In this document: positions 1 through 64,000 of the stretch, piece by piece
How the letters are laid out: every line of letters begins with the position of its first letter
How positions within the stretch are numbered: position 1 is the stretch's first letter
Assembly: GCA_039934415.1 (NCBI GenBank)
Contig: JBDTME010000007.1
Span: 3,955 to 67,954, forward strand
From: Patescibacteria group bacterium
GTDB lineage: Bacteria > Patescibacteriota > Microgenomatia > UBA1400 > PJMF01
Direction: 5' to 3'
DNA length: 64,000 bases
Notes under the pieces: generated by a model
Databases searched by the model: none
What the model was told of the DNA's origin: nothing
Seen by the model: the letters and a program-made list of their open reading frames with translations, nothing else
Made by a program: the position numbers and the translations under genes

Positions 1-1840
1 TGACTATCTTGCCATGGTCAGTTTTGGCACAGAGTGGACAATCTTCTCCAGTTTCTTCCACTGGAATCTGCGCACGCTCGGCAGTTTTATCGGCTTTGAT
101 TAATGTTTTTTCAAATGGTTTGAAAAACTCTCCGACAACTTTTTTCCACTCTTTTTCTCCGCGAGAAATTCGGTCTAGATCCTCTTCCATCTCAGCAGTG
201 AAATCAAAGTCAACAATATGTGGGAAATTTTCAATCAAAAAATCACTGACAGTAATCCCAACAGGTGTTGCAAAAAACCGCTTCTCTTTTCTCTCTACAT
301 ACCCACGCTCTACAATCACTGAAATAATAGATGCATACGTACTCGGCCGACCGATACCTTTTTCTTCCAGCGTTTTGATCACCGATGCATCATTGTAACG
401 TGGTGGTGGCAGGGTGAATTTTTGAGCGGAGTTGAGGTCAACATAACGGAGTTCTTGTCGCTCTTCCATCTTCGGCAAAATAATATCGCCTTTGTTGGGA
501 AATAACTTCATCCATCCATCAAATTTCAAAATTGAACCACTCGCTTTCAAAGTATAATAATTTGATGCTTTGTGCGCTTCAACAGTGATCGTGGTCGCGT
601 CATACACTGCAGACTCCATTTGACTTGCTAAAAAACGTCTTCTGATCAAGTCATAAAGACGTTGATGTGTTTCCCCGAATCGACTAGAGTGTTGACGGAT
701 ACTCTCAGGCATCAAGTTAATATCTGTAATACGAATGGCTTCGTGAGCTTCTTGGGCATTCTTTGACTTAGTCGCAAATACACGAGGTTTATCAGAAACA
801 TATTTTTGACCAAACTCTTTGACGATGTACTCCCTCGCCATATCAATAGCTTGAGTAGATAAGTTGAAAGAATCAGTACGATGATATGTGATCAAACCTT
901 CTTCATAGAGTTGTTGGGCCAGTGTCATTGTCTGTTTACCACTGAAACCCAATCGATTGGCGGCTGCTTGTTGTAACAAAGAAGTTGAGAATGGTGGCAA
1001 ACTCGCCCTCCGTCTTTCTTTGCTTTCAACTTGTTTAATTGTGTAGTCTGCTTTTTGAAGATCACTTACCACGTCCGTCACATCACCCTCTTTGGTCGGC
1101 TCGTACTTTTTTCCTTTTGATTCTGTTACTCTTGCAACAAACATTGTGGCTGGCAATTCATCAATAAATTGCCATACCCCTTTATCATTCTGAACTTTTA
1201 ACTTTTGTGAACCTAAAGCTGCTTTTAAGTCAGCATTCAACAAAACATCTACTTCCCAGTATTCATCTGCTTTGAACGCTGCAATCTCCTTTTCTCGATC
1301 GACTATCAATCGCAAAGCGGCTGACTGAACTCGACCGGCGGAAAGACCACGCCGAATTTTTTTCCACAGTACCGGTGAAAGTTTATAACCAACTAAACGA
1401 TCCACGACCCGACGAGCTTGCTGCGCATTTACTAAATCCATGTTAATCCGAGTAGGATTATCAATCGCTGCCATCACTGCAGATTTAGTAATTTCATGGA
1501 AAGTTGCTCGATGAAAATGATCATCTTTTTTGTTCTTTTTTAATTTTTCGTGTAAAAGAAATCGAATATGCCACGCAATTGCTTCACCCTCACGATCCGG
1601 GTCAGTCGCTAAAAAAATCTTTTCAGCAGTCATGGCCAATTTTTGCAGTTGAGATACGACTTTCTTTTTATCTTCACTGACTTCATAAATCGGTTCGTAG
1701 TCGTGCTCCAGATCTACACCCAATGTACTCTTTGGGAGATCACGAACGTGACCGACAGATGCCTCAACACGAAAATCAGACCCCAAATAAGTGGCTAACT
1801 TTCTCGCTTTGGTTGGTGACTCAACAATGACAAGTTGCAT
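1..1840 (-). CDS. topA: DNA topoisomerase I, partial (C-terminus lies beyond window start)
   Basis: Minus-strand translation from ATG (cat at 1838-1840) gives MQLVIVESPTKARKLATYLGSDFRVEASVGHVRDLPKS..., the canonical TopA Toprim N-terminus. The reading frame runs open to the window edge. It is not in the ORF track, presumably because it is open-ended. Confidence 0.9.
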   Translation of the reverse strand, partial: MQLVIVESPTKARKLATYLGSDFRVEASVGHVRDLPKSTLGVDLEHDYEPIYEVSEDKKKVVSQLQKLAMTAEKIFLATDPDREGEAIAWHIRFLLHEKLKKNKKDDHFHRATFHEITKSAVMAAIDNPTRINMDLVNAQQARRVVDRLVGYKLSPVLWKKIRRGLSAGRVQSAALRLIVDREKEIAAFKADEYWEVDVLLNADLKAALGSQKLKVQNDKGVWQFIDELPATMFVARVTESKGKKYEPTKEGDVTDVVSDLQKADYTIKQVESKERRRASLPPFSTSLLQQAAANRLGFSGKQTMTLAQQLYEEGLITYHRTDSFNLSTQAIDMAREYIVKEFGQKYVSDKPRVFATKSKNAQEAHEAIRITDINLMPESIRQHSSRFGETHQRLYDLIRRRFLASQMESAVYDATTITVEAHKASNYYTLKASGSILKFDGWMKLFPNKGDIILPKMEERQELRYVDLNSAQKFTLPPPRYNDASVIKTLEEKGIGRPSTYASIISVIVERGYVERKEKRFFATPVGITVSDFLIENFPHIVDFDFTAEMEEDLDRISRGEKEWKKVVGEFFKPFEKTLIKADKTAERAQIPVEETGEDCPLCAKTDHGKIV

Positions 1841-2010
1841 AACATCTTTCAGATTAACACATACTGATGGTTTTCATTATGTATCAGTAAGTTTTTAGTC
1901 AACTCAAGAATCCTCTCGTGTTTAAAATCGTCTTACAAGTAGGAAATCCATATTACTCGAAGGAAGTATGCTACCATACCTGTCAAATAAGCCCAATGCC
2001 AAATGGAAAA

Positions 2011-3123
2011 CTAAAGAATAACTGAGTACTTCCCTCTTTCGCTGAGAATGATGCCTTTCAGCTCCAAAGCGCTCACAGCAGTAAGCAACTCACTCAGCAT
2101 CAGCTGTAATTCCTCAGCAATCTCATCACTACTCAAACTTTGCCCTAATAACAGCTCCAGTACCCTTTTTTCGGTCTCGGTCTCGGCCTGGCTCATAATG
2201 GCCTGAGTATTAATATTCCCTGATTTTTCACTCATTCTAGGAAAATAATCAATTAAGATATCTTGGGAGCTGGTTACTAGTTTTGCACCTATATTCACTA
2301 AGTCTTTCGTACCGTCAGAGTATTTTGAGGTAATCGACCCAGGAATTGCGAATACATCTCGCCCATACTCCGCCGCACAGCGTGCAGTAATCTTGCTCCC
2401 ACTATCTGCAGCTGCCTCTGTTACCAAAATGCCTTTCGACATTCCGGCAACGATTCGATTTCGTTGAGGAAATAAGCCACGAACAGGAGGTTGTGTAGGA
2501 AGATACTCTGTGATGAGTGCACCTCCTTTCTCCAAAAGAAGATGTTGTAACTTCAAGTGATATTCTGGAAAACAAAAATCGAACCCGTATCCCAATACGC
2601 CAACGGTATATCCATTAGCCTCAAGTGCAGCTTGGTGAGCCACTGCATCTACTCCATACATGAAACCAGAAATAATTTCGCACCCTTGTTGAACTAACTC
2701 AGTTGTCAGCAGTTTTGTCACCACTCGACCATAACTTGTTATCTGTCGCGTTCCCACCACAGCGATTGGCAGAGAGAATCTCTCTCTCAAAATTCCTTGA
2801 ATGAATAAAACAGGCGGAGCATCTGGAGCATGTTTCAGCAACGCCGGATATTGATCATCTTTCTTAAGCAAAACGGCTATATTTTTTTGTAACAGCTCTG
2901 CCTTCAATTTTTTTATTGAAAAGTTTTGGCGATGAAGAATGAAAACCTGTACGCTAACACGTAACAGGTTTAGTGCTTTGATCTCATTTTCAGATAAATC
3001 CCAAAATTGAAGTGGAGTTATCCCTACGAGATCTAAACGTTTTAACAACTCATTAAAGGTCATTACACCAATCCCAGGACACTCTAAAATTGCAATCCAG
3101 ATTAGTTGTTCATCAGTGATCAT
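2011..3123 (-). CDS. dprA: DNA processing protein DprA (Smf)
   Basis: 370 aa with a Rossmann-like DprA core (GVDAVAHQAALEANGYTVGVLGYGFD, IAVVGTR). Sits immediately upstream of topA in the conserved dprA-topA arrangement. Confidence 0.85.
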   Translation of the reverse strand: MITDEQLIWIAILECPGIGVMTFNELLKRLDLVGITPLQFWDLSENEIKALNLLRVSVQVFILHRQNFSIKKLKAELLQKNIAVLLKKDDQYPALLKHAPDAPPVLFIQGILRERFSLPIAVVGTRQITSYGRVVTKLLTTELVQQGCEIISGFMYGVDAVAHQAALEANGYTVGVLGYGFDFCFPEYHLKLQHLLLEKGGALITEYLPTQPPVRGLFPQRNRIVAGMSKGILVTEAAADSGSKITARCAAEYGRDVFAIPGSITSKYSDGTKDLVNIGAKLVTSSQDILIDYFPRMSEKSGNINTQAIMSQAETETEKRVLELLLGQSLSSDEIAEELQLMLSELLTAVSALELKGIILSERGKYSVIL

Positions 3124-3182
3124 TACGGTAGAGTACCAACCAATCCTTACAAAAACATGACATCCAGTCGATAAAAAGATGC

Positions 3183-4919
3183 TTATCGATGGTCTTTAAT
3201 CCATTCTAAAATCTTTAACGCAATTGGGCCTCCATCAGCAGATCCTTCCCTAAATGGCTTCACTTCATCACTTTCTACCAGAACGACGACTAAAATATTT
3301 TGTGGATACTGTTCTTTCACTTCCGTTTTTTCCAATCGTCCATTTTTTACCAACCGAATCGTCCGCGGTTGAGTATTAAGGTGGGTGAAACCAACAAACC
3401 ACCCGTGCGTTCTACGATGGCCGTTGTTATCAGCTGCACCGAACTCCGCCGTTCCTGTTTTACAAAATACTTTATTCTCTTCTTGATCATTCCAAGGAAA
3501 AAAAGGAAATGCAGTTCCACCTCTAGTACATACTTCTTTCAATCCTTCTTCGATAGTTTTCAAGTGATCCTGTGAAACGGAAATATCCTGACAGTGTCCA
3601 CTCGTTCCTTTGATCAATGTAGGGGCGCAAAGTTTTCCGCCATTGGCAAATAAAGTTAAGGATTGAAAAACTTGGACTGGGGTGACTAATAAATCACCTT
3701 GACCAATACCAAAGTGGTAGGTGTCGCCTAAATACCATTTTTCCCCTACCGCTTTTTCTTTCCATGCAGGATCTGGCACAATTCCAGATGCCTCAGCAGG
3801 CAACTCTATTCCGGTCCTCTTGCCAAAACCGACCATTCTAGCAATCGCTGCTAGCTGATTGGCACCTAACCACTCTGCTGCTTTATAAAAATAAATATCA
3901 TTACTGCGTGCAAGTGCACGAACCAAATTAATACTGCCTTCAATTCGACCATACTGTCGATAAAACCAGTTCCCATACTCAAATTCACCAACTTTTAAGG
4001 TACCTTGATCATCTACTTTTGTGTCTGCATCTACGGCACCATTTTCAAGCGCGCCTAACGCTGTAACCGGCTTAAAAACACTTCCAGGTGGATAACCTCC
4101 TGCCAAAGCACGGTTAAAAAACAATTTATTAGGATCTTGGAAATATGAAGCCAACTGTGTCTTTTTATTCTCATCGTCGGACTCATTCATTGGCGGTCGT
4201 GTGAATTGATTCGCATTAAAAGTAGGACTACTAATCAAACTCAGTACTTCTCCAGTACCAGGATCACCGACTAATACTGCTCCTTTTTGTCCTTTCATCA
4301 GGCCAAAAATGTACGCTGTGAGCTCGCCATCTATTGTTGTTTGAATATGCTGTCCAGAAACAGAGTTCTGCTCGCTCACCGTTCTGATAATTTCACCCTT
4401 TGCATTCGTTTCGTAAACTACTGCTCCATCCTGACCTTTCAACTCATCTTGAAACATCGCTTCCAATCCAACTTTCCCTATGACTTGGTTAAGTGCCAAG
4501 TTGGGATCTCTATCTAGATCTTCTTTGGTAATTGGACCTACATACCCAGTCACTTGAGATAATGCATCTGGGTAAATATATTCCCGATACTGATCAGTAA
4601 AAACTGAACTACTCGCAGTCGCCATTAGCTCCAAGGCTGTACTTTCATCAACTAAAGTCCTGTTACTATACAGACGATTTGGTGATTGGAGTTGATAAAA
4701 AACTGGTTTATTAAACACTAATGATTGTCCAAATCGATCAAACAAAATACCACGATCTGCTACAACTACTTTGTGAAAAAAACGATTGTTCTCTGCTGTT
4801 TGTTTGAGCACAGCTGTTTTGACAACCTGGAGATCAAACATCCGCAATGCCAACATACAAACTAATACACATGCCAGCGTGGGCATGATCCACATCCGTT
4901 TGGAATTCATTGCAGACAT
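3183..4919 (-). CDS. mrdA: Penicillin-binding protein 2 (elongation transpeptidase)
   Basis: 578 aa with an N-terminal TM anchor and a transpeptidase SxxK motif (GSVFKPVTA), plus SxN and KTG-like motifs (FCKTGTAE). Lies directly downstream of an mreB-mreC-mreD-like cluster. Confidence 0.8.
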   Translation of the reverse strand: MSAMNSKRMWIMPTLACVLVCMLALRMFDLQVVKTAVLKQTAENNRFFHKVVVADRGILFDRFGQSLVFNKPVFYQLQSPNRLYSNRTLVDESTALELMATASSSVFTDQYREYIYPDALSQVTGYVGPITKEDLDRDPNLALNQVIGKVGLEAMFQDELKGQDGAVVYETNAKGEIIRTVSEQNSVSGQHIQTTIDGELTAYIFGLMKGQKGAVLVGDPGTGEVLSLISSPTFNANQFTRPPMNESDDENKKTQLASYFQDPNKLFFNRALAGGYPPGSVFKPVTALGALENGAVDADTKVDDQGTLKVGEFEYGNWFYRQYGRIEGSINLVRALARSNDIYFYKAAEWLGANQLAAIARMVGFGKRTGIELPAEASGIVPDPAWKEKAVGEKWYLGDTYHFGIGQGDLLVTPVQVFQSLTLFANGGKLCAPTLIKGTSGHCQDISVSQDHLKTIEEGLKEVCTRGGTAFPFFPWNDQEENKVFCKTGTAEFGAADNNGHRRTHGWFVGFTHLNTQPRTIRLVKNGRLEKTEVKEQYPQNILVVVLVESDEVKPFREGSADGGPIALKILEWIKDHR

Positions 4920-4940
4920 GATAGATGTAACCTGTAACTA

Positions 4941-5519
4941 CTAAAACCGTAACGGTTTATTTTTGATATTGTATGAAAAGTCCTGGAATTTTCGAATTGC
5001 ATAAAAATACACAATTAGCACAAAAAACAATCCACTCAAAAGATCTGCGCCAATCATAACTGGTTGAATGGACTGCCGATACTCCACCATTGAAAGTATG
5101 ATCGAGACAACGCAAATATATCCATATAAAAAAGCCATTCTTGATCGGAAAAACTTCACTGCAGCGTGAAAAAAGAAAAGGTATGGCAGCAATAAAACTT
5201 CTGTCAAACCAAACGGAAACATAAATCGTACGTCATGAAATAAAGCTAAAATAAGAATTAACGTCAGTGCCTGATTGAACGGAATGAAAAAAACTAAACT
5301 CAGTAGAAATCCAATACTAAGTGTATGAACACCTAAAAATCCGTCCAGCGCCAATAACACAAGATAGACGATCCCAATTGCTAAAAAGTTAAAAATATTC
5401 CGATTTATCACCAGGTTCTTTCTGCTAGTATTTACGCATGTCTTGCTAAAAACCACTGAACTTCGTATGCTTAAATGATGAATGGCTCTTTCACGCTCCA
5501 AATCAAACATTTTTTGCAA
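4941..5519 (-). CDS. mreD: Multi-TM membrane protein, putative rod-shape protein MreD
   Basis: 192 aa with about 5 TM helices. Assigned from its position between mreC and mrdA (classic mreBCD-mrdA synteny). No diagnostic motif is visible; the N-terminus and start are uncertain. Confidence 0.4.
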   Translation of the reverse strand: MQKMFDLERERAIHHLSIRSSVVFSKTCVNTSRKNLVINRNIFNFLAIGIVYLVLLALDGFLGVHTLSIGFLLSLVFFIPFNQALTLILILALFHDVRFMFPFGLTEVLLLPYLFFFHAAVKFFRSRMAFLYGYICVVSIILSMVEYRQSIQPVMIGADLLSGLFFVLIVYFYAIRKFQDFSYNIKNKPLRF

Positions 5520-5712
5520 AGTTTATTCGCTGTTGATAGTTTTTGGTCGGTTATTTTCAGATTCATCATCTGGGGTGTTATCGCCATCACTATCATGATC
5601 AGCGTAGACACTGTTCGTTCTGATCAAAGAAGCAAGAATTTGAAATCGAATTTAGGTCTCTTCCTGCTTTTTTTGATATTAGGCGCTATCCTCATTTGGC
5701 TTGTCTTCGGCT

Positions 5713-6513
5713 TTATTCCCTCATTTTGATAAGTACCAGAGAAAGAGATTCAATATTTACACCCTGATCAACTATGGCAGTCTGAACTGGTGCACCAACA
5801 TCTTCCAACATATCTTGCACCTGACCAAGGTACAAACCTGGTGGAACTTGATCTGAAATTGATCCAAGTGTGTACAATTCATCACCTTTTTCTAGTTTCT
5901 GATCAGCTGATACCTGTGTAAATAAGACCTGACCTTTTTTTCCAGTAACGATTCCTTTTACACCAGTTTGAGTTTTAGCCACTGTTTGCCAACTGCCCTG
6001 AGAAAAAGTGCCGACACTCGAAAAAAAGTGATCACTTGACTGTATTTTTCCCAACAAGACTTGTTGAGACATGACCAGACCACCAGATACAACGCCGTTT
6101 GAAACACCTTTATCGAGATATGTAACGACACCCGCCTCGATAATACGAGCTGTCAACACCGAAGTAAATAAGTCCTGATTAGATTCTGTGTTTTTTTCAA
6201 GCTCTTTCTTCAGTAACTCGTTCTCTTTTTTTGCATTTTCGGCCTCAGCAACTTGGGCTTGTAACTGTGCATTCTTGATTTGCAAGTCTGCAATCATCCT
6301 TTCAGAACGAAAAACTGTATGTACAAATTCAGTCGGAACTAATGACAACTGACGAAGATTTGTTTCAATCAAATTTCCTGGTTTTAATAACACTTCGAAA
6401 GGATATCGCATCACTAGAAAATGGTAGTGTGCATCTAATAAGACGAATACTATGACAATTGAATATGTGATACCAAAGACGAGTTGCTGGTGCTGTGTGA
6501 GTGACGACTTCAT
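5713..6513 (-). CDS. mreC: Rod shape-determining protein MreC
   Basis: N-terminal TM, a coiled-coil (LQIKNAQLQAQVAEAENAKKENELLKKELEK), and C-terminal beta domains with the MreC hallmark GDELYTLGSISDQVPPGLYLGQV (consensus GDxVvTSG..fPxGlxIGxV). Start set at the ATG that forms an ATGA overlap with the mreB stop (plus 6510-6513 = tcat); the ORF track extends further to 6537. Confidence 0.75.
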   Translation of the reverse strand: MKSSLTQHQQLVFGITYSIVIVFVLLDAHYHFLVMRYPFEVLLKPGNLIETNLRQLSLVPTEFVHTVFRSERMIADLQIKNAQLQAQVAEAENAKKENELLKKELEKNTESNQDLFTSVLTARIIEAGVVTYLDKGVSNGVVSGGLVMSQQVLLGKIQSSDHFFSSVGTFSQGSWQTVAKTQTGVKGIVTGKKGQVLFTQVSADQKLEKGDELYTLGSISDQVPPGLYLGQVQDMLEDVGAPVQTAIVDQGVNIESLSLVLIKMRE

Positions 6514-7607
6514 AACCAGTCTGGCACAAAATAACACTTCTTCTGTTGATTATTAGGGAGCTGTAGAAACTCTTTGAAACCTTGATGATAAAGTAAATCA
6601 GGATATGGTGGTCGACGAACTGAAGTACCGTAACGCTCCTCTATTCGCTGACTCAGCATATCTACAACTGCCATTCCACCAAAGACTAAGAATCCTGTGT
6701 TGATTAACTCTTCGATCAATTCAGGCCCGAGCTCTTCCGTCAAAATGGTTATTTGGTCTATGACAGATTCAACGTATTGTTCAAACATCGGTCTAAATTC
6801 TTCGGCTGAAAGTTTCATGGATTTGGGCAAACTACTCATTACATCTCTACCCCGTACAACAACGAAGTGATCTTTTTTTGATATTTCAGGAGGATTTAAT
6901 AATCCACTAAATGATTCTTTTCGATCCATGAGAACATGGGCGCATTCTTGCTTGAGTCGTTCAGCTGATTGCGAACCGATTTCGAGGTGAAATTTTATTT
7001 TTAAAAGATGTTGAATGTCTTGCGTTAGATCCTTTCCACCGTACCAAACGCGATGAAAATGAAATACTTTCTCAAATTGAAGTATCGAGAAAGTGGTTGA
7101 TTCATAGCCACAATCAATCAATAATTGTAAAGAAGATGCTGAGTGCAAGGTAGGCACAACTTGTTTGGCTAACGCGGCAATGAGTGGACGTACCAGTAAA
7201 ATTGTATGATGAATACCCAAGTCTCTGGTAATTTTTAACAGTGCTCGGTACTGCACTTCATTCATCTGAGGAGTGACGAAAAAAAAAGCTTTCGAAGGAA
7301 TGGACTCTGCAAAACAGTACCGTAAAAAAAGTTTCGCCAATCTGTAATCAGTGAAATTTCCTTCTTGAATTGGAGATACCACTTCTAAATCAATCGCACT
7401 TCTACCGACGATCTCTTTCGCATCCTGTCCAATAGAAATGACCTTACTGTCCTCCCTCGTTTGCACCATGCAAGAGGGTACGATTGTCGGTTCTGAATCA
7501 GTTGCCACCATGACTCGCGTTTGGTAACTTCCCAGATCAATTACCACTTCAGAAAGATTCTCGGGAAAGCCGAACGAACGGAACTTGGTAGGCATCTTCA
7601 TAGGCAC
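6510..7607 (-). CDS. mreB: Actin-like ATPase, divergent MreB homolog
   Basis: MPTKFRSFGFPENLSEVVIDLGSYQTRVMV aligns to the MreB N-terminus ([26 protein letters not shown]). Connect and adenosine motifs are present (GFLVFGGMAVV, IGSQSAERLKQ), but the phosphate-2 motif is deviant (LIDCGYESTTF instead of DIGGGTT). Translationally coupled to mreC. Confidence 0.7.
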   Translation of the reverse strand: MPMKMPTKFRSFGFPENLSEVVIDLGSYQTRVMVATDSEPTIVPSCMVQTREDSKVISIGQDAKEIVGRSAIDLEVVSPIQEGNFTDYRLAKLFLRYCFAESIPSKAFFFVTPQMNEVQYRALLKITRDLGIHHTILLVRPLIAALAKQVVPTLHSASSLQLLIDCGYESTTFSILQFEKVFHFHRVWYGGKDLTQDIQHLLKIKFHLEIGSQSAERLKQECAHVLMDRKESFSGLLNPPEISKKDHFVVVRGRDVMSSLPKSMKLSAEEFRPMFEQYVESVIDQITILTEELGPELIEELINTGFLVFGGMAVVDMLSQRIEERYGTSVRRPPYPDLLYHQGFKEFLQLPNNQQKKCYFVPDWL

Positions 7608-7703
7608 ATTGTACTGTATAATCGGTCCATGTCCTATCTCCGTCAGTCACCACAAGAAGACAGAAATTTTGTTTCTAGAATTTGTGATATCGCTATTCTA
7701 TCG

Positions 7704-9920
7704 ATGTTACAAATCCTGGTTGTCTTTCTGCCTCTCTTATTTTTGGTACAAAACGAAGAAATTTTTGAATTTAATAAAATGATTTTCGTTTATATTGTTG
7801 CAAGTCTGATTATTACAGCCTGGGCAGTAAAAACAGTCGTAGAAAAAAAACTAACGTTCAAGAGAACACCTTTTGATTGGTTTATCATCTTTTTCTTATT
7901 TTCTCAACTCATTTCCACAGTACTCTCTATCCACCCGCGCACATCCCTTTTTGGGTATTACACTCGCTTTCATGGCGGTCTATTTTCGACTGTTTCTTAC
8001 TTCATACTTTTTTTTGCAACGACAACTTTTATCAAAAAAAGACATGTTCCAGGTTTTGTTGGAGTCACATTAATAGGAGCGTTTTTGGCAGCGTTATACG
8101 CTTTTCCGGAACATTTCGGGCACTCACCTAGTTGTCTTTTACTCACAAATACGTTCAATGCTTCCTGTTGGATTCAAGATGTGCAAAACAGAGTGTTCGG
8201 TACGTTCGGACAACCGAATTGGTTAGCCGCATATTTAATTTTGCTACTGCCACTTGGCATGACACTTGGTTTATTTGATGCTCAAAAAGTTAAACCACAA
8301 GTAGCTCGATTGAAATTAGGCGCGACAGTAGTGAGTGGCGTTCTGACTTTTTTATTTTTCGCAACGCTTTTATTCACCAAATCGAGATCAGGTGTTCTGG
8401 GCTTTGGAGTGAGTCTAGTTATTTTCATTTTGTTGATGATGTTTCAACTTTTTAAAAAAACTCTCTCAACTTCAAGGTTCCCTAAACTGCTGATATTTGG
8501 TGGGACACTCACATTACTTTTAATGACTGGTCTGGTATTCGGCACGCCATATTCGCCTACTCTCTCCCAATTTATTTCACAAAAAAATCAACTTGTCGAA
8601 CAACCCTCAACGCAACCAGTCGCAGTAGATCGTCTAGAAGTCGGTGGAACTGATTCTGGCGATATTCGTCGGATTGTCTGGAAAGGCGCGATCAAAGTGT
8701 GGAAACGATATCCTCTCTTTGGATCAGGGGTAGAAACTTTTGCATATAGCTACTATCTCGACCGACCCATGGAACATAATACTGTTTCTGAATGGGATTT
8801 TTTATACAACAAAGCACACAACGAAGAGTTGAATTTCTTAGCTACGACTGGAGTGTTTGGTTTAGCAACTTACGGAATCCTCCAGGCTATTATTGGTTGG
8901 TTTTTATTTAAAGAAGCCTTCTTTGGCAAGGATAGAAATACTGCATTATTAGCGACTGCTGTGTTGACCGGCTTAATTGATTTGCACATCTCCAATTTTC
9001 TGGGTTTCTCAACTGTGGTAGTGACAGTTCTGATGTATGTACTCCCCGCTTTGGTGATCGCTCAAATTAGTGATGAACAACACATTGAGTGGCAACTCTT
9101 TTCGCTCAAACCCGCCTCGGCCATTCATGAACCGCTGCTATCATTTATCGGAATCAACTTGAAAAAAATATCTACAAAAATGTTTGGAGTTCGAAATTCG
9201 AGTGAAAAAGTCACTGCTGGCCAGTGGGTACTAGTCAGTATTGCAAGTATGATAGGTATTTTCATGGTGGTTCAGATCAGCATGATTTGGTTTGCCGACC
9301 ACTATTACTCAAAAGCGAAAGATGCATACACGAACAATGACTTCGAAACTGCTCTCAGTAGACTGAAAATCGCCATTGAGCTGTCCCCTAGAGAAGGTTT
9401 GTACTACGAGCTGTATAGCAAGGTCGCTTCACAGTACGCCATCGCACTACTCCAAGAAAACAAGAATGAACTGGGAACACAATTTGCTAACTCAGCGCTT
9501 GAAGCGAGTACGACGAGCATCAAACTCAATCCGGTTCATATCAATTTTTACAAAACAAGAAATCAAGTTTTAGTAACGTTAGCTCAAGCGAAACCAGAAC
9601 TGTATGATGCTGCACTCGAAACATTGCACGTCGCAGAACAACTTTCACCTACTGATCCCAAGCTAGTCTACTACTCTGCTCTTGTTGAGAATGCTCAGGG
9701 CAACACTAAGCAAACACAGAAAGACTTGTATACCGCCATCGAGATGAAACCAAACTATGATTCAGCTCGATATATGTTGGGACAATTACTCGAAATTGAT
9801 AAAAATTACGGAGGTGCCAAAGAACAATATCAGTATATTTTAGAGAACATTGCCCCTAACAACGAAACTGTGCAAAAAAGACTCGACGCAGTTGCGACTT
9901 TTTCGGCCAAAAAGAAATGA
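7704..9920 (+). CDS. O-antigen ligase/Wzy-like polytopic membrane protein with C-terminal TPR repeats
   Basis: At least 10 TM helices with a Wzy_C-like core (WLAAYLILLLPLGMTLGLF..., SRSGVLGFGVSLVIFILL). The C-terminal roughly 250 aa are TPR-like (AKDAYTNNDFETALSRLKIAIELSP...). The ORF track starts at 7521 and would overlap mreB by 87 bp; an internal ATG at 7704 (or 7629) is more plausible, so the start is uncertain. Confidence 0.6.
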   Translation: MLQILVVFLPLLFLVQNEEIFEFNKMIFVYIVASLIITAWAVKTVVEKKLTFKRTPFDWFIIFFLFSQLISTVLSIHPRTSLFGYYTRFHGGLFSTVSYFILFFATTTFIKKRHVPGFVGVTLIGAFLAALYAFPEHFGHSPSCLLLTNTFNASCWIQDVQNRVFGTFGQPNWLAAYLILLLPLGMTLGLFDAQKVKPQVARLKLGATVVSGVLTFLFFATLLFTKSRSGVLGFGVSLVIFILLMMFQLFKKTLSTSRFPKLLIFGGTLTLLLMTGLVFGTPYSPTLSQFISQKNQLVEQPSTQPVAVDRLEVGGTDSGDIRRIVWKGAIKVWKRYPLFGSGVETFAYSYYLDRPMEHNTVSEWDFLYNKAHNEELNFLATTGVFGLATYGILQAIIGWFLFKEAFFGKDRNTALLATAVLTGLIDLHISNFLGFSTVVVTVLMYVLPALVIAQISDEQHIEWQLFSLKPASAIHEPLLSFIGINLKKISTKMFGVRNSSEKVTAGQWVLVSIASMIGIFMVVQISMIWFADHYYSKAKDAYTNNDFETALSRLKIAIELSPREGLYYELYSKVASQYAIALLQENKNELGTQFANSALEASTTSIKLNPVHINFYKTRNQVLVTLAQAKPELYDAALETLHVAEQLSPTDPKLVYYSALVENAQGNTKQTQKDLYTAIEMKPNYDSARYMLGQLLEIDKNYGGAKEQYQYILENIAPNNETVQKRLDAVATFSAKKK

Positions 9921-9945
9921 TAGATTACAGAATGTGTAAAAACAA

Positions 9946-9970
9946 AAAGAGCTCCTTATGGGAGCTCTTT
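9946..9970. terminator. Bidirectional intrinsic terminator between the Wzy-like gene (+) and rpsR (-)
   Basis: aaagagctcc-ttat-gggagctcttt: a 10-bp perfect inverted repeat with a 4-nt loop, flanked by A-runs on one side and T-runs on the other. Confidence 0.7.
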
Positions 9971-9990
9971 AAATTGTGTATTTCTCTGTT

Positions 9991-10227
9991 TTAGACAGTT
10001 TGGGTGAACTGCACCATTCCCAAATGTCGAGCACGTTTAATCTCACGAGCCAGTTGTCGCTGTTGTTTGTTCGACAAACCGGTTCTGTCTCGCCCACCAA
10101 TTGCTCCATGTTCGCTAATATAGCGTTGAAGAGTTCTTGGATCTTTGTAATCGAAAGTCAGATCTTCTGGTGCTTTTCGAACTGGCGGCAAATTCTTGCG
10201 TCGCTTTTTTTGAAATAACTTAGACAT
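9991..10227 (-). CDS. rpsR: 30S ribosomal protein S18
   Basis: 78 aa. KRRKNLPP...DLTFDYKDPRTLQRYISEHGAIGGRDRTGLSNKQQRQLAREIKRARHLGM matches the bS18 signature. Confidence 0.9.
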   Translation of the reverse strand: MSKLFQKKRRKNLPPVRKAPEDLTFDYKDPRTLQRYISEHGAIGGRDRTGLSNKQQRQLAREIKRARHLGMVQFTQTV

Positions 10228-10261
10228 ATTGTCCTTTTGTTGTGTTAAGTAAATCTACTTT

Positions 10262-10768
10262 CTAAAATGGGATGTCATCACTGACATCTTCAACTTTAAT
10301 CTCTTCCATTGGCTCTGGTTCTGCTGCAGGAGCCGCTTTCTTTGGCTTACTTGCAACTGGTTCAGCTAAAGCTTCATCAGCTGGCATACCCATCGCGCCA
10401 TCGTCACTTGGAGTATAACTCCCACCATTACGTGAACTAAGTAACATCATGTTATCGATCACGATCTCGGTTGTTCGACGATCTTCACCTTCCTTTGTCT
10501 TCCAGTCTCGACTGCGAATTCGACCATCGACGTAGACTTTATCGCCTTTGTGGAGCAGTGATCCACAAATCTCGGCTAATTTTGACCAAGCTACAATGTT
10601 GTGAAACTCGGTTTCTTCTTGTCGCTCTCCACCATCACTTGGAACCCAACTGCGATTCGTGGCAATTCCAAACGTCCCTACCGCTGTACCAGTCGGTGTG
10701 AACCTCATTTGTGGATCTCGGGTTAAATTCCCGATCAACATCACTTTATTTAATGAACGGACTGACAT
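10262..10768 (-). CDS. ssb: Single-stranded DNA-binding protein
   Basis: OB-fold N-terminus (LNKVMLIGNLTRDPQMRFTPTGTAV), a disordered Gly/Pro-rich linker, and an acidic C-terminal tip DDIPF. Sits between rpsF and rpsR. Confidence 0.9.
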   Translation of the reverse strand: MSVRSLNKVMLIGNLTRDPQMRFTPTGTAVGTFGIATNRSWVPSDGGERQEETEFHNIVAWSKLAEICGSLLHKGDKVYVDGRIRSRDWKTKEGEDRRTTEIVIDNMMLLSSRNGGSYTPSDDGAMGMPADEALAEPVASKPKKAAPAAEPEPMEEIKVEDVSDDIPF

Positions 10769-10879
10769 AGTCCCTCCTTTTTCCCAGTCGAACGGCTCTT
10801 CAAGTGCTCATCTCTTATTCTGGGTCTCTTTAATATATAAGAACGAGTATATCCCCAATTCTTACAAGAAACTGACATC

Positions 10880-11227
10880 TTACTCTTCATTTTTCTTGTC
10901 TTCACTTGGCGTAGCTGCATCTCGAGCTTTTTTATAATGCTCTTCTTGGATTACAAATAAGTGTCGAATTGCTTGAGTGTTCAATCGAACGTCTTGGTTA
11001 AATGGTTCTACTTCAGCGGTATCAAGTTCGAGTGTGAAGAATAAGTAGTTGGCTTCATCAAACTTCTTGATTTCGTAAGACAATGGTCGTTTTCCCCAAT
11101 TCTCTACAGTGAGAACTTTGCCTTTGTGCTTTTTGATCAAGGTAATGAAAGATTCTTGGATGCTTTGGAGATCATGCTCCAAAAGTTCAGGAGAAAATAA
11201 TGCTACAAATTCATAGACTTTCGTCAT
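10880..11227 (-). CDS. rpsF: 30S ribosomal protein S6
   Basis: MTKVYEFVALFSPEL...ENWGKRPLSYEIKK...YLFFTLE matches bS6. The start is moved to the internal ATG (cat at 11225-11227), which follows AGAAAGG; the ORF track begins at 11251. Confidence 0.85.
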   Translation of the reverse strand: MTKVYEFVALFSPELLEHDLQSIQESFITLIKKHKGKVLTVENWGKRPLSYEIKKFDEANYLFFTLELDTAEVEPFNQDVRLNTQAIRHLFVIQEEHYKKARDAATPSEDKKNEE

Positions 11228-11347
11228 GGGTGCCTTTCTGTACCAACACAAGGCTTTGGATCCTGAGTTTCCTCAAGGAGTATTGGTAAGTATTAAGTTT
11301 GGTGATTATACCAAGAATCTCAGTCTAGAGCAAGCCAGGCAGGCAGA

Positions 11348-11740
11348 TTAGCGGCTTACAGTATGCTTCTGTAACCAGTTCACGATATCTTTCAAAGCTA
11401 AGCCTTCATTATCAACTGAAATACAAAACCGGACAATCTCCTCTTGAGAGGCTCTAATCTGATATCGGTTCAGATTTAGAAACCGAGAAACAATAGCAAA
11501 TGCAGTTCGTTTATTGCCATCAAGAAAAGCATGGTTCATGGTGAGAGAGTGCCATAAGGCTGCACCTTTCTCTAAAATATCCACATATAGATCTTCTCCA
11601 CCAAACGTTGCTTTACATCTCTCTAAAGCCGAGTGCAATAACGCGAAGTCTCTAATACCTTGCTTTCCACCTGCTTCATCAATAATGAACTCATGAATGT
11701 AAAGCACAGCTTCAATAGTTAAAGCTTGATAATTTGTCAT
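11348..11740 (-). CDS. doc: Doc/Fic-family toxin (death-on-curing type)
   Basis: 130 aa with the Fic/Doc motif HAFLDGNKRTAF (P1 Doc has HIFNDANKRTAL). Its start overlaps the upstream antitoxin stop as ATGA. Confidence 0.8.
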   Translation of the reverse strand: MTNYQALTIEAVLYIHEFIIDEAGGKQGIRDFALLHSALERCKATFGGEDLYVDILEKGAALWHSLTMNHAFLDGNKRTAFAIVSRFLNLNRYQIRASQEEIVRFCISVDNEGLALKDIVNWLQKHTVSR

Positions 11741-12054
11741 AAATTAGCCAATTTTTTTAAAGATTCTTTGTTCTCTTTAAGAAATTTTTTGGTCCATGCT
11801 TCTAATTCAGGCGTGATTGCGGAAGCCAACTTAGACTTGGCTTCATACTCCACAGCACCACCATCAGCAACCTTCATGACTCCATTGTCAGCTACGGGAG
11901 AATAACTCACGACTTTCTGATCTGGTTGATAGTTCACGGCAACTTGATCACCGGCTTTAACGCCAGTTTGCACAATAAAATCACTATCTAAAGTAATAGC
12001 GAGACTATTGCCAACCTTGATGATTTTTTGATATTTGAGTTTGCTGTTAGCCAT
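11737..12054 (-). CDS. AbrB/MazE-type (SpoVT_AbrB swapped-hairpin) antitoxin
   Basis: 105 aa. The N-terminal KIIKVGNSLAITLDSDFIV is typical of the AbrB/MazE DNA-binding fold. It is translationally coupled to doc downstream. Confidence 0.6.
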   Translation of the reverse strand: MANSKLKYQKIIKVGNSLAITLDSDFIVQTGVKAGDQVAVNYQPDQKVVSYSPVADNGVMKVADGGAVEYEAKSKLASAITPELEAWTKKFLKENKESLKKLANL

Positions 12055-12106
12055 AAATCTCCTTTGTTATAACGTAATGTTATAACATAAGGAGTCGCTT
12101 GTCAAC

Positions 12107-13195
12107 TCACTTCCCGATCATGAATTCCACCACGTCCCCTTCATTCATGACGTATTCTTTGCCTTCCATGCGCATTTTGCCGACGTCTTTGACGCCTTTC
12201 CAACCCTGGTACTGCACAAAATCTTCGTACGAGGAAATGTTGGCCTTGATGAAGTGTTTTTCAAAATCAGTGTGAATGACGGCAGCTGCTTGAGGTGCTC
12301 TCATACCTTGATGAATCGTCCACGCCCGTACCTCTAACTCTCCAGCGGTTAAAAAGCTTTGCAAACCGAGTAGCTGATAGGCTTTTTTGATTAAACGCTC
12401 GAGCCCACTCTGTTCTAAACCGAGATCCTTTAAATACGCTTTTTGATCGGTGTCGTCTAAACTTGATAGTTCTGACTCAATCTTGGCTGAAACGATCACA
12501 ATGGCTTCTTCAGATATACCCAGTTCTTTAGCTTGTGCCGCAGCTTGGGATTTGTCACCAACTACACCTTCGTCGACATTGACTACATATAACATCACTT
12601 TCGTTGACAAAAGTGATAATTCTTTGGCGACTCTAGCATGGTCTTCACTCTTTTGAGCAACTTCAAAAACTGCAGTGCGCAACCCAGCATCCGCAGCTTC
12701 TTTCAACTCAGAAACAATGCTCCAGCGCTCTTTTTCGGCTGAAGTAATCGAACTTTTCGGGGGTTTTTGTTTTTCTAAAGTAGCTAAATCTGCTAATAAT
12801 AATTCTGTCTCAATCGTTTCACGATCAGTTTTAGGATCGACACTCCCCTCTCGAATCACATCTGAATCAGTAAAGCCGCGAACCACATGACAAATCAGAT
12901 CAGTTTCGCGAATATGAGATAAAAATTGATTGCCGAGTCCGGCTCCTTCAGATGCTCCTTTGACCAAACCTGCGATATCGACAAATTCGACCGTAGCCGG
13001 CTTTAACACCGATGTATGAACGATCTTCGCCAACACGTCTAAACGCTCGTCTGGAACTGGCACAATGCCTGTATTAGGATCGATTGTGGCAAACGGATAG
13101 TTCGCCGCCAAAGCCTGCTGCCTTTTGAGCAAGGCATTAAATAACGTGGACTTCCCCACGTTTGGTAAACCGACTATGGCAACGGAAAGAGACAT
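12107..13195 (-). CDS. ychF: Ribosome-binding ATPase YchF (Obg-family)
   Basis: AIVGLPNVGKSTLFNAL...NYPFATIDPNTG (G1-G3 motifs), DLICHVVR, and a C-terminal TGS domain; 362 aa. Confidence 0.9.
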   Translation of the reverse strand: MSLSVAIVGLPNVGKSTLFNALLKRQQALAANYPFATIDPNTGIVPVPDERLDVLAKIVHTSVLKPATVEFVDIAGLVKGASEGAGLGNQFLSHIRETDLICHVVRGFTDSDVIREGSVDPKTDRETIETELLLADLATLEKQKPPKSSITSAEKERWSIVSELKEAADAGLRTAVFEVAQKSEDHARVAKELSLLSTKVMLYVVNVDEGVVGDKSQAAAQAKELGISEEAIVIVSAKIESELSSLDDTDQKAYLKDLGLEQSGLERLIKKAYQLLGLQSFLTAGELEVRAWTIHQGMRAPQAAAVIHTDFEKHFIKANISSYEDFVQYQGWKGVKDVGKMRMEGKEYVMNEGDVVEFMIGK

Positions 13196-13228
13196 GAGGT
13201 GGATTATAGCAGAGAGACAGCTCTTTTT

Positions 13229-14413
13229 TTAAAACGCGGATTCTTTATGAACGCCAGGGCGAAGCACTCGGAAAGAGAGTGCAAAACAAACTACCAATAA
13301 ACCTGCGCCAACTAAAAATGGAAATGGAATCGAGACGGTCGCAACTGCTCCACCCAAAATCGGTCCAATAATCATACCAATACTTTGATATGAAGCATTC
13401 AAACCTTGAATAGATCCTTGCGACTTTGAGTCGGCTTCTTGAGATAGAATCGTAGGAATAAGTGTCTGGGTAACACTATTAAACAATGCTAAGACAACCA
13501 TTGCCGCGATAAACATTGGAAGAGAGACTGAAAAGTACATCATCAAAAATGAGATAGCAGTAAAAACGATCGAAACTTGAAACGCCTTACGCATTCCCAA
13601 CGTCTTACTTATTCTCGCCACCAAGAAAGTTTGCGAGATCAGACCAATGAGACCAAAAATCGTAAATAAGACTGCGTTCAGGCTTGGACTGACGTGCAAG
13701 ATGTTCAGAGTAAATGGCTGGAATCCATAAATAAGAGCACATGCAAACGCCATAAAGAACACCAAAGAGATCAAAAAGGTTGCCCCAACGTTCGGGTCAA
13801 ACAAAGTCTTCCATAACAATTGAGGATCAAATAATTTTCCATCCTGAACTTCTCCCATATGCTTATTCGTTTCAGGTAAGAACAATGCGGTCAACACTAC
13901 GGCAACACAGGTGACAGCTCCAGCAATTAAAAATGGAACAGCTGTCCCAAACCCAACGGTGAATGCAGCCACGGCGGGACCAAACACGAATCCAAAGTTG
14001 AAGGCTGCACCAATCAAACCAAATGCTCTTGGTCGCTCCTCTGGTTTAGTCGTATCGGAAATGACTCCAAACGCCACAGGGATATTTCCAGCGGTCAATC
14101 CGTCCAAAGCACGAGCTAAGAAGAGAAAGATAGCACTGGGGGCGAACGCTAACATGAAAAATGATAGAGCTGTGCCTGTAATTGAGATCAAAAGTAATGG
14201 TCTTCGACCATATTTATCTGACATTCGACCAATAATTGGTGTTGAGATAAATTGACACACTGAGTACACGGCAAAAAGCAGTCCGTTTTGAAAATCACTG
14301 AGTCCAAATTTCTTCGAGTAAGCATACATGATTGGGATAATGATTCCATATCCCAACATGTTCACCATGGCGATCAAGGCAATAATAAGGAGATTACGAT
14401 TTGTTTTGAGCAT
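13229..14413 (-). CDS. MFS transporter (DHA1-like)
   Basis: 394 aa with 12 predicted TM helices. MFS signature in loop 2-3 (GRMSDKYGRRPLLL); the N-terminal half resembles drug:H+ antiporters. Confidence 0.8.
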   Translation of the reverse strand: MLKTNRNLLIIALIAMVNMLGYGIIIPIMYAYSKKFGLSDFQNGLLFAVYSVCQFISTPIIGRMSDKYGRRPLLLISITGTALSFFMLAFAPSAIFLFLARALDGLTAGNIPVAFGVISDTTKPEERPRAFGLIGAAFNFGFVFGPAVAAFTVGFGTAVPFLIAGAVTCVAVVLTALFLPETNKHMGEVQDGKLFDPQLLWKTLFDPNVGATFLISLVFFMAFACALIYGFQPFTLNILHVSPSLNAVLFTIFGLIGLISQTFLVARISKTLGMRKAFQVSIVFTAISFLMMYFSVSLPMFIAAMVVLALFNSVTQTLIPTILSQEADSKSQGSIQGLNASYQSIGMIIGPILGGAVATVSIPFPFLVGAGLLVVCFALSFRVLRPGVHKESAF

Positions 14414-14456
14414 AAGGTTTTTATTATACCAAAAAAAAAGGATAAAAATGGGGAGA

Positions 14457-15647
14457 TTACCTCGACAAGAAAGTCAGCGCTTTACCCAACTTTCCTGCTC
14501 GGCCTGTTCGGCCAATACGGTGAATATAGTCTTCGTAAGTCTGAGGTTCATCATAGTTAATGACGTGCGTAACATTTTCAATATCGATACCTCGAGCTGC
14601 CACATCTGTAGCAAGCAAGACTTGAACGTAGCCACCTTTAATATCTTGGAGCGAACGTTGACGAGCACCTTGAGTTTTGTTTCCGTGAATCGATGACACT
14701 CTAACCCCTCGAGAAACCAAGATCTCTTCCAACTTATTGATGCCATGCTTGGTTCGACCAAAAACGATGACTTTCTTGAATTCTGGTTGCTTCAATAACT
14801 CGTGCAAAACGTCAATCTTGTTACCACCTGGGGCAACTCGAACAACTTCTTGATGAATATGATTACTCGTCACCTTACTTTTGACGGTCACTTGGACTGG
14901 GTCTCGAAGTAAAGAACGCATAATGTCTTCAGTTTCCCGATTAATCGTGGCACTGAAAAAGGCAGACTGTCGTACTTCTGGTAATTTTGAGATCAAAAAC
15001 TTGATGTCTTTGACAAAACCAATATCGAGCATTCGATCAACTTCATCTAAGACGATGTTGGTGAACATTCTGGTATCAAAAGCTCCTCGATTGATCAAAT
15101 CCTTGATACGACCTGGAGTTCCAATCACGAAATGTGGATTAGTGCGTAAGCGTTGAACTTGTTTATCTAAACTAGCTCCCCCGATACACAAACAGACTCC
15201 AATTTTGAGCCCGTTGCTGAACGCTAGTAATTCCTCTTGAATTTGCAGCGCGAGCTCTCGAGTTGGAGCCAGAATGAGTGCACCTTGTTGAGGGTCCAAG
15301 ATGATTTTATGAAGTAAAGGGAGTAAAAAGGCAGCGGTTTTACCCGTGCCAGTATTGGCAATACCTACGACATCTCGCCCTTCCATCAATGATGGGATGG
15401 TTTGATCTTGAATAGGAGTTGGTACGTCATACCCATGTGTGCGAACATTTTGAATCAATTTTGGATCCAAGTTAAATTCGTCAAATGTGTGTTGAGACAC
15501 GTACACCTCTTGTGTCTCTTGCTCAACAGCTTTATTAACGTATTTAGATGGATCGACAGTCGAAACTTGTGAGAATCGACCTCGACTCTGAGGTTGGCGC
15601 CGTCTGGGACTAAAAGAACCAGAACGCCCTTGATATGGGTAAGACAT
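14457..15647 (-). CDS. DEAD-box ATP-dependent RNA helicase
   Basis: Q-motif (FDEFNLDPKLIQNV...TPIQ), motif I ANTGTGKT, DEVD(RM), SAT, and motif VI HRIGRTGRAG. An Arg-rich N-terminal extension is present. The C-terminus ends shortly after motif VI. Confidence 0.9.
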   Translation of the reverse strand: MSYPYQGRSGSFSPRRRQPQSRGRFSQVSTVDPSKYVNKAVEQETQEVYVSQHTFDEFNLDPKLIQNVRTHGYDVPTPIQDQTIPSLMEGRDVVGIANTGTGKTAAFLLPLLHKIILDPQQGALILAPTRELALQIQEELLAFSNGLKIGVCLCIGGASLDKQVQRLRTNPHFVIGTPGRIKDLINRGAFDTRMFTNIVLDEVDRMLDIGFVKDIKFLISKLPEVRQSAFFSATINRETEDIMRSLLRDPVQVTVKSKVTSNHIHQEVVRVAPGGNKIDVLHELLKQPEFKKVIVFGRTKHGINKLEEILVSRGVRVSSIHGNKTQGARQRSLQDIKGGYVQVLLATDVAARGIDIENVTHVINYDEPQTYEDYIHRIGRTGRAGKLGKALTFLSR

Positions 15648-15756
15648 ACTTCCTTTGACTTATTACGGAGAGAATGACATTGTCGTGCTCTAGCAGGACT
15701 TCAAACCGAAGATCTACAGTATAGCATGGATTATCCTATAATGCAAAAGAGGCCCC

Positions 15757-15960
15757 CTACTCCTCTTTCATCTTGTAAACAAAATTGACTCTGTGTTTTT
15801 TGTTTAGTAACTTTGCGGCGTATGCTTCTAACTCCTGATTCTGGGGAGTGACAGTAAATGTGCTGTGCCAATAATCTACTTCCAAGTTAAAAGTCTTCTC
15901 TTCCTCATCAACTGCAATATATGTCGCTTTATTTAGATAAAACTCGGTAATTTTTTTCAT
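15757..15960 (-). CDS. Hypothetical small protein (67 aa)
   Basis: ORF-track 71-aa ORF trimmed to the internal ATG (MKKITEFYLNK...), which is preceded by a GGGAGA SD. No recognisable domain. Confidence 0.4.
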   Translation of the reverse strand: MKKITEFYLNKATYIAVDEEEKTFNLEVDYWHSTFTVTPQNQELEAYAAKLLNKKHRVNFVYKMKEE

Positions 15961-15971
15961 GTTTTCTCCCA

Positions 15972-15998
15972 TAAAAAAAGCTCCTCTGGTGGGAGCTC
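15972..15998 (-). terminator. Intrinsic terminator-like hairpin (minus orientation)
   Basis: agctcc-tctggtg-ggagct: a 6-bp stem followed on the minus strand by U7. It lies about 120 nt downstream of the XRE/62-aa gene pair and immediately upstream of the 67-aa gene. Confidence 0.45.
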
Positions 15999-16116
15999 TG
16001 ATTAAATATAAAAAGACTCCCTATTGGATAAAGGAGTTACAACAAATAGATCGGAAACTAAGCGTATTCATTGGGTAAATTGTAGCGTTTTTATAAAAGA
16101 AAGCAAGAATTCTGTG

Positions 16117-16305
16117 TCAACTTTTGTCACTCTCTAAACCCATTCTGCGAAACACTTCATAGAAATTGATTGACCATCCCCAACCAAATACGTGCGGTGT
16201 GAATATCCTGTGATCGGCTGGATTCCACATGCGTTCTTTGATCACAGCCCAAGTGGGTTTTCGCAAATCATACGGAATGCCTAAAAATGTCCCGATTTTG
16301 TTCAT
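16117..16305 (-). CDS. Hypothetical small protein (62 aa), Trp-rich
   Basis: MNKIGTFLGIPYDLRKPTWAVIKERMWNPADHRIFTPHVFGWGWSINFYEVF. It is compact and Trp/aromatic-rich. I have a vague recollection of this as a small conserved domain (DUF5808-like) but cannot verify it. Immediately downstream of the XRE regulator. Confidence 0.4.
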   Translation of the reverse strand: MNKIGTFLGIPYDLRKPTWAVIKERMWNPADHRIFTPHVFGWGWSINFYEVFRRMGLESDKS

Positions 16306-16318
16306 GCTGTTCCCCTCG

Positions 16319-16606
16319 TTACTTCTTCTTCAATTCTTCCAGAATTTTTTTGATTTCTCTGAATTGTTGCTCCACCTCTGATAATTTCGCCAAAATGGTT
16401 GACTCCATACTGTCTTCCAAAAAATAATTCAGCGATTGATCTGTCTTGGCAGCAATTTTTTCCAACACTTTTAATGGTGGACTAATTCGCTCGGATTCAT
16501 AAGCAGAAATTGATTTATCAGACACACCAATCGCTTTAGCTAAGTCTTCTTGGGTGACTTGCTTGTATTTGCGAGCTTCTCGAATTTTTTGACCAACTCT
16601 AATCAT
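16319..16606 (-). CDS. XRE-family helix-turn-helix transcriptional regulator
   Basis: KIREARKYKQVTQEDLAKAIGVSDKSISAYESERISP is a Cro/C1-type HTH; there is a C-terminal coiled coil. Confidence 0.75.
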   Translation of the reverse strand: MIRVGQKIREARKYKQVTQEDLAKAIGVSDKSISAYESERISPPLKVLEKIAAKTDQSLNYFLEDSMESTILAKLSEVEQQFREIKKILEELKKK

Positions 16607-16706
16607 ATATATTTAAAACGCGGTGCTAGATCAAACAAATTTGCTATTGACAATAAAACGCTTCGTTGATTAAACTCTATTCTTATTAGAATTAATTCTA
16701 TTTAAA

Positions 16707-17075
16707 ATGGAAAAAATCCTCCTCATTGTCCTCGATTGGAATCTGCGTCAATTATATCATGAGCTGTTACTCACAAGGAATCTTGAAGTAACGCCTATAG
16801 ACAGCATTGAAGATGCAATTGTACTCCTTTCTTTGGGTCAGTTTGAAACCATTGTCTTGTACACAGACGAACAATCACACAACCAGGTACTCACTCTATT
16901 AAGACTCAGAAAAAAATATCCACGATGGCAGAATTTAAAATTCATCATTCTCTCGGCGGATAGTGACGCGTTTCGACAGGAGTTGAACGAAGCAGACTTG
17001 ATCATCAATCCACTTCTGGATTCACCAGTTCAAGTTACAGACAAGATCAAGAAATTCATCAACGATACAATTTAA
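16707..17075 (+). CDS. Stand-alone receiver (CheY-like) domain protein, atypical
   Basis: A 122-aa (beta-alpha)5-like pattern (ILLIVLD..., TIVLYTD54, FIILSA). The N-terminal acidic pair and the conserved Lys appear replaced (LDW; INP), so it may be a pseudo-receiver. No output domain. Confidence 0.5.
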   Translation: MEKILLIVLDWNLRQLYHELLLTRNLEVTPIDSIEDAIVLLSLGQFETIVLYTDEQSHNQVLTLLRLRKKYPRWQNLKFIILSADSDAFRQELNEADLIINPLLDSPVQVTDKIKKFINDTI

Positions 17076-17080
17076 AATAA

Positions 17081-18160
17081 CTACTCAGCCAAATGCTGTT
17101 TGTAAAACCGCACAGTATTGGACATGGCTTTACTAAAACTGGCTCCAGTAATATTATGCCCACCGCTAGGATACTCGTTGAGCTCATGTGGGACCGTTGT
17201 TTGATCTAGTAATGAATTTAAATCTCTACTGTACCCAATATTTACGACTGTATCGTCAGTCGCGTGGTTGAGTTGGATAGAACCTTTCAGATCATTCAAG
17301 TAGTTCGTTGGGGCCACCAATTTCCAAAACGGACTGTCGACCACAAACTGCCCATACTGCTCCATCAACTGTTTACGTTTATTTTGCTGCTCTGCATTAT
17401 TAGTCGGAGGTCGATAACTATTATCATTAATTCCATACTTGAGTTGATCGCCATACGAATAGACTGCTCCCGCCCAAATTACGACAGCCGGAATTTCTGG
17501 TTTAGCCGCAAAACTCCTCAAAACAACATTCCCTGCCATACTGTGTCCCCATAACCCAATCCTACTCGGATTCACAAACTCAGTATGTTGCAATGCTGTA
17601 TACGCATTCAAGGTATCGACAATATAATCACCTGAGAAGTAAGCTCCACTTGGCGTTCCTTCTGATTCTCCATTCCCTCGAAGATCGATCTTAAACACCA
17701 CAAACCCATTTCTCGCTAGGTTATCGACATACTCTACATATTTTTCAGTTGTTTTATAAATAGTTGGTGGAATGTAGCCATGCACAAATACGATAGCCGG
17801 CCATCCACCAGCAGGCATCTCCCCTTTCGGCTGCGTCAATAACCCTTTAATCTTCAAATCATCAGAATCATAGCTCGTGAGGTAACTAGTATATGTAGCA
17901 TGATCTTGATATTTTTCGAGTTCACCTAAATGGCTTTCATACTCTCTTGTCCGTAAGTATGGAATTGTTAAATCAGCAAAAGGCATGATTACTCTTGGAT
18001 ACAAGGAAACCTCTTCATTTTCTAAAGAGTTTGAAGAATTAGACAGCGCATTTAACGTTTGAGAAAGAGCTGGTTCAAATTTTTTATTGTTGAGTAGAAA
18101 TACAATAGCTGTAGTTGTAACAACACCCAAAAGTATGATGAGGATCAGTTTTTTTTCCAT
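17081..18160 (-). CDS. Secreted/membrane-anchored alpha/beta hydrolase (S9/dienelactone hydrolase-like)
   Basis: N-terminal TM or signal (LILIILLGVVTTTAIVFLL) and a nucleophile elbow GLWGHSMAGNVV (GxSxG); 359 aa. Confidence 0.7.
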   Translation of the reverse strand: MEKKLILIILLGVVTTTAIVFLLNNKKFEPALSQTLNALSNSSNSLENEEVSLYPRVIMPFADLTIPYLRTREYESHLGELEKYQDHATYTSYLTSYDSDDLKIKGLLTQPKGEMPAGGWPAIVFVHGYIPPTIYKTTEKYVEYVDNLARNGFVVFKIDLRGNGESEGTPSGAYFSGDYIVDTLNAYTALQHTEFVNPSRIGLWGHSMAGNVVLRSFAAKPEIPAVVIWAGAVYSYGDQLKYGINDNSYRPPTNNAEQQNKRKQLMEQYGQFVVDSPFWKLVAPTNYLNDLKGSIQLNHATDDTVVNIGYSRDLNSLLDQTTVPHELNEYPSGGHNITGASFSKAMSNTVRFYKQHLAE

Positions 18161-18666
18161 GGTAACCGTCTTTTTGTCACTTGTGTGCCCTGCGGTAGTA
18201 CTTGTTTGGTCTTCCTACTTTCTAACGCTTCATTGATGAGCAACACTTGGTTTGTGGGAATCAGCGGTAAATTTTCAAAACTAAAAAAACCATACTCTGT
18301 TACTTCTGAACTCGGATGAAACTCTCCACCGATAAACTCACCGACCACACAGATATCTAGCCGCGCAGTTTCTCGATCTGTTCTCACTTTAATTTGATGA
18401 TCACCACTAACGATCAATCCCGATTCTTCTTCGATTTCACGCTCTAACCCTTCTTGGGGATGCTCTTTTTGTTTTAAATATCCACCTGGCAAACTCCACT
18501 GTACCGCTCGATACGTATGTTTAAAAACTAAAATCTCGTTTTCTTTATTGAAAATAATTCCAGTCACACCAATTAAAAAATTATCCTGAAGCACTCTCAT
18601 GATTGAGAGCTGAAGTCCTTTTGGAAATTGAAGATATCGCCAGAGTTTCGCCAACTGTTTTTTCAA
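18145..18666 (-). CDS. NUDIX hydrolase
   Basis: Nudix box GGYLKQKEHPQEGLEREIEEESGL (Gx5Ex7REuxEExGu). It overlaps the downstream gene by 16 nt, and its start overlaps the upstream stop by 4 nt. Confidence 0.85.
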   Translation of the reverse strand: MKKQLAKLWRYLQFPKGLQLSIMRVLQDNFLIGVTGIIFNKENEILVFKHTYRAVQWSLPGGYLKQKEHPQEGLEREIEEESGLIVSGDHQIKVRTDRETARLDICVVGEFIGGEFHPSSEVTEYGFFSFENLPLIPTNQVLLINEALESRKTKQVLPQGTQVTKRRLPWKKN

Positions 18667-19001
18667 AGCGATTTCTCATCTACAACTTTTACTTTTTTAC
18701 GAAGTGACTCGTTTTCTAATTCGAGTTGATGGATCTCTCTAGTCAATAGAACTAACTCTTCTTTGACTGACTTGAGTTTTTTATTCTTGCCTCGTAGTTT
18801 AAATTTAGTGGGAATGCTCCCAATAAAAGTTATTAACCAACTCATCGAAACTCCAATCAAAAAAGTAAAGACAACGACCAAGTACAATGGCACATTTTGC
18901 CAAGAGCGAAACACTAACGACACTTCCACCAGTTGTGTATTTTGAATCGCAAAAATTGCAACTACGATTCCAGAAATGATGTAAGCAATCCAAGTAAGCA
19001 T
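18663..19001 (-). CDS. LapA-domain (DUF1049-like) small membrane protein with C-terminal coiled coil
   Basis: IISGIVVAIFAIQNTQLVEVSLVFRSWQNVPLYLVVVFTFLIGV matches the LapA-domain pattern (two TM helices around a QN motif); the C-terminus is charged and helical. Confidence 0.55.
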   Translation of the reverse strand: MLTWIAYIISGIVVAIFAIQNTQLVEVSLVFRSWQNVPLYLVVVFTFLIGVSMSWLITFIGSIPTKFKLRGKNKKLKSVKEELVLLTREIHQLELENESLRKKVKVVDEKSL

Positions 19002-19111
19002 AAGAATCTAATAATTAATACAAATATGCGTCTAGTATACCTTGTTTTGTCCGAAAGCCATATGAACTGTCTCTGATATAATCAATACAACACTAGTTTT
19101 GAAAGGTCTTC

Positions 19112-19765
19112 ATGAAAAAAAGTACGCTGCTGACTGGTTTAGTGCTTGGTTCAATTGTGTTAGCGGGATGCAAAGCACAAACGCCAACAACTACTGATAA
19201 CACTCCCACTGACTCAACAAAAGGTGGATCAACAACTGACAAGATGAAATCTTGGGCTGACGCGGTAAAAATCGGGGGTGGATTGAAATGCACTATGACT
19301 GATAACAAAACAAGTAAAACCGTTAATTACTTGGCTAAAGGCAGAAAAACTCACATGTCTGGGCAAGGCTTGGCCAGTAGCGACGCAAAATCTTCAAGTG
19401 AGATTATCATGGACGGCGAGTTCGTCTATATGTGGGATACCACCAAAAAAGAAGGCGTCAAAATGACGATGCCTACTGAAGAGGAAATCAAAGCAGCACA
19501 AAATGCGAACAACAATCTCAAGGATGTGCCTGACACACTCGATTTTTCAAACCCCGATACGATGAAGAAATTTGAAGATGAGAATACCAATGTCGACTGT
19601 TCCCCGGCTATTATCAGTGATGCTGAGTTTGTTCCACCAACTGAAGTAAAATTTCAGGACTTCAGTGCCATGATGAAAAACTCCATGCAAAAAGTACAAG
19701 AAGGCATGAGTGACAGTCAGAAAAAAGAAGTTCAAGACGCAATGAAACAATACAGCAATCAGTAG
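19112..19765 (+). CDS. Lipoprotein, hypothetical
   Basis: MKKSTLLTGLVLGSIVLAGC carries a lipobox (LAGC). The mature protein is Thr/Asp/Lys-rich with no recognisable domain. Confidence 0.6.
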   Translation: MKKSTLLTGLVLGSIVLAGCKAQTPTTTDNTPTDSTKGGSTTDKMKSWADAVKIGGGLKCTMTDNKTSKTVNYLAKGRKTHMSGQGLASSDAKSSSEIIMDGEFVYMWDTTKKEGVKMTMPTEEEIKAAQNANNNLKDVPDTLDFSNPDTMKKFEDENTNVDCSPAIISDAEFVPPTEVKFQDFSAMMKNSMQKVQEGMSDSQKKEVQDAMKQYSNQ

Positions 19766-20307
19766 CCCGTGATCACCTGATCTACTGGCTGATCTCGTTC
19801 TTCAACGGGTACTTGTTCTAGTATCTGGAACGGAAAACATACTCCAATTCTGATAATTTTTTTGGGAGTGTCATGGAAAAATTTGTCGTAGAACCCTTTT
19901 CCTCTCCCCAATCGATTTCCCGCTTGATCAAAAGCCATCCCGGGAACCAAAATGACATCAAGAAGTGATGAGTCGATTGCTGGCAGTTGCGTTGCAGGTT
20001 CACGAATACCACGGTTTTCTTCAGTGAGTTGATCTTGGTTTTTAATTTGAACAAATTCCAAAATATTTTGAAAATTAACTCGGGGGAAATAAAAATCTAG
20101 CTTCAATTCTTCAAAGACAGGCCAGATAGATGGCTCACTCTGCAATGGCGCAAATAAACCAATTGTTCGCCATTTTTTTTCTCTAATTAATGTCATGAGC
20201 TGTGCAGAGATTTTTTTCGAAAAAGTATTCAATTCATTGATAGGACACTCTTTGATCAAACTTTTCATCCTCGCACGAACTTCGTTTTTTTGATGAGTAG
20301 TAGTCAT
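19759..20307 (-). CDS. 5-formyltetrahydrofolate cyclo-ligase
   Basis: 182 aa. LDVILVPGMAFDQAGNRLGRGKGFYDKFF is the conserved MTHFS C-terminal motif (GxGxGYYD). Confidence 0.75.
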   Translation of the reverse strand: MTTTHQKNEVRARMKSLIKECPINELNTFSKKISAQLMTLIREKKWRTIGLFAPLQSEPSIWPVFEELKLDFYFPRVNFQNILEFVQIKNQDQLTEENRGIREPATQLPAIDSSLLDVILVPGMAFDQAGNRLGRGKGFYDKFFHDTPKKIIRIGVCFPFQILEQVPVEERDQPVDQVITGY

Positions 20308-20325
20308 GATTATGCAAGAAAATGA

Positions 20326-20979
20326 TTAGTCAGCAATGATACGTAAACGTGCACCACTCAAGGTAGCAAGTTCACCGCTAGAAGATTTGAGTTGTACTAC
20401 GTAGATATGAGTTCCAGTTTCCAGAGTTACTTTCTGTGATTTCCAGGTTGCGGTTTGAGTATTATTAATTAAAGCAGAACTTGAAATCAACCCACCCGAT
20501 TCTGCATCAATAAGTTGTGCTTTGGCCTCACCTCCAATAATGGATAAAGCAGATTCAAAATAAACCGCTGACATACCAGGATATTTTTTGCTGTCTAGAG
20601 AAATTGTAGTCGATTGCACCGTTGTCCAATCTCGACTCACTGTCGAACCTTCTCCGAGATAAATGGTGTACTCTTTTTGCGTTTTTGAGGATGATGACTG
20701 AACTGTTGCACGAGTTGGAAACGGTTTGACTGAGGTAACACTCTTTTCCAATTCCTCTACTCGCCCAGTCAATCCATTTTGAGTCGTTTCTAGATCTGTC
20801 ACCCTAGTGTCGAGATTTGTTTTTTCAGTCTGTGGTTGTACTTTTATTGGTAAGTTATCTAATTGCTGGAGTTTTCTTAAACTCTGATGATCAAAATAAA
20901 AAAACACCCACATCCCCAACGCATTTACCAATAAAATGAGCAGACCAAACTTGAGCAGCAGTTTCGAAAAATGAGACAT
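20326..20979 (-). CDS. Hypothetical membrane-anchored protein (N-terminal TM, coiled coil, beta-rich C-terminal domain)
   Basis: 217 aa: TM (LLILLVNALGMWVFFYF), a coiled coil (RVTDLETTQNGLTGRVEELEKS), and a Ser/Thr-rich C-terminal domain. No recognised motif. Confidence 0.5.
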   Translation of the reverse strand: MSHFSKLLLKFGLLILLVNALGMWVFFYFDHQSLRKLQQLDNLPIKVQPQTEKTNLDTRVTDLETTQNGLTGRVEELEKSVTSVKPFPTRATVQSSSSKTQKEYTIYLGEGSTVSRDWTTVQSTTISLDSKKYPGMSAVYFESALSIIGGEAKAQLIDAESGGLISSSALINNTQTATWKSQKVTLETGTHIYVVQLKSSSGELATLSGARLRIIAD

Positions 20980-21028
20980 TACTTTTCAGTATAGCAGAAG
21001 GAGTTGAGAGCTTGTTACCGATCGCAAC

Positions 21029-22459
21029 CTAACCTAACTTTTTAATTTTGACACCACCTGCAGCATCCAGCACTTGATATCCAAAGCGGGCGATTTGTTC
21101 GCGTAATCGGTCCGATTCGTCCCAATTTTTGGTTAACCTTGCTTGCTCACGTTGATCCAGCAACTGCTGAACTTCAGGTGCTAACTCCTCTTTTTTTATT
21201 TCAACTGTATCAGTAGATGCTAAATTACTAAGTCCGAGTCCTAATACTGTATCGAACTCTACTAGCAAATCGTACTTATCGATACTCGGTACATTTGATT
21301 TTAAAACCTCCCACATGACAGCAACAGCTTCGGGTGTTCTGAGGTCATCTTCGATATAACTGAAAAAACGTTGGCGGTATTCCGCGATTTGATTCACTTT
21401 TTCTTCGGATAACGCTACTCTATCAGTGTCATGTTTAAACTGAGTAATTTTGGAACTCAAGCTACTCCACGCTGTCTGGGCACCAACCACATTATCCCAA
21501 GTGAAATTCATTTCTGATCGGTAATGCGTCGATAGAAAAAGGAGTCGCAAAGCCATGGGATTGATGTTCTTTTTTATCACATCATCAATCGTAAAAAAGT
21601 TTCCCAAACTCTTGCTCATTTTCGTTCCGTCGACGTGAAGATGATTATGATGCACCCAATACCTAACAAACGGAACTTTACCAGTTGCAGCTTCTGCTTG
21701 TGCAATCTCGTTGGTGTGATGAACAGGAATGTGATCAATACCACCAGTGTGAACATCGAACTGCTCCCCTAAGTATTCCATTGCCATCGCCGAACACTCG
21801 ATGTGCCAACCAGGAAAAGTGCGTTTTCCCCAAGGACTCTCCCAAACCATAGCACGATTTTCGCCTGATCGTTCAAACTTCCAGAGTGCAAAATCAGTTG
21901 GGTTCTTTTTTCCCGGCACTGCTTCAACTCGGGCGCCTTCCATGAGTTGTTTGGGATCAAAACCTGCTAACTTTCCATAATCAGAAATTTTTGAAGTGTC
22001 AAAATAAACGCCGTCATTCTCGATAATATAAGTAAAACCTTTTTGCTCGAGTGTTTGAACAAGGGCAATCTGAGCAGGGATATGATCAGTCGCGCGGCAA
22101 CTAATATCTGGTCGCAAATTTCCCATTTTATCCATTGAATAAAAAAAGTACGCCTCAAACTCTTTTGCAATATCCCAGACTGATTTATTATATTTCTTGG
22201 CACCTTTTTCTAATTTATCTTCTCCCGTATCAGCATCAGAAGATAAGTGTCCGACATCTGTCACATTTTGGACAAACTTCACCTGATACCCTGCTCGTCG
22301 CAGCGTCCGAATCAGCACATCATCCATCGTATATTTACGCAAATGTCCCAAATGGGTATAGTCATACACCGTAAATCCACACGCATAAAAACCCACACTG
22401 GGTGCCGCGATAGGTTGAAATTCTTCGACTAGTCGAGAAAGCGTGTTGTAGAGTTTCAT
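21029..22459 (-). CDS. cysS: Cysteine--tRNA ligase
   Basis: HIGH motif (YTHLGHLRKY) and KMSKS (KMSKSLGN). Zn-binding Cys in GFYACGFTVYD, and an anticodon-binding C-terminus. The ORF track starts at TTG 22480; the ATG at 22459 gives MKLYNTLSRLVEEF, matching E. coli MLKIFNTLTRQKEEF. Confidence 0.9.
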   Translation of the reverse strand: MKLYNTLSRLVEEFQPIAAPSVGFYACGFTVYDYTHLGHLRKYTMDDVLIRTLRRAGYQVKFVQNVTDVGHLSSDADTGEDKLEKGAKKYNKSVWDIAKEFEAYFFYSMDKMGNLRPDISCRATDHIPAQIALVQTLEQKGFTYIIENDGVYFDTSKISDYGKLAGFDPKQLMEGARVEAVPGKKNPTDFALWKFERSGENRAMVWESPWGKRTFPGWHIECSAMAMEYLGEQFDVHTGGIDHIPVHHTNEIAQAEAATGKVPFVRYWVHHNHLHVDGTKMSKSLGNFFTIDDVIKKNINPMALRLLFLSTHYRSEMNFTWDNVVGAQTAWSSLSSKITQFKHDTDRVALSEEKVNQIAEYRQRFFSYIEDDLRTPEAVAVMWEVLKSNVPSIDKYDLLVEFDTVLGLGLSNLASTDTVEIKKEELAPEVQQLLDQREQARLTKNWDESDRLREQIARFGYQVLDAAGGVKIKKLG

Positions 22460-22502
22460 ATACAAATGTGATTGTAACAAATAATGATAGTCCGTTTCTT
22501 AC

Positions 22503-22530
22503 AAAAAAAATCCGCCTCTTGGACGGATCA
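22503..22530 (-). terminator. Intrinsic terminator in the cysS 5' leader (attenuator segment 3:4)
   Basis: Minus-strand RNA gAUCCGUC-CAAGA-GGCGGAU followed by UUUUUUUU: a 7-bp stem including one G-U, a 5-nt loop and a U8 tract, ending about 45 nt upstream of the cysS ATG. Confidence 0.6.
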
Positions 22531-22555
22531 AAAAACAAAAATTCCAAGAGATTTT

Positions 22556-22600
22556 TTAATCTTTGGAAGGACAACAACTGGAAAAATTGATTACTAGCAT
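22556..22600 (-). CDS. Putative cysS leader peptide with tandem Cys codons (MLVINFSSCCPSKD)
   Basis: A 14-codon minus-strand ORF (atg cta gta atc aat ttt tcc agt TGT TGT cct tcc aaa gat taa) lying between a sigma70-like promoter and the terminator. Its 3' codons and stop form segment 1 of a 1:2 / 2:3 / 3:4 alternative-pairing attenuator. Confidence 0.45.
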   Translation of the reverse strand: MLVINFSSCCPSKD

Positions 22601-22607
22601 TGGGAAT

Positions 22608-22635
22608 ATCATAAATGATCGGATTGAATTGTCAA
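22608..22635 (-). promoter_or_regulatory. Sigma70-like promoter for the cysS leader (minus strand)
   Basis: Minus-strand TTGACA (plus 22630-22635), a 16-nt spacer, then TATGAT (plus 22608-22613). The predicted TSS is at or just before the leader-peptide ATG, implying a leaderless or very short-leader mRNA. Confidence 0.45.
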
Positions 22636-22776
22636 TCATTTTGTTACACATTTGAGAGGGGTACTCTGAAATTGAACACTCTTTGCCCCCGGGTACAATT
22701 CATACATGAAAAGGACTTGATTTAGCCTTCTTTTGTGGCTAATATATGGCCAATCATTACCGGGAAGGAACATCTT

Positions 22777-23016
22777 ATGTCTATAAATGGGTCTGAACCT
22801 CAACTGCGAATTGCCCTTTCTAATCAACTTCATGAGTTTTTGCGAGAAAAAAGTCAACAATTCGGATTGACGATGGCAGCGTATGTCAGAAATTTAATCA
22901 TTCAAGATTTGAAAGATGCGCAACGACCCATTTATCAAGCCCCTATCGATATTGATGAAAGTGTCAAAAAGAAAAAAAGGTTTTCAATAAAAGGTTTAAA
23001 AATGGTTGATGGCTAG
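22777..23016 (+). CDS. Ribbon-helix-helix (CopG/Arc-like) DNA-binding protein, orphan
   Basis: SEPQLRIALSNQLHEFLREKSQQFGLTMAAYVRNLIIQDL shows the beta-strand plus two-helix RHH pattern. The start is set at the ATG after GGAAGGAA (SD); the ORF track starts at 22735. Confidence 0.5.
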   Translation: MSINGSEPQLRIALSNQLHEFLREKSQQFGLTMAAYVRNLIIQDLKDAQRPIYQAPIDIDESVKKKKRFSIKGLKMVDG

Positions 23017-23600
23017 CCGCTAGCGCCACCCATACCTTTGCGATCTTGTTGCATTTTATCAAGTGCGGCTTGACCACTCAGTTTTCCTTGTGGGACAAAG
23101 CTCTGACTCTGCTGGGCTTTTTGTTGGGCTTGTTGTTCTTTCTTTTGTTTTGCCATCTCATTTTCAGCTTCCTTACGTTGTTTCTCAGCCTGAATGCGCT
23201 GGTTGGCCACAGCCTGCTGATCAGCTGTTAATCGCTGCCAGCCCTGATGAAATTGTTGTAGTTTAGATTGCTCTTCAGGATCTTTAGGCGGACGACCGAG
23301 TCCCAACATTTCTAGAATACTTTGAGGAATTGATACAAGACTCTCTGCAACATCGCTGGCGGCCATTTTCAGTTCTTCAGTTGGCGATCCCAAATCGCGT
23401 GGAGTATGTTGAGGCTGAAAACCTTGCTGTGAAGGAGTCATGCCGGTCTGTTGACCGAGTGTTTGACCTGATTGGGCTGGTGCCTGAGTAATACTCGTTT
23501 TCTGCTGTTGAGCTTGTTGTGCAAAACCAGCTTCCATCATAGAAGCGACATCGGGTGGTACCATGCCCGGCATTGAACCTGGAGGCGGACGATTGACCAT
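23013..23600 (-). CDS. Hypothetical low-complexity Gln/Pro/Met-rich protein with coiled coil
   Basis: 195 aa: MVNRPPPGSMPGMVPPDV..., Q-rich, with a central helical and charged segment. No recognisable domain. Its 3' end overlaps the RHH gene convergently by 4 bp. Confidence 0.45.
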   Translation of the reverse strand: MVNRPPPGSMPGMVPPDVASMMEAGFAQQAQQQKTSITQAPAQSGQTLGQQTGMTPSQQGFQPQHTPRDLGSPTEELKMAASDVAESLVSIPQSILEMLGLGRPPKDPEEQSKLQQFHQGWQRLTADQQAVANQRIQAEKQRKEAENEMAKQKKEQQAQQKAQQSQSFVPQGKLSGQAALDKMQQDRKGMGGASG

Positions 23601-23625
23601 AGATCAGTAATTGAAAATAAAAAAA

Positions 23626-24111
23626 CTATTTATTGATTTTCTTGTGCTCTAACTGGCGAATTTCGAAAGGACTCACAATCTTATTAGCATCGATCTGTTG
23701 CTGGCGAATCATGTCGCGCTTCTTTTGTTCATCAGATTCAGTCTCTGTCATCATTTTTTTCCGAGCGTCTTCAATCATGCTTTGTTTTTCTGCTTCTTGT
23801 TGTTTGACTTGTTCAAGCTCTTCAAGACTTGGTCCTTGTTCAACAGCTGGTGTTTCGTTTTTCTTTTCTTCCTTACTTAAAATTTCTTCCAAGATGTCCA
23901 ATGGACTTCGTTGAGCAGGAGTGGCTGGAACAGGTTGGGTGAGATCATCCGGTCCATTAGCCAACGGTTGATCTGATTGAGGCGTGTCGTCATTTTTAAA
24001 TAAATCTTGAACAGCTGCAGCTTGAGCAACCACCTCATCCACGGAAGACGAGGCTTGTACATCAGATACTGTTTGTGGATCTACTGTGATTGGGGTTACG
24101 TCGTCGTTCAT
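23626..24111 (-). CDS. Hypothetical acidic low-complexity protein
   Basis: 161 aa, very acidic (D/E/Q-rich), and probably disordered except for a C-terminal helical region. The codon usage is consistent with a real gene. Confidence 0.45.
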   Translation of the reverse strand: MNDDVTPITVDPQTVSDVQASSSVDEVVAQAAAVQDLFKNDDTPQSDQPLANGPDDLTQPVPATPAQRSPLDILEEILSKEEKKNETPAVEQGPSLEELEQVKQQEAEKQSMIEDARKKMMTETESDEQKKRDMIRQQQIDANKIVSPFEIRQLEHKKINK

Positions 24112-24138
24112 GCCTCGATTGTACTGTGAGTCACTCCA

Positions 24139-26607
24139 TTAGTGAAGTCTTTGCTTCCAACTCCAGATCCACTTTATCACTTCTACGACCAACAAAATTA
24201 TTGCTGATGAAGAAAAGACAATGACCCATTCTTCTAGTGTGAGTGGTCTTGTCTCAAACCAGCGTTGGAAAAATGGTACATACAATGCGACGAGTTGAAA
24301 GAGAAAACCAATCACTACAGCAACGACTAGCCAAATGTTTTTGAAAATGCCTTCTTCCCAGATTGATTTACGCAAACTTCTCGATGAAAAGACATAAAAT
24401 AGTGAATCGACACCGAGCATTGTAAAGGCGATGGTCCTGGCTTCAGTCAAGCTGCCAGTTGTCATGTATACCCAGTAGTACGCTCCTAACACGAACGCGC
24501 CAGTCACAATAGAAATTGCGGCAATTAACACGGTCATTTCACCATCAATTAAAGGTGTGCTTCTCTTTCTCGGCTGTTCATAAAACAACTCTTTGCCATT
24601 GGGATCTACTGTCAGTGCTAAGTTAGGTAATCCATCATCAATCAAATTGACCCACAAAATCTGAGCCGCTGTCACAGGTAGCGGTAAACCCAACACTACG
24701 GCTCCCATCACTAGAATTATTTCAGTAAAAGAGTCAGACAACAAATATAAAATGACTTTGCGCAAATTTTCAAAAATGCCTCTGCCTTCTTCCACCGCTT
24801 CAATGATTGTTCGAAAATCATCATCGAGCAGCACCATGTCAGCAGTGTCTTTGCTCACATCAGATGCAGAACTCACTACAATTCCGATGTCTGCCCGCTT
24901 CAAGGCAGGTGCATCATTAACACCGTCTCCCGTCATTGCCACTACTTCTCCAAGCTCTTGCAAAACCTGAACAATGATTAATTTTTGGTCTGGTGAGGTG
25001 CGGGCAAATAACTTAGTTTGCGGGATGCGTTCTTTGAGCTGCAACTGTGACATTGCTTTTAAATCACTGCCCAACATCACCTCACTTGGTTTTACAGAAA
25101 GTTTCAGCTCGCGCATGACTGATCGGGCTGTTTCCGCGTAATCCCCTGTAATGACTTTGATGGATATGCCCGCTTCTTTAGCAAGCTCGAACACTTCAGT
25201 TAAACCAGTCCTCACTTCATCTCGAAATACAAAGCATCCAGCCCACTCCATTCCGTCTATGCTATTGAGAACAATTTGCCCTTCGCCCTTTTTTACTTTA
25301 CGAGTGGCTGCACCAACTACGCGATAACCTTGGGTCGTAAAGATTTTGATGGCTTGTTCAATGACTGGTCTATCGATTTTTTTGCAGATTTTAAATAATG
25401 CTTCTGGAGCTCCTAACACGATCATTAGTTCATCACTCATTCGTACCGAAAATTTTCTATCAGCAGAAAAAGGTACTTCGTCAATGATGGGTGGAACTTT
25501 TAAATGCATCGCGTGCTCATCGGCCCATAATCGAATTGCAATTTCCAGCGGATCACTACCACTGATGACACTTCGAGCAATTTCATGCATGAGTGCTTTT
25601 CGATCTGATTCAATATGAAAAACGGTTAACTCACCTTTGGTCAGAGTACCTGTTTTATCTGTACAAATGACGCTCACACTCCCCAGTGTTTCAGCTGCTA
25701 CTAATTTTCTAACTAAGGCTTTCTTTTTCAAAATCCTCTGCATGCCAATCGCTAGAATGGCGGTTAAAGAAATGACTAGTCCCTCAGGAATCGAAGAGAC
25801 AGCAACTGCGACTGATAATGTAAACATCTCTTTCAGTTCCCTACCATAAAGTATGCCTAAGAAAAAAATCAGACATGAAGCGAGGACGACGAGTACAGTC
25901 AGTTTTTTACTAAATGATTGCAACTTATTTTGCAAGGGAGTTTCTATCTCAGTGGTCGTTTGTAGACTGGTAGAGATCCCACCTAATACGGTGTGTGTTC
26001 CGGTAGAAATAACTTTCATGACTGCTTTACCAGAGCTGAGTGTGGTACCCATATACCCGAAGTGTACGGCGTTTGCGTCTTGAGAAGACGGGATAACACT
26101 CATTGTTTCAGCATTGGCCAACACTTTTTTCTCAACTGGTAAACTTTCCCCAGTTAAAACTGCCTCATTCACGCTCACTTCCTTGGCATGAAGCCACACT
26201 CCATCTGCAGGAATTTGTTCACCAGCTTCGAGATGAACAACATCACCTGGTACCACTTCTTCTATAGAAATATTTCTGATCCCCCCGTCTCGAACCACAG
26301 TCACTCTTCTCGGCAAAACTTTTGCCAGTGATTCCAATGCATTCTGTGCCTTGTATTCCTGAACGAAACCAAGTGCTGCATTGACAAGAACAGCCAGCAA
26401 AATCACTGACATATCCACGTACTCTCGCAAAACCAAAGTAATGAATGCTGCAATCAGTAAAACATAGATTAGAGGTGAACTAAATTGCGAAAAAATCAAA
26501 TGAAGCAACGAAAATGACCGACTACTCGCCAACACATTCTGGCCGTATTCTTCCAGATGAGTCTGGGCTTGTTTGGATGACAATCCTGAATACATAAAGT
26601 TAATCAT
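24139..26607 (-). CDS. P-type cation-transporting ATPase (type IIA/IIB-like, Ca2+/Mg2+ family)
   Basis: ICTDKTGTLTKG (phosphorylation site), TGDGVNDAPALKRADIGI, and a TGES-like actuator motif (LTGESLPVEK); 10 TM helices. The ORF track starts at GTG 26649; the internal ATG at 26607 (MINFMYSGLSSKQAQTHLEEYGQN) fits the family N-terminus. Confidence 0.85.
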   Translation of the reverse strand: MINFMYSGLSSKQAQTHLEEYGQNVLASSRSFSLLHLIFSQFSSPLIYVLLIAAFITLVLREYVDMSVILLAVLVNAALGFVQEYKAQNALESLAKVLPRRVTVVRDGGIRNISIEEVVPGDVVHLEAGEQIPADGVWLHAKEVSVNEAVLTGESLPVEKKVLANAETMSVIPSSQDANAVHFGYMGTTLSSGKAVMKVISTGTHTVLGGISTSLQTTTEIETPLQNKLQSFSKKLTVLVVLASCLIFFLGILYGRELKEMFTLSVAVAVSSIPEGLVISLTAILAIGMQRILKKKALVRKLVAAETLGSVSVICTDKTGTLTKGELTVFHIESDRKALMHEIARSVISGSDPLEIAIRLWADEHAMHLKVPPIIDEVPFSADRKFSVRMSDELMIVLGAPEALFKICKKIDRPVIEQAIKIFTTQGYRVVGAATRKVKKGEGQIVLNSIDGMEWAGCFVFRDEVRTGLTEVFELAKEAGISIKVITGDYAETARSVMRELKLSVKPSEVMLGSDLKAMSQLQLKERIPQTKLFARTSPDQKLIIVQVLQELGEVVAMTGDGVNDAPALKRADIGIVVSSASDVSKDTADMVLLDDDFRTIIEAVEEGRGIFENLRKVILYLLSDSFTEIILVMGAVVLGLPLPVTAAQILWVNLIDDGLPNLALTVDPNGKELFYEQPRKRSTPLIDGEMTVLIAAISIVTGAFVLGAYYWVYMTTGSLTEARTIAFTMLGVDSLFYVFSSRSLRKSIWEEGIFKNIWLVVAVVIGFLFQLVALYVPFFQRWFETRPLTLEEWVIVFSSSAIILLVVEVIKWIWSWKQRLH

Positions 26608-26691
26608 AACAGAAAAGGAAAAGTGATGATCATTGGTTGAAAAAAACACTAAATCTGGTATGATTTACCCAACACAGACACAAGGAGATAT

Positions 26692-26871
26692 ATGACACTC
26701 GAAAACCAAGACTTAACACCAGATTTGCATTCTAAGCTAGTAGATATGTCAACTCAAACTGAAGTTGACTTGAACAACGAGAATCAAGTTCCTCAAGAAG
26801 CTCTAATACTCGCTCATGATGCTGCGGCTGCAGTTGATGCTTTCTTTGAGACACTACGCCAAGCTCAATAA
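26692..26871 (+). CDS. Small acidic protein (59 aa), hypothetical
   Basis: Not in the ORF track because it is under 60 aa. ATG at 26692 is preceded by AAGGAG (26682-26687) and a TGgTATGAT extended -10. The product is MTLENQDLTPDLHSKLVDMSTQTEVDLNNENQVPQEALILAHDAAAAVDAFFETLRQAQ. The stop is 3 nt from the convergent 254-aa gene. Confidence 0.45.
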   Translation: MTLENQDLTPDLHSKLVDMSTQTEVDLNNENQVPQEALILAHDAAAAVDAFFETLRQAQ

Positions 26872-26873
26872 AT

Positions 26874-27638
26874 TCATTCCTGTTTTAAAAGTTTTTCCGC
26901 TTGTTTTGGACGTTGTACGCCAATTTCTGAAGCCAATAATCTACAAAATGTTAGTCTAAAACTTGCTGCCCCACTGACCTTTCCAGTCGACTCTTCTACC
27001 GTATCTGCAAAAACGTTCGGGACTCCAAATGAAATTGCCAGGTTTATAAACTTACCCCGATTATTGTAAATTTCCAAGTTCTGATAAACATCTTTGTATA
27101 ACTTTTCTAGAAGTATTGTTAATTCAGATAATTTTACAATTCCTGGATTGATCACCTCATCTTTTTCAGTAGAATAATCTTTAATTATCAGTTTTAAGCC
27201 ATCTAAAAACTTTCTCGCTGTTTTTGACTGAGTTACTACTTCGGTAACAGCTTCACCCAAGTTTTTTTTCTCATTCGTTGGTTCGATCATCATTACAGCC
27301 GTCTCTTCTCCTGAAGTTTCTGTTATTTGCTCTCTACCGTTATGATCGGCACTCGCGCCGTTTCTATTCGGGGTTAAATCTGGTGAATTATTCATTTCAT
27401 TTTTGATTAAAGCAATTGGCTTTGGTTCAAAGACTCCAAAATTTGAATTTAGATAAAGAAAATGAAGCGGACACATCATACTCGTATGTCCTTCAAAGCT
27501 GTTACACCCACCTACTGCCCGAGTTTGACACATCCAACAATGTTCCACATTATCCGCATGAGGTTCAGTTTGTTGCTGCAAATCAAGATGAGGACGATGT
27601 AGATCGTCGGCATATTTTGGATTAAGTTCGATTGACAT
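26874..27638 (-). CDS. Hypothetical protein with N-terminal Cys/His cluster (possible Zn-ribbon)
   Basis: 254 aa. HCWMCQTRAVGGCNSFEGHTSMMCPLHF has a C-x2-C...C...H...C-x2-H arrangement. The middle is acidic and disordered and the C-terminal half is helical. No recognised family. Confidence 0.5.
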   Translation of the reverse strand: MSIELNPKYADDLHRPHLDLQQQTEPHADNVEHCWMCQTRAVGGCNSFEGHTSMMCPLHFLYLNSNFGVFEPKPIALIKNEMNNSPDLTPNRNGASADHNGREQITETSGEETAVMMIEPTNEKKNLGEAVTEVVTQSKTARKFLDGLKLIIKDYSTEKDEVINPGIVKLSELTILLEKLYKDVYQNLEIYNNRGKFINLAISFGVPNVFADTVEESTGKVSGAASFRLTFCRLLASEIGVQRPKQAEKLLKQE

Positions 27639-27756
27639 ACTCTAAAAAAGAAAACTCCCAGACTTTTATCTAGGAGAAAAACATGGATTATCCTATCATC
27701 ATGGATTTGTTTTTTAAAGAGAGGAAAAAAGACCTTTAAAAAATACGATTTTAAAA

Positions 27757-28368
27757 TCAAGTATTATGTATTCGTGGAGGTGATGGCTGCCGCGCAAGCT
27801 TTAGAAGAGTTGCGGTAATATTAATTATTCGTACTTTCCTTTGATCAGCAAAACGAGGTTCATTGAGGTCTTCTTCATCTACAGGCCCATCCGCAAGATA
27901 TGGCAAACGCAATTCAGGATATTGAGGGATAGAAAAGTTGGGATGATCCTCAGCAAACGTTAAATTTAAAACCATAAGACTAATCATGTACTCAATACCA
28001 TCATTTTCATCTGGAAAGACTTTTTCTAACAAGACTGTGATAAACGCTTCTAATTCCGTAATATTTTTAAGCTGATCCATAACAACGGGACTTACTTCAA
28101 CAATCAATTTTGGGTCTGCAACATTCCTTTCGAGTGGTGCTGTTGCTTGAACTTTTGGCTCAGAAATTTGGTCTTCTGCTGGGATAGCTGGTATCGCATC
28201 TTGATTCTCAGCATCTGGTAACGGTCGAGGCCCCATTGCCGGAAAACTCTGAGTGCGTCGGGTGTATTCATTATCTGGAATGAGATCTTCTCTCGGTACA
28301 CCTATATCAAATTGATCCTGTTCATTTGATCTTGGTAACTCATGAAGTTGTTCCTGCGGTGCACTCAT
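27757..28368 (-). CDS. Hypothetical acidic protein
   Basis: 203 aa with a Pro/Glu/Asp-rich N-terminal half and a structured C-terminal half (DGIEYMISLMVLNLTFAEDHPNF). No recognised family. Confidence 0.5.
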   Translation of the reverse strand: MSAPQEQLHELPRSNEQDQFDIGVPREDLIPDNEYTRRTQSFPAMGPRPLPDAENQDAIPAIPAEDQISEPKVQATAPLERNVADPKLIVEVSPVVMDQLKNITELEAFITVLLEKVFPDENDGIEYMISLMVLNLTFAEDHPNFSIPQYPELRLPYLADGPVDEEDLNEPRFADQRKVRIINITATLLKLARQPSPPRIHNT

Positions 28369-28424
28369 ATTTCCTCCTTCAACTCAAAAAACAATTTTCA
28401 ATATGAGTATACCCCTTTACGTCT

Positions 28425-28778
28425 CTAGCCAGAAATCGGCAAGAGAGATGAGCGTCGGTGAATTCGACGTGCGCGTCGATCTATCCACTTCTCTTTTCTT
28501 TTTCGCAGGGACAGACTGGCGTCTTTCATTGCTTCCGAAACTGCCAAGTACAGATCATGTGCTTTTGATTTCGTGACCACGTCTTTCCCTGGAATCATCA
28601 CGTGTACTTGAGCACTCGCCTCTTGTTCTACTCCAGCCTTTGTTCTTACAGTTTCCAAAAACACATTGACAGCAGTAACTTTGTGGGAAAACTTACCGAG
28701 CTTGAGCACCTGTTTCATCACATACTGGCGCAAGCCGTCCGTGATCTTTAGGGTTTTAGAATGAACAAGAATGTTCAT
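28425..28778 (-). CDS. hpf: Ribosome hibernation promoting factor (HPF/RaiA/YfiA family)
   Basis: MNILVHSKTLKITDGLRQYVMKQVLKLGKF...VNVFLE...QVHVMIPGKD is the typical sigma54-modulation/HPF fold signature; the short form. Confidence 0.8.
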   Translation of the reverse strand: MNILVHSKTLKITDGLRQYVMKQVLKLGKFSHKVTAVNVFLETVRTKAGVEQEASAQVHVMIPGKDVVTKSKAHDLYLAVSEAMKDASLSLRKRKEKWIDRRARRIHRRSSLLPISG

Positions 28779-29070
28779 GTGTCCTCCTTAAATTCGCTTC
28801 GTAGGCGTCTTGCGTGTGTTACAAACAAGAGCGAAACAAACATATTTTATTAATAAACAGAATTGTCCATTAAAAAAATGAAAGTTAGCTGAACGGGGAG
28901 AAAAAAACTTCCAATCAAGTTAGGATAGAAGTCTGATAAAGAGGATTGTGAATTTTTTGATGAACTATTAAGAAACTTATTAAGTTGCATTCAAAGTATA
29001 ATTTTACAACCGTGTCAACAGAAATGAACTAGTACTTAACAAGTAAAAGCAGTAATTAAGGACTCAACTT

Positions 29071-29493
29071 TTAGGAAGTATGTGGCCTATTACTTAGAAT
29101 AGCGTTGTAGTTCATGAACGCAGAATTTAACTCTCTTTTAAATAAAAAATACCATTCATCATCATCTCGATCCAAAGGGTGAACAACCTCTTCAAATAAT
29201 TTCCCTAAATACCCCACATCATCTAATGTAATTTCTCTCTCACATAACCATTTCTGAATTATTCCGACGTTCACAATGTATCCGGTAAGTTGCTTAACAG
29301 TGAATTTATTCTCGTTATGTGGCAATTTATAATAGCCGTCATAGATCATTCTTAGTGCTTTCACTAATAGAATTCGGTTTGAATCCTTAGCTACTTCAAT
29401 ACTTCGTTCAGATACTGCACCTATTGGTTTCACAAGAGTCCACTGTTCTGAATCGAATAAACTTTCTGCTGGCATTTCTCCCCTTTCTGTCAA
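29071..29493 (-). CDS. Hypothetical protein
   Basis: 140 aa with no recognisable motif. Preceded by a 290-bp AT-rich intergenic region. Confidence 0.45.
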   Translation of the reverse strand: MTERGEMPAESLFDSEQWTLVKPIGAVSERSIEVAKDSNRILLVKALRMIYDGYYKLPHNENKFTVKQLTGYIVNVGIIQKWLCEREITLDDVGYLGKLFEEVVHPLDRDDDEWYFLFKRELNSAFMNYNAILSNRPHTS

Positions 29494-29649
29494 GCTAATT
29501 TAGAAAGTATAACAGAGGATAAAAAAATTGAGTTAAGGAGAAAATCAGCCTCAGTGTCTCGCTCCGATGTTCGTCTCATTCTGGCTCTTCACGCTTCACC
29601 AGAAATTCGCGAACAGACTTGATCGATTTTAATAGTGTATCGATCAAGT

Positions 29650-30255
29650 CTACATCTCGCGGCGACCTTCGAGTGCTCGAGCGAGCGTCAGTCCATCAGC
29701 ATACTCAATATCAGCACCGATTGGCAACCCATGACCAATTCGAGTAATCTTGACTGGAGCTTTTCCACCTCTACTCGACTGAATCAATTCTTGAATAAAT
29801 AATGCGGTCGCTTCACCTTCCATGGTGGGATTGGTCGCTAAAATTAACTCGTCCACCCCCTCTAACCTTTTGCTCAGATCATAAATGAACAGCTGTTCTG
29901 GTCCAATATTGTTCAGCGGAGCGATTACCCCATGCAATACATGGTAAAGACCGTGAAATTTTTCACTTCTTTCAATTGAAAGGATATCAAACGGTTGCTC
30001 CACAACCATTAAAGAAGTTTGATCACGAGTCACGTCACTACAAATCTCGCAAGGATTTTCTTCACCAACATTGTGACACTGTTCACACATTTGGGTTTGC
30101 AGTTTGAGCTGCGTCAATTTCTGCGCAAACTCTTCCAAGTATGGTTGAGGATGATGCAGCAAGTAAAAAACGATCCGTTGAGCACTCTTAGGCCCAATTC
30201 CCGGTAGTTTTTCAAATTGTTCGATAGTATGACGGACAGCCCGAGGTAATTGCAT
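29650..30255 (-). CDS. recR: Recombination protein RecR
   Basis: HhH (LPGIGPKSAQRIVFYL), a C4 zinc finger (CEQCHNVGEENPCEICSD), and a Toprim domain (ILATNPTMEGEATA). Confidence 0.9.
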   Translation of the reverse strand: MQLPRAVRHTIEQFEKLPGIGPKSAQRIVFYLLHHPQPYLEEFAQKLTQLKLQTQMCEQCHNVGEENPCEICSDVTRDQTSLMVVEQPFDILSIERSEKFHGLYHVLHGVIAPLNNIGPEQLFIYDLSKRLEGVDELILATNPTMEGEATALFIQELIQSSRGGKAPVKITRIGHGLPIGADIEYADGLTLARALEGRREM

Positions 30256-30316
30256 ATAACGAGCATTCTAAACTCACGAGAGTTTTTTGGAAATTAAGAT
30301 TGAGAAATAGAAATAT

Positions 30317-30745
30317 TCACGCTCTCTTGAACACGTACGGTGCATGGAAAGCAAAAACTGGAATACCCACAACCAACATCGCCAATGATTCCGCGATCTG
30401 GCGGCGACGATTTTGGTCAGAACTATTGTAATCCTTTTGTTTTTGTTGCCAATCAGTGTAATCCTTCTGCCATTGGTCAAAATTTTGCCTCTCTTCAGCT
30501 GTTACATTTTCAGGTGGTGTCGTAGCCAGATTGGGATCTTTATACAAATAAGGAGGTGACTCCGGATAATCTCGTACGCCTAACACCTCATTCAAAGCCA
30601 AACGCGAGATATTTACACAGCTAATGACAATTAAAATGAGACCTATCAATGAGGCCAAAACAAAATAAATTTGAACCAAAAGCGGTCGAGATTCAGCAGA
30701 TTTAGTTGAGGTTTTTTTGGCTACCATATTGAACTCCTTGTTCAC
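30317..30745 (-). CDS. Hypothetical membrane protein, Trp/Gln-rich periplasmic segment
   Basis: 142 aa with two TM helices and the segment QNFDQWQKDYTDWQQKQKDYNS. No recognised family. Confidence 0.5.
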   Translation of the reverse strand: MNKEFNMVAKKTSTKSAESRPLLVQIYFVLASLIGLILIVISCVNISRLALNEVLGVRDYPESPPYLYKDPNLATTPPENVTAEERQNFDQWQKDYTDWQQKQKDYNSSDQNRRRQIAESLAMLVVGIPVFAFHAPYVFKRA

Positions 30746-31677
30746 TAATGAACTTTTTCTTGATCTGTCAAAAATCTAAATGATGCAATCATCTGGACCA
30801 TTAAATTGTTCATGACTTGAATATTTTGTGGAGTATCTGCTTGAGCAGTGAGGGAAAAATATGTATCACCCTTTTGCCACAATATCCCAGAATTGAGGTC
30901 ATCATATTGATACATGGTCGCCTCAACACCATCTGCTTTCAATTTTCTAACGACGTCGAGTGGTCCTCCATCAGGATGAGTGTCTGAAACATTGAACTGA
31001 ATGTGCCCAATCTTTTTGGGATTCTTTAGCTGCCACTCAGCCGTACTTACAAATGGATCGTCAGTTTTCAACTCCAGATCAGAAGTGTAACGCAACTTAT
31101 ATCCCCCTGGAAAGTTCACATACCATGATCCGTGCAGATCAGTTTCTTTGGCCGTGGTTTGAAATGTCTTCGTAATGTTTTCGAGCAGATTGAAGTTTTT
31201 TGTATCTGAAGTAGAAAGTTTCAACACTGCTTTCTTTTCTTTATCAACTACAAAAGCAGTCAAAGTATCTTTTCTGTACTCAAAAACACTTGCACCATAT
31301 GCATTTGTCCAGCCAAATTGTTTCTCGTCTTGTTTATCCAGGTCACTTTTATTTTTTTGGAACTCGGCATAACTTAATTTATCAATCACTACTAGGAGTG
31401 GTTCATCAGCTTTGGTTGCACTCACCAAGTGAAAAGTATGATCAACATTGACTGTCTTTAACCCAACAGTATCCGGCCTGTAGAAATTGAAAAGTGACTG
31501 AAAATCAGCCTGCTTTTTCCAAATTGAAAAATTAGCAAAATCGGTCATGCCTTGGGGTAAAAGTAGGTCGGCTTGGGGAATCATAGAGTGCCTAGCACCC
31601 TGGTCAATGTGTAGTAAAGCAAACGCAACAACCGCTAATACAATTCCAGCAATAACAATTTTTTCATTCTTTACCAT
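30745..31677 (-). CDS. Hypothetical membrane-anchored protein
   Basis: 310 aa with an N-terminal TM (IVIAGIVLAVVAFALL) and a beta-rich extracytoplasmic domain. Overlaps the downstream gene by 1 nt. Confidence 0.5.
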   Translation of the reverse strand: MVKNEKIVIAGIVLAVVAFALLHIDQGARHSMIPQADLLLPQGMTDFANFSIWKKQADFQSLFNFYRPDTVGLKTVNVDHTFHLVSATKADEPLLVVIDKLSYAEFQKNKSDLDKQDEKQFGWTNAYGASVFEYRKDTLTAFVVDKEKKAVLKLSTSDTKNFNLLENITKTFQTTAKETDLHGSWYVNFPGGYKLRYTSDLELKTDDPFVSTAEWQLKNPKKIGHIQFNVSDTHPDGGPLDVVRKLKADGVEATMYQYDDLNSGILWQKGDTYFSLTAQADTPQNIQVMNNLMVQMIASFRFLTDQEKVH

Positions 31678-31712
31678 GCATCCATCGTCTCAAGATAAAG
31701 AAGATGTGTCAA

Positions 31713-33113
31713 CTAATAGCGATAATGGTCTGGTTTGAAGGGACCTTTGACATCGACGTTAAGATACTTTGCTTGAGATTCAGTCAATTTATCCAACTTC
31801 ACACCAATTTTTGCCAAGTGTAACCTTGCCACTTCTTCGTCCAATTTTTTTGGCAATCGGTACACACCCACAGGATAATCTTGATAATTTTTGAACAACT
31901 CCAACTGCGCTAACACTTGATTAGAAAAACTATTAGACATCACAAAACTCGGATGACCCGTTCCACACCCCAAATTCACCAATCGACCTTCAGCGAGCAA
32001 AATAATACTTTTTGAAGCTGATACATGAACCAAATCAACTTGAGGTTTGATGTTCGTCCATTTGAATTTTCTCAATTTAGTAACTTGGATCTCAGCGTCA
32101 AAATGACCAATGTTACATACAATTGCTTTATCTTTCATTTGCTTCATGTGCTCAAGAGTTATCACACTCTCACAACCAGTTGCAGTCACAAAAATATCAC
32201 CTATCCTACACGCGTCATCCATCTGCATCACTTCAAAACCTTCCATCGCAGCTTGCAGCGCACAAATTGGATCGATTTCAGTAATGACAATACGAGCACC
32301 TTGACCTTTTAGTGACTGGGCACACCCTTTGCCTACATCACCATAGCCTGCAATCACGGCTACTTTTCCTGACAACATCACATCAGTCGCACGCATAATT
32401 GAATCAACCAATGAATGCCGACAACCATACAAGTTATCAAACTTTGATTTTGTGACTGAGTCATTCACGTTAAAGGCAGGAAAACGTAATTCACCTTTTT
32501 CATGCATCTGATACAACCGATGAACTCCACTTGTGGTCTCTTCACTCACTCCTCGAATCTCACCAATAATGCGATGAAAACGCTTGGGATCTTTTTTCAA
32601 GGAAATTTTTAACTGATTTAATAAATCTTGTTCGTCTTCGCTCTCGACTTTCTTATTGAGTACTTTGGGATCTTCCTCGGCTTGATATCCTAAATGCACG
32701 AATAAAGTCGGATCACCACCGTCATCCAAAATCATATTTGGACCGGTCCCCTTACCCCAATCCAAAGTTTTATCAATAAACTCCCAGTAGTCTTTCAGTG
32801 ACTCACCTTTGTAAGCAAAGACAGTCGTCCCAGCTTTGGCAATTGCCGCAGCAGCATGATCTTGAGTTGAAAAAATATTGCATGACGCCCACCGTACTTC
32901 TGCTCCCAATGCTTGAAGTGTTTCAATTAATACCGCAGTCTGAATGGTCATGTGCAAAGAACCAGTGATGCGAGCACCTTTGAGTGGTTTTTTCTTCCCA
33001 TATTTTTCGCGCAGACTCATCAATCCTGGCATTTCTTGTTCAGCTAGCTCGATTTCCTTGCGTCCCCACTCTGCGAGTTTGATATCTTTCACTATATAGT
33101 CAGTTTTTGGCAT
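31713..33113 (-). CDS. ahcY: Adenosylhomocysteinase (S-adenosyl-L-homocysteine hydrolase)
   Basis: [32 protein letters not shown] is the canonical SAHH N-terminus, and [10 protein letters not shown] is the NAD-binding motif. The start is set to the ATG preceded by AAAGGAA; the ORF track begins 9 codons upstream at 33140. Confidence 0.9.
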
Positions 33114-33136
33114 ATGTTCCTTTTTTAAAATATTTT

Positions 33137-34081
33137 TCAAACTTTTAACTTCACGTTGAATTTATACTGCTTTATGGCCATCTTCGCAATTTGCGAATTA
33201 GTAAAGCTATGTACTTGCGTACCATGTTTTTGAATCGCGAAAGTTGCGACAATCGAACCAAGTTGAACGCACTCACTGATTGACCAGTTGCGCATGTAAC
33301 CGAATAAGAATCCCGCCCGATAGGCATCGCCAGCACCGGTAGGATCGATTACTTTTTTGACAGGCACTGCTTCTATCTCGGTTTTTTTACCTTGATCAAA
33401 AACCAGAGAGCCTTTTTCACCTAAAGTAATGATGACTACAGGAATTTTTTTCACTAATTCACTTTGGGACATACCAGTTTTTTGTTCAACGACACTCATC
33501 TCATAATCATTCACAATGAGCAACTCAGCACCAGCAATTCCCGCTTTGACATCTGCGTCTGGCACATTACTCACCTGCTGACCTATGTCGTAAAAATAGC
33601 GGAACTTGCGTTGGCGAGCTTCTTTGACTTGTTTAGCCATCGTTTTGGGATCATGTGGAGAAATGACCAAAAAATCTTTTTGAGCATCGAAGGATTCAAA
33701 AGTTAAAGTAGCGGCATCACCCATCGCCCCTGGGTAAAACCCACCTACTTGGCAATCTGCTTGGTCGGTCATTACTGTAAAACTCGCAGTTGGTTTTTGG
33801 GAAAAATGAACAAACGAAGTGTTGACACCAATTTTTTTTAAATCAGCCATATATGCTTTGGCATCATTACCAACTGAACCCAATAACACAGGTTTCTCAC
33901 CTAACAACGCCAAATTATATGCAATATTCGCAGCAATCCCACCACGTGTATCTACTAAATGATCCACAAGAACACTCAACGACAGCACATGCAACTTGTC
34001 GGGTTGAATGATATCGGCATATTTACCAGGGAAATTTAAAATTCGATCAACTGCAATTGAACCAGTGAGAATTAAACGCAT
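33137..34081 (-). CDS. PfkB-family carbohydrate/nucleoside kinase (likely adenosine kinase)
   Basis: C-terminal [13 protein letters not shown] (the PfkB anion-hole/GAGD motif) and an N-terminal GG pair ([11 protein letters not shown]). Adjacent to ahcY, which suggests adenosine salvage. Confidence 0.75.
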
Positions 34082-34110
34082 GCAGCAAGTATATATTAAA
34101 TGTGAAAAAA

Positions 34111-34407
34111 TTAAGCAGCTTTATTTCCGCCACCCAACATGCCACCCAATCCACCAGTCATAGATTGCAGTTTTTTGGCTGCGAGCTCTTGAGATTTTTT
34201 GATTGCTTCATTCAAAACATCAATTGCATCTTGTGAACTTATGCCTTGGACACTGAACTGACGAATTTTTTGATCACCGGAGATGACGACTACAATATCA
34301 CCACGTTCAACAGTTATTTCTTCAGCCGCTAGATCCTGCTGCATCTGCTGAGCCTGTTTACGCAACTGATTGAGATCCCCGAGTGCTTTAAATGGATTAC
34401 CTGCCAT
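34111..34407 (-). CDS. ybaB: Nucleoid-associated protein YbaB/EbfC
   Basis: 98 aa. LNQLRKQAQQMQQDLAAEEITVERGDIVVVISGDQKI, with a Gly-rich C-terminus typical of YbaB. Sits between dnaX and (displaced) recR. Confidence 0.85.
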   Translation of the reverse strand: MAGNPFKALGDLNQLRKQAQQMQQDLAAEEITVERGDIVVVISGDQKIRQFSVQGISSQDAIDVLNEAIKKSQELAAKKLQSMTGGLGGMLGGGNKAA

Positions 34408-34468
34408 AACTACCTTTCTTTTATCAAATTAAACTGGATTATATCAGATATACGAATATATAAATTTT

Positions 34469-36049
34469 TTACATCAGCGCTTCTTCAATCACTGTCGCAA
34501 ACTCTTTATCTACATTGCCTCGCACGTTATCATCAGTGACTTTTTGAGCATTAGGTTCTGATAAGACATACTCAAACCGAATATGTCCTCCCAACAATTC
34601 ATGTATTGCTTCCTCGACAATTGTCCGATATCGTTGAAGTTCTAACTGCTCTTTGTGAAAACTGTAAAATACTTTTATGGTGGCTTTGCCATGTTCTCCA
34701 GCCGCAAATTGGGCACTTCTTAAAATTGCTTCTAAAGACAAGTTATGTTTCCCAATTGCCTTTAACAACTCCTGCCATTTTTGACCAATTAGTGAACCAT
34801 CAATTGAAGGTTGATTAGTCTCGACAACATCTACACTGAGCGTGAGGGTCGTTTCTTTTTTCGGCGCCACTATCTCAAATTCAACTTTTTCACTTACTGA
34901 AACAACTGATACTTCAGATTTTGGAGCCGTAGTCTTCTGTTGAACAACCGCTTCAACCTTTTGTTTACTCGAGGAGCCACCCACTTTTCCCTTCTCCTTA
35001 CTTTTCAGCACCATTTCGATTGCACACAGCTCTAATGGCAAAGATGGAATTGGATGCATTAGTGGAATTTCCACTGCAGAAAACTGTTTGAGAAAAAAGA
35101 GTAGTATTTCCTTACGAGTAAAAGGCTCTTCCGTTGCATTAAAAGACTTGACTAATTCTTGATGTAAGAAAGTCAAAATCTGTTTATGAATAATGATTGG
35201 ATCGATTTGTTGACTGCGAGTGGTTTGAAAAAAAGAAATAATATCGAGTTCATTCTTGGCTAAAATTGAATCGAATAATTTTTTGACACCGGTAATTGAG
35301 ATTGTTGAGACGTATTGCAATAACCATTCAACCGTAATCTGGATTGAGTCAACTTGGGCTCGACTCGCCAACTGTTCAAATAATTTAACGGCATCACGAA
35401 AACTACCATCTGCTGTTTGTGCAAGGAGTTCAAGACTAGATTGATCAACTGAAATCTTCTCCTTCTCCGCTATCTCACTCAACGCTGTACTGAGTTCAGC
35501 AAAGCTTGCTCTTGTAAATTGGACACGAGTTGTTCGAGATAAAATGGTCTCAGGAATTTTTTGGGGGTCCGTTGTGGCAAAGATAAAAACGACGTGTTCA
35601 GGTGGTTCTTCCAACATTTTCAAGAGCGCATTAAAAGCCTCTTTTGTCAGCATGTGCACTTCATCAATAATATAAACTGATTTTTTACCTTGAGCTGGAG
35701 GCATGTACAAACGTTCTTTTAATTGACGAATATCATCAATACGCCGATTACTTGCTCCATCCATTTCAACTACATTCAGCGCGCCTCCCGTAGTGATTTC
35801 TAGACACATCGAACATTCGTTGCACGGCTCAGAGAATGGAGCGCCATCCTTACGCTTCACATTTTTTTCACAATTTAATACCTTGGCAATGATTCGCGCT
35901 GAAGAAGTTTTCCCCGTGCCCTTAGGACCAGTAAACAGCAATGCTTGTGGAATATTTCCAGACTTAAGCATGTTTAGCAGAGTCTCACGAACACTCGTGA
36001 TGTGTAATCCTGCAACAGTTTGGGGGCGATAAGTTCGATACCAAGACAT
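34469..36049 (-). CDS. dnaX: DNA polymerase III subunit gamma/tau
   Basis: MSWYRTYRPQTVAGL...ALLFTGPKGTGKTSSARIIAK (Walker A), a zinc module (CNECSMC), and SRT/sensor motifs. Confidence 0.9.
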   Translation of the reverse strand: MSWYRTYRPQTVAGLHITSVRETLLNMLKSGNIPQALLFTGPKGTGKTSSARIIAKVLNCEKNVKRKDGAPFSEPCNECSMCLEITTGGALNVVEMDGASNRRIDDIRQLKERLYMPPAQGKKSVYIIDEVHMLTKEAFNALLKMLEEPPEHVVFIFATTDPQKIPETILSRTTRVQFTRASFAELSTALSEIAEKEKISVDQSSLELLAQTADGSFRDAVKLFEQLASRAQVDSIQITVEWLLQYVSTISITGVKKLFDSILAKNELDIISFFQTTRSQQIDPIIIHKQILTFLHQELVKSFNATEEPFTRKEILLFFLKQFSAVEIPLMHPIPSLPLELCAIEMVLKSKEKGKVGGSSSKQKVEAVVQQKTTAPKSEVSVVSVSEKVEFEIVAPKKETTLTLSVDVVETNQPSIDGSLIGQKWQELLKAIGKHNLSLEAILRSAQFAAGEHGKATIKVFYSFHKEQLELQRYRTIVEEAIHELLGGHIRFEYVLSEPNAQKVTDDNVRGNVDKEFATVIEEALM

Positions 36050-36177
36050 GAGGTTATATTTTCAATTTCTAATTTTTAATACTCAAAAAAATACACGAAC
36101 ACATGAACAAATCATTGAAATGAAGTTTTCCCACTATAGCACAATTGTCATATTTCGACTGTTATAATAACTTCACG

Positions 36178-36867
36178 ATGTCAGATAAAGAACCCACTCA
36201 AAATCAACCTCCTCAGAAAGATCTCGATCAACAGATTGAGAAAGAAATGGCAATAATTGACCAATTACTTGCTAAACTAAAGTTCTTTGAAGAAACTAAT
36301 CCTCCAAATGACAATGTTGACCGTGCGTTTGCATGCATTGACGAAGTCATTGATCAAAAACAAACAGAATATCGACAAAAGCTCATTGATAATAAGGTGT
36401 TAGTAACTTACCACGGTTCTTTACAATTTAATGATCCACGGAACCTCGATCTTGATCTCGTTTTTACTGCAGTTGATGAAAGTTCCTTAGCACTAGTAAA
36501 TAATACGATCGATAAGCTTGAGGCTGAGTGTGAACAGATCGATAACTGGCCTACATTAGGTAATAATCAAGGACATTGCGATACGAACTTTAATCGCTTT
36601 TCAATAGAGCAGGTGGAAATTGATTTAAAAAGAATGAGTATAGAAAACAAAGTAATTGATCCCGAGTATGACTTTATTGATCTTTACGTGGGTATATTAC
36701 TTTCTTCAAAAGTGCTTTTTCCAGAGCAAGAAGTTTTATTTGAAATATTTCAACAAAAAGCAAAATCTTATCTGCATCAATCAACCGTTTTGCGAAAAGC
36801 TATAACAGAACTACTTGAAGATATCTTAAAGACTAGACAAGAGAGAAAAAGAGCAAAGAATTCCTAA
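36178..36867 (+). CDS. Nucleotidyltransferase-fold protein (Pol-beta-like NTase superfamily), hypothetical
   Basis: YHGSLQFNDPRNLDLDLVF fits the hG[GS]x9-13DxD NTase motif, followed by a helical C-terminal domain. The start is set to ATG 36178, directly after a TATAAT box; the ORF track starts at TTG 36145. Confidence 0.5.
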   Translation: MSDKEPTQNQPPQKDLDQQIEKEMAIIDQLLAKLKFFEETNPPNDNVDRAFACIDEVIDQKQTEYRQKLIDNKVLVTYHGSLQFNDPRNLDLDLVFTAVDESSLALVNNTIDKLEAECEQIDNWPTLGNNQGHCDTNFNRFSIEQVEIDLKRMSIENKVIDPEYDFIDLYVGILLSSKVLFPEQEVLFEIFQQKAKSYLHQSTVLRKAITELLEDILKTRQERKRAKNS

Positions 36868-36872
36868 ATTAC

Positions 36873-37277
36873 CTAGACGTCTTCCTGATAATGCTTCCCG
36901 AGAAGGTGGTAGATACTGTGATCAATGTAGTAATTGATCAACTCATCAACGAGTTTATTTTTTTTGGCTGCTTCTTGAATTAAGACTGGATAACACAATA
37001 CGATATCACCGTAATGAGGGACAGCACCTTCTGGATTAGGAAAAGTTTTCCCTTCAGTTGGGTCGCGCTGCGTGAATGATAAGACATTTGTAGGGCCATC
37101 TTTTTCTCGTAACTTATTCAACTCTTTCATCTTCCGCTTCCCTACAATCGAGATATCAACCCAAGCCGAATTTATATGATGTTTATGAAAAGAATCCACT
37201 GCAGTTTTCCGCACCGCTTTTCGATCCACGATAAACCGCGAACCTACTGAAATATTGACTACAAAATTTTTTGACAT
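36873..37277 (-). CDS. ybeY: Endoribonuclease YbeY (rRNA maturation factor)
   Basis: C-terminal IDHSIYHLLGKHYQED matches the YbeY H..H....H zinc motif (HGxLHLLGYDH). The ORF-track N-terminal 16 aa translate the upstream terminator hairpin, so the start is moved to ATG 37277 (MSKNFVVNISVG). Confidence 0.7.
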   Translation of the reverse strand: MSKNFVVNISVGSRFIVDRKAVRKTAVDSFHKHHINSAWVDISIVGKRKMKELNKLREKDGPTNVLSFTQRDPTEGKTFPNPEGAVPHYGDIVLCYPVLIQEAAKKNKLVDELINYYIDHSIYHLLGKHYQEDV

Positions 37278-37311
37278 AATAAATGAGAACTTTATTTTAC
37301 ACCTAAAACCC

Positions 37312-37345
37312 AAAAACCCCGACATACATCGGGGCTTTTATTTTT
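37312..37345. terminator. Intrinsic terminator between rpsU and ybeY
   Basis: ccccga-cataca-tcgggg: a 6-bp GC-rich stem with T-runs on both flanks, so it is usable in both orientations. Confidence 0.6.
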
Positions 37346-37532
37346 TATACACTGCTTATTGAACATCTAAGATCAAGGTTTTATTCACAACCCCACTCTT
37401 CTATTTAGTGAATATTTAGAACTGAGAGATTATTTATAAAATGCTCAATCAAACATGTAACGTGCTGCAATCGAACGTAGTGAAGATTGCGGAACATTTT
37501 AAATAATCTTGAAGGATTAAATATTCATGCAA

Positions 37533-37751
37533 TTACTTCATCCCTTTTGGACTTGCTCGTTGAATCAAACGCATTCTACGCTTTTGGCGCTTCTGCTCGT
37601 TATATTTAATATTTTTGACTGCGGAAGGTTTGAAGTGAAACTCTCGATTTTTGGCATTTTCGAGCACCTCAGCAACAGCAACAATTTTCTTAAATTTTTT
37701 GATTACATCACTAGTATTATCGTTTTTCTTGGCTCGGACGACGATAGGCAT
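37533..37751 (-). CDS. rpsU: 30S ribosomal protein S21
   Basis: MPIVVRAKKNDNTSDVIKKFKKIVAVAEVLENAKNREFHFKPSAVKNI...RQKRRMR matches bS21. The start is moved to the internal ATG (ORF-track start 37790). Confidence 0.8.
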   Translation of the reverse strand: MPIVVRAKKNDNTSDVIKKFKKIVAVAEVLENAKNREFHFKPSAVKNIKYNEQKRQKRRMRLIQRASPKGMK

Positions 37752-37870
37752 AAATGAAAACACCCCCTTCGGGAACTTGATCCCACTCATGGGGGGAAAA
37801 AGTTAAACTAAATTACCAGATCTGGATTATACGCCAAAAACAGGCATACCACAAGATTAGAGAAGAAGCC

Positions 37871-38761
37871 TTAATTCAGTGTCTGCTTGGCTAATTCGAT
37901 CAATTCCGGCAAGGTTAAAGGTGTCGCCACTTTATTGGCTGACTTTTCAGAGCCATTGAGAAGCATTTTCTTCGAAGCATGAAAGTACCAGGTGCCAATC
38001 TTGTCCTTGGCCATCACGGCGTCGGCCAAAGGCGTCAAATCCAGGCTATCAATCGGAATCCCTTTGATCCGGGCGTGAAACTCATCAGGATCCTTCTTGA
38101 TCACAACAGCATAGCCAGATTTTTGAGCAAATTTGATGACAGTGTCGTTATTCGTCTCGATTCCCACACCTTTCCCCCACTTTGTCGTGAACTCTACTCC
38201 TCGTTTTAAGATCTGTTCTGCCTTTGTCGTTTCCTCAAGTTTTTTGTACACACCTTGTAAACATTTCATCCCAAATGCAAGCTGCGTTTCGTCAGTGTGC
38301 AAACCTGCTCGCTGGAGTCCATCCAAAATTGCATCCAACATAAAAGCGTACCGGGCATCGTTGGCTTCTGGCCAAAAACAGTCGGCAAAATGGTCAATAT
38401 CAGTCACAATACGAACCAGCTCTTTTAGAGCTAAGTCGGTTTTTAACTCTGGATGAAGAGTGCAACAATGATCATAGGTTAACGAAGTAGCCGAAATGTG
38501 TTGTAATCCTCGATCTTTTTGATGGTGATCAAACTCCCCCAATCCAGTGTCAGTATGGGTTATTACCTCAAAATCAGCTGATGTGTAGCCCAAATCAAGA
38601 ATCTTCTCTTCTGTAATTATCTGCCCAGGATCCACAAATCCCACCTTGGCATCAGCATAATGTTGATTGTCAAAAGTCTTGAGCATCCAGACTGAAGAAA
38701 TCGCATCCAAATCAGGAGCATGGTGAGTTACAAGGAGACGCATGAGGAGATTATAGCTCAA
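37871..38761 (-). CDS. DHH-family phosphoesterase (NrnA-like)
   Basis: VTHHAPDLDAISSVWML (DHH motifs I-II) and ITHTDTGLGEFDHH (motif III-like); 296 aa. Confidence 0.7.
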   Translation of the reverse strand: MSYNLLMRLLVTHHAPDLDAISSVWMLKTFDNQHYADAKVGFVDPGQIITEEKILDLGYTSADFEVITHTDTGLGEFDHHQKDRGLQHISATSLTYDHCCTLHPELKTDLALKELVRIVTDIDHFADCFWPEANDARYAFMLDAILDGLQRAGLHTDETQLAFGMKCLQGVYKKLEETTKAEQILKRGVEFTTKWGKGVGIETNNDTVIKFAQKSGYAVVIKKDPDEFHARIKGIPIDSLDLTPLADAVMAKDKIGTWYFHASKKMLLNGSEKSANKVATPLTLPELIELAKQTLN

Positions 38762-39157
38762 TTACTGACAGACACCACCATTATTCAACACCAGTTGATC
38801 TTCTGTTAAGAAAGTTCTATCCACTTCTTTTTCATCCAAAAAGGCTTTGAAATCGTCCATCACAACATTCAATTCCCCACAATAATCTATTTGAATCTTA
38901 TTTATTTTATAGTTAAAGCTAACTGTGGCAGAAGATAATTGGGCAGGTAAATGGGGTCTAACAGCTGTTTCGATACTTAGAGTTAAAGCACCTGTCGGAG
39001 TGGGCTCTGCAATTGCACCCGTACTTTCATTAGACTCAACCTGGGATTGAATTTGACTGAATCTTTTATTCCGTTGAACTTGGGTATAGAGAGCAAGAAC
39101 GGAAATAGCAGTAATAGATATTATGGTGATTACAATGATGACTTTCATTTTTTTCAT
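38762..39157 (-). CDS. Hypothetical small membrane-anchored protein
   Basis: 131 aa with an N-terminal TM (VIIVITIISITAISVLALY) and two Cys in the C-terminal domain. Directly downstream of the large Cys-rich protein. Confidence 0.45.
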   Translation of the reverse strand: MKKMKVIIVITIISITAISVLALYTQVQRNKRFSQIQSQVESNESTGAIAEPTPTGALTLSIETAVRPHLPAQLSSATVSFNYKINKIQIDYCGELNVVMDDFKAFLDEKEVDRTFLTEDQLVLNNGGVCQ

Positions 39158-39163
39158 TTTCGA

Positions 39164-41323
39164 TTAAATTTGATCTGGCATTTGAACAACTGCTACATTT
39201 TCAATAACGAGATCGCGTCCCCATTGGCTAAAATTAATAGTTTCAACTTGCCCTGTTTTATTCACTAATCTATCTTGACCGAAAAATGGATCAACACCTG
39301 TAAAATTGCCTTTTTCATCAACACCGTCAATCATTACATAATGTTCAGTTCTGTGCTCAGTACCATCTCGATCTCTGTTGACTACCACAACTAACGCGAA
39401 CAATACATTGCCTTGTTCTATCGTTTTCTTCATAACTGCCTCATTCTCGGGAGCAAGATTGTTCACACTCTGAAAGAGTGTATCAGCCACTAACTCACCT
39501 TGATTGTTTTGCTTGCTAAATAACCACTCTGTTTCAAGACCAACTGTATTATTCAATGTGTCTACTAATGGAGTCATGTGCATTCCATGCCCCTGAAATC
39601 CTGAATCAGCTACTATTTTCTCTAAATCACAGTTTTTCCCAGCTTGTTGACAAATATTGTAAAGTGTTACAAGGCCACATCCGTTGGACTGCAAGTCAAT
39701 AAATTGTGTTTGTAAAACCTGTGAAGATCTCACATCTCCTAAAACTGGAACCGGTACTTGAATCTTTAAAGGATCTTCACCACCACAACTCTTATTATTG
39801 CAACTTCCTGTCCCAGTACTGCAAGGTCCAACATCAGAACCACCATCTTTACACCAATACTTCATTCTCGAACTATCTAAACAACCTGCAACTGCATTGA
39901 TTCCCCCATTACTACTACAAACACCTTGTGCATCAACAATCAATTTGCTGACATTATTAGTACTTGAACTAATCGCAGCTGTTGGTTTGGCACTTGGGAT
40001 AGGAGTTGGCGAACTGAATCTCAAAGAAGTAGTAGGCGTAGGTTGAGGTGGTAAAACTCCAACTAATGGATCCTGTCCTCCACATGTATTGCCACGACAC
40101 GTTCCTGCTCCCGTACTACACTTCTCAGTGTCATAAGTATTTGCATCTGTACACCAGTACTTCATAGTAGAAGTGTTGATACAACCTGCAACAGATTTAA
40201 TGCCACTATTAGCTTCACAAACACCTTCAAGTTGAGATGCTTTAGGAGTTGGCAAAACGTTACCGGCTATAACTTGAGTTGGTAAAAGTTTTGGCGTCGC
40301 TGTTGGTAAATTTCCAGACAAAGGATCTACACCATCACACTTACTATTCCTGCATGTTCCTGCGCCTGTACTGCACGTCTCAACGTCATACCCACCATCA
40401 TTACACCAATACTTCATGTCAGAAGTATTTAGACAACCAGCTATCGACTTGATTCCTTTTTGTGCGGCACAAACTCCAGACAGTTGTAGAGTTTGTTGAG
40501 AAGTAACTACACTGCTCCGAGATGGCAAGCTCGTTGGAGTAACTCCTGTTGAAATAAGAGTTGGCGTTGCTTGAACCGCCTTTTGAACTTGAGCGACATT
40601 ATTTTTGGGGGTTGAAGTGGGAGCTGTTGCACAGCGACTGCTATAGGAACTTGAATAAGTCCCCGCACTATTGATACAAACATACAAGATATCACCACGA
40701 CATACTTCACTCCCTGGAATGCATGATCCACTAGGAGGATTCGTTCGTGCAAAATCAGAAATTTGAGTTAATTTTGGATCAATTGTTGATTGAGGAGAAG
40801 GAGAACAACTATTTCCGCTACATCCATTTGGACATCTATAGCTTGAATACGTGCCAGCACTATTGGTGCAAGTGTACAGGATACTCGCAGAACACGAAGT
40901 ACTACCGGGAATACATGAACCGCTTGGACCTCCAACAGCGATAGAAGTTGGAAGCGGTCTCAGACTTGTTGCCGGAGCACATTTACCATTTACACACCCA
41001 TTTGAGCACGCAAAACTTGAGTACGCGCCAGCACTATTGGTACAGGTGTATTGGATAGTACCTAAACATGAAGTGCTACCTGGTATACAGGTTCCACTTG
41101 GAAAATTCTCGGTTGACTTAACAACGGTGGGAACTGCTGATAATCCTGTTGGGGAAATAGCAATAACTGTTGCATACGGATCAAAAAATGCTCTTTCTCG
41201 AACATCCTGACTTTGTTTCAATACAGTTAGTGATAACAGAGCAACTAGCCCCATTCCTAACAATACAAACACCGGAACAAAAACTTTAGATTGGGAGAGT
41301 AGTAAAGTATATTTTTTTGGCAT
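39164..41323 (-). CDS. Membrane-anchored Cys-rich repeat protein with C-terminal papain-fold (C39-like) peptidase domain
   Basis: N-terminal signal-anchor, then 3 copies of an about 45-aa module (GSCIPGSTSC...ILYTCTNSAGTYSS.C.NGC) and 3 copies of an about 55-aa module (GVC...GIKS(I/V)AGC(L/I)NTS.MKYWC.D....D...CSTGAGTCR...C.G.DPL). The C-terminal domain has a catalytic-like Cys (SNGCGLVTLYNI), His (TEHYVMIDGVDEKGN) and DP (VDPFFG), consistent with peptidase C39-like. The ORF track starts at GTG 41359; the ATG at 41323 (MPKKYTLLL...) is preferred. Confidence 0.6.
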   Translation of the reverse strand: MPKKYTLLLSQSKVFVPVFVLLGMGLVALLSLTVLKQSQDVRERAFFDPYATVIAISPTGLSAVPTVVKSTENFPSGTCIPGSTSCLGTIQYTCTNSAGAYSSFACSNGCVNGKCAPATSLRPLPTSIAVGGPSGSCIPGSTSCSASILYTCTNSAGTYSSYRCPNGCSGNSCSPSPQSTIDPKLTQISDFARTNPPSGSCIPGSEVCRGDILYVCINSAGTYSSSYSSRCATAPTSTPKNNVAQVQKAVQATPTLISTGVTPTSLPSRSSVVTSQQTLQLSGVCAAQKGIKSIAGCLNTSDMKYWCNDGGYDVETCSTGAGTCRNSKCDGVDPLSGNLPTATPKLLPTQVIAGNVLPTPKASQLEGVCEANSGIKSVAGCINTSTMKYWCTDANTYDTEKCSTGAGTCRGNTCGGQDPLVGVLPPQPTPTTSLRFSSPTPIPSAKPTAAISSSTNNVSKLIVDAQGVCSSNGGINAVAGCLDSSRMKYWCKDGGSDVGPCSTGTGSCNNKSCGGEDPLKIQVPVPVLGDVRSSQVLQTQFIDLQSNGCGLVTLYNICQQAGKNCDLEKIVADSGFQGHGMHMTPLVDTLNNTVGLETEWLFSKQNNQGELVADTLFQSVNNLAPENEAVMKKTIEQGNVLFALVVVVNRDRDGTEHRTEHYVMIDGVDEKGNFTGVDPFFGQDRLVNKTGQVETINFSQWGRDLVIENVAVVQMPDQI

Positions 41324-41690
41324 GAAACGCGATGTAGCATTCAGTATAACTTCAGACACTAAAATTACTCAATAGGTAATTTTCAGCAAATTCTAGCGCG
41401 TAAAAAAACAGAACTCACCCCAATTTTTTACCGATAAATCGGTTTTTTTTGGAGTGAGCTTCTCACCGGGAACAAATGCGAGTATACCCTCGCTGCTCCC
41501 CGTTTTAAATGACAAAAAAAGACCGTTGAATCAATTTATAATTTTCCCAATCAAGCAAAGGTTTATATTTATAAGTCTAGCAAAACGACTCTTTTTGTAA
41601 AATGTATTGATTTTATCTTTCAATTCTTACAAGAAAATGAAATCTAGAAAAGTAAATAAGAAAAGTTGCTCAAAAAGAAAAAGCACTCAG

Positions 41691-42005
41691 TTATTTTTTT
41701 CCAAAAATAAGTCTGAAAATAGCCATAAGTATTCTTACTGGCAATAAGACAATCCATTCAACCCAGTTGCGATCTTCTTCTCCTCTCACCCACACCGATA
41801 ACACCAACCAATCTTTTTTATTTTCCAATAATTTCGCAACGACTTGATGATTCCGTCCATTAATTTCTCGAATAAATTTGACAGTATCTCTTTTTTTAGC
41901 AGGAAAAGACCGGTCAGGATTACTCAGTGTTCTTTCAATATCAGACCGAGACAAATGCCGTTGATTCATCCGGTCTTGAGCATGGTTAGTGAAAATGATC
42001 GACAT
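41691..42005 (-). CDS. DUF4258-like protein (toxin-like small protein), orphan
   Basis: MSIIFTNHAQDRMNQRHLSRSDIERTLSNP... matches the HAxxRMxxRxIS pattern that I recall for DUF4258. No adjacent antitoxin-sized ORF was found on either side. Confidence 0.5.
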   Translation of the reverse strand: MSIIFTNHAQDRMNQRHLSRSDIERTLSNPDRSFPAKKRDTVKFIREINGRNHQVVAKLLENKKDWLVLSVWVRGEEDRNWVEWIVLLPVRILMAIFRLIFGKK

Positions 42006-42010
42006 AGAAA

Positions 42011-43717
42011 TTACTTTAGACGCTTCATCACCTCTTCTAATTCAATGACCTCACTGTTTTCCTCGTTTCTCTTTTTCCATTCCAATTTCTCACCATTTCG
42101 AGGTGAAGCAACTAAACGCACAGGAATACCAATCAAATCAGCATCAGCAAATTTATTTCCCGCTGATGTATCTCTATCATCCCACAATACTTCAACACCC
42201 TCTTTCTCAAATTGCTGATACACCTTTTCGGCAAACTCCTCAGCACCTTTCATTGAAACCAAGTGAACCTGAAACGGTGCAATCTGAGCAGGCCAAACCA
42301 TACCTTTGTCGTCGCCAAATTTCTCAGCAATAACACCCATTACTCGACTCGTTCCAATGCCATATGAACCCATGAAAATAGGTTGTTGTTGACCTTTTTC
42401 ATCTACAAATTGGTAGTTGAACGCCTTAGTAAACTTCACTCCCAAAGGGAAAATATTGCCAACTTCAGCAGCCTTAAATACCTCATACTCTTCACTATTT
42501 TCTGGGAACCGATCACCTTGTCGTGCGATTTTAATATCAAAAAACTCTTTAGGTTCCGGTATATCTCGACCAAAATTAATATTAATTGAATGATAGTCAG
42601 TCTTATTAGCACCACATTCAAAGTTTTTGCGACCACTCATCGACTCGTCCATGAAGATTCGAACAGAATCAGGCAAATTTAAAATACCTGCATAACCAAC
42701 TTCAGCGCTAGTCACTTTTTTTACGACTTCCGCTCGAGCTAAAGTCAATTTAGAAACGCCTGCTACTTTACACAACTTCTCTTCATTAATTTCGTAATCA
42801 CCCCGAACAGCTGCAGCAATGACGTCACCCTTATCAGTCTCAAATAAAATTGTTTTGGTCGTTTTATCTATTGAGATTTTTAAATACTCGGCCAGCTGGG
42901 CAACTCCAATAATCCCCTTACCTATTATATCTTCGCGCTCTTTTATCTCTTCAGAGCTATCGTCTATGGTTGGAGCCAGACTTGGAGCAATCTCACGATT
43001 GAATGCCAAATTTTTACTTTTGACATAAAAAACCGTATCCTCGCCTGCTTCGCAACGCGCTTGAAACTCATGAGAAAAATCTTTGGTGAAGTCACCACCA
43101 GAAGCTAGGACAACCATTGTAAACTCACCCAATCCAAGACGTTCAAAAGTTTTGGTGTAAGCATCTTTCGCAACTTCATAGTACTTTTTCAAATCCTCTT
43201 CGCTTGTATGAAAACTGTATAAATCTTTCATTCGAAATTCTCGACAACGCAGTAAACCTGACTTTGCGCGAGGTTCATTGCGAAATTTACTCTGGATTTG
43301 ATACACCGCAAATGGAAAATCTTTATATGATCCATTAAATTTTTGTGCCAAAGGCGTAACGACGTCTTCATGAGTGCAGTTGAGAATATACTCTGCATCA
43401 TTTTTGGCTCTAGCTACTTCATTCGCCGGCACCGTCTTCATTAACACATCAACAGTTTCCAATCGACCAGTCGTTTCCCACAATAATTTTGGCACGATCG
43501 AAGGCATTAGCACTTCCTGGCCAATCTTATCCATCTCTTCTCGAACAATGTCTTCAATTTTATGTAAAACGCGCAATCCTAACGGCAAAAAGGTATACAC
43601 CCCAGCCATAGTTTGATCAATAAAACCAGCTTGGATGAGCAAACGAGCGTTTTTTGATTTGATGTCACCAACATTTTTGTTTGTTTTAGTAAACATTTTC
43701 GAATACTTCATATACAT
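42011..43717 (-). CDS. proS: Proline--tRNA ligase (bacterial type with INS editing domain)
   Basis: 568 aa with class II motifs (FRNEPRAKSGLLRCREFRMKDLYSF motif 2; GSYGIGTSRVM motif 3) and a C-terminal anticodon-binding domain. Confidence 0.9.
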   Translation of the reverse strand: MYMKYSKMFTKTNKNVGDIKSKNARLLIQAGFIDQTMAGVYTFLPLGLRVLHKIEDIVREEMDKIGQEVLMPSIVPKLLWETTGRLETVDVLMKTVPANEVARAKNDAEYILNCTHEDVVTPLAQKFNGSYKDFPFAVYQIQSKFRNEPRAKSGLLRCREFRMKDLYSFHTSEEDLKKYYEVAKDAYTKTFERLGLGEFTMVVLASGGDFTKDFSHEFQARCEAGEDTVFYVKSKNLAFNREIAPSLAPTIDDSSEEIKEREDIIGKGIIGVAQLAEYLKISIDKTTKTILFETDKGDVIAAAVRGDYEINEEKLCKVAGVSKLTLARAEVVKKVTSAEVGYAGILNLPDSVRIFMDESMSGRKNFECGANKTDYHSININFGRDIPEPKEFFDIKIARQGDRFPENSEEYEVFKAAEVGNIFPLGVKFTKAFNYQFVDEKGQQQPIFMGSYGIGTSRVMGVIAEKFGDDKGMVWPAQIAPFQVHLVSMKGAEEFAEKVYQQFEKEGVEVLWDDRDTSAGNKFADADLIGIPVRLVASPRNGEKLEWKKRNEENSEVIELEEVMKRLK

Positions 43718-43720
43718 CTT

Positions 43721-44040
43721 TCTTTTCTTTGATTAATAATAACAGGTACAACAAAAAAAACCTCGTCTTCATCCACTACTCCGAAAACGGACTAATGAAC
43801 AAGGACGAGGTTTGCTCGTGGTACCACCTTGGTTTGTCTCAACGTCGCCGCTGAGATCTTTTCAACTGTCTTTGATATTCAACAACAGTGTAGCGTTTGA
43901 TGACCGGTGCTGGCGGAATGTGTTAGTACTGTGATGTCCACATCGGCTCTCGATTTTATCGATCAAGGGTTAGGAGCCCTTGCAAAGAAACTAAGTTCTT
44001 TGAAGCTATTCAATGAATATTGTACACCAAAAAATCACTT
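43721..44040 (-). promoter_or_regulatory. T-box riboswitch leader (tRNA-Pro-responsive) controlling proS
   Basis: Minus-strand RNA contains CAAGG-UGGUACC-ACGAG-CAAAC-CUCGU-CCUUG (plus 43800-43831): two 5-bp helices flanking the 7-nt T-box bulge UGGNACC (consensus AAUUAGGGUGGNACCGCG). Its 3' half overlaps a terminator, AACCUCGUC...GACGAGGUU followed by U8 (plus 43753-43812). Upstream there is a GAGAG element and a CCU-A candidate specifier. Confidence 0.75.
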
Positions 44041-44042
44041 GA

Positions 44043-44474
44043 TCAAGATCGCCGTCTCTTCTTGTCTCTTGATTGACCTCTTTGTTGAGTCTCAACAAGA
44101 TGCAACTCGTATTCATCTTGGACACCTGTTGGATCAATCTTCAACATTAAACCCTTTCTACCTGGCAATTGGTTAATGTAAGTTGAACGTAAAATCATGT
44201 CCCTAGCACGCCCAAAATCTGCGGATTTGATAATCAAACTGTCAACTCCTACATCCACAGTTACATCAACTTGGGCTCGAAACACAAACCGCATTCCTGA
44301 GGTAACTGCTATTGGCTGTTCCAATTCAGGGTGAAGTATTTCTCGATCTACCAGTAGTGCATAAATCAAGTTCGCCCAAGATACCATCCCAAAGCCATTT
44401 TTCTCAAAAGATGAACGAAAAAGTTCTCTTGGATCAACGGGTGATAGATCTCGTCCCTCTTCAATTTCTACCAT
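44043..44474 (-). CDS. Hypothetical protein, weak resemblance to ribosomal protein bL25/Ctc
   Basis: 143 aa. EILHPELEQ resembles the bL25 motif EITHADFQV, and VDVTVDVGVDSLIIKSADFGRARD resembles the Ctc C-domain FSVDVSGLDINDSLHIRD. Its position directly downstream of prs matches prs-ctc synteny. The N-domain appears truncated or degenerate. Confidence 0.35.
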   Translation of the reverse strand: MVEIEEGRDLSPVDPRELFRSSFEKNGFGMVSWANLIYALLVDREILHPELEQPIAVTSGMRFVFRAQVDVTVDVGVDSLIIKSADFGRARDMILRSTYINQLPGRKGLMLKIDPTGVQDEYELHLVETQQRGQSRDKKRRRS

Positions 44475-44520
44475 AAAAACACCTTACTATGAAATGAAGG
44501 GGCAATTTTCTCATCTTTTA

Positions 44521-45414
44521 CTAGGAAAGCAAGTGATCAACAAACAATTGGGCGACGGACAAGATTTTAATCTTGTCGCCAATTTGAGAGTGATGGACAG
44601 AATCTGAAATGACAACTGAATCGATGGCCGGTTCCTCCATTTTCCTCATACCACCGTCAGCAAACAACCCGTGTGAAACAAAAAAATGAACTTCTCTGGC
44701 CCCATTTTCTTTCAAGAACTTGGCGACTTCGACTACAGTACCACCACTATTAATTACATCGTCATACAATAAACAAATCTTTCCGTCGATAGGATAGCCA
44801 GCCACTCCCAAAGTACTTACGTCACCCGAATCAAGATCTCGATGCTTATTAATATGTGCCAAATTAACATGCAACTGCTCTGCAAATGTACGTGATTGTT
44901 TAATGCCTCCGAAATCTGGACTCACCACTACTACATCCTTCATCTGAAATGTGTTTTTGGCATACTCAACAAATAAATTCAGCGCACGAATATACGTCGT
45001 AGGCACCGAGAAAAATCCAGGAATACTCGAGTTATGAAGATCTAAGAGAAAGACTCTCTTAGTATTCGCATGAGAAATAAGATCAGCTACCACCCGAGCC
45101 GCAATCGGCTCACCATCTCGGAACACTTTATCCTGCAAGGAGTATCCCATCCACGGGATAATCGCGCTCACTCGCTTTGAACCTGCCCGTTCAAGCGCAT
45201 CTGCAATTAATAGAAATTCCATGATATTTGAATCCACAGGCTGAGAAAACGACTGGACAATGACCACTTCCTGATTTCTCACTTCAGAAAGAATGCGGAT
45301 CCTCTTCTCGCCATTGGCAAATTGTTCAATAGAAACCTCACCAGGAATAGCATTTGCTTTTTCAGCAATCTTTTTTGCTAACACTGGGTTTGAAGATCCG
45401 GAAAAAATAAACAT
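44521..45414 (-). CDS. prs: Ribose-phosphate pyrophosphokinase
   Basis: MFIFSGSSNPVLAKKIA... is the N-terminal Prs signature, and DLHNSSIPGFF...VVVSPDFGG is the PRPP-binding region. The start is moved to the internal ATG; the ORF track starts at 45456. Confidence 0.9.
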   Translation of the reverse strand: MFIFSGSSNPVLAKKIAEKANAIPGEVSIEQFANGEKRIRILSEVRNQEVVIVQSFSQPVDSNIMEFLLIADALERAGSKRVSAIIPWMGYSLQDKVFRDGEPIAARVVADLISHANTKRVFLLDLHNSSIPGFFSVPTTYIRALNLFVEYAKNTFQMKDVVVVSPDFGGIKQSRTFAEQLHVNLAHINKHRDLDSGDVSTLGVAGYPIDGKICLLYDDVINSGGTVVEVAKFLKENGAREVHFFVSHGLFADGGMRKMEEPAIDSVVISDSVHHSQIGDKIKILSVAQLFVDHLLS

Positions 45415-45489
45415 ATGAAGTATTGTATCAAATACCAAAAGGGACGCGATCTCCACGTCCCTGTATTTTTATTTAATTAAACAACAAAC

Positions 45490-45723
45490 CTAGTAACTCA
45501 TGCCACTTCCACCAGTCAACAGCATAATTACAACTAAAAACAGTACCAACACGGCCCCGATCATCATCATGTTTTTTGGATCCATGTAAAAAGGATCCAT
45601 TGTGGAAGATTTTGACGCAGATTTTGCAGGAGCTCTCTTCACCATCTTGGTCTTTTTCATTGAAGACTTCGATTTCGTCATTGATTGCGACTTCATTTTC
45701 TTTTTGGATGTCTTGGCAGGCAT
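45490..45723 (-). CDS. Small Lys/Ser-rich membrane protein (77 aa), hypothetical
   Basis: A strong SD (AAAAGGAG) lies 5 nt upstream of the ATG. MPAKTSKKKMKSQSMTKSKSSMKK...MMMIGAVLVLFLVVIMLL has a basic N-terminus and a single C-terminal TM. An overlapping 97-aa ORF in another frame lacks an SD. Confidence 0.55.
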   Translation of the reverse strand: MPAKTSKKKMKSQSMTKSKSSMKKTKMVKRAPAKSASKSSTMDPFYMDPKNMMMIGAVLVLFLVVIMLLTGGSGMSY

Positions 45724-45788
45724 AAAACTCCTTTTTATCGAAATGTAATAAGTATCGATTCCTCAATATTAAGTATACATGAATTCCA

Positions 45789-46997
45789 TCACGGCTGCGG
45801 CGTATCTTTCAGTGTAATCGTATCAATAATTTGATTGAGCAATTTCCTGACTTCAATATTCGAATCATAGTTCAAAGCTATCTGCAACCAATTCCCAGAT
45901 GATAGTTGACCCACGTACTGCACTCGTCCAGCACTTTCATACGCTTTAAACTCTTTGATTCCAAAATCGCGGGTGGCTGACTGTGTCGCAGACTCAGCAG
46001 GTTGAGTATCAGATAAAGTCATTGCCAATAAACTGGAAAATCCACCAGAACTCTGAATCTCAGCTGTAGGGAAAATAAGAATATTGGTCGACTTTGAAAC
46101 ATCTGGAGCGTTTTTATCATTCGACTTTAATGTCACATTTGCAGGATATTTTAAAGAGTATCCAAAACTGTTCTCATAACTTTGCCATTGATTCAATCCA
46201 AGAGTGGGATCAACAGTGGAAGCAGAAATGCTATGGATGACTTGATCAAAAATAGCCAGTTGCGAAGCAATATTCCCCTCAGTGCTGACTTGAAGCACTT
46301 TTTTATCCAAGGCTACAAACACCTCTGGATACAACAACAAATTACTTCCTTTAGCAATTTCCCGCTGATAGATTGCCAATCCACTTGCACTCACTTTGGC
46401 AGACTCAGTGGCTACTCCAATCTTTAATCCTTGACGCTCATCTTGTGCTTTAGCAATGAGTTGTAGTTGCTCAGTCGTCGTCACTGATTGGTCAGTAGGT
46501 AACACACTAAAGATAATAGTGACCAGATCTGTCACTGTCGTAGGAGTTTTCAGTTGTACATGATTCAGGTCTGCTTCATCGACTACCCATCCTTGAGGGT
46601 ATCCGAATGAGAATCCTGCAGATGGATGCGTGTAGATTTGCCAACCAACCGGCACACCATTGGTGTTTCCAGATGGAAGCATAATTGGAGTCACAACCTG
46701 GTTCGCATCAATTTGCACAGGCGGAGTGGAAACGGTTTGACGACTGAGACTCTGCGTAAGAAAAATCTGATACCCAAAAATCAGTACCGCAGTCACTATT
46801 GGTAACAATACCAATAAGATTAGAACAACACGCCAAAATTTTTTATTCACGAGCTGCGTGGAAGATTGTTGATTCGTCTGAATAAGTACTTGAGCGCTAG
46901 GAACGTTTTGTTCAGTCGGATCTGGGAACTTATCTACCGCAGAAGGTACAGGAGGAGTTGGAACTACATTCGGCTGGGCAGTAACATTTTCGGGCAT
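45789..46997 (-). CDS. Hypothetical membrane-anchored extracytoplasmic protein
   Basis: 402 aa with a Pro/Val-rich N-terminus, one TM (FWRVVLILLVLLPIVTAVLIFGYQIFL) and a large Ser/Thr/Gln-rich beta domain. No recognised family. Confidence 0.5.
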   Translation of the reverse strand: MPENVTAQPNVVPTPPVPSAVDKFPDPTEQNVPSAQVLIQTNQQSSTQLVNKKFWRVVLILLVLLPIVTAVLIFGYQIFLTQSLSRQTVSTPPVQIDANQVVTPIMLPSGNTNGVPVGWQIYTHPSAGFSFGYPQGWVVDEADLNHVQLKTPTTVTDLVTIIFSVLPTDQSVTTTEQLQLIAKAQDERQGLKIGVATESAKVSASGLAIYQREIAKGSNLLLYPEVFVALDKKVLQVSTEGNIASQLAIFDQVIHSISASTVDPTLGLNQWQSYENSFGYSLKYPANVTLKSNDKNAPDVSKSTNILIFPTAEIQSSGGFSSLLAMTLSDTQPAESATQSATRDFGIKEFKAYESAGRVQYVGQLSSGNWLQIALNYDSNIEVRKLLNQIIDTITLKDTPQP

Positions 46998-47011
46998 TAC
47001 AATACTATAGC

Positions 47012-48229
47012 TTAAATTGGCTTACTCTGAAAATACTGGAACACATCTGAGACTATTGACCAAATATCTTTAATTGAAATGAGAATGATTAAACCGAGTA
47101 AAAAAGCAAACCCTGCGTAATTCACTTTATTTTCAATCTGTTCTCTTTTTTTTCTGCCAATAAACTTTTCAGCAATCACAAAGAATGCTCGCCCACCATC
47201 CAGTGCTGGAATCGGTAGGAAATTTAGAATAGCTAAGTTAACCGATAACATTCCAGTAAATTTAAGTACCGTATCCCAACCACTTTGAAACAAGCCAAAC
47301 TTGGTTGCTTGATGCACAATCCCAATTGGTCCAGAAATATCTTGAGGGATTTCGGCATGAAAAACTAAACCAGTAATCATTGTTTTAAACCCTACCAAAA
47401 TTTGGTAACTCAATGACAACGACTCTTCAAATCCTACGAGTGCCCCTCGAAATGGCATCTGCCACCAAGGAAAGAAGTCATATACCACAACCGGTGGTGC
47501 AAAGCCCACGCCCAACGCTCCCTCGCCTTCTGGTCGCTTATCTCTAGGTCGCAAGTAAACAAACACCTCTTCTTCAACACCTTGTCGATCAAAGAACAAC
47601 TGAAGGTGTTCATCATTGTGTTGACTCACATAGTTCACAAAATCTGTGGTCGTACTAAATGACTGCTTCGTTTTATCGGTTGATTTCTCTGCTATGGCTG
47701 CTTCTACTCGATCTCCGGAAAGAATACCAGCTTCAGCAGCAGGACTCGCATCAATAACTTGATCAATGACTAACTCTTTTTCATTGACTACACGCGGGAA
47801 GCCTTGAACTGTATAGACGGTTGAAAAGGCAATGATTCCAAAAATGAAGTTAATGACCACGCCGGCTAATAACACAACCAAACGTGTTTTTCTTGATTTT
47901 TTATAGAAGGGCTCAAATGCAGATTGATGAGAGTCGCGATGAGCAGAGTGATTATCTTTGATTGCCTTACCTTCTTCTGGGCCGTCTTCTCCTTCCATCT
48001 TCACAAATCCACCAAACGGCAACCAGTTCAAGGTAAAAGGAATTCCACGCCAATGGAAAAGAACTCGAGCTCTCGGTGGATATCCAACTCCAAACTCTTC
48101 TATCCTGACTTTCAGCAACAAGGCCGTAATAAAATGACCAAGCTCATGAATGATGACCAAAAAAGATAAAATGATCAGAAAACCAATAATTGAGATGGTG
48201 GTATCACCAAAAATTTGAGTGAGCGGCAT
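47012..48229 (-). CDS. rseP: RIP zinc metalloprotease RseP/site-2 protease (M50)
   Basis: HELGHF (HExxH in TM1), a PDZ domain in the middle, and LDGG in NFLPIPALDGGRAFF; 405 aa. Confidence 0.85.
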   Translation of the reverse strand: MPLTQIFGDTTISIIGFLIILSFLVIIHELGHFITALLLKVRIEEFGVGYPPRARVLFHWRGIPFTLNWLPFGGFVKMEGEDGPEEGKAIKDNHSAHRDSHQSAFEPFYKKSRKTRLVVLLAGVVINFIFGIIAFSTVYTVQGFPRVVNEKELVIDQVIDASPAAEAGILSGDRVEAAIAEKSTDKTKQSFSTTTDFVNYVSQHNDEHLQLFFDRQGVEEEVFVYLRPRDKRPEGEGALGVGFAPPVVVYDFFPWWQMPFRGALVGFEESLSLSYQILVGFKTMITGLVFHAEIPQDISGPIGIVHQATKFGLFQSGWDTVLKFTGMLSVNLAILNFLPIPALDGGRAFFVIAEKFIGRKKREQIENKVNYAGFAFLLGLIILISIKDIWSIVSDVFQYFQSKPI

Positions 48230-48233
48230 AGGG

Positions 48234-48785
48234 TTAAATTGTCATTAAATCAGTTTCTTTTCTCTTTTTGACATCGTCGATCTTCAGTTCTAATTCTTTG
48301 ACTTTTTTATCCAATTCTTCTAACCAGTTTTCGATATTATCTTCACTTACGCTATCAGTTCCTTTTAAATTTTCAATTTCTTTGCGAATATCACCGCGCA
48401 GATTACGCAGCATGACTTTGCCACCTTCAATTTTCTGAGCCAATAACTTGACCATTTCTTGGCGACGTTCGGTTGTTAACGCCGGAATACCAATCCGAAT
48501 AATCTCACTATCAACAACAGGATTCAAATTTAAACCAGAAATCTGAATGCCTTTGGCAATTGTTTCCAACAGTGATTTATCCCAGGGTGAGACAACAAGC
48601 ATCGTCGGATCTTGAACGGTGACCGTCGCTAACTCGCTAATCTTCATCCGTGTCCCGTACGCTTCCACGACAACAGGATCCAGTAGTGAGGTATGAGCAC
48701 GACCAGTTCGCAAGCTCGAGATATCTTGCTGGATGTGATCCAGAATTTTTTGTGCTCTGTTTTGAAAATCATCAAATGTAAACAT
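48234..48785 (-). CDS. frr: Ribosome recycling factor
   Basis: ISSLRTGRAHTSLLDPVVVEAYG...IPALTTERRQEMVK...RNLRGD matches RRF. The start is set at ATG 48785, preceded by AAAGGAAG; the ORF track starts 22 codons upstream. Confidence 0.85.
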   Translation of the reverse strand: MFTFDDFQNRAQKILDHIQQDISSLRTGRAHTSLLDPVVVEAYGTRMKISELATVTVQDPTMLVVSPWDKSLLETIAKGIQISGLNLNPVVDSEIIRIGIPALTTERRQEMVKLLAQKIEGGKVMLRNLRGDIRKEIENLKGTDSVSEDNIENWLEELDKKVKELELKIDDVKKRKETDLMTI

Positions 48786-48870
48786 TTTTCTTCCTTTATC
48801 AAGTGCAGGTAGTATATCATCTACAAACCAAGTATTTAGGTTCAAGTACATTTACGTTATAATTCCAGGG

Positions 48871-49773
48871 ATGCAATTCAATAAAAAGCTCTTCCAATGG
48901 ATCAAAACGTTTCGAATCTCGATAGTCGGTTCTTTAACTGATTTAAATTATTACTTGGAAATTTTAAATACACCAACTCGATTTTCGATTAAAGTCGTGG
49001 CCATGTTTTATCTCTTGTTGGGTATTGTGTTAACAGGCATTTTTATCGTCAAAGATCTGCCTAAAATTAATGCAACTTTCAATTCTATTCGAACAGAGCT
49101 CACCACCACCTACCCCGATAATTTAGTATTTGACTGGCGGGATCAAAGACTCAGTTCAAACTCCGATCAACCAGTAGTCGTGCCATTTCCAGCAATTACT
49201 CAACCACTCGATACAGCACCACAACACTTGGCAGTCATCGACACTCATACTGATCAAGACCCAGAAAATGTTAAAGCACTAATCTATATTACAGAAACAA
49301 AGATGTTCATTAACTCAATGCAAGGAAATTGGGCGGAAGCAAATTTATCTGATGTCATAGAAACGGAATCTGGGCACCTGGACAAACAAGAAGTTTTGAA
49401 GCAGGCTGCTGAATCAGAAGAAACACAACGACAAATTTTGCAGATCTTGCCTTGGTTGACGCTGCTCACTTTTTCACTCGGACTCTTTATTATCAGAATG
49501 CTGACAGTACTTTTTAATGCCTTGATTGTGCAACTGTTATTTCAAATTTTAAACAAACCACTCGCTTATAAAAAAGTCCTTCAGTTATGTCTTCATGCTT
49601 TAATTCCGACAGAAATCATTTATCAAATCTCAGCTAGACTTTTCCCTCACTTGAATTTCCCAATGTTTGGCTTAGCTTTCTGGCTGATCATCTCTCTCTT
49701 GATCTGGCATCTGAGACATCTGCAAGTCGTTCGTTTCAGTCTTGAAAACGATCAACATGGAAAAAAGAAGTAA
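48871..49773 (+). CDS. Hypothetical polytopic membrane protein
   Basis: 300 aa with TM helices at both ends and an about 120-aa extracytoplasmic loop. It overlaps the def start. No recognised motif. Confidence 0.5.
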   Translation: MQFNKKLFQWIKTFRISIVGSLTDLNYYLEILNTPTRFSIKVVAMFYLLLGIVLTGIFIVKDLPKINATFNSIRTELTTTYPDNLVFDWRDQRLSSNSDQPVVVPFPAITQPLDTAPQHLAVIDTHTDQDPENVKALIYITETKMFINSMQGNWAEANLSDVIETESGHLDKQEVLKQAAESEETQRQILQILPWLTLLTFSLGLFIIRMLTVLFNALIVQLLFQILNKPLAYKKVLQLCLHALIPTEIIYQISARLFPHLNFPMFGLAFWLIISLLIWHLRHLQVVRFSLENDQHGKKK

Positions 49774-49780
49774 GTCATAT

Positions 49781-50350
49781 ATGAACATTATTCACGTTCC
49801 CAACCAACATCTCCGACAAACAACCAAACAGGTTTCACAAGTTGATCAACAACTCACCAAATTCATCGAACAGTTGCAACAAACATTGGAACAAAAGCGG
49901 AATCCACGAGGAGTTGGTCTCTCAGCGCCTCAGGTTGATGAGCACTACTCTGTCTTTGTTACGTATCTATCTCCAGAAAGAAATGAAGACGCTGCACCCA
50001 TTATGAGGACATTCATCAATCCTCAAATCGTTAAGACCTCAACGAGTAAAACGTTCGGAGAAGATCCAGAACAACCAATTTTAGAAGGCTGTTTGTCAAT
50101 CACTCATCTGTACGGACCGGTTCCCCGATTTGAATGGGTTGAGTTCGAGTATCAAGTTGTTGATGAGGGTAAACTGATAGAGAAAAAAGAGAGATTTGAT
50201 GCATTTCCTGCTCGGGTGATGCAGCACGAACTCGATCATTTACACGGTAAACTGTTCACTGATTACATCTTAGAGTTTGAGTTGCCCTTATATGATGATA
50301 CACATGGTAAATTAAAAGAAATTGATCGAAAAATCGCAGAAAAATTCTAA
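49781..50350 (+). CDS. def: Peptide deformylase
   Basis: PDF motifs GVGLSAPQV (motif I), EGCLSI (II) and QHELDHLHG (III). The start is set to MNIIHVPNQHLR; the ORF track starts 13 codons upstream at 49742. Confidence 0.85.
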   Translation: MNIIHVPNQHLRQTTKQVSQVDQQLTKFIEQLQQTLEQKRNPRGVGLSAPQVDEHYSVFVTYLSPERNEDAAPIMRTFINPQIVKTSTSKTFGEDPEQPILEGCLSITHLYGPVPRFEWVEFEYQVVDEGKLIEKKERFDAFPARVMQHELDHLHGKLFTDYILEFELPLYDDTHGKLKEIDRKIAEKF

Positions 50351-51304
50351 ATGACAATTGCAATCGCCGGATCGACCCATCACACAGTCATGTGTGCAGA
50401 AAAAATTCTTGAAGATTCGAGATTTGAAATATCCTGGATTTTGACGCCAGCTCCCAGACATGTGGGCCGAAAACAAGAACTCGTTCAAAACCCACTTCAC
50501 CTTTTCGCGGTACAACATGAAATTCCATTTATTTTGATTGACAAGAAAATTGATGAAACTGTCCGTGTTGAAATTACGGAAGCAAGTACAGCTACTGTCG
50601 ATTTTTTGTTAGTACTCGATTTTGGCTACATCGTTCCGAACTGGTTGTTAGAGCTACCAATGACTGCTCCAATTAATATTCACCCCTCAGATTTACCGAA
50701 GTATCGCGGCAGTAGTCCTGGGCAGTTTGTTTTACTGTATGGTGAGCAGAATTCAGCGATTTCAGTGATAGTGATGAACGATTTACTTGATCAAGGAGAC
50801 TTGATTTATCAGTTTAAATTTGATGTTCTGAGTACCTGGATGATGACTGAGTACTATCACTTCGCCTTCACCAAAATATCCGAACAATTGCCAAATGTTT
50901 TGACCGACTTTTACGCCAAAAAAATCACCGCTGAACCACAACCATTGGAAACTCCGACACCAATTGCGCGTCGCCTCACACGCAAGGATGGGTATGTTTC
51001 GTGGGGTTTGCTCAGCTCTTTAAGCGATAGGAAAAATGAACACATTTCTTCATCGACACCCTTACCTGAATCCCCTTTACTCACAGAGGTCAACCAAACT
51101 ATCAAGGATTGGCCAACGACCATCTCAAATGCGATTCGAGCTCTATCTCCCTGGCCAGGAGTCTGGACGATCGTCCATACGCCCAAAGGCGACAAACGAA
51201 TGAAGATTCTGTCGGCAAAGATCGAAAACGGTAAGTTAGAACTGGAACACGTCCAGATCGAAGGAGAACTTCCCTGTCCTTTCGAAGAAATTCAATTGAG
51301 TTAG
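50351..51304 (+). CDS. fmt: Methionyl-tRNA formyltransferase
   Basis: Formyltransferase core INIHPSDLPKYRGSSPGQ (consensus NxHxSLLPxxRG), and it directly follows def (def-fmt operon). The C-terminal domain is divergent. Confidence 0.8.
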   Translation: MTIAIAGSTHHTVMCAEKILEDSRFEISWILTPAPRHVGRKQELVQNPLHLFAVQHEIPFILIDKKIDETVRVEITEASTATVDFLLVLDFGYIVPNWLLELPMTAPINIHPSDLPKYRGSSPGQFVLLYGEQNSAISVIVMNDLLDQGDLIYQFKFDVLSTWMMTEYYHFAFTKISEQLPNVLTDFYAKKITAEPQPLETPTPIARRLTRKDGYVSWGLLSSLSDRKNEHISSSTPLPESPLLTEVNQTIKDWPTTISNAIRALSPWPGVWTIVHTPKGDKRMKILSAKIENGKLELEHVQIEGELPCPFEEIQLS

Positions 51305-51312
51305 AAAAAGGA

Positions 51313-51522
51313 TTACTCGGCTTTTTTGAAGTGGGTGGTTAAACCCTGTTCCTTGAGAACGCGAAGCATCTTGGTAGGAACTTTGACGCGCTTTTTGACA
51401 CCATCAATTACCAGTGTTGCAGTGTGCAAGTTGCGTTTGAACGCATGACGTGTACGATTTTTAGCGTGGGAAACTCGGTTGCCCATTTCAGCTACTCGGG
51501 GGATTTTCAACATGTATGACAT
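51313..51522 (-). CDS. rpmB: 50S ribosomal protein L28
   Basis: GNRVSHAKNRTRHAFKRNLHTATLVIDGVKKRVKVPTKMLRVLKEQGL matches bL28. Confidence 0.8.
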   Translation of the reverse strand: MSYMLKIPRVAEMGNRVSHAKNRTRHAFKRNLHTATLVIDGVKKRVKVPTKMLRVLKEQGLTTHFKKAE

Positions 51523-51639
51523 AGGTTTTGATCACTATTTAATTCAGAATGTCTGATTTTACCAGAAAAACACGCCTCTTCCAAGAGACAGAGTCAACTG
51601 CACATGAGAAATGGTATACTCATTGAGCTTTAACAAAAA

Positions 51640-51905
51640 AAAGGAGGTCTAAACATCATTTTTTTATCGAGCGTGTGGCCCTACCCTACAATCCAACATT
51701 GTAGTCGGGAGACGAGGAAAAGGGATGATCTTGGCAATACCAAGATCGATCGAACCGTTTATCAGTCCAAATGATGAACGAGTATCTACGGAGACCCTTT
51801 GGGTGACTTGAACATCCACTCAAGACCTGCGATCAAACCTGTTTGTAAGAACAGCTCAAAGTCGCTCGTTTTTTCAAGAAGTCAGTCCTCTGACTTTTTT
51901 TTCCT
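51640..51905 (+). promoter_or_regulatory. Structured 5' leader of glmS; candidate glmS-ribozyme-like element with 3' terminator
   Basis: About 440 nt of non-coding DNA lie between rpmB and the true glmS start. It contains hairpins (CUACAAU-CCAAC-AUUGUAG; GAUCUUGG-CAAUACC-AAGAUC) and the motifs GACGAGG, AUCGAA and GGGUGACUUGAACA, which resemble the glmS ribozyme core/P4 as I recall it. An SD-like AAAGGAGG has no start codon after it. The element ends with a terminator hairpin. Confidence 0.3.
51878..51905 (+). terminator. Intrinsic terminator/attenuator within the glmS leader
   Basis: aagtcag-tcct-ctgactt followed by T9: a 7-bp stem with a 4-nt loop, plus-oriented, 56 nt upstream of the glmS ATG. 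Confidence 0.55.
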
Positions 51906-51960
51906 ATTATTGCTAGCTCTAATACACCTGATGTACTCACGTCATCGGAAAGGTTTTTGT

Positions 51961-53733
51961 ATGTGTGGAATTTTTGCAACTCTGAACGAACCCAAACATA
52001 ATGCTGCCCAGACCATCTTGAAGGGTTTAAAAACGTTGGAATACCGAGGGTATGACTCTTGGGGAATCTCGGTCATCGACTCGAATGAACAGATAAAAAC
52101 TCAGAAAAAAATTGGGAAAATTGGTGAAGGTACTACCAGTTTGCCTGAGTCGGCGATTGGCATTGGTCACACTCGATGGGCTACACACGGAGGCGTCACT
52201 GAGCAAAACGCCCATCCACACCTCGATTGTTCTGGCAAACTCTCTCTGATTCACAACGGCATCGTGGAAAATTATCAGCAGATAAAAACTCAACTGATAA
52301 AAAACGGTCATCGATTCATTTCAGAAACAGATACGGAAGTAATCGTTCATCTGATAGAAGAAACCATGAAGACAGCTTCATTCGAACAGGCAGTCATACA
52401 ATCATTCAAACGGTTAGAAGGAGCGAATGCCATTCTCGTCCTCGATGCTGCTTCAAGAACTGTAATTGCAGTCAAAAATAGCTCTCCATTGTTAGTGGGC
52501 AAAACTGCCACGTCGATTTATTTTTCTTCCGACGCGACTGCATTCATTCCCCTTACTGATCAGATCTACATTATGGAAGACGGTGATGTAATTATTGCCC
52601 ATGACAAAGAGATCCAGCGATACTCAGTGAAGAGCGGCCAGGTACTGCCACTTGAATTTAAAAAGATGGAACTATCCTCCAGACAAATTGATAAAGGAAA
52701 GTTCGCTCATTTTTTAATCAAAGAAGTTCATGAACAACCATTCATCTTGAATCAGTTGGCAAAAACAAAGTTTTCGACCTACCAACAACTCATTCACAAC
52801 ATTCAATCAGCGCCTCAGGTCGTGCTATTAGGTTGTGGCAGCGCATATCACTGTGCGTTGTTTGGAACCTATTTTTTTAATGATGCTGGCATCCTTGCTT
52901 TGGCATTTCAGGCGCATGAATTTGTGGCATTTGCTCCGAACTTGAAACCCGGTGCAATTGTGATTGCGATCTCACAAAGTGGCGAAACAATCGATACTTT
53001 GTTGGCATGTCAGGCTGCCAAAAAAGCTGGGGCAAAGTTGATCGGTCTGATCAACTCTCGCGGGTCGAGTCTTGAACGATTGGTAGATCACGCTTTTCCA
53101 GTTGGAGCAGGACCAGAAATAGCCGTCGTTTCAACCAAAGCATTCCTGGCACAAGTCAGCGCGCTCTTTTTGCTTTCGCAGGTATTAAAGGAAAAAGACT
53201 CTACACAAGGAGCTGAACAATTACAGGTGCTCGCTGACGCCATCACTGCTTTTTTGGAAAATAAAAAAGTACAAAAACAGATTAAAACATTGGCAAAAGA
53301 GCTCGTCGTTGAACCACAGTTGTTCGTCATCGGAAAAGGTCTAAATTATCCAGCAGCGTTGGAAGTAGCACTTAAAATTAAAGAAACAACCTATCTTCAT
53401 GCTGAGGGCTTTGCTGCTGGAGAATTAAAACATGGAGTACTCAGTTTGATTCAGGAAGGAACTCCTACAATCGTACTGACAAGTCAGGATGAACTCATGC
53501 AAGATACTTTCTCAAATGCAATCGAGATCCAATCGCGCGGCGGGAGAATCTTCAGTTTTTCACCAACTGTCTTTGCACAGGCTGACCTCAATATCAGGTT
53601 GCAGGATGTTGGCAAGCTGAATGCTGTGTTTAACATTGTGGTGTCACAACTACTTGCCTATGAACTCGCGTTATTGAAAAAACTCGATCCGGACAAACCC
53701 AGGAATTTGGCTAAAAGCGTTACGGTAAAATAA
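51961..53733 (+). CDS. glmS: Glutamine--fructose-6-phosphate aminotransferase (isomerizing)
   Basis: MCGIFA... gives an N-terminal nucleophile Cys directly after Met. There is a GATase type 2 domain and two SIS domains (GCGSAYHCALFG..., ISQSGETIDTL), and the C-terminus ends ...KSVTVK. The ORF-track start at 51799 is an upstream in-frame extension through the leader. Confidence 0.9.
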   Translation: MCGIFATLNEPKHNAAQTILKGLKTLEYRGYDSWGISVIDSNEQIKTQKKIGKIGEGTTSLPESAIGIGHTRWATHGGVTEQNAHPHLDCSGKLSLIHNGIVENYQQIKTQLIKNGHRFISETDTEVIVHLIEETMKTASFEQAVIQSFKRLEGANAILVLDAASRTVIAVKNSSPLLVGKTATSIYFSSDATAFIPLTDQIYIMEDGDVIIAHDKEIQRYSVKSGQVLPLEFKKMELSSRQIDKGKFAHFLIKEVHEQPFILNQLAKTKFSTYQQLIHNIQSAPQVVLLGCGSAYHCALFGTYFFNDAGILALAFQAHEFVAFAPNLKPGAIVIAISQSGETIDTLLACQAAKKAGAKLIGLINSRGSSLERLVDHAFPVGAGPEIAVVSTKAFLAQVSALFLLSQVLKEKDSTQGAEQLQVLADAITAFLENKKVQKQIKTLAKELVVEPQLFVIGKGLNYPAALEVALKIKETTYLHAEGFAAGELKHGVLSLIQEGTPTIVLTSQDELMQDTFSNAIEIQSRGGRIFSFSPTVFAQADLNIRLQDVGKLNAVFNIVVSQLLAYELALLKKLDPDKPRNLAKSVTVK

Positions 53734-53746
53734 ACCAGTACACACA

Positions 53747-54511
53747 CTAATTTGCCTCAAATGGCAAAAGTGCTTTTAATCTAATCGCTAATGTCGACAA
53801 CGTCCTATTGCCGATTTCATTTGAGAGCACTTCTGTAACTTTTTGTATATTCTTTACAATTACGCGAGCAGATTCAACTTGATTGTCATCTAAGTTCTCT
53901 TGAGAATTTAGAAAATAGCGAAGTGATTGGGCAAGGAGTGCAGCACGAGTTCGATCAGAGACAACTAACCTATTTATCGCAAATAAATAGATCCAGCCTC
54001 GCAATTCATCAGCTTTTTTCTTTATTAAACCATAGTTACTACTTAATACTTCGATGGGTACAGCAGAGCCTTGATCACACAAATAGTTCATATCTAAGTA
54101 TTTTTGTTCAAAAGATGCAACAACTTGCAACGCTTCGTTATATCGTGGCGAATGTGGATGAGTAAGTTTATTCACTTGAACTGAAACCTTCTCATACTCT
54201 GCTTGAATTTCTAGTGAGTCTATCGGGGGAATTTCATCCAATAGATGATTTGGTTGTTTTTTTTCTATAAGTTCTAAGTATTTGGCAAGATCTGGAACTA
54301 AACTCTCAATCATTTCTTCATCTGCAAGTTGTCTGTGAAGTTCAATCTCATCAACACAGTACTGAATCCCGGCACTTCCTAAAATTAGTGTTTCCGTCGG
54401 CGCTAATTTCGTCAGAACAAGATATAAACGTTCCTGGATAAGGTCCTTCCAGGATGGAATTCCTATTTCTACTGATTCGTATGATTCGTACCTTCTTGTA
54501 GACATACTCAA
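53747..54511 (-). CDS. Hypothetical cytoplasmic protein
   Basis: 254 aa, helical, with no recognisable motif (there is a weak GS...DEIE pattern). Confidence 0.45.
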   Translation of the reverse strand: MSMSTRRYESYESVEIGIPSWKDLIQERLYLVLTKLAPTETLILGSAGIQYCVDEIELHRQLADEEMIESLVPDLAKYLELIEKKQPNHLLDEIPPIDSLEIQAEYEKVSVQVNKLTHPHSPRYNEALQVVASFEQKYLDMNYLCDQGSAVPIEVLSSNYGLIKKKADELRGWIYLFAINRLVVSDRTRAALLAQSLRYFLNSQENLDDNQVESARVIVKNIQKVTEVLSNEIGNRTLSTLAIRLKALLPFEAN

Positions 54512-54605
54512 AGTATACTATGAAATAAAAAGGCAAGCTGAAGGCCATTTCAGTTTCTAATCTTAAATATGTTGAATAAAAGGCTATAATGGATATTGTT
54601 CCACT

Positions 54606-55235
54606 ATGCTTAATCTTCTTTTTACTAATCCGCTCGTCTTCCTTATTTTTGCTGTTGGCTTGGTCATTGCAATTACCATTCATGAATTTTCCCATGCATG
54701 GGTGGCTGATCACTTGGGAGATCCAACACCTAGAGTACAAGGTCGGTTAACACTCAATCCTCTCTCCCACTTAGATCCGCTAGGTACCGTGGCATTATTG
54801 ATGATTGGGTTTGGTTGGGGAAAACCAGTTGAATTCGACCCTTACAATTTACAAAATCGTACTCGAGATGCGGCGTTGATCGCTTTGGCGGGACCTACTT
54901 CGAACCTCATCTTGGCCGTCATTGCTTCATTATTAATTCGATTTGTTTTTCCTGCATCAGATCTTATTGGTCTGGCACTTGTTCAACTCGTGATCATCAA
55001 TATCACACTGGCGATTTTCAACTTAATTCCAGTTGCTCCACTCGATGGAGAGAAAATTCTTTATGCATTCTTGCCGAAGGCAACCGCAATTGATTATCAA
55101 ATTTTTATGAGAAAAAATGGACTATTTGTGTTGCTTTTGTTGATGCTCCCTATTTTCAATGGAGTATCACCTGTCAGTAGACTCATTTCACCAGCCATTG
55201 AGTACGTCACCAGCTTACTTCTCGCTGGAATCTAA
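54606..55235 (+). CDS. Site-2 protease-family zinc metalloprotease (M50B, small form)
   Basis: HEFSHAWVAD (HExxH in a TM helix) and NLIPVAPLDGEKIL (LDG motif); 209 aa with 5-6 TM helices. Confidence 0.7.
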   Translation: MLNLLFTNPLVFLIFAVGLVIAITIHEFSHAWVADHLGDPTPRVQGRLTLNPLSHLDPLGTVALLMIGFGWGKPVEFDPYNLQNRTRDAALIALAGPTSNLILAVIASLLIRFVFPASDLIGLALVQLVIINITLAIFNLIPVAPLDGEKILYAFLPKATAIDYQIFMRKNGLFVLLLLMLPIFNGVSPVSRLISPAIEYVTSLLLAGI

Positions 55236-55246
55236 GCATTATCACT

Positions 55247-56539
55247 TTAGCAAGACTTCAGAAACTTCCTTACAAGTAACGAGTAATCAGTCAGATCAAC
55301 AAGACCATCACGGTTGATATCCGCACGTGGATTTATTGGTACTGATTTCAAAAAGTCGGTGATTAATAATGAGTAATCTGTGAGGTCCACGACATGATCA
55401 CTGTTGATGTCTTCATTGCAGCTCGTCACTGGAGTCGGCGCAGGCGAAACGCTAACTGAAGACCCTAAGTGTTTTGTCAGAATTGCCATTTGAGGAGCAT
55501 CATAGAATTTTGACTGTGCATCACAAAAAGGACCGATGCTACTGATGTCTCCATAAGGACCACCTGACCAGTAAGCACCAGAGATTTTGTTCTGATCAAG
55601 ATATGTCAGAAAGTTATCGAGAACGGTCAACCATCTTGGATCTTTATTCATCCCACCATCATATAAACACGTCTGTGTCCCCATCTTCCATCCAGCAGGC
55701 ACACCATACTCTCCTGCAAAACACTTCACATTGTTCGACACACACCAGTTTACAAAATCTTTAGCGTTATCCACTCCAATGTTGAGATTTGCATTGGGCA
55801 CATCAAAGCCATTAGGATATTGACCGTTGGGTGGCGTATCAAAATAGAAATGGGCTTCATAGATAAGATTGTTGGCGGGATCAGACATCGGTAATCCGGC
55901 TAAATGATACTTAAAGTAGTGACCATAGCCACCAGTAGAAGTAGGAACCAAAATAGGATGTGTCATGTCTACTGTCCGAATTGCTGCAATCGCAGAAGGC
56001 GCGATCGTGGTATTCCAGGTATCTCCCATATTTGGCTCGTTGATCAGATCATATCCCCACAAAGCAGCATCATCTTTGTAATGTGCAGCCAATTTCTTCC
56101 ACATATCGTTAAACGCAGCTTGCGGCACTGCAGAAGTCGCCACATTATTCCCTTTATACAAGCCAGGTAGCGGGACAAAAGCGATCTTCAATCCTCGACT
56201 GCGAGCACTCGCCATTAATGCATCCATTTGAGCCAAGTAAGTTGGATCAAGTGGACCATTCAAAGTTGGTTGCAAAAATTTCCAGGAAAAACCAGCTCGG
56301 AAATGCGTAAAGCCTTTGGTTTTAAAATACTCCATCATCGCTGGAGTCGCAAAAGCATTCGTACCGCCAAACTCACCTTGCCAACCACCAAACAAGTTTA
56401 GTCCTCTCACATATTCTTGATTTGTTGATGGGATAGAAGTGGGTGTTGGTGTAAGGGCTTGTGTTTTAACTGGCTGAACAATCAACAGCAAAAACAACAG
56501 CGATGTCAAAATAAGAAAAGTTGGAAAATGTCGGGACAT
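55247..56539 (-). CDS. Secreted glycoside hydrolase family 5 enzyme with C-terminal type-I dockerin
   Basis: Signal peptide (MSRHFPTFLILTSLLFLLLIVQPVKTQA). GH5 acid/base in GYDLINEPN, EAHFY, and the nucleophile motif AGEYG. The C-terminal tandem Ca-binding repeats DINSDHVVDLTDYSLLITDFLK and DINRDGLVDLTDYSLLVRKFLK are the dockerin. The start is set to the ATG after a TATAAT box; the ORF track starts at 56578. Confidence 0.75.
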   Translation of the reverse strand: MSRHFPTFLILTSLLFLLLIVQPVKTQALTPTPTSIPSTNQEYVRGLNLFGGWQGEFGGTNAFATPAMMEYFKTKGFTHFRAGFSWKFLQPTLNGPLDPTYLAQMDALMASARSRGLKIAFVPLPGLYKGNNVATSAVPQAAFNDMWKKLAAHYKDDAALWGYDLINEPNMGDTWNTTIAPSAIAAIRTVDMTHPILVPTSTGGYGHYFKYHLAGLPMSDPANNLIYEAHFYFDTPPNGQYPNGFDVPNANLNIGVDNAKDFVNWCVSNNVKCFAGEYGVPAGWKMGTQTCLYDGGMNKDPRWLTVLDNFLTYLDQNKISGAYWSGGPYGDISSIGPFCDAQSKFYDAPQMAILTKHLGSSVSVSPAPTPVTSCNEDINSDHVVDLTDYSLLITDFLKSVPINPRADINRDGLVDLTDYSLLVRKFLKSC

Positions 56540-56604
56540 TGGATTGTACTCAATTATACTACGCTCAGTATAGAACAATTAGGAAAAAATATGAGTAAGC
56601 AAGT

Positions 56605-57729
56605 TTATTTTTTATTCCCTGTTCCAATTGCTTCTGCAATGTGTTCAAAACCGTCTTCATGAAGAAGTTCGACAAGACCTTGATTGATCTGGCCAATGAG
56701 TTGAGGGCCTTCGTAAATCATTCCAGTGATAATTTGAATTAAACTGGCACCAAGTTTGATTTTTCGATATGCATCTTCAGCATTAAAAACACCGCCGCAC
56801 CCAATGAAAACATATCGTTTGTGAAATTCTTTGTACGCACCTTGAAGCAAGTTGTTAGTTCGTTTCTCTGTCGGCTTGCCACTGAAATTCCCCTGACCTG
56901 CGGCAGCGACTTCTTCAGGATCAAGATCTGGATTCTTGCGATCTTTAGTAAGATTTCCGATCACAGCGCCTGCAATGGTAAATTTATCGGCCGCTTTGAG
57001 TAAGGCATTTGATTCCGCAACAGTAATATCAGTCGGCATTTTAATGAAAACGGGTTTTTTAAATTTGAGCTTCTCTACTTCTTTTAGGAGCGCAGTTAAT
57101 TTTGCAGGTGTGTTGAACGGCTCGCCGGTCCTCAAGTTGGGACAACTAATATTGAGTTCGTAGTGCGTGATGCGAGGCAGGTTTTTTTCAACTTTTTGGA
57201 AAGTGATCAAAAAATTCTCAATCTGCTCTTTATCATTTTTATATTCACGGTTCGTACTCCCCACACTCAAGCCGACAGGAATGGGAAATTGTTTGGCTTG
57301 GAGTTTTTCAACAACTTCATCAATACCAGGATTTTTGTACCCCTTATTGACGAGGAGACTTCTCGATTTTGGTAACCGTCCTAGCCGAGGTTTGGGATTC
57401 CCTCCAAAGGGCTCAGCCGTAATCGTGCCCACTGTTTGAAAACCAAAGCCAACATCACCTAAAATTTGCGTCAACTGGGCGTTGTAATCAAAACCAGCAG
57501 CCAATCCTACAGGATTCGTAAAGCGAATGCCTTTGATCGTTTGCTCAAGCGCTGGATCTCGAAAAGCAAAAGTGGTGCTAAATACAGCTTGAAGAGGTGA
57601 GATTTTTCCAAAAAACTCACCATTGTTGAGCATGAACTCGTGCACTGTCTCAGCATCGAATGAAAAAAAAACTGGCTTGAGCAGTTGTTGATAGGCTTGA
57701 GCAGAAAACCGAGAAATGAATGATTGCAT
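56605..57729 (-). CDS. pyrD: Dihydroorotate dehydrogenase (quinone), class 2
   Basis: An N-terminal membrane-association extension, GIRFTNPVGLAAGFDYNA, SVGSTNREYKND, and the Ser active-site region; 374 aa. Confidence 0.85.
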   Translation of the reverse strand: MQSFISRFSAQAYQQLLKPVFFSFDAETVHEFMLNNGEFFGKISPLQAVFSTTFAFRDPALEQTIKGIRFTNPVGLAAGFDYNAQLTQILGDVGFGFQTVGTITAEPFGGNPKPRLGRLPKSRSLLVNKGYKNPGIDEVVEKLQAKQFPIPVGLSVGSTNREYKNDKEQIENFLITFQKVEKNLPRITHYELNISCPNLRTGEPFNTPAKLTALLKEVEKLKFKKPVFIKMPTDITVAESNALLKAADKFTIAGAVIGNLTKDRKNPDLDPEEVAAAGQGNFSGKPTEKRTNNLLQGAYKEFHKRYVFIGCGGVFNAEDAYRKIKLGASLIQIITGMIYEGPQLIGQINQGLVELLHEDGFEHIAEAIGTGNKK

Positions 57730-57730
57730 A

Positions 57731-58246
57731 CTATCTGAGCACGACTATTTTTCTTTGCACTTTGAAGTATTCAGTCAGCGTCACTATAAACATCGTGAGA
57801 CTCAAAACAGCGCTAAACATACAATAGAGACAAATCGCATGGATGACAGCGAGTTGAAGATAGACCAAGTATAGAGACATGAGGACTGCCGAACTCGTTG
57901 CAGCAGCTTGTCCATAAAATAACAATTTTTCTATTGTTAAGGCTCGTGGACGCGCGTATCTCTCTACGATCTTCCATAACACTTCTTTAAATGTCAGCTC
58001 TTTTTCAACAAAAAGTCGAACTAAACTTAACCCGAGCATACTACTGTAAAAAGCCAATCCTAAAACAGATAATGGTAGTTCACCAACCATCGCATACTTA
58101 CTCTTCAATACTTTTCCGCAATCCACCCAGATGGAATTACTACAAGGTGGAACGGCATTGGAATAATGTTCGTAGGTCAAAAAACTGGCGTCGAGAATGC
58201 CCAACGAAGAAATGATTAGAATGGCTATGATGAAATAACGTCTCAT
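57731..58246 (-). CDS. Vitamin K epoxide reductase (VKOR)-family membrane protein
   Basis: The loop Cys pair (PPCSNSIWVDCGKVLKSKYA), the active-site CxxC in a TM helix (AICLYCMFSA), and 4-5 TM helices. Confidence 0.7.
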   Translation of the reverse strand: MRRYFIIAILIISSLGILDASFLTYEHYSNAVPPCSNSIWVDCGKVLKSKYAMVGELPLSVLGLAFYSSMLGLSLVRLFVEKELTFKEVLWKIVERYARPRALTIEKLLFYGQAAATSSAVLMSLYLVYLQLAVIHAICLYCMFSAVLSLTMFIVTLTEYFKVQRKIVVLR

Positions 58247-58314
58247 GATTTGGAGTATAGCGCGAGGATGATTGAGTGGCCAGTAGCCGCTTTTCCAGCT
58301 ATAATTGGCAGACT

Positions 58315-58869
58315 ATGGAATTCAAAAACACTCCTCTTTCTGGTGTACTCATTATTCAGCCTGACATTTTTGGTGACGAACGTGGTTATTTTTATGAGAC
58401 GTATCATAAAGTGAAATTTGTTGAGCACGGAATCACTGAAGAATTTATCCAGGATAATCAAAGTTTTTCTGAAAAAGGAATTGTTCGAGGTTTACACTTT
58501 CAAAAACCACCAACTTCACAATCGAAGCTCGTCAGAGTTATTTCCGGTGAAGTCTATGACGTCGCAGTAGATTTACGCCCGACTTCTCCAACTTTTGGGA
58601 ATTGGTTTGGCATTTATTTGTCTGGAGAAAATAAAACCATGTTGTATGTTCCAGTTGGCTTTGCTCATGGATTTTGTGTCACTTCAGAAACTGCGATTTT
58701 TTGTTACAAATGTGGCGAGCTCTATTCTAAAGACGATGAAAGCGGTATTCGGTTCGATGATCCAGATCTCAACATTGATTGGCCAGTCAAACCAGAAGAC
58801 GTAAAATTATCAGACAAAGATGCAGTTCTGAAAACGTTTGCTGAAATAAAAGGTGAATTAGCCTGGTAG
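58315..58869 (+). CDS. rfbC: dTDP-4-dehydrorhamnose 3,5-epimerase
   Basis: MEFKNTPLSGVLIIQPDIFGDERGYFYETY...RGLHFQ...SKLVRVISGEVYDVAVDLR is the RmlC cupin signature. The start is set to ATG 58315; the ORF track uses an upstream GTG. Confidence 0.85.
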   Translation: MEFKNTPLSGVLIIQPDIFGDERGYFYETYHKVKFVEHGITEEFIQDNQSFSEKGIVRGLHFQKPPTSQSKLVRVISGEVYDVAVDLRPTSPTFGNWFGIYLSGENKTMLYVPVGFAHGFCVTSETAIFCYKCGELYSKDDESGIRFDDPDLNIDWPVKPEDVKLSDKDAVLKTFAEIKGELAW

Positions 58870-58881
58870 AGTACCAAAACC

Positions 58882-60432
58882 CTACTCGCGTTTTATTGCC
58901 ACATCGTACATCGCTTTTGCTTGTTCGTAACTCACAACCCAACCAGTTTGGCGAACGCTTTTGTATACGGCTGTGCGGAAAAAATCACCAGTTGAGTCAT
59001 AAACTTCTGGATAACCTCGATATCGCTTGATGTTAAAGGTATATGCATCGAGTTGATTTTTTGCTTGATCGAGATACTTTTGATCACCAGTTGTTTGCCC
59101 CAATCGAACTAACAATTTAATGTATTCCTGTCCCCAATTACTCCAAATTGCGGTCGTACCATACGTGGGTGCCACCAAACGCACTAATCCCACCACTTCA
59201 GACTTACGAAGATCTGCCTGATATCTCAACCCAAAAGGCTGATCTATTTCATTGCGCTGGATATACTCGACAGATCGAACGAAATAATACCTTTCTTCTG
59301 GAATTGCCGGATCCAAAAAGCCAGTCATCTGAACAATTAACCAATCTGAAGAGTAGGCATGTTGTTGCTGAGACACTGTACTTAAATCTTCCAAAAACAC
59401 GCCAGTGGTATCGTCCCAAAAAGCTCTGATTATCTTTTTTTTCAACTCTGTGAGAAAGAGTTCATCTTTCTGAATGAGCCCTAACTCTTGAGCAAGTTGC
59501 TGGGTTCGCCAAAAAATAACATTGTCATAAAAAGCACTTTCGCGATGCGTTACATCCTTAGTCCCTGACAAAGTAATATCCCTACGAATAAGTCCAGTTT
59601 GTGGGTTGTAGACTTCGGCGACATAGTTCTGGAATTGACGAATTAAGCTTGTTTTGTGTTGCGCCAAGAGTTGTGCTGCTTGGTTGTTTGTTTGTAACGC
59701 AAATGACGCTTCGACGTTGGATGGATATGGATACAATCGCTCAATCGTCGTTTCATCCTCAATCATTTTTAAACCATACAGCAAGCTATATAACGTGTCT
59801 GATGGGGTTGCGTAAAAATTTAATAAGACAACAGAGCGTGGTGCGACCGGCACAATCGTCGTAGAGAGACGATCAGAGTTCTCATAGACTTGAAGTGCAT
59901 ATGCTTCCGTTTTTAAATACAGCAGCTGCCGGTCTTTCCAGTCTTGCTCATCTAAGGCAGTACGAGGATCCATGAGTGAGTGGTAAAAAATCCCCAATGA
60001 CCGAGGATATAACATACTAAAATGATCACCTGAGATTAAGAATGGTTGGGCTGGGTTGAATCGAAGTTGATGAATAGCTTTGATGATCTCTTCGACACTC
60101 CCCGACTTGGCTTTTGGACCACCAACGTAGCGACTGTTGAGAATATGCCACCCAGTTTTAATGAGCGCTAACTGTTTGAAAAAAGCGTCATGTTTGACAA
60201 AAGTTGAGGCATCGTCCTCAAGCACAAACTGACCATCTTTATAATCAACTGCATGAAACGGGTCGACAATCAAAGAAAAACGCACAAACGGATTCGTAAA
60301 ATAGGAAAAAACGGCCACACAGATGAGTAAAACGAACAATACTTTCAGTACTCTTCTTTTGATACGTCGTTTTGTTTTGAGCTTATGAAACAGCCGATGA
60401 ATCGTTGGTGGCAAGTTGGGCATCTCGGGCAC
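58882..60432 (-). CDS. Hypothetical membrane-anchored protein (possibly an (alpha/alpha)6-barrel glycosidase-like domain)
   Basis: 516 aa with an N-terminal basic segment and one TM, then a large helical domain rich in Trp/Tyr/Asp (DWLIVQMTGFLDP..., WSNWGQEYIKLL). The fold assignment is a guess; there is no diagnostic motif. Confidence 0.45.
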   Translation of the reverse strand: MPEMPNLPPTIHRLFHKLKTKRRIKRRVLKVLFVLLICVAVFSYFTNPFVRFSLIVDPFHAVDYKDGQFVLEDDASTFVKHDAFFKQLALIKTGWHILNSRYVGGPKAKSGSVEEIIKAIHQLRFNPAQPFLISGDHFSMLYPRSLGIFYHSLMDPRTALDEQDWKDRQLLYLKTEAYALQVYENSDRLSTTIVPVAPRSVVLLNFYATPSDTLYSLLYGLKMIEDETTIERLYPYPSNVEASFALQTNNQAAQLLAQHKTSLIRQFQNYVAEVYNPQTGLIRRDITLSGTKDVTHRESAFYDNVIFWRTQQLAQELGLIQKDELFLTELKKKIIRAFWDDTTGVFLEDLSTVSQQQHAYSSDWLIVQMTGFLDPAIPEERYYFVRSVEYIQRNEIDQPFGLRYQADLRKSEVVGLVRLVAPTYGTTAIWSNWGQEYIKLLVRLGQTTGDQKYLDQAKNQLDAYTFNIKRYRGYPEVYDSTGDFFRTAVYKSVRQTGWVVSYEQAKAMYDVAIKRE

Positions 60433-60449
60433 TCTCGATCTGAACAGTG

Positions 60450-61130
60450 TTAAGCTGCCTTACTCACGGAAGACTTGTGGTCCAATAAGTATTGATACGT
60501 CAGCATCCCACCTAAGCCAACCACTGTAGCAGCAATCAGTCCTGGAATTACAAATGCAATCATCCCCACCAAGACCAAGAAGCAACTTACAATTCCATAT
60601 AAGAAAAGCGTGAGCTTGCGACCTTCAGTCATTTGGCCACTCATCACGAACGCTTCTGACCCTGCTGCTTTACCATCTGCAACCAATATCAAAACGTATG
60701 CATATTTAAAAGAAAAGTAGATACCAGGAATGATAAACGCAATCATGCCCAAAAAGATCACGAGCATAAAACGGAGATACATGATCAAAAATGGCACAAA
60801 CTCTGATGCATTATCAAAGATTTTGGCAATCTCTGGTTTTTGACCACGAATAAACGCCAACATGTATTTTATAGAGCCCAGTCCGACGTAGACATTCCAC
60901 ACTGATAGAACAAGGCGTAAAAGAGATAAGAGAGGTCCTCGGGAAAGCACTCTATTTACCAACATCATAGGAACTTGGACTGCCAATAGGTACACAATTA
61001 TAAAGATAGCCAGTTCTTTCCAATTGTCTTTAAATACATGCCATGAGGTACTTAAAATCTCAGAAATCGAAAATTCCTTTAAAGTAAATTTTTGTGCTGT
61101 TGTTGTACTTGCCATAATTTTTTTCCTCAA
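60450..61130 (-). CDS. Hypothetical polytopic membrane protein
   Basis: 226 aa with 5-6 TM helices. It loosely resembles DUF975/GlpM-like membrane proteins, but this is unverified. Confidence 0.5.
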   Translation of the reverse strand: MRKKIMASTTTAQKFTLKEFSISEILSTSWHVFKDNWKELAIFIIVYLLAVQVPMMLVNRVLSRGPLLSLLRLVLSVWNVYVGLGSIKYMLAFIRGQKPEIAKIFDNASEFVPFLIMYLRFMLVIFLGMIAFIIPGIYFSFKYAYVLILVADGKAAGSEAFVMSGQMTEGRKLTLFLYGIVSCFLVLVGMIAFVIPGLIAATVVGLGGMLTYQYLLDHKSSVSKAA

Positions 61131-61204
61131 TGATATATTGTCTACTTATTGTACTCGCAAAAAACGACTTGGCAAATGCCTGATGAAAACAGTAGAATGA
61201 GCCA

Positions 61205-61777
61205 ATGGAACAACTCACTCATTACCCACCAATGACACAGCCTGACATTGAGTCAGACTTGAAGGATAAGCCGCCTTCAGGCAAGACTGTAATGAGTGCA
61301 CAGTTTTTGCAATTCTTTGCGATCTTGTTTGGACTTGCACTCATATTCGGGGCTGCCCTCTCATACTTTAAATTACGACTAGATAATGTACCGAAAGACT
61401 ATCAAGCCTGCGTCCAGCGACCAGGCAGTCGATTACAAAAAACCGTTCCTCCTACCTGCATTACTCTAGAAGGTAATTATTTTATCGGTACTTCTACTAT
61501 GCCTGTTCAACCTTCAACTCCTCCATCCATCCTCAGTTCCCCAACTCCGGCGAGTGTGAACGCACTGACATGCATACGCAGTGGTTGTAGCGGCCAACTG
61601 TGTGTTGAAATCAACGCACCTGACCAAATTAGTACCTGCGAGTATCGCGCAGAGTACTCGTGCTATCAGGAGGCACCGTGTGAGAGACAGACTGATGGTC
61701 AATGTGGCTTTACTCCATCTGCGGCGTTTACTGCATGCTTGGTAGAAAAGAAGGCAGCAGGAGTGGGATTGCAGTAA
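61205..61777 (+). CDS. Membrane-anchored Cys-rich secreted protein, hypothetical
   Basis: N-terminal TM (FLQFFAILFGLALIFGAALSYF), a Pro/Ser linker, and a C-terminal roughly 70-aa module with 10 Cys (CIRSGCSGQLCVEINAPDQISTCEYRAEYSCYQEAPCERQTDGQCGFTPSAAFTAC). Confidence 0.5.
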   Translation: MEQLTHYPPMTQPDIESDLKDKPPSGKTVMSAQFLQFFAILFGLALIFGAALSYFKLRLDNVPKDYQACVQRPGSRLQKTVPPTCITLEGNYFIGTSTMPVQPSTPPSILSSPTPASVNALTCIRSGCSGQLCVEINAPDQISTCEYRAEYSCYQEAPCERQTDGQCGFTPSAAFTACLVEKKAAGVGLQ

Positions 61778-61786
61778 AATAGACTG

Positions 61787-62185
61787 CTATTCTTCGATAT
61801 TGATTTTTAAATGCACACTTTCTTCGAGTCTATTTGCTTGCAACCAATTTTCAAAATCAGTTTTTGATTGTTGTTTGTCTTTACCAATGAGTTGAACTGT
61901 CACTTGCTCAATTTGTTTTTGCGGATCACACGAGACGTCGATAAATTTGACTAGATTACGTATCGTTTGCTGAGTTGTAATGTCTTTTTGCTCGGCTTTT
62001 TTAAAAGGGCAACTGGAATAGTACTCTGTCATACTCTGCTGTTCCTGACTTGTGATTCGCAGGCCGTCGTCAGTCTCAGTGGCGGCCAATACGACAATAA
62101 AAAAAACTATGATTAAAATGAATGCAGTTAAAATTACCGCAAATGGTGTTGAGATATTTCTCATTTTCATCATTCGTTCTTTCAT
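61787..62185 (-). CDS. Hypothetical small membrane-anchored protein
   Basis: 132 aa with an N-terminal TM (FAVILTAFILIIVFFIVVLAA) and 2 Cys. Directly downstream of and abutting the CHAP-domain gene (stop/start at 62185/62186). Confidence 0.45.
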   Translation of the reverse strand: MKERMMKMRNISTPFAVILTAFILIIVFFIVVLAATETDDGLRITSQEQQSMTEYYSSCPFKKAEQKDITTQQTIRNLVKFIDVSCDPQKQIEQVTVQLIGKDKQQSKTDFENWLQANRLEESVHLKINIEE

Positions 62186-63253
62186 CTATTCCTTCATCTG
62201 CAGCCAATAATCGGGTACTTTCGACCAACTATCTGAAAGCTTATCTAGCGTTACCACACCTGTTTTAATATCGATACGATACTGATATTCATAAACCAGC
62301 TGACTCGCATTTGAATTCGCGACTAAGATTGTACCGAATTTTTTCTTTGGCTTCCCATCAACACCGAGATTCTTCTTGGCGTCAGTAGCAAGACTATCGA
62401 TCCGCGTCTCCAATACAATCCCGACATGTCCGTACTGATTTTTAGCAGCAGTGGTACTCCAAACTAGTAAATCACCTTCTACTGGAAGCTGTGTTGCTTG
62501 TCCGCTTTGAAATTTTTTGAATTGGCCAGTTGGGCCTGTGTATTTCGCTGCTAATAAATCTGCCGCATTTGTTCTGCCTTGTTTAATTATTGGTTTTCCA
62601 GCCAGCTCATAACTCATAAAAACAAATGTTACACATTGTAGATAATCATTTATTATCCGGTGTTGAAAAAAATCTGAATGTGGCATCCATGTAACAGATT
62701 TCTGATAGATTATCTGCGCTTTGGTTGGGATGTAAGAATCTCGTGGATCGTCACATTGAAATTGAGAATATAAATGATTTGGACCAATTTTGAGCATGCC
62801 AATTAACAACTGAGCTGCAGAACTTTTTGAATAGTTTTTAGCAGAATTATGAACACCATCACACCCATCAGTACTGGATTCTTGGAACTCGTTGGAAAAA
62901 TCGGGCACTTCATTCTCTGTTAGAGCATCCAAAGAAGTGTCCTCGTTTGTCTGCCAAGTCATTCTTTCCTGAGTAATTTTAGTACTCTGATTTTCGACAC
63001 TATTATTGCGAACAGTTTTATCTCTTTCTATCAAATTTTTTGTTGATTTTTGATCATTTTCTGACCCATTTTGAGTACTTCCCTTTGGGACCTTCAACGG
63101 TTCGATTGTGGTAGATGGATTTGGTAACGAGTGGACACTATAGTCGCTGAAAGGATCTAGTTCTTCACTGCCGATGGCACGAACTACACACTGCTGCATG
63201 CATACAAAGACCGAAACAATAAAAATAGTGAAAATGATTCTAAAACTCCTCAC
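62186..63253 (-). CDS. Secreted CHAP-domain protein (putative peptidoglycan amidase/peptidase)
   Basis: Signal peptide (MRSFRIIFTIFIVSVFVCMQQCVVRA), a low-complexity linker, and a C-terminal CHAP domain with the Cys motif (INDYLQCVTFVFMSY) and His motif (NQYGHVGIVLETR). Confidence 0.65.
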   Translation of the reverse strand: MRSFRIIFTIFIVSVFVCMQQCVVRAIGSEELDPFSDYSVHSLPNPSTTIEPLKVPKGSTQNGSENDQKSTKNLIERDKTVRNNSVENQSTKITQERMTWQTNEDTSLDALTENEVPDFSNEFQESSTDGCDGVHNSAKNYSKSSAAQLLIGMLKIGPNHLYSQFQCDDPRDSYIPTKAQIIYQKSVTWMPHSDFFQHRIINDYLQCVTFVFMSYELAGKPIIKQGRTNAADLLAAKYTGPTGQFKKFQSGQATQLPVEGDLLVWSTTAAKNQYGHVGIVLETRIDSLATDAKKNLGVDGKPKKKFGTILVANSNASQLVYEYQYRIDIKTGVVTLDKLSDSWSKVPDYWLQMKE

Positions 63254-63436
63254 TCAGTGAGTGTATTGAACAAAGATGACAAGAAAATGAAATTCTAGTT
63301 ACTAATTACGAGATTCAGAGTTATTGTGCATGTAAATGTATAAAAAAATTCGCATTTTCCTCAAGAAAACAGAATCCTTATTTGCATCCTTACTAAAATG
63401 CGTAATAATGGCTAAATCGAAAAAGGAGCGTTATTT

Positions 63437-64000
63437 TATGACGGTATTTATCACTAATCTTTCCGAAGATGTGTGGGGATTTATTCAATCTATTGATGAT
63501 GAAAAAGAAAGAACATTTGAGATTTTAGAAAATTCATTTTTGTCAGATCGAGACCTGTTCTCTGTCTGTGATATCCCTGACGCGTGTTTTATCAGTCCCC
63601 AACCAATTGACCCCGATTTTTTTCAATATCAAACAGAGCTAACCGGCGCACAAAACATTCAAGCACTTGCCCCTAAAGTCCACACCGGCGAAGTTTGTAT
63701 CGATTGCATTAAAGACAAAACCTTGTTCAAAAAACTAGTGAAACTAGGAAAAACACACGGTGGACTCACTCTCCTACCGTATTCAACTACTGCGCAATTT
63801 TTTGAATTGGTAAAGGCACTGGAAAAAGCTGGAGTGAGTGTGCAAACACCCGACTCCCCACCTAAAGAAGATTTGTGGACAGTCAATTTCTTGGGAAGCA
63901 AAGCTGGCATTCGTCAAATCGTTCAAAAATATCAACATTTAAATCACGACTTAATCATGGCGGATGGGTTGATTTGTTCAGGCATCAATGAGATTGCGCA
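63437..64000 (+). CDS. Hypothetical protein, partial (continues beyond window end)
   Basis: ATG at 63437 is preceded by AAAGGAG (63421-63427). The open frame runs to the window end: MTVFITNLSEDVWGFIQSIDDEKERTFEILENSF... It is not in the ORF track because it is open-ended. An upstream TTGCAT/TAATAAT-like promoter is present. Confidence 0.5.

Follow-up and report, generated by a model that had tools for sequence, protein, structure and literature searches.

The glmS ribozymes are, to our knowledge, the only ribozymes that use a metabolite as a cofactor. Most descriptions come from Firmicutes, and the class is known for its uniform sequence. Rare variants from Deinococcus-Thermus reportedly carry additional stems in the catalytic core; the elements reported here likewise combine extra core stems with an altered periphery (P4.1 is missing from an AT-rich subgroup) but come from a different phylum, and the likeness lies in these broad features; our subtype has the sequence signature GCGUGUGG...CUACGGAGA. 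The canonical element (RF00234; B. subtilis, B. anthracis, T. tengcongensis) lies in the 5′ UTR of glmS. The leader studied here occupies the same position and shares its A/GCG cleavage site, the ACGAGG block with the catalytic G, the AUCG strand of P2.1, the CGG that ends P2.2, helices P1, P2 and P3, the P3.1 pseudoknot, P4 with its A-rich internal loop, and a GNRA-capped P4.1; it also appears, like the canonical form, to do without a ligand-dependent expression platform.

In contrast to the canonical form, 51–73 nt replace about 10–13 nt of the P2 loop, as two covarying hairpins flanking AUCG. P2.2 reads CGUG/UACG rather than CGCC/GGCG, the bulged nucleotide is U rather than A, and P2.2 is followed by GGAGA rather than GGAUG. 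An additional hairpin adjoins P3.1, a Shine-Dalgarno (SD)-like block is conserved 5′ of the cleavage site, the host belongs to the Patescibacteria (CPR) rather than the Firmicutes, and the score lies just below the Rfam gathering threshold. We consider it probable (about 0.8) that this leader, found in a 64,000-nt stretch of a Patescibacteria contig (the window; Table 1), is a functional, GlcN6P-dependent glmS ribozyme of a structurally expanded subtype in the glmS 5′ UTR, with self-cleavage predicted from its sequence. The original prediction had offered a choice between a divergent glmS ribozyme and a different sensor of GlcN6P or another metabolite. A full-length, sub-threshold RF00234 match, retention of the leader in close relatives and covarying helices that include the P3.1 pseudoknot favor the former, and the latter is not supported, as none of the blocks that make up the glmS catalytic core is missing or varies.

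Table 1. Features of the glmS leader and gene (window coordinates; all on the + strand)
Feature	Position	Observation
Predicted extended −10 box, TGGTATACT	51612–51620	TGnTATAMT conserved at the same distance in 10/12 subtype members
SD-like purine block, AAAGGAGG	51640–51647	Inside the short 5′ fragment predicted to be shed on cleavage
Cleavage site A51670/G51671 and P2.2 5′ strand (C51672, G51673, U51674, G51675, bulged U51676, G51677)	51670–51678	Aligned to model A/GCGCC
P1 hairpin, variable in length and sequence	51679–51709	16–67 nt across relatives; 4/5 outer pairs covary
Core ACGAGG; C51713 and G51714 form the P2.1 5′ strand	51712–51717	Invariant in the 4 sequences found via GlmS alone
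P2 5′ strand AAAGGG, pairs with 51795–51800	51719–51724	6 pairs, 100% paired, 2 with double changes (AU/GC/GU)
Extra hairpin 1 (hp1), between P2 5′ strand and P2.1 AUCG strand	51727–51747	6/6 outer pairs covary
GAUCGAAC; C51751 and G51752 form the P2.1 3′ strand	51748–51755	GAUCGRAC in all members
Extra hairpin 2 (hp2), replaces the short canonical linker between P2.1 and P2.2 3′ strands	51756–51780	5/5 outer pairs covary
AGUAUCUACGGAGA; C51786 and U51787–G51790 form the P2.2 3′ strand; G51791 is the conserved G after P2.2	51781–51794	Model gCGG aligns to ACGG
P2 3′ strand CCCUUU, pairs with 51719–51724	51795–51800	Covariation
P3 (GGGUG/CAUCC); loop 51807–51812 (CUUGAA) is the P3.1 pseudoknot 5′ strand	51801–51817	3/5 P3 pairs covary
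P4 (51825–51831 with 51863–51869)	51825–51869	7/7 pairs covary
Internal loop IL4, AUCAAAC and CUCAAAGU	51832–51838 and 51855–51862	A-rich strands match model AAA and ACAaAG
P4.1, GUAA tetraloop at 51845–51848	51839–51854	4/5 pairs covary
P3.1 3′ strand UUCAAG, pairs with 51807–51812	51873–51878	6 pairs, 100% paired in 7 scorable members, 4 with double changes
Hairpin AAGUCAG-UCCU-CUGACUU (51879–51896), then T-run of 8 (51895–51902)	51879–51902	−7.3 kcal/mol; adjoins P3.1
glmS SD GGAAAGG (51947–51953) and ATG 51961	51947–51963	GAAAGG 6–9 nt 5′ of ATGTGYGG in the window's clade
glmS, glutamine--fructose-6-phosphate aminotransferase, 590 aa, regulated gene	51961–53733	Pfam GATase_6/7 and SIS domains

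The glmS start proposed originally (MCGIFA at ATG 51961) was borne out, with close and distant homologues of 582–603 aa aligning over 100% of the 590-aa product, which itself matches a Patescibacteria MAG protein from NCBI at 100% identity. A 644-aa ORF that opens with a TTG at 51799 was set aside as a mechanical artefact, homologue lengths placing the start at 51961. The intergenic stretch (51523–51960) measures 438 nt, close to the leader of about 440 nt first quoted, but the transcribed leader would span only some 334 nt, since about 100 nt upstream of the extended −10 box belong to the divergent rpmB promoter and 5′ UTR. The leader is more structured than its shuffled counterparts (z = −2.7), in keeping with the strong hairpins first noted in it, and no conserved −10 box of a second promoter was found between the ribozyme and the ATG.

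At the gathering score, an Rfam scan of the whole window reported no match, because 34.2 bits falls just short of the 37 bits set for RF00234; the large P2-loop insertion is probably responsible for this shortfall. When families were admitted at E ≤ 10 within 51300–52100, RF00234 was the sole family to match, and its single match, immediately 5′ of glmS, covers 51659–51879 on the + strand and model positions 1–167 (full length; E = 3.1e-6). Thus the RF00234 search suggested with the original prediction came out empty at the gathering score and positive, over the full model, at the level of E-values. The ribozyme ends 82 nt before the ATG, on the same strand as glmS. Scores of other subtype members were 42.0 bits for L030, which passes the gathering score, 35.3 for L008, 27.5 for L010 and 24.5 for L018, and one of the ten copies scanned exceeds the cut-off. 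Of these, L008 and L010 belong to the three closest GlmS relatives.

Within the core, the active-site blocks A/GCG, ACGAGG, AUCG and ACGG are invariant, in the metagenome copies partly because of the search pattern, which included ACGAGG and GAUCGRAC. In the four sequences found via GlmS alone, AUCG (51749–51752) is also invariant, and GAUCGRAC is fixed there except for a G/A alternation at one position. The blocks named in the original prediction were located: GACGAGG at 51711–51717, following P1; the AUCGAA...CCG block as AUCGAACCG at 51749–51757; and the UUGAACA-type block as GGGUGACUUGAACAUCC at 51801–51817. By the residue mapping of PMC11602151, the equivalent of the catalytic guanine (Tte G40 = Bsu G42) is G51717. 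The variable G/U/A preceding ACGAGG, which in this role would have meant inactive copies, was rejected on the same mapping, which leads to the last, invariant G of ACGAGG. Single mutations at G1, C2, G3, A27, C28, G56 and G57 abolish cleavage in the core ribozyme (PMC7125110), and the equivalents of all seven, plus the catalytic G, are conserved here.

The cleavage site and P2.2 5′ strand read GAGCGUGUGG without change in 10 of 11 relatives; the exception is L016, which has GCGUAAGG. GA/GCGUGUGG pairs with C-UACG, where C2-G, G3-C and U4-A never vary and G5-U alternates with A5-U within the subtype. Relative to the consensus, C4-G has been replaced by U4-A, a compensatory change; altering the third P2.2 pair lowers the activity of a model ribozyme even when compensated (PMC7125110). 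Departures from the highly conserved consensus comprise the bulged A6, which is U, the GGAUG after P2.2, which is GGAGA, and the base before ACGAGG, which varies among G, U and A. Two of these, U6 and GGAGA, adjoin the ligand pocket, as they might if the scaffold had been re-tuned to another amino sugar or phosphosugar, or to some other ligand. Such a change of ligand is extremely improbable given that the pocket positions G1, C2, ACGAGG and CGG are unchanged and that all 11 copies with downstream sequence lie directly 5′ of an MCG start, as GlcN6P feedback predicts.

The leader is present in all three of the closest GlmS relatives (61–72% identity), and the blocks that do not vary among them coincide with the ribozyme core. 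Conservation of the leader in related genomes, one of the tests by which the original prediction was to stand or fall, thus holds 5′ of glmS in every close relative. Metagenomes were scanned with a pattern drawn from the window's core, which yielded 10 true loci (8 distinct sequences; the core identity of these members is partly by construction, as the pattern came from the window) and 5 other loci that were chance matches. Nine of the ten (7 of 8 distinct) lie directly 5′ of an MCG start, and in the remaining one, L019, the contig ends inside the ribozyme. Overall, the element sits directly 5′ of glmS in 10/10 relatives for which downstream sequence is available. Six of the 11 copies with downstream sequence encode full-length GlmS, and in three the contig breaks off within the ORF. 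The GlmS lineages that carry the element range down to 37–48% identity.

A scan of GTDB genomes with the GlmS protein returned only distant GlmS (35–39% identity), which were of no use for leader comparison. At six further glmS loci, the more distant Patescibacteria L011–L015 and L006, no RF00234 match was found, so the element is not general across Patescibacteria; at L011–L015, 12–100 nt separate the upstream gene from glmS.

Covariation was assessed on 11 sequences, pseudoknots included, in a trimmed, ungapped alignment that replaced a MAFFT alignment of the full-length ribozymes, in which the variable hairpins were misaligned. In this alignment, which favors the proposed pairs because it is anchored on helix ends, 96.9% of cells were paired as compared with 74.5% in shuffles, none of which (0/500) reached 96.9%. 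Double changes were found in 35 of 51 pairs. The highest value in slid controls was 48%. The covariation analysis across homologous leaders that had been proposed at the outset therefore gives strong support to helices of the glmS architecture, namely P1, P2, P3, P4, P4.1 and the P3.1 pseudoknot; for P2.1 it is uninformative, because P2.1 never varies.

In every member the P1, hp1 and hp2 segments form hairpins, although their sequences are unrelated. The Rfam consensus has no stem at the site of hp1, and hp2 is represented in all members by hairpins of 14–33 nt. Both inserted hairpins sit in the catalytic core, an observation that counts against a functional ribozyme. In the peripheral domain, the IL4 strands AUCAAAC and CAAAGU align to the RF00234 model, and the P4-like hairpin originally described as UGA-looped is in fact P4.1, with a GUAA tetraloop of the GNRA type. 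All seven members that have P4.1 carry a GNRA loop (GUAA or GCAA); the AT-rich subgroup lacks this helix.

Does such an element still cleave? Putative Fusobacterium glmS ribozymes showed no cleavage under the conditions tested (PMC10099748), so activity outside Firmicutes cannot be assumed. The leader could thus be derived from a ribozyme without self-cleaving, either as a relic or as a structured 5′ UTR whose effect lies solely in stability or translation, whether or not it binds a ligand. Besides this record of predicted glmS ribozymes without in vitro cleavage, the sub-threshold Rfam score, the consensus departures at A6 and GGAUG and the two insertions in the core would fit such a leader. 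A relic, however, would decay, whereas here all known essential core positions are strictly conserved and all helices are kept by compensation among GlmS lineages only 37–48% identical, which implies that selection still maintains the catalytic architecture as a whole, down to the sequence of the cleavage site. We therefore regard a non-cleaving leader as quite unlikely.

For a self-cleaving glmS ribozyme, the sequence suggests the following course. Transcription would begin near 51627, some 7 nt 3′ of the extended −10 box. The −10 hexamer starts 46–58 nt before G1 among the members, with the hexamer present but TG absent in L018 and none matched in L016. The RNA is expected to adopt the canonical core with its two pseudoknots (P1, P2, P2.1 and P2.2), buttressed by the P3/P3.1/P4/P4.1 domain, with hp1 and hp2 projecting from the P2 loop and flanking the P2.1 strand AUCG. 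Accumulated GlcN6P would bind the pre-formed pocket and serve as catalytic cofactor; cleavage between A51670 and G51671 would free some 44 nt of 5′ sequence, SD-like block included, and leave a glmS message with a 5′-OH end, whose decay by the 5′-to-3′ exonuclease RNase J would provide negative feedback on GlcN6P synthesis. Decay of the 5′-OH product by RNase J1 is established in B. subtilis (PMC3997798, PMC10099748), and at least 90% of CPR genomes have kept RNase J (PMC12641178).

The hairpin that follows P3.1 had been read as a built-in terminator with a 7-bp stem and U9, ending 56 nt before the ATG. A plus-strand hairpin of 7 bp with a T-run is indeed there, but the run has eight T and ends 58 nt before the ATG. 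With three G-C pairs in the stem, and two T of the T8 inside it, the hairpin fits a loose terminator consensus and is weak. Hairpins of different sequence occur at the same place, with a 0–1 nt linker, in L007, L008, L010, L016 and L030, and are absent in L023 and the AT-rich group. A U-run after the hairpin was found in this genome only (0/10 relatives), and no antiterminator competing with it was found or predicted; for these two reasons the hairpin, judged by comparison of sequences, is not a conserved expression platform. Moreover, glmS ribozymes fold before they meet their ligand and keep that structure once it is bound (PMC11602151), so an attenuator would have no conformational cue to respond to.

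An aptamer that senses GlcN6P and controls termination at 51879–51902, before glmS, would nevertheless account for a plus-strand hairpin and T8 between ribozyme and SD, for a T-run among the cleanest of the terminator-like sites in 40 kb of the window, and for the overlap between the P3.1 3′ strand and the lowest pairs of the stem in an extended form. This is very unlikely in view of the U-run, missing in all ten relatives though the hairpin itself is kept in five, the weak stem, the lack of any alternative antiterminator pairing found or predicted, and the absence of ligand-induced structural change in glmS ribozymes (PMC11602151); in addition, the 7-bp hairpin can form with or without P3.1, and terminator-like sites in this genome are barely above shuffle expectation (21 vs. 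14.6; 22 vs. 13.9). The claim of a terminator-type platform is thus not upheld. Most likely, the hairpin is a structural add-on to the ribozyme in this lineage that stacks on P3.1 or insulates it, and, as it has gained a T8 tail in this genome alone, the tail may cause constitutive pausing or partial termination that is not ligand-controlled. Two other roles for the U8CC stretch were considered. As an anti-SD complementary to GGAAAGG, it has UUUCC-like counterparts in the window's clade, not in L016 or L030, with no pairing predicted by RNAalifold; pairing with the SD-like block was rejected because the orientation is wrong.

The SD-like block is found in 12/12 members (as AAAGGAGG, or as AAAGGAAA in AT-rich genomes), about 27–36 nt before the cleavage site and, in the window, about 13 nt after the predicted transcription start. 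The original prediction had remarked on an SD-like sequence without a start codon, and in the window no ATG, GTG or TTG lies 5–10 nt 3′ of AAAGGAGG. A leader peptide was likewise rejected, as no conserved start codon or ORF follows the block. The STAB-SD 5′ stabilisers of Bacillus mRNAs (Agaisse and Lereclus, 1996, as cited in PMC3997798) offer a parallel: in both, a transcript carries an SD-like sequence close to its 5′ end, no start codon follows, and the lineage relies on RNase J. By this analogy the block could act as a 5′ stabiliser; it differs from STAB-SD in lying 5′ of a ribozyme cleavage site, so that cleavage would remove it.

One could extend the self-cleaving ribozyme to a three-part decay switch, in which the SD-like block protects the 5′ end against RNase J until the ribozyme removes it as GlcN6P rises, and a third element, the U8-tailed hairpin, pauses the polymerase, which would give cleavage, and perhaps an RNase J “torpedo”, time to act before glmS is transcribed or translated. 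We think this combined scheme unlikely.

Our literature search found no paper linking glmS ribozymes with Patescibacteria. The present locus indicates that the class also occurs, patchily, in a Patescibacteria genome, and that its catalytic core has room for a re-paired P2.2 and two hairpins of considerable size, providing natural data for structure–function work and ribozyme design. The known working of the glmS ribozyme class is unchanged by the Patescibacteria variant. Since most members of the subtype score below the Rfam gathering cut-off, riboswitch surveys in candidate phyla may undercount such elements, which a subtype-specific model would remedy.

The leader upstream of glmS in the window holds a genuine regulatory RNA that belongs to an expanded subtype of the glmS ribozyme; the suggestion that it might be a divergent glmS ribozyme is borne out by its match to Rfam RF00234, a conserved core and covarying helices. 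A permissive Rfam scan of 51300-52100 returned a single family, RF00234 (the glmS ribozyme), which aligned to 51659-51879 on the plus strand over all 167 model positions, with 58 nt inside the P2 loop in place of 10 nt of the consensus. The match (34.2 bits, E = 3.1e-6) lies below the gathering score of 37, and at the gathering threshold no family was reported in the whole 64-kb window, not even tRNA. The ribozyme is thus one that standard annotation just misses. Among its relatives, permissive scans gave 35.3 bits for L008 and 27.5 bits for L010 (loci of close GlmS relatives), 24.5 bits for the metagenome copy L018, and no RF00234 match for L007, L016, L022, L023 or L028. Another metagenome copy, L030, scored 42.0 bits, above the gathering score, so the subtype truly falls within RF00234 by Rfam's own definition. 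The intergenic region also folds better than its shuffles (z = −2.7), which taken alone is weak evidence. In the L023 metagenome contig, a T-box-like hit at 3751-3944 (+) spans the full model but is weak (32 bits, where the gathering score is 93; E = 0.002). Its alignment includes the conserved GGUGGUACC...CG motif, and the hit may represent a diverged T-box.

The leader is conserved upstream of glmS in related genomes. A GTDB scan with the GlmS protein found distant GlmS only, and a collection of 5.8 billion proteins held just three with more than 60% identity (P0002, 72%; P0003, 71%; P0004, 61%). On all three contigs the leader measures at least 444-535 nt (the L008 contig starts within it), and the two extending far enough upstream have the same divergent rpmB neighbor. 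The four leaders consist of invariant blocks separated by variable segments. A metagenome scan with the pattern ACGAGGAA-N15-45-GATCGRAC-N18-48-CTACGGAGA returned 15 loci: five chance matches within coding sequence and 10 true copies (eight distinct sequences), nine of which lie directly upstream of ATGTGYGG (MCG start), while the L019 contig stops within the ribozyme. The adjacent GlmS proteins represent four or more lineages with only 37-48% mutual identity, so the architecture is old or mobile and extends beyond one genus. Among GlmS homologues of ≤53% identity from other Patescibacteria (Roizmanbacteria-like), only 12-100 nt separate the upstream gene from glmS and no RF00234 signal was found at their loci; the element is therefore patchy in the phylum. 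An AT-rich subgroup (L018 3929-4153 (-), L021 6178-6394, L022 3364-3579 and L028 3654-3871 (-)) is without P4.1 and the GNRA loop that caps it, has a P3 loop of 21-25 nt and a core-to-ATG leader of only ~116-121 nt, and encodes GlmS ~40% identical to that of the window. A literature search found no published reports of the glmS ribozyme class in Patescibacteria. McCown et al. 2011 reportedly described Deinococcus-Thermus variants whose core contains extra stems.

Elements were mapped from the Rfam alignment and residue equivalences in PMC11602151 and PMC7125110; the mapping in PMC11602151 excludes the variable base (G, U or A) before ACGAGG as the catalytic G.

Elements of the glmS leader (window positions) and the hairpin after P3.1 in relatives
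Feature	Position	Strand	Detail	Double-change pairs
rpmB (L28)	51313-51522	minus		
Intergenic stretch	51523-51960		between rpmB and glmS	
SD-like block	51640-51647		AAAGGAGG; AAAGGAAA in AT-rich genomes	
Cleavage site	A51670/G51671			
P2.2	51672-51677 with 51786-51790		C51672-G51790, G51673-C51789, U51674-A51788, G51675-U51787; bulged U51676; G51677-C51786	
P1	51679-51709			4/5
ACGAGG	51712-51717			
P2.1			C51713-G51752, G51714-C51751	
Catalytic G equivalent	G51717		Tte G40 / Bsu G42	
P2	51719-51724 with 51795-51800			2/6
hp1	51727-51747		P2 loop, between P2 5' strand and AUCG strand	6/6
hp2	51756-51780		P2 loop, between AUCG strand and P2.2 3' strand	5/5
P3	51801-51805 with 51813-51817			3/5
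P3.1	51807-51812 with 51873-51878		CUUGAA with UUCAAG	4/6
P4	51825-51831 with 51863-51869			7/7
P4.1	51839-51854		GUAA loop	4/5
Post-P3.1 hairpin	51879-51896	plus	AAGUCAG-UCCU-CUGACUU; −7.3 kcal/mol	
Post-P3.1 hairpin, L007			AAGUCG/UGACUU	
Post-P3.1 hairpin, L008			GAGUCAG/CUGACUC	
Post-P3.1 hairpin, L010			AUUAGC/GCUAAU	
Post-P3.1 hairpin, L016			GAGACC/GGUCUC	
Post-P3.1 hairpin, L030			GAAAUU/AAUUUC	

Covariation across homologous leaders supports this structure. In each member a hairpin forms at P1 and at the two insertions of the P2 loop, hp1 and hp2, even though the sequences are unrelated. Pairs were counted for the full structure, three pseudoknots included, in an ungapped alignment of 11 sequences and 158 columns, with distal parts of variable hairpins removed and parts missing in the AT-rich subgroup entered as N. 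Standard pairs filled 96.9% of 517 cells vs. 74.5 ± 1.3% in shuffles (0/500 reached the observed value), 35 of the 51 pairs changed on both sides, and the covariation score was 0.573 vs. 0.175 in shuffles, in an alignment whose anchoring on helix ends biases it towards the proposed structure. When the 3' partners were shifted by 1-3 columns, pairing fell to 33-48%. P2.1 and most of P2.2 are invariant within the subtype, although core invariance in the metagenome members, which were picked by core pattern, is partly by construction; against the Rfam consensus, P2.2 shows a compensatory C-G to U-A change. The hp1 and hp2 loops are near-duplicates in L008 (145-238; CUGACGCAAGUCUAUCGG, CUGACGUAAGUCUAUCGG), and in L010 (800-875) AUCGGAC is common to hp1, hp2 and the core strand. 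These repeats suggest an origin of both insertions in local duplication of the AUCG segment, which would also permit alternative pairings with the P2.1 strand.

The original prediction also saw a built-in terminator. A plus-strand hairpin with a T-run is present (51879-51902), with eight Ts rather than nine, two of them inside the stem. It begins at the base right after the P3.1 3' strand, and five relatives have a hairpin at exactly the same place (0-1 nt linker) with different sequences, which indicates that the RNA structure has been selected for. A U-run follows it in none of the five (L007, L008, L010, L016, L030), and there is no such hairpin in L023 or the AT-rich group. Against a ligand-controlled terminator, no antiterminator is predicted, the 7-bp stem can form with the ribozyme folded or unfolded, glmS ribozymes do not refold upon ligand binding (PMC11602151), and terminator-like sites are just slightly enriched in the genome. 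The hairpin is accordingly read as a peripheral appendage that most likely stacks on or insulates P3.1, and hairpin and T-run are not a conserved, ligand-controlled expression platform; the tail, present in the window genome alone, may lead to a degree of pausing or termination that is constitutive. The loops often contain CUCC, CCUC or CUCU (GUCCUC in the window, ACUCC in L016 and L030, with equivalents in L007 and L008), complementary to GGAG of the upstream SD-like block, so that a long-range 5'-3' contact is conceivable from base complementarity. The T8CC stretch (51895-51904) could base-pair with GGAAAGG, the Shine-Dalgarno of glmS (51947-51953), by complementarity; strings resembling UUUCC recur in the clade of the window (L010, L008, L007), not in L016 or L030, and RNAalifold did not predict the pairing.

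The proposed glmS start, ATG 51961 (MCGIF...), is right: homologues align over the full length of the 590-aa product (582-631 aa for the best 120), and an NCBI protein from a Patescibacteria-group MAG matches it at 100% identity. Mechanical ORF calling also yields a longer ORF with a TTG start at 51799, which is an artefact. The predicted motifs AAAGGAGG (51640-51647), GACGAGG (51711-51717), AUCGAACCG (51749-51757) and GGGUGACUUGAACAUCC (51801-51817) were all found, whereas the "UGA-looped" hairpin reads CUGUUU-GUAA-GAACAG, with a GNRA tetraloop. The ~440 nt assigned to the leader describe the intergenic stretch, not the transcript. A −10-type box starts 46-58 nt before G1, the first base 3' of the cleavage site (TGGTATACT at 51612-51620 in the window); its extended form TGnTATAMT is matched in 10 of the 12 members, L018 having the hexamer without TG and L016 no match. 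With transcription predicted to start just after this box, the transcribed leader would be ~334 nt. The first ~100 nt of the stretch are part of the divergent rpmB promoter, with the motif TGGTAAAAT near 51556-51564 on the minus strand. Between the two promoters, a short inverted repeat (51573-51590, CGCCTCTTCCAAGAGACA; at about 2570-2590 in L007, GTCAGTTCCTAGTACTGAC) scored as terminator-like in the minus-strand scan and may represent an operator or just a hairpin.

Single mutations of G1, C2, G3, A27, C28, G56 or G57 abolish cleavage in a minimal ribozyme (PMC7125110), and all of these residues are conserved here, as is the catalytic G. In contrast to the RF00234 consensus, the subtype has U for the bulged A6 (at least 97% conserved), GGAGA for GGAUG after P2.2, and a U4-A pair in P2.2. 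In vitro, predicted glmS ribozymes from Fusobacterium showed no cleavage (PMC10099748), so activity is not to be assumed, and the leader might have decayed; against decay, the whole catalytic architecture is kept by compensatory change over very divergent hosts. Judged from its sequence, the leader is probably an active GlcN6P-dependent ribozyme, with a likelihood of roughly four in five.

In B. subtilis, attack of RNase J on the 5'-OH product is established (PMC3997798); the same step would be plausible here, given that rnj is retained in CPR genomes (PMC12641178). All 12 members carry an SD-like purine block that no usable start codon follows. It begins ~27-36 nt 5' of the site of cleavage and lies downstream of the predicted transcription start (the same relative position in L007, L008, L010, L016, L018, L019, L021, L022, L023, L028 and L030). 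By its likeness to STAB-SD stabilizers, the block could be a 5' stabilizer of this kind, and if so, ribozyme cleavage would take it off.
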